DNA from: Bugula neritina
Taxonomy: Eukaryota > Animalia > Bryozoa
DNA: 64,000 bases
Assembly: GCA_964035545.1 (NCBI GenBank)
Contig: OZ037765.1
Location: 8,132,698-8,196,697, forward strand
Direction: 5' to 3'
Below, piece by piece: positions 1 through 64,000 of the stretch. Within the stretch, counting starts at the first letter, position 1; the number at the start of each line of letters is the position of its first letter. The notes beneath the pieces were generated by a model. It was not told the origin of the DNA, searched no databases, and was given only the letters and a program-made list of their open reading frames with translations. The translations under genes and the position numbers were made by a program.

Positions 1-633
1 ACAACAAATAAGTATAACTATTGTCTATAAGTATAAGTATTACTATTAGTATTAGTGTTACTATTAGTATTACTATTGGTATAAGTTTTAGTATAATTAA
101 CAGTATAACTATAACATTAAATTTAAGTTTAACTTCAACTATAGTGGTAGTCTTAGTCTATAACTATAAGTATAAGTAAACTATTACATTTACTTTTAGT
201 ATTACTATTAATGTTAGTTTTATTATCGCTATGGGTATCATTTAATTATGATTATCATTGTGATTATGATGATTATAAATTGATTATTATATAATTAAAT
301 TTAATATTGTAATATAAACTTGAAGTATAAAATATGTATTATTTATATAGATGTTGATATTCAATACATGGTTTACTATTCCGATTCGGATTCCAGTTTT
401 TGTTGTAGTTTCAGTTTGTGGGTTTAAATTATTGAATTTGAATAAGTGTTAATAATAGCTGCATTACTGCTAGATCTAAAGTTAGGTCATTTTACTTTTT
501 AGTTTTGCATAAATATTTAAATTTAAATTTTAGCAATAGCTCTGTCCTATCAGTGTCTCAACAATAACTTGCACTTCTGTATCATATTGGAGAATAAGTT
601 GGAGCTGGGAGAAACTTACATATTTTGCATAAA

Positions 634-7032
<6,399 letters not shown>

Positions 7033-7596
7033 TCCTGCGAATGAATTCTAAGTCATCAGCGATGACACACTAGACATTTTATTTTTGTTAGGCTAGGATT
7101 TTTGTGTTAGGGTAAATGTGCTTTTGCATACAGTGGCATTGAGCAGTTAATATTATATATTATTTATATACTTGATTTTACTAGAACTATCTAAATAGTG
7201 CAACACAGTTTTATACAAAGGATATGTAACGTTGTTCATTAAATGTTAATATCCAACCAAATTTGTCGAGTCTAAAGTTTATTACAAAAATACTAATTTC
7301 AAATTCACAATACATCACTAAAAAGATTTAAATTTAAAGTATTTTAAGCAGCTCTATAAATGACATAAATTTCAGGTTATATAGAAAATAATGGAGTTAT
7401 AATCTTATGGACTAGTAAATGAAAAGCCTTGATAAATTTACGTTCAGGCATGGAGGTTTCATTAGTTACATTAACTAACTATAACATAGAATGTAAGGGT
7501 AGAAAGGTTTAGTGCATATATTTGCAAGCATATATTAGCACAGGGACCAGCAGTCTTGGTACACAAAGTAGTGTACTTCGCTGCCAGATACAAGTC

Positions 7597-10500
7597 TCAG
7601 CATATTCTCTCATCTGCCACATCATCAGGTAAATGTGCTGCCTCACACCTGTCTTTTCTTCTCCGACCCATTCCAGCTGCAGCCATTGCGTGTGATAAAT
7701 GCCTGTACCGATCCATCCATTCTTCTGTCATTTGCTTTACCAATGGTGGCTGCCTTCCAAGCTGTTGCTCAGCACAGAAAATTCCAGCAACATTTTTACA
7801 TGTAAGCCACTCTTGCAATATAACTCTCTCACGCTTCATCTAAAATAACCAAACCATAAATAAGTTTTCAACTTACAAATTAGTAATTAGCTTGCCTGTA
7901 ATAGCTATTTCATGTTGCAACAATTACTTTATTGGAGTTGTGCAACTTCACAGGTTAAACCTATTATCTCCCCTCCCCACATTAAACAAATAATGTTGAA
8001 GTCGATAAGCCATAAAAAATATGCAACGATGCTAATATTTTATTTAATATCTGTAGCATAGATACGCGAAAGTTAAAAAACTTTTCAAGAGGTTTAAATT
8101 TGAATTTATTCTAAAAATGTTATGAGATTACAAGGCTAAATAATATTGCAGCATGGTGAGCATAACTCCTAATCAAAAATTAAGTAATGGTGCCATGCGA
8201 AATAGGTGACATTAGCTTATTGAATGAGTACGTTAAGTTAGTAAGCTACAGGAAATGCATACAATTCATCACCTGACAGTTTTAAAGTACATATTGAATA
8301 TACAGCATAAACTAAATAATAAAATAATAAATATTATTTATATAGCATGCATACCTGTGATTGTGACAAAAAATGAAGAGGCAAGGGTTCACCATCTTTT
8401 TCTATGAGCGGTAAATAAAAAACTTTTTCTTCCAAATTGTCTAGCATAGCTCCAGCACCTATGTTTTTATCCAGATCAGTTTCCATAGGCACAAGAGCTG
8501 AAAAATGACCTCTTGTATAGCCAAGAGTGATGGGAGACTTCCAACAAAAACTTGGGTCCCATAGAAGAGGTAGATAAACACCTGAAAGTTTAATAAACCA
8601 TGAAACAGTTTCCATATCATGCATGATACCTACAGCATGTAACGGCCTTCCTATCACCCAGCAGATTAAAAATCATGATATAAATTGAAGAATATCATGA
8701 GAAACTTGTGTGTGTTCTATAATTTGCAAAAAATATTTTCTACGAGGATACTAAATTAGTAGGCCTTGCATATTCAGTCACACCCAAATGCTAAAACATA
8801 GAAAATTCGCTGTAAATGTTCTAAAATTAAAACTAAAAACCTATCAATTACTGCATTACTTCAAGATAAGAATTGCCCCTATGCAGTAGCATGAAATAGA
8901 GTGCACAGTACATTTCTGCATTAGATGGCTCAATATCAAGGCATTATATAACTATTGAAAATCATTTTTTGATGAGAAAAATATAGAGCTGGTCATCTTA
9001 AGCTAATATAACAACTAATACCAGTGTAATAACTTTTCAGGTTTTCCTGTCCGGTTGAAAATTTGAAAATGACTTTTCAATCCCTATCACTCATAATGTA
9101 AATAAATAAAATTTGATCGCAACTCAATCCTTTCACTATGATTTAGTTATCATTCAGACATTAAATTAGCATCAGCATCAAGCTGTAGCTGCTGTTATAG
9201 TTGCAATAAAATATAGCAATAGACAGATCTGTGAATTTAAAATATTTTCAGAGAAGACAACCCTGATATAATTAGCTGCCCAACTAATTCACAAAATACT
9301 CTACATTTTAGAATCTACACCGAGTTTTACTTACAGATAGACATAACTAATTATCTACATCACTCTAGCCCATTATAACTGTTTATACTCATTAGCATGC
9401 TATGTATCCAAGGCATTTACCACAAGGAGTTTCACATTTATAGCACTAACCTTGAAATTTTGCAAGATCTATAGTTTCTCCACGAAAGGTCTTGACATAC
9501 TTTACACCATAAACTATGATTGGTCTTCTCAAGATGTGCGCCAAAGTGAATATATGCATTTGCTCCAAAGCAGAACCTGTATGGATGGACAAGCTTATAA
9601 CCAAACACTATGAATACATAACGTCGTTAGTATACACTACAACTGCACCAGGCATCACAAAACCAGCTTTAACTGTTAACTGCATGAAGCATATACTTTT
9701 TTCTTATTACTATGTTAAATAGCAAGTAACAGAAGTCATGAAAATGTACCCATTAAATATGTACCTGCAACATAATAAATATTGCCACAAACTTTGTCTA
9801 CAAGCTAGCTTTACTATATAATTATATAGAAAACATTATTTAGCCAAGATTCAAAACCAATTAAAAACATTTAAAAGAAAACATTTAATAAACGAGGTTT
9901 AAAACATAACAGCGTCTCATTATGTATGAATGGAGAAACTCTATGAACATGAAGTTTTTAGGGAAGCAGAGAGAGTACGGAGTGTGCTAATTTTATTGCT
10001 ATTTAGCATTATAAATGGAGTAGTAATGGTGGTATAGAGTGTAGCAGTGGGTAGCAAAAGTTTACAAGTACACATACCATAGTGGTAACTAATAACTATT
10101 ATTATTACCAGAGAATAGTAGCTTCAAATTTTTAATGCACAAAGCAAAAAGCTCCAGGGCAACCACCCTTGTTAAGTGGATTATGCATGCAGTGTTACCA
10201 ATTGATGCATAAACACAAAACCCTCATCAGATCAGAAAGAATGTGCTGTTTTGAGAGCAGTCCAATACACAGATGTGAGCATGTAATAACACTATGATGT
10301 AATAACTGAACTCTGGTTTCAAATAGGCAGTGAGTATGCCAACCCAGGCTACTAGCTGAAAGTAGTATATATATAAAGTTGACTTGGGAAGGTGAAGAGG
10401 TTACATATTATTATACACAACAGCGTCTTAGCAAAATACACAGCAATACTCTAACATAACACACCATCATTATTATTATCATTAGAGGCTTGAGGAGAGA

Positions 10501-13500
10501 GAGAGAGGAGAGAGAGAGGGGGAGAGAGAGAGAGAGGGGGGGAGAGGGGGAGAGAGAGAGAGGGGAGAGAGAGGGGGAGAGAGAGGGGAGAGAGAGGGGG
10601 AGGGAGAGGGGGAGAGAGAGGGGGAGAGAGAGACAGGGGGGAGAGACTTACCTGGCTGGCGTGCTAGGCTGAGAATGTAGGACCAGTCCTGGTCCCACTG
10701 ATCTTCCTCCAGGGTGAAATGGTACAGTTCAGCCTGTCTACTCTCATACTCCTTCCATCGAGGATAGAATCTATAAAACAGATATATTTTGATACAAAAT
10801 TGTAAACATTGCACCTACAATGCATAGTGCCATAATCTTGCATGCTTCACTGAGTTTGATATCGCCAGTCATTCACACTGTACAGGTATTGTTATGGTAT
10901 TCGATAGCATTAATACCTTACAAAATATTTGTTAATAGACAGATTACATGTCACAATGACTCAGGGGAGTGAACCAGCCTTCCACTAACGCAGTTTGAAA
11001 TAAAACCAAACTGCACTATACCTGGCACTGACAGACTTATTACGTAATGTTATTGTCAGAAGTCCTAAGCTAGTGATCTGTAAGTTCAACCTACAAGGTT
11101 GAAGCCTTACTAGTTGGAACCTCTAAAACACAGTGCTCCCCCCATTCTCCACGAAATTCTATAGGCCATGAGTTAAACCTGGTATTCCATTATGTCAGAA
11201 TTGAGGAATTGAAGCTTAGTGAGATACGGAGGGAGCACTGTAGTTAAGATCTGGTACAGTCTAGTACTAAATGACCATTCTCAAGACTTTGCACTTTGCA
11301 TCGGTCGTGACAAAACAAAAGTCATCAAACTAAGCACTGCCAGACCTAAGTGTAGCCAGTTAAATAACTCACGTTCCTTCCGCCTCAGCCAGACTGTCGG
11401 AGAGAGCTAATCTGAGAGTGTTGTCCTTGTCAAACACTCCCCATGTGGCCTGCAGGACGGAGTCGAGCAGGCAATCCCCGGCACTTCGGTTCCATAGAGC
11501 ATAGAGACGACTCCCAAATCTCTCACACAGCTCTATACTCCAGTTGATTGTTGATTCTTCCAACTCTAATTCTAAAGTATATAACAGAATATAACTAGTA
11601 GAGGATATAGGAACTCTAAAGTATATAACAGAATATAACTAGTAGAGGATATAGGAACTCTAAAGTATATAACAGAGTATAACTAGTAGAGGATACGAGA
11701 ACTCTAAAGTATATAACAGAGTATAACTAGTAGAGGATATGAGAACTCTAAAGTATATAACAGAGTATAACTAGTAGAGGATATGAGAACTCTAAAGTAT
11801 ATAACAGAGTATAACTAGTAGAGAGGATATAGGAATTTTAAAGTATATAACAGAGTATAACTAGTAGAGGATACGAGAACTCTAAAGTATATAACAGAGT
11901 ATAACTAGTAGAGGATATGAGAACTCTAAAGTATATAACAGAGTATAACTAGTAGAGGATATGAGAACTCTAAAGTATATAACAGAATATAACTAGTAGA
12001 GGATATAGGAACTCTAAAGTATATAACAGAGTATAACTAGTAGAGGATATGAGAACTCTAAAGTATATAACAGAGTATAACTAGTAGAGGATATGAGAAC
12101 TCTAAAGTATATAACAGAGTATAACTAGTAGAGGATATGAGAACTCTAAAGTATATAACAGAGTATAACTAGTAGAGGATATGAGAACTCTAAAGTATAT
12201 AACAGAGTATAACTAGTAGAGGATATGAGAACTCTAAAGTATATAACAGAATATAACTAGTAGAGGATATAGGAACTCTAAAGTATATAACAGAGTATAA
12301 CTAGTAGAGGATATAGGAACTCTAAAGTATATAACAGAGTATAACTAGTAGAGGATATAGGAACTCTAAAGTATATAACTGAGTATAACTAGTAGAGAGG
12401 ATATAGGAACTCTAAAGTATATAACATAGTATAACTAGTAGAGAGGATATTATCTAACTGCTCATGATTGCAACAGGTTCCTTGTACTCAGGAGGTGTTT
12501 AAAGCAACACTATGACTCAAGGAAATAAAAGGAACACTTGATAATCTATTTTCAACCTATTCTAACCAAACCTCAATACATGATAACGTATGCATTCACA
12601 GTCAATGAAGAAGCATAGTATAAGGTGACATCAAAGACACTTGTGTTGCTACAGAGTTGTTTTTTAGAAACAGAATTGCTTCATAAACAAAGCATGAGTT
12701 GCATTGAATAGCAAGTCCATAGTTATCACTACCATTAATATTTCAGTCACAGTTGAAGAGCACACTACAATGACTAACTCACAACTAATATGTCATAACA
12801 GCAAGTCACGGTGAGTTATTCGCACGCACACTTGAGTCATTAAACTAGTTGGGTAGTAGGCAATGGTATGTTCAGCATAATAATATAATCAATGCAGCAC
12901 AATTCTGCAGAAGGGTTCATTAAACATGAAAGCTACTGCAAGCTTCAGGTTAGTAACATATTTATTCAGACGAATAGTAAGATGTTATCACAACATAATT
13001 GGGAGTTTCTGTTCAGCATAATAAACTTATGTAACCACTAGTTAGTAGAAGATGTAGCAATTATCATTTCGTTGCAGTGCAATTTCTGATGATGATTTTA
13101 GGTGAATAGCTTTTATGTCAGACAAGTTTGGAACAGAACTTCCAGTCCTCTCCTATACCAGGGCCTGGACCCTCATGACCAACTAAGTAACAAGCCTACC
13201 TAGGGGAAACACATGCAGGGTGCTTGCTATTCCAACTGGCTTTTACATTCATCAGCTCATTTTGATTACATGAGGAGCTATATGACTGCTATTTCCAAAT
13301 TTACACGCATATTGAAATTTTCAACTGCCATAAATAGTTTTTAAGTGAGAAAAAAGTTCAAACTCTCATTAATCAGGGCAGCTTCATACCTTGAAAGAAC
13401 TTGTGGGCTAAATAAAAAAGTTTACTATTTACAGACATTGATCTAAGATGATACATAAAGCTAAACACTTATTTGCAATCTATACTATTGGTATACTATT

Positions 13501-15731
13501 GTATAGTGTAGGAGTATTCTAGAAAGTACTATTGGTATACTATTGTATATTGTAGCAGTATTTTAGAAAGTACTATTGGTATACTATTGTATAGTGTAGC
13601 AGTATTCCAGAAGGTACCATTGGTATGCTATTGTAGAGTGTAGCAGTATTCTAAAAGGTGCTATTGGTATACTATTGTATAGTGTAGCAGTATTCTAAAA
13701 GGTGCTATTGGTATACTATTGTATAGAGTTGCAGTATTCTAGAAACCTATGTTCTAGCAAGAGCTAGAAGAAAAAGGCGTTTCAGGGGAAATCAAATTAT
13801 AGTAGGGATAATGCATAGTAAATCAATGCCAAAAACCTCCTAGTAACAATATCAGTGAAATCAAAGCATTAATGACATTATGTATTCACCTCGTTGGACA
13901 TCGTGATCCATAATATCATTCAGCAACTGCTTCTCAACTGTGGGCAGCAAATCTTCAATATCTACAGCCATTACCAAGCAATAAAAATGCACATCACAAA
14001 TTGCAGCTTGGCAAGACTCAAAGTTGAGAGAGTTGAAGTTATACAACCACATTGCTAGAGATTATCATACAAAAGCTAATAATAAAAAATACAATTAATC
14101 AACAAGTAGTAGAGGTAGTGGTAGTGATAGTAGTATTATAGTATGTAGTATTAGCAACAGCAGTAGTAGCAGTAGTAATACTAGTAGGAGCAGTAGAAGT
14201 ACTAGTAGTAGCAGTAGTAGTAGTAGTAGTAGTAGAAGTACTAGTAGCAGTAGAAGTACTAGTAGCAGTAGTAATAGCAGTGGTAGCAGTAGTATTAGTA
14301 GCAGTAGTAGTAGTAGCAGCAGTAGTAGTAGCAGCAGTAGTAGCAGCAGTAGTAGTAGCAGCAGTAGTAGTAGCAGCAGTAGTAGTAGCAGCAGTAGTAG
14401 TAGCAGCAGTAGTAGTAGCAGCAGTAGTAGTAGCAGCAGTAATAGTAGTAGTAGCAGTAGTAGTAGCAGCAGTAGTAATAGCAGTAGTAGTAGTAGTACC
14501 AGTAGTAGTAGTAGCAGTAATGATAGCTGAAACAGCAGTACCAGTTCATTTCTTGTGAGAACTTACCACCTGGTAAAGCAAATGTGACAATTTCAGTGAA
14601 GAAGAAACATGGAAAATCTCCTTTACGCTGACGCAAGGAACAAGCAACAGTTCGGAGGATTTCATTAGCTAAATCAGGGCATGTGTGAGGAGGTAGACGC
14701 TTTTTTGATTGACTAGTGACACTAGCAGTAAGTAATGAAGCCACTACATCTTGTCTCTGGGACTGCAAAGCTATGTGTAGAAGAGTGTGGCCTTTCTGAA
14801 ATCTGCTGCCATCTTCTATTAATGTAGCTTCTTCGGCGGTGAGCTGCCTGGCGACATCACCACCGCAAGTGAGATATGCATTGACAGCCATCAGGTCCCC
14901 ATCATATGTACCTAAGCATGCTTTTAGCCACAGCCAGTCCAACTCTGAATACTTATCGTGCAGTTTTTGGAAAGTTGTGTTGTTTTTATCAGACTTTTTT
15001 AGTACTCTGTTTGTTGGCATACTAGCTGCAGCACCACGTGGAGAGTTGGGAGGGGAAGAATGGTGCCCAGCCAGTGGACTGAGCTCACTGGCAGTTTGAC
15101 TGATATCTTTTATACTGGGACTTTTCTGTGAACCACAAATCACACATCTGGTTGATCTCGGCCAGTTTTCATATGTACACACAACGCAATTCCACTTGTT
15201 GTTATATGTTTTAATATAATTTGATGCAATTAGACGATTTTTATCATTATTATCTGATTTTGAAACAACACCTGGTGATGTTTTATTGTTTGACGTTTCC
15301 TGAACTTTTGGGGAAGTTTTATTTGAGAGACTTCCACTTTTTGGGGACACTTTACTAAACCCTGATTGGTTATCAACAGGAGCTGGACTGGTATTGATAG
15401 TCAGTGGTTCTAAAGATGCTGCTATATTACCAGGATCTGTGGACTGCTTACGACCCATACATACAGCACATTTTTTAGCCCGAGCCCAATTTAAATATGT
15501 ACACTTAACACACGTCCATTTACTAGTATCAGTTTTTTGTGTCTGAGCAGGAGTCCTTGTGTTTTGACTTGGATTCTCATATGAAGCCACTTGATAAATG
15601 TCTGGTGACTGATCTTCTGTGATGAACTTGGGAGGTCGGAGAGCTTGGCAGATGGTGCACTTCTTGGCTGCCTCAAAGTTCTTGTATGTGCAATACTCAC
15701 AGCCCCATTTCTCATGGGCTTCATCTGCCAT
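7597..15731 (-). CDS. ZRANB1: Ubiquitin thioesterase TRABID/ZRANB1 (3x NZF zinc fingers, AnkUBD, OTU)
   Basis: Exons 14567-15731, 13890-13961, 11373-11571, 10652-10770, 9451-9576, 8355-8581, 7597-7839, frame-consistent. Three NZF fingers (WGCEYCTYKN, WTCVKCTYLN, WNCVVCTYEN), RQRKGDFPCFF, catalytic Cys in NRSAGDCLLDS, HILRRPIIVYGVK, catalytic His in GYTRGHFSALV. Confidence 0.96.
10491..10646. repeat. GA/GGA-rich polypurine microsatellite abutting a ZRANB1 donor site
   Basis: Almost pure G/A tract; accounts for the spurious RE-rich and SP-rich ORFs. Confidence 0.9.
11131..11240. mobile_element. Tc1/mariner-like MITE, copy 1 (110 bp)
   Basis: Terminal inverted repeats CAGTGCTCCC...GGGAGCACTG followed by TA; its reverse complement aligns by eye with 42249-42432 (gtatctcactaa, cctcaattc, tgacataat, taccag). 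Confidence 0.7.
11571..12449. repeat. 44-bp minisatellite, about 20 copies, overlapping a ZRANB1 3' splice site
   Basis: Unit tctaaagtatataacagagtataactagtagaggatatgagaac; copies are near-identical. Confidence 0.95.
13483..13745. repeat. Second 44-bp minisatellite, about 6 copies
   Basis: Unit tactattggtatactattgtatagtgtagcagtattctagaaag. Confidence 0.9.
14105..14530. repeat. (GTA/GCA)n trinucleotide microsatellite in a ZRANB1 intron
   Basis: gtagtagcagca repeats; account for the poly-V/A and Y/C-rich ORF tails. Confidence 0.93.
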
Positions 15732-16189
15732 AGCTTCTAAAATTATAATTGATAGCAAGTTGCACTAATAAGGGATAGGGAATGGCTCACATACGTAAAA
15801 TAATATGGTGAATCTATACTGTAGGCTTGAGACAAGTTATTTTTATCCTTTTTTACAAAAACTGAATATAGAAATACAAATTATGTTCATTTTGTACAAC
15901 TAAATCAAACTGAAATTTTGACACAAGTTTGCAAAAATGTAGACTATATACTACAGAGTAATTAACATCTGAAACTTAACAATTTAAAAAAAGCCTAAAA
16001 AAGGGCTCTACTAGATCACCTTTTAACCTACGAATGAGCAGAAATACTTGTGCTGATATTATGAGCTTTTCGCTTTCATTAATCTGTAAGTACTCTTATT
16101 CATATTTACTTTATCACAGTGTTTTTATGAAGAAGACTATAGTCTATATCAGCAATATCAGAAAATTTCTCATTTTCAACTAATGATAA

Positions 16190-17270
16190 ATAATAATCAC
16201 TATTACTATTACTATTAATATAAGTAATTAAGTTTAAGTAGTATATTTATACTATTATAAATATAAGGTTAAACATAGTTATAAGACTAAGTATTACTAT
16301 TGCTAGCTGTATAAGTATATTATTTATTACCATTACTCTTGTACTTTTAGTTATACTTATAGTTATACTCATTATATTTATAATATTATTATTACTATAT
16401 TTAATATTTTTATTATCATTATACGTCATAGTCATATTGATAGTGATATTCATTACTCATTAGTAATTGTGATTATCATTAATGGTTAATCATTACGGTT
16501 ATGATTACAGTTTGAGTCATACCCATAGCCATTGGGCTTGGCATTAGCCATTAGCCATTAGACTTATACTTATAATTATTGATGACAGATTTACTTTTAG
16601 AAGTCTTACTAATACTATTACTAATACTATTAGTATTAGTATTTCTATTAGTAGTAGTACTAGTATTAGTATTACATTTACTAACACTATCACATTTACT
16701 ATCACTATGACTATGAGTATCATTATGTCCAACTCTATGTCTATGACTATTAGAGTAATTATTAGTATTACTATTAGTATTACTATTAGTACAACTATTA
16801 GTATTAATAATTTATATAATTATATTACTACTACTATAACTATTAGTATTAGTAATACTTATATTAATACTAAGAGTAATAGTAATACTATTACTCACTG
16901 ATATTAATAGTTATACTTATAGTTATAGTAATAGTATTAGTATAAAATTAAATATATTATTAGTATAAGTAGTGTTACTATTAGTATTACTATTACTATT
17001 ACCATTAGTTGATTAGATTTAGTAAATAATATTAATACTAATACTAATAGTATTAGTAATACTATTAGTATTACTATTACTATTACTATTAGTATTAGTA
17101 TTAGTATTACTATTAATATTAGTATTACTATTACTAATAGTATTACTATTAGTATTAGTATTACTATTACTAATAGTATTATTATTAATTAGTATTACAC
17201 TCACTATTACTATTAGTATTAGTATAAGTATTACATTTAGTTTTACTGTATTAGATTACAGTTTCAGTTT
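16190..17270. repeat. Degenerate (TATTAG/TATTAC)n low-complexity tract in the ZRANB1 5' intron
   Basis: tattactattagtattag-type repeats; similar tracts at 1-350, 18440-18790, 47380-48300 and 49680-50000. Confidence 0.85.
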
Positions 17271-17281
17271 GAGTTACTTAC

Positions 17282-17869
17282 TTTAAAAAGTTGAAGTATT
17301 TGTAGTGACAATTCACAATAGCAATTTTAAAACTAATTTCTGTAATTCAAATTTTAGTAATAACATTAACAGGTGTTAAACGAACAACAAATAGAAAAGA
17401 AATAACTAAGGAGTAAAGGGTTTGCAGTAATCATCATAACAATAACAATAATTTATTAATTATAATACGATAAATTATCTGGAAACAGACTTCATAGGCT
17501 AATAACACCAAGTTCATAGCATCGTTTCATTTCAACAAGAAAGCGAATAAAGTAAAGTTAAAAATTAGGACTAGCTCTACCAAGGAGTTATCTTTTTATA
17601 AGCTAAACTAGAGGCTATTGCAGAAGAGCAATTAATTTTGCATGACAGTTAAAATTATAAAAACTGCAAATTGCAGCTATTTTCAAATGCAAAACACTTT
17701 TGAAAAATATATGATGTCTTTGTTTGTTGGTTTTGTAACATTATCTAATATTAATTATTGTCTACTGACAAATAATCAAACGTTATATAAATGAAAAGAT
17801 AACTCTATAAATCACCATATTATTACGAGTTCAACTAATAAGCTTAGCATTGCATACGCACAGCTAACC
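17282..17869. promoter_or_regulatory. Putative bidirectional promoter and 5' exons for ZRANB1 (-) and NDUFA5 (+)
   Basis: Minus-strand donor GTAAGT at 17281-17276; NDUFA5 ATG at 17870; AGATAACTC motif at 17585-17593 (reverse) and 17797-17805. Confidence 0.6.
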
Positions 17870-20735
17870 ATGGCCACAAAATTAGTAAGTAGCTTTAATA
17901 TTCACTTACTCTTAGTGACTTACAGTTACAGTTATTGTTTATTTGATAAATTATAATAAGTTGTACTAGCTTTATTTTGTATTTTATATTAAAATCATCA
18001 TAAATTTTCTACAGCAGCAAATATCATTGCTTTAGCTATTGGTATTACTAATTTTAAATTAATGACTGTAACACCAACAGTAACTCTGCAAGTGCAACAC
18101 TTAGACTTACAGTTACACTAACAGTAACACTAACAGTAAGTGTAATGCTAACAGTAACTGTAAGTGTAACGCGAACACTAACAGTAAGACTAAGTGTAAC
18201 AGTAACACTAACTTCAGCCAAGGAGTGAAATTTAAGGGCTCAAAGTCAAACTCAAAGTGTAACTGTAGGTAGTAATAGTATTACTTCACTTGTAGAGTTG
18301 TATTATTAATACAACTGTACAAGTGAAGTAAACTTAAACTAAATTGAAATGAAAATCAAAATATAATGCTAAATCTAGTAGTTACACTTCCTGTGTCTGT
18401 TATGATGTTACTCTTTTTTAGTACTAGTGTATTAAACTACTTCAATATTTGAGTATTACTATTACTATTAGTATTACTATTGGTTTAAAATTAATGGTTT
18501 AATTGTATGATTTACTGTAACTATTGCTATTACTATTAGTATTAGTAAAACTATAAGTATTACTGTTACTATTGCAGACTGAGATTTATAGTTATTACAT
18601 TTAGTATTAGTATTACTATTAGAGTTAGATTAACTTTTAGTATTACTATTAGTGGTACGGGTACTAGTAGCACTCATACTGGTATTACACTATAACTATT
18701 ACTGTATTGCTATTAGTATTTACCGTTAACCTACTAAGTTCAGCGATTGAAATAACACTGTACTACCTCTAATTAATAGTATAATTATAATACTTTAATT
18801 TAATTATAATATATTTTATAAATGTATACTTTTTGTATTGAAACCTATAAATGAATAATATATCATTATGTTATACATATTGTTCACAGGCAATTTTAAT
18901 TTCAAAATTATTAATTTGTAATTTTTTAAGCTTTCTCCGTGTTTTTCTATTCTGTTAGTTACTGGCTTTTCTGTTATTTTGCAGACTACTGGTTTGACTG
19001 GGTTGAGACTGGCCAAGCATCCTCATGCCAGCCTTAAGCACTATTATGATCGTATATTGGCAGTCACTGCTAAAATGCCAAAAGATTCAGCCTACCGAGT
19101 TAATACAGAAGCAATTGTAAATGCTAGAAGATCCGTTGTAACGCAGGTGTGCATTATATCTTACAATAATTTTGTAGAAAATACTAGATACGAAATATTC
19201 TATATTTGAATGTACTCTAGTGTATAAGCAGTTGTGTGTGTAAACTATTTTAAAAACAGATCCGGTTACTTATCATAATGTGCATCAGGAATTGAGATAT
19301 TCTACTCTGCAATATTAAGTGCTTTTCAAAACTTTTCTCAAAAATTGATTTAAGACGGAATTTAATCTTTTTTGAACTTTAATTACTATTTTTAATAGCA
19401 GAAGCTGTGTTATTACAAGCTTTTTCTCTACTAGTACCCGGAAACCCTAATTTTATGCCATGAAGGGTTAATTTATGACTTCACACCACTCATTGATTTA
19501 TAAATAGAGGACTATTACAAATACAGCTGTAGTATATTGACAAGATGATTAGTAGAAACTAAGCAGGTCTTGGTAAACCTTATTGGTCATCTTTCACCTC
19601 CGAAGGTCTAAAAGTATATGATATACATAGTATGGTGTCTGACTATATGACAATTATCGATCTAGTTAACAGCTAGTGATACCACAGAGCAATAATTATA
19701 TTATTTAATGCTCTAACTTACCTTCTCTTAGAATAAGCTTTTATATTTTATTATGTGTGCGCTATGTGTGTAAGTCTTCTCTTGAGCAAAGCAAAGTAGA
19801 TCGTAGCTTGTCTGTATGCACATTTATATACATTTCAACAGCTATAACAAGCCTGTTTAGCTAGACCACATTTAGAAATAGCTGTGCTGTGTCAGGGATT
19901 TGTTGTGAAATTATTTACTAATTGTAACCTTTTAAGCATCTATATGGCTAGCAATTTATTTTCATTGCTTGTATATTGCAAACCAACCTAAAGGTAGCTT
20001 TCAGGTTTGGTGATCTAGAGCTACTTTTAGTAAACTTCTTTTTTTAGCTTTTCTTTTCCTAAGTTGGTCTGCTGCAAATGATGTAGGAGAGCAAGCTGTT
20101 CTCTTTATTCATATGAAGAGTGTATTTTCATATGCAAAACTAATGAACTTAGTAGCAACATGAAAAGTTATCATGCATTCAAATAAATTTATTATACCCT
20201 AAAGATTTTCCCTGGATTTTAATCACATAGCTGAATAGTACAGCAAAGCATGCCTCGTTGGAGTTAGATTTATGAGGCACTGTGTAGTTTTTCTCTTCTA
20301 ATTCTGCAGTATATGTTTTAGGAGGCGGACCTGAATTCATTGGAAAGTAAGATTGGTGGAGGACAAGTGGAGGAGTTGATATTGCAGGTTGAAAGTTATA
20401 TATTATTATTGCATTTGTATTAGATTGGAAGTTATTAAAAGAAATGACTTAATTATATAATTATCAATTATAAATGTATAAATTGGTTAATAGAAGATCA
20501 TTTTTAATGAGTAATGTGGGGGTCTAGTTGATGAACATGTGCATACTAAAGCAGTTTTTAATATTATTTTACTTGTATCACTATAACCTAATATTTTTAG
20601 ACTCAGTTTTTCAACATGATTTATTTGTTATAGGCTAGCAGAGAATTATCATTAGGTAGGAAAATGTTGGAGTGGAAACCTTGGGAGCCTCTGGTTGAAG
20701 ATGCACCTAGAGATCAGTGGAAATGGCCTATGTAG
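17870..20735 (+). CDS. NDUFA5: NADH dehydrogenase (ubiquinone) 1 alpha subcomplex subunit 5, 114 aa
   Basis: Exons 17870-17884 (MATKL|gtaagt), 18985-19146, 20322-20387, 20634-20735. Motifs [51 protein letters not shown]. Confidence 0.96.
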
Positions 20736-21198
20736 AAATTGAACTGAGTAATTGTTTTTCATCATTTTAGTGTTGTATAGTTGTCATGTTCTGGTTGTTA
20801 GATGTAGACTATACTATACAAAGATTGTAATTTATTACGTGCTGCTTTATTTTATAGTTTAACAGAAACATAAAAAATCATTTCAAATAAAGTGTTGGAC
20901 TTGGTTACATTATATGTACTAACTACTTATCCATTTAAATTGCATATACTCTGTGTGAACATAGTAGCATGCTCTTTGTAAATGCCAACTGTAACTGATC
21001 ATCACTTATAAAATCAATATGAAAAGCAGACAATTAATACACAAGAAAAAAGACCAATTCACCTGCTTTAAATTATTAGTATAAGCTGTTTTTTGTGTGT
21101 GGAAATTTAAATATTAATATGAACTACTCTAATAAGCTCATAATATGTACAGATAGCACTTCGTTCTATACACTGTATACTTTGGGCTATATTTTTGT

Positions 21199-24100
21199 TT
21201 ACCTACATGAATATATTTCATGTATAAATACTTGAATTGCTATAATCAACATTGTTGATATGTATAAAGAGGCTGATCCGTTGCAAGTTTGAACCTCCTA
21301 CAACAAATTAAGAGGATAATTTACCACATAAAATATTGTTGCAATATACTTAGCTCCAATCTAATATATGTTAGATATATAAAGCCTAGACTACAACATT
21401 ATATGTATTGCTATTGGATAACATACATTATTTTAGTGAAGATGCATAAATTGTGTACTTTTTATAATTTCATTGCATTTTACACACAGGTAAATTTAAT
21501 TTATGCTCAGTTTAGCTAATTCCAATCAAGTGCTGGTCTTACTAGTGTTTAGACAAAATTCAATAAGAAAATCATATGCCGTCAACACTTATATTAAGTA
21601 CAAACCTCAATTGGCTGTTTTTTAGTCTTGTACTTGGGTAGCTTTATGGAACCTGTACTGCCGTGGGGTGCAGGTGGCTTTCTGTAGACTCCCATAAAAT
21701 CGGAAGAGCAACCGTTGACTGACTCATTCTCTCCCATGCAGTTATGTACACAGCAGTCAAGGAAAACACCAAAGGCTATGGATGTGTGTCAGTTTTTATG
21801 ACAAAAGTTAACAGGCAAACTCCAAATGGATTTTTAACAATAGTAACGCACACCACGTACACCCACCATGCACACCCACCACCACACACCACAAATACAC
21901 ACCACGCACACGCACCACGCACACACAGCAACAAGTTGTTGAGCAATAATCAGTAGGTAAAGGATATTTTGACTAAGAATTTCACAAGAACACTCTCCCT
22001 CAAGCACCATGAGATACAGATTTGTGTTGGGTACTCGGTTTGCTACATATGACCTGTTGCAAAGTAAACACAATATGTGGCATTAGCATATTTAAGAAAG
22101 CAACTGCATTTTCATGATTGAAATTAATTTAAGGCTATATTAAAACAAATATTTCTGAAAATAGGTTAGCAATATTTAGTGTGAAACTAAATGGCATGCA
22201 TGTTGATGTTGTTTTGAATAAAAGCAATAACTTAGTTTGTTTACGTTGTTGAAAATATGACTATTCACATGAAATAATTTTAGAATTCCCATTTTCAAAA
22301 CTTATGCTTGTTTAACATTTAAAATGACGTAAACAATCGCAATTTGGTTTATTGCCTTTGCCTATGTTTACAAGTTTTACATAGACAGTTATAAGAGCTA
22401 ACTTGAGGACATAACACAATAAATAATATATAGGAATAAAGTTAGCATTAATAGAAAAGATATCATTTTGGTGCCACACACTTGGAAATTAAATAAGTTT
22501 AGTGATTTTTACAAAAAATAAAGAAGGATCACAACAATTGACTGTAAGCATATTTGCAAAAATATTAATGTCCATTTGCTCTCAAGTATAGCAGTTGGAG
22601 AAATGCTTAACGCACACAAACTACAGAAAAATAGTGAAAGCTTCAAATATATTATATTGATCACTCTGTACTGATAAGTAGGTGAATAACGTAGAAATAG
22701 TGAAGGCAGAGGTGTCTTGGTTTGGTACTTATCTTTTGTAGTCTCACAAATTTCTGTGAGATTTTTTTCATCTTCAACACTAAAGTAATACCAGCGTATG
22801 TCATTAAAGCAATTAAGAGGTGGCATATTACTATGGATATGCCCAAAAAAGTTACTAAAGTTCCAAAAACTGCATGCATGTAAAATTTTCGCACATTTAC
22901 AAGTGATAGCATTGATTCTTACTGTTCTTTATGAAGTCATAAATAAAAAGAACTGTCGAATTCATACATTACAGTGCAACAAAAGACTAACAGTGTGTAG
23001 CTATAGTAAAATGAACATAAAAAACTAAAATTTAACATCTGTAAACAATAAGGTTCTATTCTCTAACACTTTGAAAGTATTAAACTTATACACCATATTT
23101 GGTCACAATCAATCAAAACTAAAAATGTTCACACAAAAGAATAAAAACAAATTATTTGGTGAACCTATAAAAATGCTAGGTTTGATAATAAAGACTCAAA
23201 AAGGAGTAAATTTCGAATTAGCAATTTGAATCAAAGACAAGTACACTTAATGTTTCTTCAGAATAAGCATTTATTTATACCAGTAGATGCAATAATTGAT
23301 TAGTTTAACTTACCTACCACAGCTAAATTTCAAAACTATTTTAAGGCGAATTTTACAAGCATTACCTTTTACTATAGCTGCAGTCAGAACAGTTGCTGAC
23401 ATGGTTATTTGTTATATTTCTTGATCCAAGACTGATAAAGCTTTTAATCGACTGTTGACAAGGCGATAGTGTAAGAAATTTTTGTGATAGCACTTGCTGG
23501 TAAAGCAAAGTATCATTTGGGTATAAGCCTGCATATGTCAGATCACTAACTGATGATGTCACCAGGCCTAAAGTATGTACGTATGCAGCTTTCAGTGTAA
23601 TATACAACTTATAAATGTGTATTAGTAGTCTTCACAAAATATCAGCTTGTTACCATTGATTTAACTTTATCTTTACTTTCATACAATCAGTGTTTTTAAT
23701 TATAAAATAATAAACAATTTCAAAAGAAAATTTTTTGACTGGTTCAAGCTGATATCGGAAGCCAAAGAGATGTGGAAGGTGTTAGGAAATGATAGCATAG
23801 ATAAGTGAACAAGAAAGAAATAAAATGTGAGCAATCATTTGCTAGGGAACGAATAGGACAGTGGAAAATCACCATGTCTAATGGCTTACACAAAAATATC
23901 TTGGAATTCTGACGAGGTATTAACATCAATTCCTAAACTTTGCATAGCAGAATTTGTGTGGAGTTGACATGTCAGGCACTTTGACAGAAGATGGTTATAC
24001 GAGGAGTTTACTATTGGTGCCGCAGGCATATATAGAAGCATATGTTTTTCTGTGAGTACAAATTCTGAAGATTGGGTAGTATTGAACCCCAGGGAGGAAG

Positions 24101-27100
24101 CATCTGTCGCTGTGTGTACACACAAATATACTTGGGTTATGTTTTACTTCACTGTACAACAATAACGGATTTCCTAATAAACCATTTATGTCATAAAAAG
24201 GTCATTGCAATGAGACTTTTAGTATTGATACAATTGTAAAGTAAGAGCAATGATTTTTCTACTCAACTGATAAATATTTTTAATATTTATGTAATCATTA
24301 GCCAGCAAGTACTTCAAAACTTTTCATCTTGGTCTGCAAACTTGTTGAGTAATTCAAAATAACTTTCAACATTTTAGAATGACAGATACAAAATTATTAT
24401 TTTATGAGATCAGCCAATTAGTTATTATATTTACTAACCTGTTGCATAGTAGATATAATGCCATAGATTCACTAGGCTAAATTGTGTTAATGATCTACAG
24501 AAAATACGAGTAACACACATAACAAAATTAATAGTTTTACAATTTAACAGCTAGCGTTTAGTAATAAGTCATGGATGGCTATACAAGTTAAAACGAATAT
24601 TATAAAATATGAATAAGAAATGTACAGGTAACTTTTATTTGCCTAAAAAATCAGTTTAATTTAAAATATTCTGTAGCAAAGTTGGCTGTACTTACAAAGT
24701 GATTTGAGTTATATGCCACATTAATAGCTTGACCATGTAGATAAAAGGCTGCAAAAACAAAATATGAAACATAATTTACATGTAACTAGTAGCATAACAT
24801 GGACAGCTGCTTAAGGTATACTGTATAATTGGAATGCAGAATGCCATTATTTATTTATAACAAACGATCAAGTTGAAAAATTCAGTTAAGTATTTGTAGC
24901 ATATAAACTGCGTATCTACATTTTACATAATTATACTATGTTGAGACTTACATTGAGTATACTAGACGCTGAGCTATTCTCACTAGACATATCACAAGCA
25001 ATGCACACTGCTTGATAGTCTGTGATAGGAACCCTGCAAAACAAAAAAATATCAAATCGCTTCATAGCACTGAGACAGACCTCCTAATACAATCAACAAC
25101 GTCATAATATGTAAAAAGGTGGAGGTTATTGAAAATTCCTGTTGCATACTATATATACTGCACTGCATGCTACAGATGTTACCAAATGACTAGGTGACAT
25201 TAAATGTTATGGCAGGTTTGTGGAAGAACTGGGCTTTTTTGGTTTTAAACTTAGTTCTTAATGTTTAGTTTGTGCTATTTTTGCAAGTTTTCAGTTATTC
25301 AACTCAAACACTAATTACTCAGCAAAAAAAATAAACTTGATATGGTACAAAACAGCATTTGTGTTTAATACCATATACAAGTATGACTTCAATTTAAAAT
25401 AATCGCTAAAAACAATAAATGCTTTGCAAAGAGCTTACTCTTTGAACATTCCCTTCTTCCTCATATCAAGAAGAACTTGATAATCTATATAGCCAAAGAA
25501 TTTCCCCACCAATAAAGGATCGTCCGCAACTACCACAAATCCATTCTCATCCAACAAATAACAATCAACACTCTGCAAAAGAAACAATCTTGGTATATAT
25601 GTAGGTTTAACACTGGGTTAACCCTGTTAGCTTGGCAATCTGCCAAAAGTTATGAGTGCGATCAAATTCCTTTAAAGTTATTTTGTTGCTCTTCAAATTA
25701 CTATTAGTATATAATATGTTTAAAAGTATTAAATTAATCTGCTATAACTTGGATGGTGAACTGCAAAATGGCTGTTTTTTTATATAAATTATTCGGTATT
25801 CAATGTTTACTTACGTCGTTATGACAGTATATGGATGAGCAATCTAGTGAAGCACTGCAAAATGATGTTGTTGCATTTAGCATTCTAAATAAACTGTCAT
25901 ATTTCATATGCAATGTAAATACTGATGCAAGTATATCTTTCTTGGAGCTTCTATGGTGATCTTGTATATGTATTCCTCTACTAGCGGCTATGGAAATGTA
26001 GCTGGTGTTCAATGTATCTTCTACAATGTAGAATAGAAAACATAAAACATAAATACTTACATATGTATCATTTTTAGAACACCAAAATGTAAAAATTTAC
26101 AAACACTATTGGATGAGGTTTGTTGAAAGATGTCACTGTAAGAATTGGTTTGCAATTACATTTGATAAAAAAGAAAATAAGCATTATCATGTTGAATTAT
26201 TTGTATAACACTATATATAAGTAACTACCGAAAGCAAATCATTATATATTTAATTTTCAAAGTATGTCACTTCTCCAAGCTTCTCATTCTATTTTGGTAA
26301 CAAAAGTGGTATAACTACTTAAAGCTTTTATTCTAATGTTATCATATGTTATTAAGATACTATGTTATTGTCAATTAAATAATATACTATACAAATAATG
26401 CAGTATATAATATCATCACTAACCGAAGTCTGGGTGTATAGTGGAAGAAAAAGCCCAAACATTTTTTCGGTTGACAGCAGCTTTTTTGTAGTACTCCGTA
26501 TCAATGCTGGGAGTAAATAAATCTATTAGCTTTTGTAACGACAGACAGCTCTCGTCATTCGACTGATCCAACTCTGCTTGACCATTAAAGTCTTGAAATC
26601 TAAAATTTAGCCAACATTAACTCATCTACTATCTAACAGAGCTTGGTAAACTTCACTACTTGCTACTGGTGCTTAAAATTCCTGTGACTCAATCATCTTG
26701 TTAAAAGTATTTAAAGTTTTTAACGCTTATAGGCAAGTCGAAATTTCAAATATTTCAACTTATCTTTCTCAAGTTGATTACAAGCATTAAAATTTATATA
26801 ATTTTGTATGTGAATTTCTAATCAATTTTGAACAACTTGCTATATAAAGTTTTGCTAAAACAATATATGAACTGAGTCAAACAACTTTAAATTTATAACT
26901 TCACCATTGTTAGTTGAATTTATTTTGAGAGGTATGCATGTAATCGCATGCTAGTGTACAAAGTATATAGGTGTATATTAAATTTCAATTTGATAAAGTA
27001 CCAAGTGACTTGAAGTAGGTGCAGAATTGCAATTTTTTTCAAATAGTATATGTTCTATCACAACTTTGTAGCATAACAAGTTGTCTGAAAAATTGCAAAG

Positions 27101-29650
27101 TTACATTTTAGACCCAAATTCGAACTCTAAATGCAAATTCAGCAAAAATCTGCACACCTGTATGTAACAAAACTTGTAGTTTTCAAACCTGGTATGGTCA
27201 ACCCACACCACAAACCAACAAAATAAAAATTCAATACAAAAAATGTGTGACACCTATTCAACTATACTGGTAGTGGCTTCAACTAGCTCTAATATTTTAA
27301 TACTAGGTTTATAGTTAATGTACATAGATTAACGGTAGCAGCATAAATACCATTGATTCGTAAGATAATGATGATACAATGGTATATAGCACAATGTGTA
27401 ACAGCTTATAACTGATCTGCTATTTTTACAGAAGAATAATATTGAAAATAAGAAATTTTCTTGGAGTTTTAGTATACATCATATTTTAGTTTCGTATGTC
27501 TTAACAAATGTAATTATTTAGTTTACCTTGTAACTCCAGCCCTCGTACCAACCATAGCCATATTAAAATCCAAATTTTTCTGAGAATTGGCTATCAGTCT
27601 ACGAATACGACAAGTCTGATTATTTGGTGAACATGAGCTAAAATTTAATAAGAAAATCAATGCACCCTAAAATTATAACATTCAGTGGGGAAAGGATAAT
27701 AATGGGGAGATAATTTCTACTTTTACAAGGACAACACCCTAGAAAAAAATACTGTATAACACAACCACTAGATCAAAGCAACTAAAATATATAGCTTCTC
27801 AAGTAATATATTACAACAGACACTATTATATCCTATGTCAATCAATCTGTGAGTTGGGGAAGACATGCTCTCTAGTGCATTGTCTAATATTATGTAATCA
27901 AATTTTTGACAAAACTTTTTTACCTTTGATTATCTGTTTGTTTTTTCCTAAAACAGTACCGTTATACATAATTGCACTCCTATAAATTGCAGGTTTGAAT
28001 TTAATGCGTTTTTATTTAGATATAGTTCACAGATAGAGAATAATGTCTATAACATTACAGAATGTTATACAATACCTGTGATATAACTTATTAGATTTTA
28101 CATAGTATGCACAGTATTTTCAACTATAAACATATATATTTCAACTATAAACATGGTCTATCAAAGCTGTAAATATATTTGTATGCAAAAATATTATTAA
28201 TTTAAATAATTTGCCTTTTAAAACTCCAAAATACTTTTGGTTAAAAAATTTGTAAAATAAAAACATTTATTTAGTATACAGAATACAGCCAAGTGTCTAA
28301 GATTATACTCACATTTCTTTATTGTAGTCATTCCATATTGCATGAACGCCCCGTGTTATATTAACGTCAAAAGCTACACTTGCAGCCAAGTTTTTATTGC
28401 ATAAAGGGTCACTGGATTTGAGCACATTGTTGATTACATCAACAAATTTGAAGAAAGGAGTTGTCTTTCTCTGATTATTACAGTAATCCCTAAGAGCATA
28501 ACACTTGGCATTAAAAGAGTTTTAAAAAGTTGAGCAAACATTTGTAAAAAAACAAAATGGTCATTCTATCGCCACCCATCTCCACTCTGTCATGATCGGG
28601 TAGCAAAAAACAATACGGTTATGATCATGGCATAATGCTATTTTAAAGATTGCATAATTACAATACCATGTAATAACTTTTATACACCTGTATGTCATAT
28701 TAGCATTATATACAATGAAAAATATTTATAATAAGTTAATATTTCTTACCAATCAGCTATGACCATGGAGCACCACAAGAATGATTGTGGGTCTAGACTT
28801 TGAGTTTGATAGATATAGTGATTGTTAGTGTGTTCAGCTATCACAAGTGCAATACTACAAATACCATGTACACATTATATATATACATTATATATACATT
28901 ATATATATACACTATATACATACATCATATATATACATTATATATATACATTACATACCTAGACAAATTTTTGTATGTAAAATGCTGATAGTACAATTTT
29001 TTCATCTCATTTAAGAATGTGGTGGTATAACTTACAAAGTAGCAGTTTTCAAAGTTTAGGGTCAATTTAAAAATAGGATATCAACACATTTACAACATGA
29101 CTACATGCAGTAAAACTGGCATACATATTTGAAGATGAATGCATACCTGTATGGTGTGTTGAGTATAGGAGCATAGTAGTAGTTCTGAGTCTGAATATAT
29201 ACCCTGTGCAGCTGTTGACCATAGAACTTCTTAACTGTAGCCTGCACGTGCCCAGTCTCGCCATTTATCATTGCTCTTCTTAACTGAAGGCAATAATTAA
29301 ATGTTGTAACTAAGGTGAGGATGTTTGCAGACCAGATGTGAAACAGTCACATTTATTTATTGACATACCTTCAAAACAATTCATTTTACCATCGTTGCAA
29401 AATCCTTTATTTCTGACTTCAAAAACCAATAAAATTATGTACAGGTAAATTATTACATACCTGGGGCAGTTGCTCATCTGATGAATTGTATTCCTGCTCT
29501 AGAAACAAAATATCTACATTTTTGTAGTCGTTCATCGGCGTACTTCCTCCAAAGCTTGAAAAATCCTAACAAAGAAATAATAAGTTCAATAAACTACAGC
29601 GTATCATATTTATTATTGTTACTACATCTGCAATGTGTACATATGTAGCG

Positions 29651-29683
<33 letters not shown>

Positions 29684-32600
29684 TATATATAGTGTATATA
29701 TATAGTGTATATATATAGTGTATATATGATATAGTGTGGGAGCAGCTGTGTTCTAGTGTTGTGGTGCGCTAACTTAGCAAACGCGAGGTCAGTAGTTCGA
29801 ACTCCCAAAAAAGGCTATTGGTAATGTTAGAAATGGCATTCAGTCATAATTATTCCTTTGCCACAAAAGTTAAAAGTTCTTGGCTTGCTCAAATATCCCT
29901 TTCCATCAGGAGTTCTCACAAAGATGGCGACTATAAACCCACGCGAGTTAATAAGACATATTAGTATTATAATATATTAAGATGCACAGTGTTTGGATTA
30001 TACATGAAAAAATGAAGGATAATTGAATATAGGCATTAGGGTATTAGTTTTTACAAAAGAGTACAAAATCACAACAATAATTGAAGAAAATCAAACACAA
30101 TATTCATATGCAGGGTGAGCCGAATACATACGAACCTCTTTTACCATATTACAAATTGGGTTACTCATGCATGAACCCATCTATTTGAAGAGAAAAAGTA
30201 TAAACAAACTATTAAAACTCATAGTACTTTATGAATACAAAATTTACAAAAAGCCAAATAAATGGTTAGAACTGTAAAATAGAGTTATTTAACATTTATA
30301 CAAGTTAGATTGAAAATTAAAAATAATCAAATGAAAATCATGCTCATGCTTTTTGTTGATCGAAAATTATAATTAAAGTTTCAGAAGCTATTTGTGAAGA
30401 CATATGTGACGAGAGCTAACATAATATATTTCAGTAAATTAACTGTGGCCCGTTCAAACAATTAGTGTAGCAGCTGTGAAAGATTAAAACTACAATTTAA
30501 AAACTACTACAGAATATTACAAATGTCACTCACCCAGGGCTTTAGGTCAGGGTGAGATACGACAAAGCCGTTGTTGTTAATTATAAAAGCGTAGCCAAGG
30601 GCCCCAAGCTACAAATATAAGAAACAGTGTCATAGAGGCTCCATGTCAATATTACGTCTGCTGGCAAAATAATTTGAAATGCTTGATGAAAAGTTATATA
30701 ACATTTTCATCTAATTTTTTAAAATAGTTTTTACCTTGGATCGAGGAATGAAAGCAAGAATTTCATCAAGATTGATATGGACTCCAGCAACACCAAGTAG
30801 ATTGCCGTTGTTGATCTACATAAACGGCAAGAACTTCAAATGCTATTATACTGCTAAAATAATTTTGCCACAAGAATCTTTTAAGGATGCTCAATTGCTT
30901 ACAAGATAATATATTATTTACATGTTGTGCTATTAACATTAGATAAAGATCAATTTTAACTATAACAACCAGAATTAGAGCTCAAATACATGCAAATTTA
31001 CCTCATCATCACGCTGGTCGTAAACAGGAGTGGAGACTGATATACTTAGCACAGGTTTCGTTGCCTAAAAATAGCGATAAATCCTCACAACTGTTCAACG
31101 TATATAGTAAGTCATGCTAGCTGTTGCAACAAAACAATAACAATTCCTTATACAGTAAAATATTACAAAACTAGCTTAGTTCCTGCTAACTTGAAGGAGA
31201 TGGTGGATATAAATGTCAAATTGTTCTAGTGGAGTTGCATAGTTATATATTTGTAATGCTTAAACCAGCTGAACTTTAGAATATTTTTTATATACCAAAA
31301 CAAACAACACATGTGCAATTAGTAATTGCTTCATATTTATAAATTTGACATCAGAATCTATTTATAAATGCTTCAGGAGAGAATGAGAGAGACACAAGAT
31401 ATTAGTGAGTCTAGGGAAAGTTAAGGCGTGATAGGACACAATAAAGTTTTTATGAAATCCTACTGAGCCACCTAAACAGATTTATTATTGTTTTATTATT
31501 TGCTTCCAACTGTTTTTCTAAGTTACAAAGTTGTAAGTAATAAAACTTACAATTGTTGTTTGTTAATAACCAACACATATAAATAAGATATTATATACCT
31601 TCTATATGTATATATATATATGGAAAATAATACAATTTCTCAAAAGCACCATCACTTGTAGATGGCTAAAGGTCACCACAGTTGAAACACAGTTACATTC
31701 AAACATTATAATAGTGATAATATAGTTACATCCTTGCAACCTTATAATACTAAATGAAGAATAAATGGAAATGCTAGAGATGGTAAATTAGGAGCAGATA
31801 GGTGTGAAGAAGCAAATGCATTACTAACCGTGCTAGGTAATCGTATCCATTCAGTAGTTCTGGAGTTTGTGTTGAACCCAGAGTTCTCTTCTGGTAACTT
31901 TAAGATATAAGTAATAAACACAATGAAGCTTCGTGTGGAGTTGGAAATGCAATGTCTCATTTTATACACATAGCAATACATGTTAATTCAGTTGGTCAAA
32001 TGAGTAGGCCTACAGCTTCAACTTATTCCAAGAAACCTGATCAATTTTTAACAACTCGGAAAAAAAGAAACTTTTACATGCTTGAATTGTTGGTAAGACT
32101 TCTATATTTCCAAAAATAAACCTGTGTTATAACAATACTCAATTTTAAAAAAAAAATTGCAGTCAACAGCTTGCCTAGAATGAACTAATAAAAGATTTTA
32201 TAAGTTTTCATAATAAATTCAAATGATAATTTCAATCAATGAGATGATTTAAATATGACATGTGTTACGCATTGAAGAAGAACTAGTTATAGTATTAGAC
32301 GCTGTTTACACCTGCAAAATCAACTGAAGTGCTCTAAAATTGCAACTGCCTGGCTAAGGATTTCAAAGAGAGAGATTCATGTAACATTAATGAGTATAGA
32401 TGACATTAAACTTATTTGTTGAACAGAGTTACTTACTGGTATGTTTAAATGAACGCCTGACCACGAGTTGTGAGAGATGTTATGCACAGCCAGTGGTCTA
32501 GCCATTACTCTTACATAGTCTTGAACGTAATCATGTACGTCTGCCATTGTACCAATGTGGTAGAAGTACCCTGAAGTTGTATTATAGTCATGTTATATTC

Positions 32601-35600
32601 TATTCTACCTCTATTGAATTATTTGAAATAAATCATGCTATTTATTATAATGTAATTTACTTCATACTGCAGTCAAGAATGAATTACAGAAATATTATTT
32701 TATTTACTTTACAAAATCCCTTTTAGGTAAGCTGCAAGTTCACTAGCTCCGATTCCATGATTATAAATTTGAAGTTTTATCATTTCTTTAATAGTCTTAC
32801 CTACTGTTTTATATTAAAGTAGCAATTAATGAGATAAGTTAGAAAATGCTTTCTGTATGCTTCATCGCATTAATAGTTAAGTAAGCAGTGCTTTGAAAGG
32901 GCTAAACATATAAAATTAAAGGCAGAGGACTAATTGCCATACAATGCTTAGTTTAGGCCTCTCCTATTTGCGATTATAAGTTTTATAGAATACCTCATAA
33001 CCATAAAACACAAACAGTTTTTGAAATATCAATAGAGCTATTATTTCCTTCCGAGATATGATATCTAACTGACATACCTTTGTTGGCACAGCCCATCCAC
33101 TTCACATGATTTTTATTGGCTAATGTGACTTCTTGCCCAATAAGATATGAGAAAATTCTGGCCTGAAAGATATAATTATTAAATCTATTAGTTTCCGCAT
33201 AATGATAATCTAAAGAAAGAAAGACATTCATATTTAAAAAACCGTTTATAAAATGCTATATTTTTCTGTCATAAATGCTATATCAATAATTGTAGCATCT
33301 AGTGTAGTTTGCACGGTTTAAGAAAGTAAACGAATTTTATTGGCACAATTAGTTTAGAAACTAAAATTTCACATTAAGCTGAAATACACAGCAAACATTA
33401 CAGATCTAGCAACGTACATATCGGAGCTGTGCTGTTTGGTCCTTATCAACTGTAACATTGTACCAGTTGTAAGAGTCGAAAACCTCCACATATGTTTCTG
33501 AGGCACCATCAGTGATCAACATAATGGCATTATTTGATCCTAAGTTTATTCTACTTCGATTGATTGGAGAGTGCTACAAAAAATATAGACTTGAGCAACA
33601 CTGGCTCTGAAATATCAATGTGCCAAACATCAAGTTTAAGTTATTGCTTAAAACTGGTCTGAACAGACTAGCAAAAGAGTTCAATAGTTTCATTATTAAT
33701 GACAATGTCATCCATAATTTCAAGTAGACTAAGCATAGTAATATCAAATAATCATAAGCCTGGAAATGGAAAGTCAGATGCAGCATTGAGAGACTGTTAA
33801 CTACAAATGTTTTGGAAAAATCTGTAAAAGTACAAGCAAAGAACTTTAGTTATTAGATTTTTTGTTATAGATAGACAGCATACATCATTTTATAAAGTCA
33901 ATAGACCCGTGACTAATTATGATGATTAAAGAACCAAATATGTTAAATGCTGCTTGCTAGTCAGATAAATAACAGCATATGAAACACACCATTCAAATCA
34001 GTTTATACATAAAGACAAACCTTTTGCAAGACGTCAAATGCCAGTTGAAAAGCTTTAGTAAAATTTGCTATCTGTATGCTTTGAACTTCCATCAAACTTT
34101 TGGTAACTCTCTGTAACAGTCAATAGAATAATAAATGCAATGTTCCTGCAGGGCATTATTACAGCACTTAAAAGCCTTATTAATTAGTTATGATTCAATG
34201 TCTGAATGTAGATGGTACAGCACGCTATACAGCAAAATAGACAAGGCCATACGTTTCCACTGAAAATATGACAAAAGTGAATATATGTTATGTATGCACA
34301 GTTATACAATATACTCTGTTTTGTATATGTCTGACTTTGGTGTGATTTGAGCACTCTAGTTTGAATCAGCACATCTCTAAATGTTTTTTCTTGTATTTTT
34401 CAGGTACCCTTTTTTACACAGGATAGTAAGGGTATCCTTTTAGCTGCAACAGTACCAGTAAAATAAAATCTCACCTAACTGCGCTAGAGTGAAAATTTAA
34501 AAACTATGTTGTAGATCTTCTTTTTCCCCAGTGCAACTTTTTTGAAATTTTTTATTTTCATATTTTTTGCAAAGTTATAGACAAAAACTGCCCCTTTTTG
34601 GCCAAATCTTTCTGCAAAGCTGACTTTTCAGTAACAGTAAAATATCTCAGTAGCAAAACATGACATCTGAATAGAAATTGCACCGTTAGAATTCTGAGAT
34701 TCGGTGTGCTGATATAAGAACAGCTTTTAAAATAATTATCATTTACAGATTGAGTTAAATGTTCAGCCCAACACATGTGCATAACTATGAAATGTTATCA
34801 CATGTACACACTGAAAATGCTGCAAGTGCAGAAACTACAATCCAAGAGTCAATTAGCTAAATTGATTACTAAACAACCTTTGCTCAAGAGACCACCACAC
34901 TACTGATATAAAACAATATGGCTGTACACTAACTATTGTTGTGTACATAGTATTAATAGTTGATACTAACTTCGTACTAAATCTATAAAGGCTGTGTAAA
35001 ATTGCATGAATAATTAATTTAGAATGTATGTATAACCAGTTGAAACTAAAAGTTCAGCTGGAGTGCTATTTGAACAACTTAGTATCATACCTAGTTAACT
35101 TAAAATTTAAATGAATAACCAAAAGTATATATTTTAGATAATATTCTGCTACATAAGATACAGTTACATACTCGGATATTCTTTGATGTAGCTTGGATAA
35201 GGGAGCCATTGGAGTGTTGACAGTCACAATCCACAAACCTCGAGTCATTGTTGAACTAAATTAATACAAATAATAAAATAATGTTTTGCAAAGCAAAAAT
35301 AAAAATTATGTTTAATAATCTTCATACTGCACTACAAAGGTCTAAAGGAAGAAGTATTTGTTAAGTTAGAGCGGAGCTAGCAAGGTGAAGCTAATGTGTC
35401 ATTAGTGCATTAATCTAATCTATTGGAAACAAAAGTACTCAATCTTTTAGTAGCTCAGTGGCCATATGTTGCCGATTCATTTGAATGCAATAGTAGAGAA
35501 AATTAGAGAACTTGGTTAATCTCAATTTAATTGAGATAAGCCAAGTTTTTTAATTGTCTTAATTTATTTTGGTTTGAGGCGTGGGTTGAAATTCTTGCAA

Positions 35601-38600
35601 GATAATAACTCTTTTGCTGCATTTATAGTTGGTAACTTGGGCTTTCCTCAATTGTTTCGCTACTGCACCTACAGCTGTCCATTTTAATTGAATTGGCTGG
35701 AAAATGGTCTATATTAATTTTTGTACAATTATGCCACTATCTTTTTTCCTTTTCACAAGCTTATCAACAATAATAAAACTTTATTAAAAGCAAACAACAA
35801 AGAAAGAAAGATTATTCGTAAACTATGTTACTAGATAAAAAAAACTGACGACTGATGTGTATATATAGATTTGCCTTTAGTCATCACTACTCTGTGCACC
35901 ATTGTGTTAATAATTGGTAACACCCAACAACTCTTACAGGCAATTCAAATATACAGCTCAGAATAAGAGCAGGTTTCGTAGCTCTTTGTTTACACTTTTG
36001 AAATTAAACTTGATGAAAGGAGAAAAGCTTCTCTAACATTGGTTGGTACTGAAAAAACTTAGTATTTATATGCTACACCTCTCTTACATACTTGCTTGTA
36101 ACATACCTGAAGCTAAAACTTGAATTTTGTTTTCAGTTATATAAATTATTTCATTAAAATGGAAATTAGTTTAAATAAATTTACTATGCCTAGGTTTGTA
36201 AGCTTTTAATAACTTTTCAATTTGTATTCAGATAAAAACAATTGTGCAGTTGAAATATCTAAAGCTGTTTGTCAAAACATGCCACATCGTATAACTTTAA
36301 GTTGATGTTGAGAGTCAAGTTATGAGCTGTACACCCACACAGCAAATTGAAAATCCCCTGTGAGAGCTCCAGGGATAGAACAGCAGCCTGTTTATTATTT
36401 ATAATATGTATAGTATCAATGCCTGCCGATCTAAAAGAACTTCGTGTAAAGTATTGTGTAATATTTTGGAAGCTGATCAAACGACTCTCTGTGTTTCATT
36501 AAAACTTTGTGTGATAATGACAAGTTCTAGCATCAACTTATAATTTCTAATATCTTAAGTGCAATACACAAATTGAATTAGAATAAGTACCTGTAATATT
36601 TTAGACACTGTAAATACTTTGCTAACTGAATTACAAGCTGCAATCAGCAATATTTTGAAAGTTGTACTAAAAGCCAAAGTTAAACATTTATGATGTAACT
36701 ACTGAGATCTACCTCTTATAGACTTAGCTCACCGTTATTAAGTTAAAAAAATCGTTTTCATTTAGGGACTCCATTATTTTTTTCACAGTCGTTTTTGCAA
36801 TCTCCATTCGAAGCCCAGTCATGCTGCCACTGTTGTCAAGAAGTATGATGATGTTTTTAGGAGGTGCTGCCGCACTGGTGTACCTGTGAAACATTAACTG
36901 TTATATTAATGTCTTATTTCCAAATATTATAGACAATGTTATAGCTTGTAGCACTATAATACTAATAGGTTTAGTGCATGTGGTACATCTTTTGTCAGAC
37001 TATAAAACAGATCAGTGAATTTATCTTAACTATAGGATAAGGTTTGTGCAACTGCACAGACATACTTAGTAGAAATGCTGGTTCTATCAATGGTCTACAT
37101 ATTGATGAGTTACATTATCATTGTTTAATAGCATTCAAATGGCTTGACTATAACAGCTATTGTAAGGTTAATCAATATCCCAATTTATAATGACACTTCA
37201 AAGCTTTATTCCACACTACAGATAAATACTAGCCCCAAATAAAACTTGATAGCAGAAACACGTGAGGACAGCATCAATCATTTGACCATAAAGATAATAG
37301 GAATTGATTTGTTTACTTATATATCAACAGCTAATGAATGATGGGGACTCTACAACCCAATGTACTAGCAATTTACATTTAATTATCAGTAATTACTATT
37401 TCTCATACTCACTGCACTCATAGAATATTCATCATTTGTCAAACATTGGGAGAAGTTAAAGCAGTCAAGGAATATAGAGGAGAATTATTGATTAATTCAA
37501 CGATGCAGGCAGCAGTTAACATTAAGTCATAACACAATAACGCTGCCTACCCACATGTATCAAAGAAAGCAACTTTTCAATACTAAGAATAACCAGCTTT
37601 GAGATTGGTCTCTGACATTATAAACATACCATTCGGTTAACCTAGCATCAAACATGTCCATTCCTTCATTATACCATGCTGAAGCTACAAATATAAACAA
37701 AAGCTGCTCAGCTAATTGATATATAAAATATCAGGAATACATAAATAAGTGAGGCAAATCAAACAGATGAAAGCTATGATGCCCTGAATGTATGCCTGCA
37801 CTCAGCTTTGGTTTCAAATATTTGATTTGTCTTTTGGATTTGATACAAGCTTGCTTTATTTTAAGGGCAGCCTCATCTGTAAAACCAATGCTGTAGAAAC
37901 GGACTGCAGAATTAAGGTGTAGACAGCACATTGAACTCCATGAGGCTCACAGCATGAGTGGAATGATACGTAACGTAGTAGTAGCAACTCTACTTGTTTC
38001 AATCATTCTGTAGGCTATATGCTGTGCTTACGAGAGCTCGTGGTGGGTACTTGTGAGCAAATCAATTATTTCTATAGGCATAATTATGCTGTGCCATTGC
38101 ATAATGTTATAATATACCATTAGAGCCTATCATATGATTTATATCTGTAGCAGGCAGCCATCTCTAGCCCCTAGACTAATAACCAGCAACACAAGTTTCT
38201 TAAACAAAAGGACTTTAGCCTAAATAAAAACAATTGATATATGAAAATGGATGTGATCCAAAAATAAAATTATTCAACACAAATGTTTGCAACCCATAAG
38301 GGATGCCTGAAATAAACAAAATAGTTATTATTAGAATGTGAAGTCAGGGGAGGTATGGGGGAGAAAATTTGCCGCCCTTTGACCGAATTAACATTTTATA
38401 GAAAAATGCTGTGCTGGTTTGCCTCTTGTATAGGCACAGAACTTCCCATCACAGTCCCCTGAAAACATATGGAACTTTCTGGAAATACTCTTGAGTAACT
38501 TTAATTTGGGAGGTAAAAAATTTGTACCTACTAGCAAATTAATGATTGCCAATGTTAAATATTTCATATAATTTACACCTCAAATGGGTTATGAATTGTC

Positions 38601-41600
38601 AGAATATTGACTAGTATTAACTTTTGAAAACTGGACTAGAGAAATTTACAAGTGTTTGATATCTGCATACATCATTAGAAATACTGCTTTAGTTTATATG
38701 TACATCAAAGACCTTACTTCAAGCAGTGCAGATACTTATATGTATCACTTACTCACTTCATGCATATCTGTATTTACACTTTGCAACACATTAGAAACCT
38801 GATTCATATCCTCAACCAGATAAGAACCATATCATGCATTTATTATAAAAAACCACAATTGACTTTATGAATTTTTCATAGAATTTTGTAAAGTGCCAAA
38901 ATTTGTATTTCAAAATAAGTGTTGCTTTTAACACCCATTGACTTTGCAAAGCCAGTTGCGTTTAGTGTTTATTTATATTATTTGATTCCATAGCATTTGG
39001 TTACCTGGATAGAATCGTAAAAACCCCGCAGAGCTAGCAAAAAATTGCCATGCTGATTTCATATTGCCTTGGTTTTTTGAGAAAACCTCATCTAGCTTTC
39101 CCGTCCAGCTGATATTATCCAGGAGAAAAGGAGCTACGAAATACCATATAAACATTCAGAATTACACTCTAGCTTATCAACTAAAAACAGAAAAAAATAT
39201 ACAAGCCATAGAATATCATCACAATTAGATTGAGTTATTTTCAAAGTATCAAAAATTTATTCAAACTATTTTGGCTGTTTTACAGGATATAGGCCAAATG
39301 AAATAAAACTTTATCTCTGAGAAAGTGGTACACCCTTCTAAAACCCTGAGCGGATTTTTTTTATTTATATTCATTAATACTGCTAGAGTTACAGACTTGA
39401 TGGTAAATCGAATTCATGAGAATTTACCAATAAAATGATTCAGTAAGTAAACAGCATGTTGAAGAATTTGATTCACACATCCCAATTCTGCTTATAAGCA
39501 AAGTATTCAATGCAAATTATATTTTATGCAACAAAAGGGCATAAACAATTTGTACTCATGTTTAGAAAAAAAATATGTATCAGATCGCTTTGAATTATAT
39601 TTGTTTGTCCATTACATACTCTATTGGATATTCCGGCTACATAGTTTATGAACATAATATATATGCACACGTATATGCATATATGCCGAAATATATTCTC
39701 CGGCAGCTTGCAGGAATATCTCTAGCTATTGAAATCAGTGCATGTCAGTAGAATTCTATATTTGCTTCTGCCTCTTTTTTCATATAAAAAATTGAAAAGT
39801 GAGCCAAACTTGGAAAAAAAGTGATGTTAGAAACAGTTACTAGGTATTACAGCTCAGTAACACCATTGTGTCAAATGAAACACTGCTAAATAAATAGGTC
39901 AACTTAGGTTTAAAAAACTTGCTTGTAATAGCAGTGGAAAAGGGCATTGGAACTAACCACATTTATATATGTTAGTAGGAACATGTATTGCACTAGCATT
40001 CAGGCTAACAGGAACTTGGAAGTGTTCTCTCCATTCTTCGTACAAAGGCAAATACAGTTCAAGGTTAGGTCCATTATATGTTGAGTTTTCATCCACATCG
40101 TCAGGGAAGATGAGGTTTCCTCGATCCTTGTATATCGTAATGTCTTTACTGTCATAGTATGTAAAGTCATCACAAGTGTGATTTTCAGAACTGTAGTTTA
40201 AAAATAATTCTTGAGCTTTTTTCTTGATTTCCTAGAAAATAAACAATAATAAGTACTTTTATTAATAGGTACGTCTTATCCAACAACAAAAGTTTGACAA
40301 TACATGCAAATTAAACTTTATTTTTTGGCTAGGATCATTGGTCTTGTTTGCCCAAATATTATCCGTGGTATAAATTGGCAAAACTAAACTAATACAGCTT
40401 TTCCATCAAAAGCATTGGCAGCAGGAGAGCATGGCAGTATTGTTACAGATGAATGGAAGAAATAATCTATTCTGCTATCCTGAGAAAACAATAGCCAAGT
40501 GAGCTCAAGAGTAAAAAGTCAAACAAACATTAAATGGTGTCACAGCACTGGGGAAGAAAAACAAAGCAATACAATTAATAGACAGCATATCTGTTGTCTG
40601 TAATTGTACTAAGCATCTTTCAAACATGGTATGCAGTTCATTGCATTGTGAAATTATTATGAATTGGATTCATTGATTTTGCCTTTTTAGTAGATTTTAT
40701 TGTCAAGCAAGCCCAGAATAGTTTCTATGTACGAGTACTTTCTATAGATGCTTCTAGGAGAATTGACAATTTCTGAATGCAATATAAACATATTAAATTT
40801 AGTATTATTCAAGTATACCTTCTAAATTATAGTAGATTCAAAACACTTAAGAGAGATGGTCGCTGTGAATAAAATAACTAGAGCTTAAACCATTACCAAC
40901 CAGCCAAGGCAGTAACATGCCTTCCACAATATACTATGGGGTTGGGCTAATTCCATCACTATAAAACTCAAGGGTCAAACTATAAAATGAGGAGAAACCT
41001 TCAGTTATTTGCATTATTCTATCTTTAGCAAGTGTCTCAGTATTATAATTTCAATTTTTGTATAAAAATATCTGTAATTGTTACATCAGGGAAAACGAAA
41101 CACTAAAATTTCAAAGAATTCAAACTACTTCTGCCTCAAGTCATACCACCAACATGGCTGAAGAGAATCACCAGGACAGTTTTTAGCTGACACCATTCTG
41201 GCATCCTAGTAGGGTCTGCACCCCTAGACTAGCGCTGTATGTCACACTAAACAAGGACCTCTCTCTACTAGACTAGTGCTACTCCCTAAACTATGAGCAC
41301 AAGTCAAACCATATTTGATAAGGTCACTTCCTGTTTTTATATTGAACGAAGTCTAATGAAGGTGAGAGACAATCTATCAAGAGATACTGTTAAAAAGTTA
41401 CCAGCCATTACATACTTTTCTATATATGACTTGAGTTACCAAAAGCTTTCATAACACACAAGTAGGTTGAGTTGTATGCAGAGCCTGTAGGATAGAAGGC
41501 CCCAACAAAGGCAGTACTAGTTAATGCCCGCAGCACTAGAAGCTGCTACATTGATCTGTTGCCACCATTCCAATAGAATGTGTAGGAAGAGAGTGAATCA

Positions 41601-43551
41601 ATTTTGATGCCCAAGCTTACAGTTAATGTGATTATGAGTAACAAAGGTCCATAGGCCAGACGTTAATAAGAAATGCTGTTTCTCAAGCTGTCTCCACTCA
41701 ATTAACTGAGGCAACAGAGAATCTTTTATAGCTTAAGCTTTGTAGCAATTACATAATTATTTGTTCAGAGTTTACTATTTCATTTTGAATTTAGGAGGAC
41801 CTGAATTTTTTGCAAGAGGTTTCATTAGAATTCACATCTTAATCCTTCTACATCAAAGGTCAAATAAAATACTATAAGTTTTTAGTTATATAATAAAAAA
41901 CCATTTGAAATGCAAAGTTTTCTGTGACAAGAATAGCACATGATAAAATAAAAATGGTTTTGTTGCTTCACACTACTTCAGAACATTAGTTAGAGATAAT
42001 AGCTTGAAAAGAGCACATCAGCAATACTTGGAATATTATAATCATCAATTAGCCAACACTGCTGAGTTTGATATTTTGTATTAATACTTGGAACACACAT
42101 TTTTGCAATAATATAGAAATGATAAATCTAGCGCAATCAGTGTCAGCTAGTAAGAGAGCTGCACATATTGCTAAATTAGGGTAAGACTTTCACAACTGCT
42201 TCGAAAAGCTAATGATGTCGGGACTTAAAAATTTCAAGCACTTTGATACAGTGCTCTTCCCTCTGTATCTCACTAAACTTCAGGTTCCAAAACCTCAATT
42301 CGTGACATAATAGAATAGGTACCAGATTTAAGTCACAGATTCGTTAAATTTGGTCAGTTTGTCCGTATACACACTTACATAAGCCACATAATTTTGTGCA
42401 AAATTGATCCGTGAGATGTGGTGGGAGCACTTTGAATTAATCTATAGCTATATGCAGTGAGACAAAATTTTCAATTTGATGCCTTTTCAAATGCATATTA
42501 GTTTAGAAAAGCAGGTATCACAAACTGATAAACAACTGATAGTTCTAAACAAAGCTATCGGGTATATGACAGCATGTTAGGTGAAGCTTTGAAATATTAA
42601 TAGATGGTTTTAGGAATTGCACAAAGGTAATGCATAATGAAACACTTTTGAATAAGGAGACAAAAAAACAATGTTTGACATAAGCAAAATGGGCGAGAGT
42701 GTTACATATACTCTACAAGGAAATAACACAGTCCCAATTGATGTAAATTAAAACTATGTTTTTAGTAAAGATTGCCAACAGCACGTTTTACTTTTCTATT
42801 TATACTGTGTTCCATATTTAAATATTATCCAATGTGAATACAGAAGGTTAATAAAACATAAAATAATTTGCTACTTACTATTGCAGCTTCAAGTCGCACT
42901 TGAAGATAACTTTCAATTTTTTTCGCAACTTCTACTGATAAAGTTGTTCCGTTTATATAATGTGTTGTGTATGTGGCCTCTTTATATTTCTGCATAAAAT
43001 GATGCTTAAATAAATAAAATGCAGCAGGAGCAAATAAGAACACTGTCCTAAAACAATGTATCGAAGAAAGAAAAAATATGTTTTACACAGAGATTAGAAA
43101 TTTGCACTTTAATAAAAATACAATAAAATGACCTGATATTTTGTAGTTTGTCAAAAAAAAATCTGCAGAAAAATTCACATTCAAAGAGCCTGGTTAAATT
43201 GGTAATATTACAATATAGCTTAAAAATTTACTTGCAATTAGAGCATTTCTGATCTTACAATAACTATACAGATAGTCAGTGGTTACCTTTTCTATAACTT
43301 TTATTCCACTTGCATTTTTACATTGCCGGTCTATTTGTTGTCCTAATGAAGTAGCCCAAAACTCTACTCTGTAAAATATTGATTTGAGCATACAAAAAGT
43401 AAGTACAGTAATTCAGAAGAACTTTAGTTGTTGATCATTATAAATTTACTTACATGGCAGGATTGAGTTCTAAGTAAGACTGTGTAAATCCAACGATGGT
43501 GAACAGGTATACCACTGTAGTAGCAATAACCACAGACAATGTCCATTGCAT
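21199..43551 (-). CDS. CACNA2D: Voltage-gated calcium channel alpha-2/delta subunit (CACNA2D3/4- or straightjacket-like), about 1267 aa, 32 coding exons
   Basis: Exons: 43454-43551, 43287-43368, 42879-42989, 39958-40231, 39005-39133, 37630-37684, 36733-36883, 35172-35255, 34021-34110, 33418-33573, 33078-33162, 32437-32570, 31829-31897, 31002-31064, 30735-30815, 30534-30608, 29461-29565, 29147-29283, 28750-28854, 28313-28489, 27527-27637, 26424-26599, 25815-26020, 25439-25572, 24952-25033, 24696-24748, 24439-24494, 23890-24109, 23366-23545, 21968-22053, 21606-21745, 21199-21297 (3804 nt in total). Signal peptide, HVPTNIY, WQFFASSAGFLRFYP, VWA MIDAS DNSGS, MLITDG, Cache motifs GYAFIINNNGFVVSHPDL and CYLLDENGFVV, DYQAVC, VPNTNL, YRKPP, C-terminal CNGSA plus hydrophobic GPI-like tail. 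Boundaries around 23545-24109 are less certain. Confidence 0.93.
21746..21967 (-). other. U12-type (minor spliceosome) AT-AC intron of CACNA2D
   Basis: 5' site ATATCCTTT (21967-21959), branch site TTTTCCTTGAC (21766-21756), terminal AC (21747-21746). Removal restores the frame (...ILSQ-N-NCMGENE...YRKPP). Confidence 0.92.
22509..22869 (-). other. Candidate alternative last exon of CACNA2D
   Basis: Acceptor catgcag| in the phase required by exon 23366-23545; 119 further open codons ending in hydrophobic WTLIFLQICLQSIVVILLYFL*; AATAAA at 22353-22348. Confidence 0.5.
29741..29950 (+). mobile_element. tRNA-derived SINE-like element in a CACNA2D intron
   Basis: A-box-like TGTTCTAGTG, B-box GTTCGAACTCC (29795-29805), non-tRNA body, adjacent to a (TA)n/TATAGTG microsatellite (29650-29735). 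No intact cloverleaf. Confidence 0.5.
42249..42432. mobile_element. Tc1/mariner-like MITE, copy 2 (longer variant of 11131-11240)
   Basis: TA|CAGTGCTC...GGGAGCACT ends; internal similarity to the reverse complement of copy 1. Confidence 0.65.
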
Positions 43552-44526
43552 GATTCAAGCATGGTCTAATGATCTCAACAAGATAACCGTTGTCTCGCTA
43601 TCATTTTACTCCATTTGAATATTTTTGAAATCATTTGACGCTGTTAAAATTACCAGTTTTAAATTATCACTACTAGTTACTACTTTTACAAGTCTTACTA
43701 ACTACTGCATTATACAGTATATACACACTAACATATTCTTTAAACTAGTCACTGAAGCATATAGCAGCACAAAAAATCAATAATTATTATTGATTTTAGC
43801 TGACCTCAGTGCTTTATACCAGCATTAGCAATATATAGGCTAATATTTGGATTTCAAGATGTAAAAACAAAATATTTTCTTAAATAAGGAAAGAAGTCAT
43901 TTACTGAGTGTAATGAATCTGGTTACAAAGTGTAATATTGTCAAATTTGGTAACTTATGTTTTGCAGCATAGGTTCATTTGCAGTAACTTTTAGAGTGCT
44001 GATTCATACATGAATGCTTTTTTAGCATGGAAATGATCTATTATGAAAACTAAAAAATGTTTTATAGTTAATATATATTTGGATACAAAAAAACATAAAA
44101 TATCATTGATATAAAACAAAAGCTTTGCAAGATTTAATCATTTTTCAAATGGCAGTGGGTGCATCTCACCAACTTTAGATTATGATGACACTAATAGTTA
44201 CAAATCAAAGGTTTCATAACATTTAACCTTCAAATACAACATAATAACAATCCATTTCATTTTATGAGTTTGGGTTGAAATGACAATGCTGTTGGTTGAA
44301 TTGCAGCTGATTTTTTCAACAAAAAGAATAATACACAAGAAGATAACTCCCAACAGTTACAGCTTGAATTGAAACCAACAGTTTTTATATATATTAAACA
44401 GCTGAAATAAAGATTATTTTCCCTTTTCCGTTCAAATTACAGTATTCATACACCAAAGACATCAACTGAATTATCTTTACTGTTACCCCAAAGCTGAGTT
44501 TTAGAAAACCGTTTTGCCAGTTGATA

Positions 44527-45363
44527 TTAAAGATGAATAAAATCAATTTGTTTAGCAAGTTGATCCTCAAGTTCTTGGAGCTGCCCTTTTGCCACTTCAA
44601 GCTTTACAAGAGCCATATCTCTATCAGGAGTCAAGCCAGCAAACATTTTCAGTTGTTCCTCCACTGCTTTCAGGGCTTCTCTTTTTCTCACCAGCTCTTT
44701 ATAATCTGCCGTAAGCTTACTGTGTGTCAGACTGCTTGTCATGCCTGATTTAGAGGTTTGTGTCTCCAGTTTCTTACCATCTGCTCGATATTTTTGAAGT
44801 TTATTTTGATAAAACTCCACATCTCTCAAGAGAGCTGCCAGAGAGTTTTGATGCAAATTAGAGCTTTTTTCTAGATTAAGACTCATGCTTGACAATTGAT
44901 CATTTAACTTTTTTGTGTTACACAGATCATTATTATCTACACAATATTTTTTTCGAAGAAAATCCATTGCAGAGGCAGTATTCTCCTTTTCTAGCGTTAT
45001 TTGTGTCATCGCAAGAATAAAATTAGACTCATCCACAGTGTTCAATGACATAGCATTAGCAATGGAAGCTAAGTTGTTGGTCTCAACACTATTTGCAACT
45101 GGTAGCAAGTCCAACTCTTTGATTATGGTAAAATTGAGCTCTAAATCTTGGGAAAAATTCGCTTGGCATAAAGATAGAAATTGTTTAAAGCTTTGATCCT
45201 TTAGATTCATCTTGTGATCTTTTATGCTTAGTTGATACAGGTCATTAATAAAAGCATTTGATTTTGGAAATGAAGGAACAGGATCATCTCCAAAAAGTGA
45301 TATCAACCAGTTCATCACAGAACTGTATTTTTCATCATCAGAGAGCTCAACTACATCATCCAT
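44527..45363 (-). CDS. HAUS1: HAUS augmin-like complex subunit 1, single exon, 278 aa
   Basis: Intact ORF; N-terminal VMNWLISLFGDDPVPSF, coiled coil, GMTSSLTHSKL and C-terminal LTPDRDMALVKLEVAKGQL match recalled HAUS1 motifs and length. Confidence 0.9.
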   Translation of the reverse strand: MDDVVELSDDEKYSSVMNWLISLFGDDPVPSFPKSNAFINDLYQLSIKDHKMNLKDQSFKQFLSLCQANFSQDLELNFTIIKELDLLPVANSVETNNLASIANAMSLNTVDESNFILAMTQITLEKENTASAMDFLRKKYCVDNNDLCNTKKLNDQLSSMSLNLEKSSNLHQNSLAALLRDVEFYQNKLQKYRADGKKLETQTSKSGMTSSLTHSKLTADYKELVRKREALKAVEEQLKMFAGLTPDRDMALVKLEVAKGQLQELEDQLAKQIDFIHL

Positions 45364-45398
45364 GTTAACAGCCTGGCTTAAAATTGTTGTGCTAGGAG

Positions 45399-45743
45399 TT
45401 AATCTTGCTTGGTTATAGGGAAGGAAAGTTTTTCCATAAGATCATCAATTTCTGCCTGAAGTCTGGGGATTATTTCTGAAGATATAAACAGGTGGGTGTC
45501 ATCTAAATCAGCCAAAACGAATTTGCAATTAAAAGCGTTTGTCTCATCTAGGTGCAAGAGAAATTGTTTCATGGCACTATCACTACAAAAATAAAATTAT
45601 AAAGAAATTTAAAATACATTTGTTAGAGAAAATTCGAACTTCTGATGATGAACATAGATACTTTAGTTATTGAATAGTTTGCAGTAAACAGGTAGTGTAT
45701 CCCCTTACCATTTCACAAGCACTCCTTTCATTACATTTACCAT
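45399..45743 (-). CDS. GTF2H5: TFIIH subunit 5 (TTDA/p8/Tfb5), 72 aa, 2 coding exons; missed by the ORF track
   Basis: Exons 45709-45743 and 45399-45582 (GT-AG intron) encode MVNVMKGVLVKCDSAMKQFLLHLDETNAFNCKFVLADLDDTHLFISSEIIPRLQAEIDDLMEKLSFPITKQD*, closely matching recalled human [25 protein letters not shown]...DIDDTHVF. Confidence 0.95.
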
Positions 45744-47379
45744 AATTTCTAATAAAATGACACAGTCAGATTCCTTCTAAGGAGATATCTGCAAGTATAG
45801 TTGAATACTTTTCAGTACAAGAAACTTTTAAGCAAAATATATGGTATACAATTTTGAGTGATAATCATATTAATACTTAGTTGTAGTTATTCGTTTATAG
45901 ATAAATGAGAGTTGTATGGATATTGTCAGTTTTTAGCATTATTTGTATCGCATAGATTATAACTATTTTTGGTATAAAATTTAACATAAGCTAACTTTCA
46001 GACTTGGTAAGTTTACATACTTACAGAGTATAGCTTATGCAATAGATTGTATTTGCAATGGTTACTTATTAATCAAAGTAATTCAACAAACTGGCTTTGA
46101 AAAGTTCAGAAAAGTCGCTAGGAAAACTAAAAACTAGCAAAAATAAAGTGTCAAACTCCTAATCTAAAACCAAATCTACAGATTTGTGACAACAATGCTA
46201 CCATCACATCCATTAAGTTTTTCTTTGGCATTTCATTCGTTATTTATAGACTGGTTATTTTTAATCTAGTTATATTTCAATTTTGTTTCATTTTGCAATA
46301 AACTGATATTAGGGCTCATCTCTGATTTGTTGGCAAACCTTTTTATAGTTAAAATACTGGTATTGATTCTAACAAGACCTCTATTGCTTACTCTCCAAAG
46401 TTGAAAAATCAGGAAATGATCGCAATTACTTACAAGTTTATACTGATTTTCATACTCATATTGATATTAGTCCAAGAAATATAATGATTATCATGGTTAT
46501 TTAACAAGTATTACTTATATAACCATATTTATTTTAAAATAATTATTATTATGATCAAAAAATATTAAAATAATAATAATAATAACAACCAAAGAGTAGG
46601 ACAAGAATGATATAGAGTATCAGACTCACTATGACTATAACTAGGAAATCGTCAGTATGAGTATGAGTGTCAGTATCAGTCTGTATCACTATCAGTTACT
46701 ATTACTATTAGCAGTGGTATTTATATGTAACAGGTAAGTTTTCTTATGTTTCAACAGTTAAACTTAGCAGTTAGAATTACAGCTTGTGTTATTAAATTCC
46801 ATGGCATTGAATAAAACTAAATTAAAAAACCCTGACACACTTTATTAATGCAATACTAAAATGTTCATAAATATGTATATCTTAGCTAACATCTACATAT
46901 TGCTTGAGAGTTGTATGCTCAAACAATTTTGTTTTATAATATATTTTGTGCCAACATGTGTTGAATTAATTTGGGATTTCTAATAGCTTGCTGATACTAT
47001 TTCCATTAGCTGACTTTAAAGTTCAAAGTTTAAACATTTAAGCCACCTCAGAGACTAAGCTGTGTATTGCAGCAGCTAAGAATATCACATGATGAAAGTT
47101 AGCACTAATACTATAAGCTTTATAATACCTCAGCATGCGAAGCCGATTGGAAACTGTAAGGCAAGCTGATTAAAAATTCTAAATTAATTAAAGAGATGCA
47201 GAAATTTATTATAAAACAAACCTACTTGCTCATGCAACCTATAGCCTGTAGGTGAGAGCTAAGATACGTATAAATATTTTTATATTGCATAAATGAAGTG
47301 TGGAAAGATTAAGTATAACATTAGCAATTGTCTATTGGTGTAACTATAAAACTCCATTAAATAAAAAAGAATATCACAT

Positions 47380-48300
47380 GTACTATCACTAATAGTATCA
47401 CTGGTGACATAAAAAGTAAGTATAATTGTTATATGCTATAAGTGGTGATTAAGTACTGTAGAATTATTACTACTATTGCATTTACTGGTTTAGTTTTACT
47501 ATTACTATTATTATTAGTATTCATATTTATATTGTCACTATTATTATTAATTTCAACATTACTATTAGTAATACTATACAGATAATGATACTTATACTTG
47601 AACATTAAGTATTACTAAGTTAAGCTTAACTATACATAAAAGTATAACTTACAGTTATACCCAGAGCAATACTGACATTGATAGTGATAATAATAGTGGA
47701 TAGGTCATAGAACTGTAGATTTATCCTTAAAATTAATTTATTATAGCTGTATGCTTACAGTATGAGTATGAGTATCAGTATAGTGTGTACTTATACTTAT
47801 CTTATTCTTATGCTATTAGTATTAGTATTACTATTAGGTTTAGTATTACTACTAGTACTACTACTAGTATTAGTTTTACTCTTTTTCAGTATTTGAGTAT
47901 TAGCATTACTATTACTAAAAAGAAACTAATCTTATTAGACTTAGTCTTACTCTTAGCTAACGACTTAAAGTTTATTACTATTACTATTAGTATTAGCATT
48001 ATAACTTTATTATTAGCTATTACCTATTAGTGTTGCATTTACTGTAAATATTACTATAACTATAAGTATATGTATTAGTATAAGTATATGAATATCATAA
48101 TCAAATTGAGTAATTCAATATAAATGTCATTATGATTATCAATATGAATATGAAATTTAAATTGAATTTCAATTTGATTAGAATCGCAACATAAACATTA
48201 TTAAATTCAATTTTATAATCCATCCTGATTATCATATTCATTGTGATTATTATTATATTAATATTTATTATTAATATTATAATTATAATTATATTTTAAT
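47380..48300. repeat. Degenerate TAT/TAG/TAC low-complexity tract
   Basis: tattagtattactattag repeats and AT-only runs. Confidence 0.8.
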
Positions 48301-48509
48301 TTAATAATAATTTATGATAATGAATAAATTTGTTAAACTTACATCTTAATCTTTTATAGACAAATAATTATAATTTCAATTTTGAACAATTCTTTGCTTT
48401 ATAAATAATTGTGCCCAATGACTTTTTTTTATAAAATCTATCTGCTAGTATCCAGTGTTTGCGTTAAACTAAAACTAAAAGTTAATACTCCAAAATTTAA
48501 ATTTACCTT

Positions 48510-49542
48510 ACGGCGCAGACTATGGTAATAGCAAAAGGCGTTAGCTTAGAATTGTTCTAAAAGCAGTTCCAAGTATGGAGTTGAACCCAGTTTGAACCCT
48601 CATTTTTAGACTAGAGAACATTAAAGTACTACACTCAATCACCCCCAGCTCGACGCTGCTTATAGCACAGTTCAATAATTAAAGTTGAAAATTTTAAACT
48701 TATAACTTTGTACCTGCGGACATGTATTGCTTGTTTTCATATTATAATGCTTTTGACACATTTTCATGGAACCATAGAGTTATCTTTGTAATAAGAGAGA
48801 TAACTCTATACATAACGCTGTCTTAAACTATTTAAGAGTTATCTCATTCAAAATTTAGTCTGTCCATCACCACAAAAAATTATTAGTAACCAGCTATAAA
48901 GTAATGATGATCATAAAAATATTATTATGAACAATTACTATATTAGTTGTGAGAGTCATCTGGCGGCTTTCATGTTTCTATTCATTAATGATTGTAGCAA
49001 TGTAGTACTAGTACGTAAGTAGAAAAAGGTGACAAAAAGAATATCAAAGTTATAGATAATTTTTATAGTGATTATTCAAGTATATTTCATTTCCCTATGC
49101 TTTGGTGGACAATAATCATTCTGCCAAAATTACCTCTTATGCAACGCTACGCTCTTAAGACGTTTTGCGCGGTTAATTTTGAGCCAGTACCGTAATAGCC
49201 CAACGTTAGATAAGACATCAGCCGCCACTGAACTGGAAAGTTCATTGTCAGTGGCTATCTCTGCGGACGTTTCAATTTAGCTCGGGACTCATCACAACGA
49301 AGTTTAACCTGTGTTAGATATTACCGAGGCTTTCAACAGCCAGTCGATGTATTTACGAGAACTGCGGCTATGTATCAACTATTTCATTGGTAACTGCACG
49401 GCTCACGCGATGAGCTGCTCGCTGTTTAAACAAACTTGCAACTCATGCTTCCAGTACATGCCCAGCGTCTCATTATAGCCTAACACATTCACAATATACA
49501 CCAACGAGGCAGCAAGCAAAGCATTTCATAATATTATTTACC
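48510..49542. promoter_or_regulatory. Putative divergent promoter region for the GTF2H5-HAUS1 unit (-) and DHCR7 (+), with a non-coding DHCR7 first exon
   Basis: Local CpG enrichment (49140-49520); three AGATAACTCT motifs in 48774-48844; minus-strand donor near 48507; plus-strand donor GTAAGT at 49543-49548; acceptor ttccag 9 nt before the DHCR7 ATG. Confidence 0.55.
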
Positions 49543-51018
49543 GTAAGTTTTACAATAATTACCTTTGATTTTTGCTGTCTGTTATGTATAAAACGTGCGT
49601 TGTAATTCTATACTCATATTTCTCTCTGACACGTTCAGATTCACATTTCTGTTGATATTACAGTTTACACGTTACATATGATTATATATTAGTATTACTA
49701 TTACTATTAGTATTACTGTTAGTATTAGGTAATCGCATTTCTCTAGTCTAAGTCTATGATACTAATACTGATAGTGATAGTAGTTGGCTGGATGCTAATT
49801 TAAAATGGTTGAAATCAGAATGACCTGAATATATTTATAAGAGTAAAACTAATAGTTAGATTAATAGTAATACTAATACTAATAGTAATAGTAATACATA
49901 AATGAGTAATACTTTTCCTAAAGATTTAGATAGTATTATAATTTATAATTATTATTATTTATACTTATAGTAACAGCTAACAGTAACAGCAATGCTATAG
50001 CATAATTTTCAAGCTAACCATAAAGTTAAACATATTGGTATAGCCTATCACTATGCCCATGCTGCTCATAAATTGTCGAAGAAAGAATTGTAAGTGCAAT
50101 AGCACACAACAAAAAAATGCTACATTCAATTTCAGTGTGGATGCTATTCTCTTAAAAGTAAACCGGTGATTAAATTTTAATTTAAAATTAATGTGTTCTA
50201 AATATGTTTTCTAGCAGGCAATCTAGTTATAAACCCGTGGTCTTGTGTGTTAAACTTAATGTTATTACCATGTCTATCTTAATGTCTGTCAGTAGGAATT
50301 TAGGTATTCCAGTAGCCCATGGTTACATAAATTCTTATACTCAATAAGTAACAACAATTGGTGTAGCTTTCCCTATCCTTTTAGTTTCCCATGAATATCC
50401 TGTATTTAATATAACATGCTGTTTTCCTATTTTGTTTCAAACTTTCATTTGTAGAACACAATTCTGCTTATAAGTGGTACTGCACTCTCCTGATTGACGT
50501 CTTAGTTGCCCAACTTGTGAGTACTTAATTTTATTGTATTGTATGACTTGTTTCCAGTTGCTTCTGCAGTTTTGTACCAGTATTTTATACAAATTTTATT
50601 TTACCATTAGCCAGAAATCTTTCTCTTTGTCACTCTGCAAAATAAGTTTCTTAAATATGTATTGCATTGACACAAATATACTGGTAGCTTAAACCCAGCA
50701 AAAATTATACAAATTGTACACTATAGAGAGAATTTTAAATTGAAAATAACACTGTGTATACTCTGCAGTTACCGCTGGAAAAAGTTTTAGATTAAAAATT
50801 GTGCAACTTACATATTTTGCAACGATAAAAACTCTAATTATGCTAGTTGCACCAGGAAATTGGATCGAATTGAATTTATACAAGTCAAAAGTTGCTTAAT
50901 TAACTGCTAAAAATTTTGCTGTACAACTGGGTTCCTAGGTGATGATCATTGCATGCACTTTTTGCAACTTTGAAGCTAAAGGTGCCTTTTGTATGTTCAT
51001 AGTTTCCAGATCCCAAAA

Positions 51019-53128
51019 ATGGTTCAGAATAGCACCAATGGCTCATTAGCCCATAGAGCAGCACATCAAACTAATGGAACTTCCACCTCCAAGGTCTCTG
51101 GCAAAACTGAAACTGCTAGAAACTCCAATGGCTTATCGAATGGAATTCACAAGCATTCTCCTTCTCCCTCGTGGCAGAGCAGCTTCTTAGCAACAACCAT
51201 TATACCAATACTTCTGATGATGTTGCCTAATGTCACCCTCTGGATATGGTATACAGCTGTTTATCTCGATGGCTCATGCATGGAATGTATCTCAACCATA
51301 GTCAACTCTCCTAATGGAGTGTGGGGCTTTTTCGATGTGTGGTCAAAAGTAACAGTTGGATCAAGATTTTCAGTGATAGTAATTGGTGGTTATATGCTGT
51401 TTCAAATAGTTCTCATGGTAGTTGTACCTGGAAAAAGAGTGGAGGGTCCAGTGACTCCCACTGGCAACATTCCAGTCTACAAGGACAATGGCTTGTATAT
51501 TTATTTGATTACCATGGCCAGTTTTGGCTGCCTTACATTCTACATGAAAAGGTTCACTACTGCTTCGCCCTCCTTAATATACGATAACTATGGAGACTTG
51601 CTTGCAACAATAAATGTGTTTGCTCTAATATTCTGTTTACTGCTGTATCTCAAAGGAGTTTTTGCACCATCCTCCTCCGATAGTGGTTCGAGTGGAAACC
51701 CTATATTTGATTATTATTGGGGGACAGAGTTGTATCCTAGAATTTTTGGAATCGATGTTAAGGTATGTTTCCTTGTTTCATTTTGTCAATTGACCAGTAA
51801 CAATGAAAATCAAGCTTTACTTATATTGTTTATGATGGTCTCTAGACTACACAAAACTATTTATTTAGCTGGCAAATAAGTCAAAAACTGAGATTACAAT
51901 GTCTGAAAGGTTACTTTTGCCGGTTTAAAATGACAGTTTGCCCACCCAATTAAACATCATGCAGTGTTTTATGTTAATTTAACAAACCTCAAAAACTGCC
52001 ATTGTTTTCAGGTGCTATTTAATTTTGATATTGCCTGCAAAATTTTTCATCAGTTCACTGAAACCGCTGTTCAATCTGTCTTAGCGAATGGCAAGACAAA
52101 ATTAGTTGCTGAAAAATTCAACCCCAGCTTGCTGGTTTTGAATGAATAAGTTGACACCTTTACAAGAATTCGGATTAGTATGCATGTAGTTTACAGTAAA
52201 GTAGTACCTCTTTTCACAAGTTATTGTTGAACTACTTGTAGGTATTCACCAACTGTAGATTCGGTTGTACTGTCTGGGCACTGCTACCGTGTTGTTTTGC
52301 CATGAAAGCCTACGAAATGCATGGATTTGATGCTAGCATAAACAGCATTGTGTCCGTCATTATTCTTGTCACCTACTTGACAAAATTCTTTTGGTGGGAA
52401 GCTGGCTATATGTGCACAATAGACATTATCTTGGATAGAGCTGGCTACTACATATGCTGGGGGTGTCTCTGCTTCATACCAGGCTTATACACAACCTTCG
52501 GTCTCTACATGGTCAATCACCCCATAGCACTAGGCTATCCAATGGCTGCAGCGATACTAGGATCTGGTATTGCTTGCATAGCTGTCAACTATGCAGCTGA
52601 TAGACAGAAACAGATTGTTAGAGCTACTGATGGTAATGTCTTGATTTGGGGGAAAAAGCCAGAAGTAATTCGAGCTAAATACAGAACATCTCAAGGTTAG
52701 TGTCCACCTTATTTTGATGAACAGTGTAATAGTTTAGAGTTGGTGGGTTTTTACTTTGATCTTGCTTAATAAAATATTATAACCATGTTTGAACACATTG
52801 TATACGTATAGCAAGAAAATATGATTATAAGATGAACAAAGACTATTTATTTTCTTTAGGTGAAGAGAAATGGAGTATACTGTTGGTGTCTGGATTTTGG
52901 GGCCTAGCTAGACACTTCCATTATCTGCCAGAGATTGGGTTGGCTTTCTTTTGGACTATCCCTAGTGGATTTAGCCACATCCTTCCATATTTTTATCTAA
53001 CATTTCTCATAGTACTGCTATGTCACCGTACATATAGAGATGATATCAAGTGTACGGCAAAATATGGAACATACTGGCAAGAGTATAGAGAAAAAGTCCC
53101 TTATAGGATTGTACCATATGTCTTCTAA
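51019..53128 (+). CDS. DHCR7: 7-dehydrocholesterol (sterol delta-7) reductase, ERG4/ERG24 family, plant DWF5-like type, 488 aa
   Basis: Exons 51019-51762, 52242-52695, 52860-53128. Motifs GPVTPTGNIPVYKDNG, YYWGTELYPRI, VFTNCRFG, KFFWWEAGY, DRAGYYICWGCL, LLVSGFWGLARHFHYLPE, RDDIKCTAKYGTYW. Confidence 0.93.
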
Positions 53129-53988
53129 GGAATGACTGATGATGTAATGCATCCTAATCCTCACTAAGAAGGTTGTAAACAATCTTTTAGTAATAGTTAC
53201 TACATTGATTGCTAACAGGCCAGTATTATTGGTAGGCTTACCTTCGTACTTGCTGTAGGAAATATATATAAATTATTAATGGCTCTAATTATGTCATGAG
53301 TTTTTGTTGATGTACTTCATTTCTCTGTACTTGAAGTGTTATTTAATGATTGTTGTGAACTGTCAGCATTTTAAAATTATGTTCTATAACGTATTTTGAA
53401 AATTGCATAATTATATTAAACTATATTTTATTCCCCAATGGTCTTTCATTAGGTAATCATTATATTATTGTTGAGTTATTAATAATTATCACTGATGTTA
53501 TTTAATTATTACTTCAGCAATTCGTTCAGTATTAATTTTTGCATTTCTGTGAATTTTATGCTAAGATGGATTGGAACCTAGGAAGGAGGGTTATATTGCA
53601 TAAATATAATAATAAAGTGAGTGATAAAATGCCTGTAACTTTATTTGCTTTGCTGTCTTTAATTCTGCATTATTAAGAAGTTTACAACATAATAACTTAT
53701 ATAACAAAATATAACTAAGCAAACGTTTAACATACCCTACTACATACATATATATATAATTATCACTATTGCAGCAATAATATTTATTTTCTGAACCTCT
53801 AAAGTCTCCACAATCGAAATGCTGTGCTAAAATGTATTTATAAACTAACATAATTCAATCTTAACTTAATGCAACAGCCCACTGTGAACTTGAAAAAAAA
53901 CAATTTTTTTAAATTGAAAAGTCAAATTTTTTTGAAGATAGATACGCAAATGAGCGACAGTATATTACATTAAAGTTTGAAGAGTCAC

Positions 53989-56900
53989 CTATGCATCATG
54001 ATCATGCACAAACAACATTTCAGACCTTACGATACCGTGCTCTTTGAATGTTGGTGGCTCAAAGTCTTCTGTAGGTTTACAAGGAAGAACTTTTCTTGGA
54101 AAGTTGGTTACTATGTCAAAGTTGTCTGGAGCCTCTTCATGGCAGAACACAAAGTAATACAGATACTACAATAAACAGCCGAGAACTATAACTTTCATAG
54201 GTCAAACTTATACTTTACATATCACCTAATAAACAGCAGAAAGCTAATTCTATACAAAAGTAAAGCATTGTCACAGATGGCTACACTGATGGGCAGAACT
54301 TATAAATTTGAGTCACATAATTGTTTATTCACCTGTCAATTAAAATTTTAAAACAAAACAATTAATATACAAGTCTAGGTAATAGATGAGCAGAACTTGC
54401 AAGTTAATAACTTAAGTTAATATTACAAAAGTTGCATAAGACACAAAAAATATCAGACTTTGCAACCATCAATGTTTTACTAAATTCCTTTCCTTATTAC
54501 ATGCAGATACCTTTCTAAACAGCATACCTTCAATGAATGTGAGAGGAGATATCTACGCTCTATTCTGTTACTGGATGGTAATTTAAGGAGGATTTTTATA
54601 CATTCTGGGTGACTAGCATCTGGTTCTTCTGGTATTTCTTTTTTCCATTGCTCTTTCAACCTCTCTCTTGCCTGTACCAGATTACTCAAAATTACTGTTA
54701 GAACTTCCCATGCAACGAACTATGTATATAATACTATTCTGTTGGCAAAATGTTCAAAAAGGAAAAATTCATCACACTTACACAGCAGCAAAGTTTAAAA
54801 AGTCAGCATACTTTTTATTAAACTTTAGATGAATTATTTTCTCTCTATCACAGCATTGTTTTAAAGATTCCAGTCTAGACTTATAGGGACCAAACTCTGA
54901 GCTGATTTAAAAGTAACAATTTTCAAACAGGCCAGGAAAACAAAGATATATTGGCAATCCTTCAACAGTAGAGTTGATGATACAGCAATATCTAACCTAA
55001 GAAGAAAATACAAATTATATAAAATTTAATAGAGAAATGTACACACCTCAATTTCTCTAAGCTTTTCCTCTTCTTCCTGCTGCCTTTGCCTTTCTTCCTC
55101 TAATGCTTTGTCTTCTTCCTCCTTTTTCTTTTGCGCCTTTTTTGTAGATGAAATACATTTCATTTAGATCAAGGAAAACTGAATGAACACTACATTATTT
55201 GTTGCACATAAAAACTGGTAAACATGCAAAAAAAACCAACACTTTCATAATGTTCAGTCAAACTATACAGTAATGATTCAAGGATGCTTTACAAGAAATA
55301 GGTAGTCTAATTTAAAATAAAGCTTGTCACACCTTTGCTCTATCTTGTTCCACAGATTTTTCATACTCAGTGTCTTGTAATTCTCTAATAGTTCTGTTGA
55401 GTAGTCTTTCATCTCTAGCAATAAATCAGACAAGTAGCATAAAATCATATAAAACAAAAGTAAAGCCAAAATATATAATAAATGAAATCATAAACAAAGA
55501 ATAGACTGCTTGGCTTCAGTATATCTGATTATGAATGATTATAAATAATAAACAACATATTAACTATAATATATATTGTAAAATGAGAGCACTTGAAATC
55601 TGGAAGCATAACAATACCTGATAGCAGTTTCTATTTTAAGCAGTACGTAGTTGATCTAATCACAATCTGACAAAGTATAATGCAATATTCTAAGTTATAG
55701 ATTGAATAGCATATCCTTTGGTATTGCATATGCATATTTTTAAAGAAGTTAATCTTACGAAAGCAACACTATGCTAGCGCACCTAGCCTATCTCACTAGC
55801 AAGTAGCCATGCAATCATCAACTAACAAACTAAATTAGCCAACATGATTGTGAGATGTGGTATTGTTGCAGGTTGAGGGGTTCTTGTGTAAGGCTATCCT
55901 GTTGTATGCTTAGAGTATTGAATGCATTCATTGCCTACAGCAGTAGCTTATAACCATTCAACACAATTAAAAAAATTTCAATGCATTTGTTAGATATTAA
56001 TCAGCTTCAAAATTAGAACCATTGGAAACGTTTACTAACAAATCAGGTTCTATGAATAGTATAGGAAATTATTAAAACCAACCTTTCAGCTCTCTCAGCA
56101 ATGAGATACATTTCATTATCTTCCTTAATACCTTGTAACGCCCCTAAGAGCTCCCCAGCAGCTGAAATAACAATCTCAGTGCTAACCTTATTCAGTTACT
56201 AACATAAATAGTGTTGATATGAGGTTTATATGCTACAATAGAGTATATTACACTCTTTACACGGAACATGTATTGTGCATGCAGAAGCACTTATCTTACA
56301 TAAGTTCAGAATCCTCTGAATTATTTGAAAGCATCAGATAGTTGATATATTAAAGTAAGGAAAGTAAACGTGGACAATCTACATTAGCTCACATAAACTT
56401 CGCTGTTTAACTAATAAGTGCAAATGTTTAATGTGAATTGCTATAGGCATGAGGTGGGCTGTTGTCTACATGATAAATTAGTTGAAATGGTGTGGACATC
56501 GCCTTGACATATTATACAAGTTATACAACCAAAGCCTGGGTTTAAAATAGGAGACTTTGATTAGCTTTGAAAACATCAACATAAACGTAACTGAAATAAT
56601 GACCATTTTGGATAAATGCAGAACTGTTGTGGAATGATTGAATAGAAACAAATTGACCATACATGAAGAATGACTCCAAGGATGGTGATGCTGTTGCCCC
56701 GCAAATATCTAATTATTACATCTCAGTTCACTATAAAAGATTTGCATGCTCTAGGCACCAAGACTTATGCAGCATTTGCACGCTATGAATGGACATATCA
56801 ATAGCCCAACAAGTCTTTTTTGTTGCCCTATTCAAGGTGGAATGTAGCAGTATAAAGCCACCTAGCAACTTTATTTTACTAGACGCTAGGCTTGGCTATT

Positions 56901-57942
56901 AATGTTTATATAAATATCTTTATAATATTTACTAAGCCTGAACGAAATAACAACGTATAATTGTTGTTTCAGTAGTGAAATATGTTAATATACGGAAATA
57001 TTCATTTTAAAAGCTTATTTATTAGATTAAAAAAATTTAGAAGCAAATAAGTGTTTATAATTTATGAATTTTCTTATTTATACTGTTGTTGATAACCTAA
57101 ATTCATGAAGGTGAGAAGAGAGAAATGAAAATGCTTTAGATCAGTCAAGTCTTAGAATAAAATACTCATGGCTGCAACAAGTTTTAATAAAAAAAACCAT
57201 AATCACAAAAGTTTGCATCTGGTAAAATCGAAGCAGTCCCTATTTTATTCTAATCAATGTGACTTCCGGTAATTGGTGATTGTGTGACATGTGCATTGGT
57301 CATGCAGCCCTAAAGGAGTAGTACCTGCCATAGTGGTACCACTAGAAAGACACTACTAGGCTACACTAGTTTATCATCTGAATGGATATGGTGCCATTTT
57401 CAATTCTTTTTGTCCATGCATCTAATTAGTTTGTAGGAAATAATTTGACAACTTACACAAGCTACCCTCTATTCTTGCTACTACAGTCATTCTGTTCTCC
57501 TTTAGTACTATGACAGCTAGGAAGGGATATGAATGTTCTCTTAAAGCTTGTGATACTAAAAATATTACATGTATTATCAAAGCTAAGCATCAGGCAACAG
57601 ACGCAAAGTATTAACAATTATGACATATTATACTGATGACAAGCTGTGAAAACTCAGCATTTAAAGATAGAAGCTAAATGTCAACGCCCAACTAGCCAAA
57701 GTATTCTATAGAATAGGATATATATCAATTGTTCAAATAGTGAATACATTTAAATGGCAGTTACCTCTATAACCTTCGCCACTGTTGATATTGCAGGACC
57801 AGAAGATGGTGTGCTCATTAATATACTGTATAACATTAGGACTAGAGAGGGTGTCTCTACAGAACTGGTCTGTATCCTGGTGGTCATCACCGTGCAGGTA
57901 TACTAGGAGGAATTTCAGCTCCTCTTTTGCTTTATTCAGCGC
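53989..57942 (-). CDS. FAF2: FAS-associated factor 2 / UBXD8 (UAS + coiled coil + UBX); 5' exons not found in the window
   Basis: Exons 57765-57942, 57457-57555, 56083-56161, 55333-55414, 55047-55136, 54528-54671, 53989-54165. Motifs LKFLLVYLHGDDHQDTDQFCRDTL, VSQALREHSYPFLAVI, KLPSSNRIERRY, TNFPRKVLPC. Confidence 0.93.
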
Positions 57943-58859
57943 CTAAATGTAAAGCATATTATTATTATCACGAGTCTATCCATATAAGTCAGCTAATAAA
58001 CATCTCACCAAAATCAGCTAATAAATATCAAGTTGACTACGATAAATTTTGCTTACTCCAAATTTACCATCATGCTTTAAACAAACTGTACACATACAAA
58101 AATCTGTACCTTAGTCCCGTTGTGTAACCAAACTCTACCTGCACCTAAACTATGGCTCATGACTACACTACCTGCTTTCTTACCCAGCTATATGCTGGTA
58201 TATGACAGAGTGATGTCATCAAATTATACAACTACACCTGACACTGATCAACTCATTCTAAACAATAAGTCATGTCAACTTCTCCACCATCTATTTAATA
58301 TTATTATCCAGTTGTAACTCAATTTACAAACTTTATCTGACCATAATACTTTTTATATATTGAAGTACTTTTTTCACCACCCGCCATAAATTAAATTATT
58401 ATTTAATACAATTTAGTTTTATGCATGCATAAACTTCACCGCACAGGTGTATCTGTTATTGATATTTCGAAATGACCTCATAACTTATAGTTGTAATTTT
58501 ATGTGTTTAAATACACATATTATATATATATAACTTAATACTTGAAATCTGCATATACAAACACCTTACTTGATACAACTACTTGCGAATACAGTCATAG
58601 ACTATCAAACTAAATCCAATATGATACTTTTCCTTCACAACAATAGCTCAGCTATAAATGTTAGCTAACTTAATCCAGCTGCAAACACATTTTGTAAAGA
58701 AAAGTTGGTGCTGCTAATAGCTGACAAATAACACCATTATAATATTATAAGCACACATGCTCCGTGATAACAAGGCTTAAATTCTGGAGACATTAGTAGC
58801 TAGATGTAAATAGTGAGAATTATAAGTTATTTTTGCAGACATAGAAAAGTGACCTAACC

Positions 58860-60944
58860 AATAGACGATGTAAATTTGGTACATTTAGTACCTTGTACCA
58901 ACTCTAGAATACTCACCACTATAACTTATATAAACTTCTGCAAGTTCAAATGCAAAATGCATACTTTTAGAAAATAGCTGTGCAACTTTTATTACATGCA
59001 TTATTTTATTTCATATCTTAAACTTATGAACCATGAGTTCATTTTTCAAAATGTTTAAATTAAGTGCTCAAAAAATGCAATTAAAATTTTTATTCTTGCA
59101 CAAATACCCTGGTGCAGTTTGACCACAACCCCAGCTGTTTTGACAAACACATTTAATGGTTTTTTTATTGACATAGTGGTGAATGAGCTGGTTGTTTTTG
59201 GCAGTTGGGTAGACTTGAAGCTTGGCAGCTTTTAAACAATTCTGATTGGCAGAATTTTACACGATAAGTTGATGTTTGTATCTGATTGGCCTAATAATGC
59301 ATTTGCATTTGAAAATGTAGAGTTTTATTTAAGCTATAATGGTGATATTTTAGAGTTGGCACACACCCCTTTTGGGTTGAGTTTTATAGTCTGTTCCTGC
59401 TGTAGTCATCTACAACAACAGTGTATAGGGAAATTATTAGTATTACGAAATCTGTTTTGGCTTACTTTGCTATGCCAGTATTCTGACTTAGTTTGTAATC
59501 AACTATGTTGGCAGTTAAAACTGAGGGTGATTTCATCAAAGGTGGACATTGCTGAGGCCTTAGAACATCAAATCAACCAGTGCTGTTACTTGGTTGTATT
59601 GTAAAGCAGTAGTGAGAGCATAGCACACTATCACAGTCACTGAGCTGCAATGACAGTGGCTACACCAAACTCGTCAGTTCTATTATATTATCTTATGTAA
59701 GGCACGTCAAAACAATATAGACCCACATGCAAGGCACTACATGCTAATACTCATTTTTATACAAAATTTCTACATTATCTATTGCTAATAGCTGTGCATT
59801 TAAATCCAATGCAGATGAATATGTGACAGAGTAAAAAGCTACTGTTTTACAAATTTAAAATAAAATAATAGTGCGGGTACACAAGCAAATAATTTATAGT
59901 TAGCGTAGGCTAATGCATTTGTAATGTGCATGTTAAACAACTTTTTTATAATTTATTACATTAGACTATGAGAATGTATTTAGTAGTATGTATTGATTTA
60001 AAACTAAATCATGAAATGATTATCATTATTGCAACCTCTGTGCTTGGTAGACAGGATAGAGAGGGGTGGTGTGACTGCTGTAACTGTGCTACTGCTCTAC
60101 ATACTAACAGAGACAAGGCTAGTGTTTTGACGTGCCTTACATACTGTCATTGCAGCTCAGTGACTGTGATAGTGTGCTATGCTCTCACTACTGCTTTACA
60201 ATACAACCAAGTAACAGCACTGGTTGATTTGATGTTCTAAGGCCTCAGCAATGTCTACCTTTGATGAAATCACCCTCAGTTTTAACTGCCAACATAGTTG
60301 ATTATAACAAAACTAAGTCAGAATACTGGCATAGCAAAGTAAGCCAAAACAGATTTCGTAATACTAATAATTTCCCTATACACTGTTGTTGTAGATGACT
60401 ACAGCAGGAACAGACTATAAAACTCAACCCAAAAGGGGTGTGTGCCAACTCTAAAATATCACCATTATAGCTTAAATAAAACTCTACATTTTCAAATGCA
60501 AATGCATTATTAGGCCAATCAGATACAAACATCAACTTATCGTGTAAAATTCTGCCAATCAGAATTGTTTAAAAGCTGCCAAGCTTCAAGTCTACCCAAC
60601 TGCCAAAAACAACCAGCTCATTCACCACTATGTCAATAAAAAAACCATTAAATGTGTTTGCCAAAACAGCTGGGGTTGTGGTCAAACTGCACCAGGGTAT
60701 TTGTGCAAGAATAAAAATTTTAATTGCATTTTTTGAGCACTTAATTTAAACATTTTGAAAAATGAACTCATGGTTCATAAATTTAAGATATGAAATAAAA
60801 TAATGCATGTAATAAAAGTTGCACAGCTATTTTCTAAAAGTATGCATTTTGCATTTGAACTTGCAGAAGTTTATATAAGTTATAGTGGAGAGTATTCTAG
60901 AGTTGGTACAAGGTACTAAATGTACCAAATTTACATCGTCTATT
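58860..60944. repeat. Large inverted repeat: arms 58860-59714 and 60123-60944, 408-bp spacer
   Basis: Arms are reverse complements apart from about 4 substitutions seen, one small indel and a 37-bp insertion in the left arm; the same ORF appears on both strands in the ORF track. Confidence 0.95.
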
Positions 60945-62289
60945 AGGGTGCATAGCTGTAAAGCTTTAAATGGGCTATACCTGGTTTGAAATTACAATTT
61001 TTAAATGTAGCTGTAACACCAGCAGCCACTGTTTCAAAAGCATCCTTAAATTCCAATAAAGTTGTGATTAGGTACAGACTCCACCCTTCCACAAAACAGC
61101 CGACTGCAACTGTCAAAGTTGCCGGCAGGCAAACTTGGTGCCATGGCTCCCATTATCTATCCCAGTTCAGCTGCATCTAGTTTGGCCATAATTCTCTTCA
61201 GCTAAAATATTTCCCCTTACTTCAACTTATTCTGGAAGATATCGAACTATTAAATATAGAGGGGCATGGGGCAGAGATAGCTTCTTGCGACATCTTGTAA
61301 TTATTTTAAATGCACTTTTATTTTAAATAATCCAACAGAATTTCGATTTTTTTTTTTTTCTCTCATTTCTGTTCATGCCTACTTATATTATAGCCAGTAT
61401 TTACACTGAACTTGTCATGTTGTCATGTCTGTGACATGCAATAAATCAATCACTCAATCAATCAATCTAACTCTTAGATATCTGCATCCTCTTGAGTGAT
61501 AGTAGGAAAATTGGCTATTAGTCTAGAAGTAACCTCCCAAAAAGTGCTCAAAAAATTGGCTTATTACACTTTACTAGGTGGCCACTCAAAAAAAGTTGTT
61601 CCTAGATCAGAATTTTGTGCTGATTCTGAATCTACAAACTCTAGAATTCTATCTTTACCCAAACTCAAGTTATTGCAAAAAACAAATCAACGTTTTAGAT
61701 GGGCGATAAAAAGAAATGTGGATTGTGCAAAATAGTATCCAGTTTTATCAAGCTATCTTGAAGAAAAAATATTTGCTGAAATATCAAAAAATTGCCTCTT
61801 ACTTAAAATTCTATGCTGATGCTGAATTTAAAGACTGCAAGACGCTATATCTCAAAGTGAAACCAAGTTGTTTATATAAACATATATGTTTGTTATGAAT
61901 CGCCATATTGCATGAGGCATAAGCATGCAGAATAATCATGTATGACCAGGTTATTTATACAAAAATAAAAACAAAGTCATGCTGATGTGTAAAAAAAACT
62001 ATATCTATAAAATTATAGTACAAAATAAATGTTGAAATGAATAAATATTGAAATCTTTTGAGCTCAGCCCAAGTGAATCATTTGCTAGTCTGTCGGCAGC
62101 CGTTAAACGTCTGCAAAAATCAACAAGATTCTGTAAAATTATTTAGAGGAACAGAAACATGAGAGATGATCAAAATCAAATTGGTTGCAGCAAAATATAT
62201 AACAAATGTCTAAAAATAGTGCTTTATTATGAAAAAGTATTCTCCCCATCATTGTCACTGCCGTCAGTCTCATCAGCTTCTTCCCCAAT

Positions 62290-63790
62290 ATAGAGCTTCT
62301 TTTCAGACAATCCTTACATTGACAAACATCAGTGCATGCACTGCATTTGAGACTTCTGACATCCACATCTTGATATGTTGCAGCTGGTCTTACAGGAGCA
62401 GTTTAAACTTTGCAATATACATGTTCAGGTGCGGAAGCTTGAATCATCTACTTTATATTTATGCTGCCATGATTCTCAACAATCTTTTTATGATGTTCTG
62501 GGGGTGGTGCATCAATATGGGCTGTTGTCACCCTTCTCCAAATGGCTGCCTGATAATTTGCTCTTTTTACGTGCAAATTTAATTCATCTTTTGTTGGAGG
62601 CAAACTCTATTAAGTTATTTTAGACGGTGAACAAAATACAGTGTATTAGACATCATCTATATTTGAATTTCCTGCTCCATAAAGCTTATAGACAAATTGT
62701 TCTACTTCAGCCGCTGCAATGGCTTACAGCTTAAAATACTTCCCAAGGTTTTCAAAGCTTCCCATATATTATAGATATTTTTTCAAAAGAGAGTAGGCTG
62801 TGCGCTATCCTTTTCCATAAAAAGCACTATAGTCGAACCACAACCTGTTGAAGTGTGAAATCTAGTAGGCCTAAGTGCTGCACGCAACTGCGGTCTGGAT
62901 TTATTGGCTGCAATGTTGACATCCAAATACCTAATACGATTATGGTTTCCTCTCAGCGAGATGCTGTTTTTATTTTGTTACTATATATATTAATATTACC
63001 TATATAACTGATGAATTGATTGCTAAATAGCTCATATGCTAATAGCTATAGTAGCTAACATGAATTATCTAGAATAATATTCTATTATTTTTACGAATTT
63101 GTGTGGGACAAAAAGTAGTAATACATTATTAATTATAGACACTATCTTTAATGGATACTTATTACCAAAATATCTTTTCAAACAACAGGCAAGATGTATA
63201 AAATATACAAAATTAATAAGTTATTGCAAATCAAAGGAATTTATTTATGTGCTAAATAACAAGCAATTGATCCAAGTTTATTTAAATATACATATATTTC
63301 AATAATATTAAAATAAGTTGCACATGAAAATACATTTTATCAAAATAAATAACTATCGTCTAAGTAAAAAATTTAGCCTAGCCTCTATCTGGCATGACAC
63401 CATGATTACCACACCCGTGAAAAAATATAATTGGTAAGAAGGTAATGTTTTGCAAATAGCGAGACTTAGGATGAAAACATCAGTGTCTTGAGATTTGATT
63501 ATTACACGTGAGATTATGATGTTCATAAGATATTTTGCATGTAACAAAGTTTGGTATCTGCTTCCTCGTGATCTAATTGTAAGCATCTGAGTTCTGCTTT
63601 TTTAGGAATTCCACCATGTTTGAAAAATTGTAGCTGAACACAATTTTTTTGGTATGCATCAACTATAATAACAATATTGTTCTCTAAAATATTTTTACTC
63701 CATGTTTCACACAAAAATGCACCAGTCTCAAACTCAGCTTGTTTTATTCGCTGATAAGAAATTATTATTTTTGTGACAAATGGCACACAT
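62290..63790 (-). mobile_element. Decayed Academ-like DNA transposon ORF (XPG/FEN-like nuclease + Cys-rich C terminus)
   Basis: Frameshifted, stop-containing motifs in the expected order: HEEADT, SQDTDVFIL, LYFFTG, RYLDV, FHTSTGC..SAFYGKG, FVYKLYG, LPPTKDELNLHVKRANYQAAIW, CSCKTSC..RCGC..CTDVCQCKDC. Interrupted by an AT-rich insert at about 62950-63400. The superfamily assignment is from recall. Confidence 0.7.
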
Positions 63791-64000
63791 AAAAAAAGTA
63801 CATGCCTATGATCTTTGAATGAGGCAGCCCAAGATCATTTTTCTAATGGGTGGCCTAAATATAACCATATATATTATTTCAAATTATAGGGAAGCTTTAG
63901 GGTATTTCTTTTGTAAATATAACTGAGATTAATTGACTCTATACTATGCATATTTTTATACTATCAAGATAGTACAAAAATATTCATTTTAACCAATAGC

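Follow-up and report, generated by a model that had tools for sequence, protein, structure and literature searches.

The GTF2H5 and HAUS1 genes of the bryozoan Bugula neritina form a closely spaced, conserved pair covered by leader-bearing RNA

Introduction

In Drosophila, the gene encoding p8/TTDA, a tiny subunit of TFIIH, forms a bicistron with Swc6, an arrangement that is described as present "in all arthropods" (Herrera-Cruz et al. 2012, cited in PMC7013941). An earlier note on the DNA studied here had named this pair as p8/TTDA and p18/Swc6, correctly according to that text. The operons of Ciona and Oikopleura are a second point of reference. Same-strand genes of Oikopleura operons lie 23-30 nt apart, and in both animals upstream cistrons lack AATAAA, one leader is used for the first and the downstream cistrons, and dicistronic cDNAs are detectable (PMC1488885).

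Here we describe a locus of Bugula neritina at which GTF2H5 (Tfb5) is followed at a short distance by HAUS1, the gene for augmin subunit 1. This unit and the arthropod p8/TTDA-Swc6/p18Hamlet unit have in common the same tiny TFIIH subunit, a transcript joining it to an unrelated gene, and conservation across a large clade. They differ in the partner gene, HAUS1 in bryozoans, and in the phylum, and because of these differences the origin of the bryozoan unit is considered independent of the arthropod one. A further difference is that the bryozoan transcript is leader trans-spliced; to our knowledge, insects have no leader trans-splicing.

Same-strand genes with a very short intercistronic gap, or none, are also typical of the operons of Ciona and Oikopleura and of the SL1-type operons of C. 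elegans. In contrast to Ciona and Oikopleura, the uncut RNA of Bugula is seemingly abundant and not rare, and the addition of a leader to its downstream gene is a proposal of the present study. Nematode operon precursors likewise differ from the Bugula RNA, since their uncut form is not abundant. The Bugula leader is about 70 nt long and derives from a gene family without an Rfam match, whereas that of Ciona has 16 nt.

Results

The window, i.e. the whole 64-kb stretch of DNA that was analyzed, corresponds to G000:C1:8132698-8196697. Inspection of its sequence and of the list of open reading frames (ORFs) placed the GTF2H5-HAUS1 pair on the minus strand, and re-reading of this strand returned exactly the coordinates, spacer length and spacer sequence given in the earlier note. 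The features, in the order of transcription, are as follows:

45789..45795, minus strand: 3′ splice acceptor (CTTGCAG); site at which the leader takes the place of the outron (RNA contigs L003 and X1 record 2)
45744..45788, minus strand: 5′ UTR portion of GTF2H5 exon 1, 45 nt beyond the leader (RNA contigs)
45709..45743, minus strand: GTF2H5/Tfb5 coding exon 1, with ATG at 45743-45741; 11 codons plus 2 nt
45583..45708, minus strand: GTF2H5 intron, 126 nt, GT..AG
45399..45582, minus strand: GTF2H5/Tfb5 coding exon 2, with stop codon TAA at 45401-45399; Pfam Tfb5
45364..45398, minus strand: intercistronic spacer, 35 nt (sequence)
44527..45363, minus strand: HAUS1 (augmin subunit 1) ORF, with ATG at 45363; 278 aa, intronless; Pfam HAUS1
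44132..44526, minus strand: shared 3′ UTR (RNA contigs)

Both exons together provide GTF2H5 with 72 codons. Exon 2 alone was used for the Pfam comparison and matched Tfb5 (PF06331) with 63.2 bits (2.2e-17; gathering score 23.5). The full 72-aa protein, taken from an RNA contig (L003:74-289), shares 72-75% identity with its closest matches and up to 73% with named animal GTF2H5 proteins. The downstream ORF matched the HAUS1 family (PF25762) over profile positions 2-236 of 236 (149.5 bits, cut-off 40; 1.8e-43) and is 94% identical to proteins of the cluster of KAF6019848.1, which is named HAUS1 [Bugula neritina]. The high heterozygosity and AT-richness of the DNA had at first pointed to a tunicate, a reading that the name of this cluster member disproved. 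A genome search revealed a single copy of each gene in the B. neritina assembly.

The two ORFs occupy different frames, and a second TAA is present in the GTF2H5 frame at 45380-45378, so the locus does not encode a readthrough fusion, as had been argued from the letters alone. The 35-nt spacer sequence contains no ATG, AATAAA or ATTAAA; the absence of a poly(A) signal noted there earlier is thus borne out. An AATAAA motif occurs at 44805-44800, inside the HAUS1 ORF region. Both start codons are placed in a strong context, that of GTF2H5 with A at -3 and G at +4, and that of HAUS1 in all lineages compared.

Other DNA and RNA contigs show 5-6.5% divergence from the window and therefore represent a second haplotype or a sibling within the Bugula neritina species complex. 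Between the haplotypes, the dN/dS of HAUS1 is about 0.3, and the three changes in Tfb5 exon 2 are all synonymous (dN 0); both are therefore regarded as working genes. The spacer varies only at the two bases preceding the HAUS1 ATG. The JGI contig L006 is devoid of 243 nt (window 44594-44352), a gap that takes away the final ~23 codons of HAUS1 together with the first part of the 3′ UTR and results in a 268-aa HAUS1 variant (P0005). The ends of this gap are not GT..AG, so it represents either a deletion allele or an assembly artefact.

The RNA data consist of assembled contigs (Logan), in which overlapping transcripts get merged, so that a two-gene contig does not demonstrate a single transcript. 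Contigs L001, L002, L005 and L006 were rejected as RNA, being genomic contigs with the intron retained. Record 2 of run X1 (1495 nt) is spliced and combines exon 1, exon 2, the spacer, HAUS1 and the 3′ UTR in one contig. Record 17 of run X6 (L004, 1510 nt) is intron-free and has the same span. The 3′ UTR of both is ~390 nt long, with ends at 44181 and 44132; the cleavage site is probably located a few bases past these ends, and ATTAAA is found at 44138-44133 in the window (AATAAA in the other haplotype). Contig L003 (1552 nt), from a further run, is also intron-free and spans both ORFs and the 3′ UTR. The intron is missing from L003 and L004 and was confirmed by the RNA joint 45582/45709 in runs X1 and X6.

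In the oligo-dT metatranscriptome X14, a contig reaches from 45133 over the spacer as far as the spliced boundary of exon 2, with a depth of 3.4 compared to 4.7 for the HAUS1 body. Altogether, four runs, which belong to three studies or more, contain continuous spliced RNA over the spacer that is compatible with polyadenylation; it takes the form of graph-assembled contigs, which cannot prove single molecules. Neither the spacer nor the AATAAA of 44805-44800 coincides with an end or a branch of any RNA contig at the locus. Because the spacer-crossing RNA was assembled at a depth of about 3x from a poly(A)-selected library, it is probably a main form and not an occasional precursor. At the contig level, these data support the co-transcription of GTF2H5 and HAUS1 proposed in the earlier note, and its view that one exon holds both genes is supported in that the end of GTF2H5 and the entire HAUS1 share an exon, with spliced RNA across the spacer and conservation in other lineages (see below).

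The 5′ end of the GTF2H5-HAUS1 RNA is formed by spliced-leader (SL) trans-splicing. This follows from three observations: the leader is non-collinear with the locus, a genomic acceptor is placed at the boundary, and multicopy donor-bearing genes for the leader reside on another chromosome. The first genomic base of the mature RNA is 45788, and the acceptor CAG lies at 45789/45788. The first 22 nt of L003 are absent from the locus, and X1 record 2, which originates from a different study, carries the same last six leader bases, TAAAAG. The possibility that the 15-nt loose end of X1 is a mere indel holds only in part: the other haplotype has a 6-nt insertion, and the residual TAAAAG is leader. 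In second-haplotype genomic contigs the sequence reads ...CTTGCAG/ATATCTC..., and the match to the RNA starts at ATATCTC.

The leader 22-mer has no match within the 64-kb window. A genome search allowing up to two mismatches returned eight matches, distributed over C1, C4, C5 and C8 (the reversed control gave none). The nearest C1 copy is 5.6 Mb away, which excludes a cis exon as the source of the leader. With a leader/donor-junction probe, at least 15 related genes were identified on C8 at 11.85-12.99 Mb; the candidate SL RNA loci in this interval (G000:C8:11.85-12.99 Mb) are L011-L014, L021-L026, L028-L031 and L045-L049. A conserved CACACCGTTT box precedes these genes by ~60 nt. Their leader region of ~70 nt starts near AGAGTGTGTT, ends with GTTGCATAAAAG and is followed by a GTAAAT donor (...AAAAG/GTAAAT, at least 15 copies), past which there are ~150 conserved nt finishing with GTCATAATACAAA. 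The stretch directly before GTTGCATAAAAG differs among the copies.

The candidate SL RNA folds better than its shuffled versions (z = -3.4). It has no Rfam match at E≤1, and inspection of its conserved 3′ half by eye revealed no canonical Sm motif RAU(4-6)GR. Elsewhere in the genome, L007 (G000:C1:13823031) and L010 (G000:C5:10536279) contain the full leader with no GT donor, fused to sequence of other kinds. If both arose as retrocopies from mRNAs with a leader, as is possible, the 5′ edge of the leader would be near AGAGTGTGTT. A full-text literature search of incomplete coverage found no published report of SL trans-splicing in bryozoans.

Upstream of the leader acceptor, at 45846-46247, RNA cover in run X1 is thin (1.6-3.6x). 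Farther upstream, TATAAATA occurs on the minus strand at 46725-46718 and is followed by a six-base-periodic tract (CTAATAGTAATAGTAACTGATAGTGATA...); the promoter of the GTF2H5-HAUS1 unit and the beginning of its outron may lie in this segment (window 46650-46725), at a distance of ~900 nt from the leader acceptor. Larger six-base-periodic tracts are present at 47490-48090. Window positions 46884-47125 are a high-copy repeat, with a summed contig depth of ~12,000 in the DNA run X15, many loose ends and strand-switch joints.

The next downstream gene (43300-43717, minus strand) has its own RNA 5′ end at 43717, where an X6 contig stops against sequencing adapter, with no leader. Past 43717 this gene contains a similar AGT/ACT-periodic tract and then an 85-nt intron (43453-43369), and it gave no significant Pfam match. 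An exon at window positions 42825-43043 resembles an ORF located downstream of HAUS1 in L051 (E 5e-07), and the microsynteny therefore reaches beyond the GTF2H5-HAUS1 pair.

To examine conservation, HAUS1 was compared by phmmer with 50%-identity representatives. This distinguished a group of proteins (P0126-P0134; 31-37% identity, E from 1e-51 to 1e-29) that includes HAUS1 of Watersipora subatra and has a gastropod as the first outgroup; HAUS1 proteins of other animals stand clearly apart from it (E 3e-15 or weaker). Genomic contigs showed Tfb5 exon 2 immediately upstream of an intronless HAUS1 gene at all five bryozoan-clade loci examined. At each, Tfb5 ends with TAA and has its intron at the same codon, and HAUS1 has 272-281 aa. 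The spacer lengths, which together with the pairing were the comparison proposed in the earlier note, range from 35 to 152 nt:

L052: spacer of 35 nt
L055: spacer of 39 nt
L051: spacer of 59 nt
L053/L054: spacer of 81 nt
L056: spacer of 152 nt

Chance does not account for the adjacency, which was found again in five further lineages that are divergent. To judge from these contigs, the GTF2H5-HAUS1 pairing is old within bryozoans, across the lineages sampled. The spacer of L056 (L056:329-480) contains a six-base-periodic tract of the kind present upstream of the Bugula unit and an out-of-frame ATG overlapping the HAUS1 start; in this lineage, HAUS1 may have acquired a promoter or an outron of its own.

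Genomes with the most similar Tfb5 proteins (L015-L020) have an intronless Tfb5 gene and no HAUS1 within 6 kb of it. Synteny approached via these closest Tfb5 proteins is uninformative on bryozoans and was dropped from that comparison. The GTF2H5-HAUS1 pairing is not general among animals.

Discussion

The central question raised by the locus is how HAUS1 is produced from a gene positioned 35 nt behind another. In our reading, a promoter upstream of 45.8 kb yields a single pre-mRNA for GTF2H5 and the downstream intronless HAUS1. The outron is removed at the CAG acceptor 45789/45788, with a ~70-nt spliced leader from the C8 SL RNA cluster put in its place, the 126-nt intron is spliced out, and polyadenylation occurs near 44.13 kb. 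The outcome is a stable, leader-capped RNA of ~1.5 kb, carrying both ORFs and acting as the GTF2H5 mRNA. The data demonstrate these steps or point strongly to them. We further propose that a share of the pre-mRNA would instead receive the leader at an AG within the spacer, most likely at 45377/45376, to give a capped monocistronic HAUS1 mRNA. Under this scheme of alternative processing, most pre-mRNAs would become the bicistronic, GTF2H5-producing RNA and some the spacer-spliced HAUS1 mRNA. Such an operon-type internal leader splice, as in Ciona and Oikopleura, is the origin of HAUS1 mRNA that we favor, at about even odds.

The likeliest site for this step, predicted from sequence, is:

45377..45383, minus strand: candidate internal acceptor TTTTAAG, junction 45377/45376, 13 nt before the HAUS1 ATG

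Further AGs of the Bugula spacer are at 45392/45391 and 45373/45372, and the pyrimidine tract of the spacer acceptor is weak (0.5). All spacers compared possess a pyrimidine-rich tract and an AG, 12-33 nt ahead of the HAUS1 ATG; those of 59 and 81 nt have one AG each. The out-of-frame ATG in the 152-nt spacer of L056 would be removed by splicing alone. Trans-splicing of an SL ahead of HAUS1 was among the routes suggested in the earlier note, and it has become much more plausible because the 5′ end of the same transcript is SL trans-spliced.

The junction expected from that route did not appear in the contigs scanned. No leader-HAUS1 junction was found in two scans of JGI contigs, a collection that may contain no Bugula RNA and whose assembly drops short branches; the query of the first scan had the wrong allele immediately before the HAUS1 ATG. 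A word search with the HAUS1 N-terminus for short leader-HAUS1 contigs was also negative. The missing junction, the weak Bugula acceptor and the abundance of the uncut form, with all RNA contigs crossing the spacer, are real evidence against an internal leader splice, and the lack of an evident canonical Sm site and of an Rfam match in the candidate SL RNA also speaks against it. Formation of a GTF2H5 3′ end at or before the spacer was not observed either: the RNA continues through, with neither a poly(A) signal nor the end of a contig. This counts as weak evidence against an SL-resolved operon, as Ciona and Oikopleura are likewise without such a signal.

There is a second, less probable reading, which we hold to be possible but doubtful: the leader-capped 1.5-kb RNA would be the only mature form, and HAUS1 would be translated from it by re-initiation after the 72-codon ORF or by other internal entry. 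In agreement with this, the RNA over the spacer has undergone splicing, occurs in an oligo-dT library and approaches the depth of the HAUS1 body. Moreover, HAUS1 is not preceded by a poly(A) signal for GTF2H5, five of the six spacers are free of ATG, and the context of the HAUS1 ATG is strong in all lineages. However, re-initiation after a 72-codon ORF, with 35 nt for reloading, should be inefficient, an out-of-frame ATG in the 152-nt spacer of L056 overlaps the HAUS1 start, and the organism has leader trans-splicing as a ready alternative. A precedent is the arthropod p8/TTDA-Swc6 mRNA (PMC7013941), for which translation of this type is assumed.

It is improbable that the locus gives rise to two overlapping separate transcripts, i.e. 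a GTF2H5 mRNA with a long 3′ UTR and a HAUS1 mRNA from a promoter inside or just after GTF2H5. Logan contigs would merge such RNAs, and the six-base-periodic tract in the 152-nt spacer of L056 is compatible with a separate HAUS1 promoter in that lineage. Nevertheless, in the three lineages with spacers of 35-39 nt a promoter could be accommodated only in the conserved GTF2H5 coding exon or the intron, where no contig break or 5′ end was observed, and the tight linkage has been maintained through deep divergence.

Leaky scanning past GTF2H5 to the HAUS1 ATG, another route put forward in the earlier note, is unlikely, as the first ATG is strong and a ribosome on the mature RNA would have to pass nine ATGs, including five out-of-frame ones, before that of HAUS1. 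The alternative cis-splicing that the note had also considered would join the exon-1 donor at 45709 to the spacer acceptor at 45376 and give HAUS1 a 16-residue N-terminal extension from the GTF2H5 start; the frame is open in both Bugula haplotypes, but no 45709/45376 joint occurs in the contigs of any run and stop codons interrupt the extension in L051, L052, L055 and L056, so that it lacks conservation, which makes this very improbable.

As for the origin of the unit, a HAUS1 retrocopy probably inserted into the 3′ UTR of GTF2H5 in an early bryozoan and took over from the parental gene. We infer this because HAUS1 is intronless and single-copy, and from its position. The unit would then resemble other retrogenes residing in host 3′ UTRs, being an intronless copy of a normally multi-exon gene that borrows the promoter of its host. 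It would differ from the usual case in that the presumed retrocopy is apparently the sole HAUS1 of the genome and has been kept across bryozoans.

Dicistronic units and operons are known as a kind; the present case is new in its pair of genes, its phylum and its family of leaders. The earlier note knew of no report of the pairing, and our literature search also found no paper linking HAUS1 and GTF2H5 in this way. The best 120 of 379 Tfb5 matches include no NCBI-sourced Bugula or Watersipora protein, while HAUS1 of both is present in NCBI. Annotation pipelines that accept one CDS per mRNA may hide GTF2H5 within the HAUS1 5′ UTR in bryozoan gene sets.

In a broader reading, which we advance tentatively and with slightly less than even confidence, bryozoans would possess true operons and an undescribed SL system, with a ~70-nt leader from an SL RNA gene cluster that lacks an Rfam match. 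Internal leader splicing would then resolve GTF2H5-HAUS1 as an operon present throughout the clade, and GTF2H5 would have become an upstream cistron twice independently, with Swc6 in arthropods and with HAUS1 in bryozoans. The GTF2H5-HAUS1 pair offers a concrete locus for testing whether bryozoan polycistronic RNA is resolved by leader trans-splicing. As a second lineage of animals has GTF2H5 as the upstream member of a conserved unit of two genes, with another partner, the question "why this tiny gene?" becomes a comparative one.
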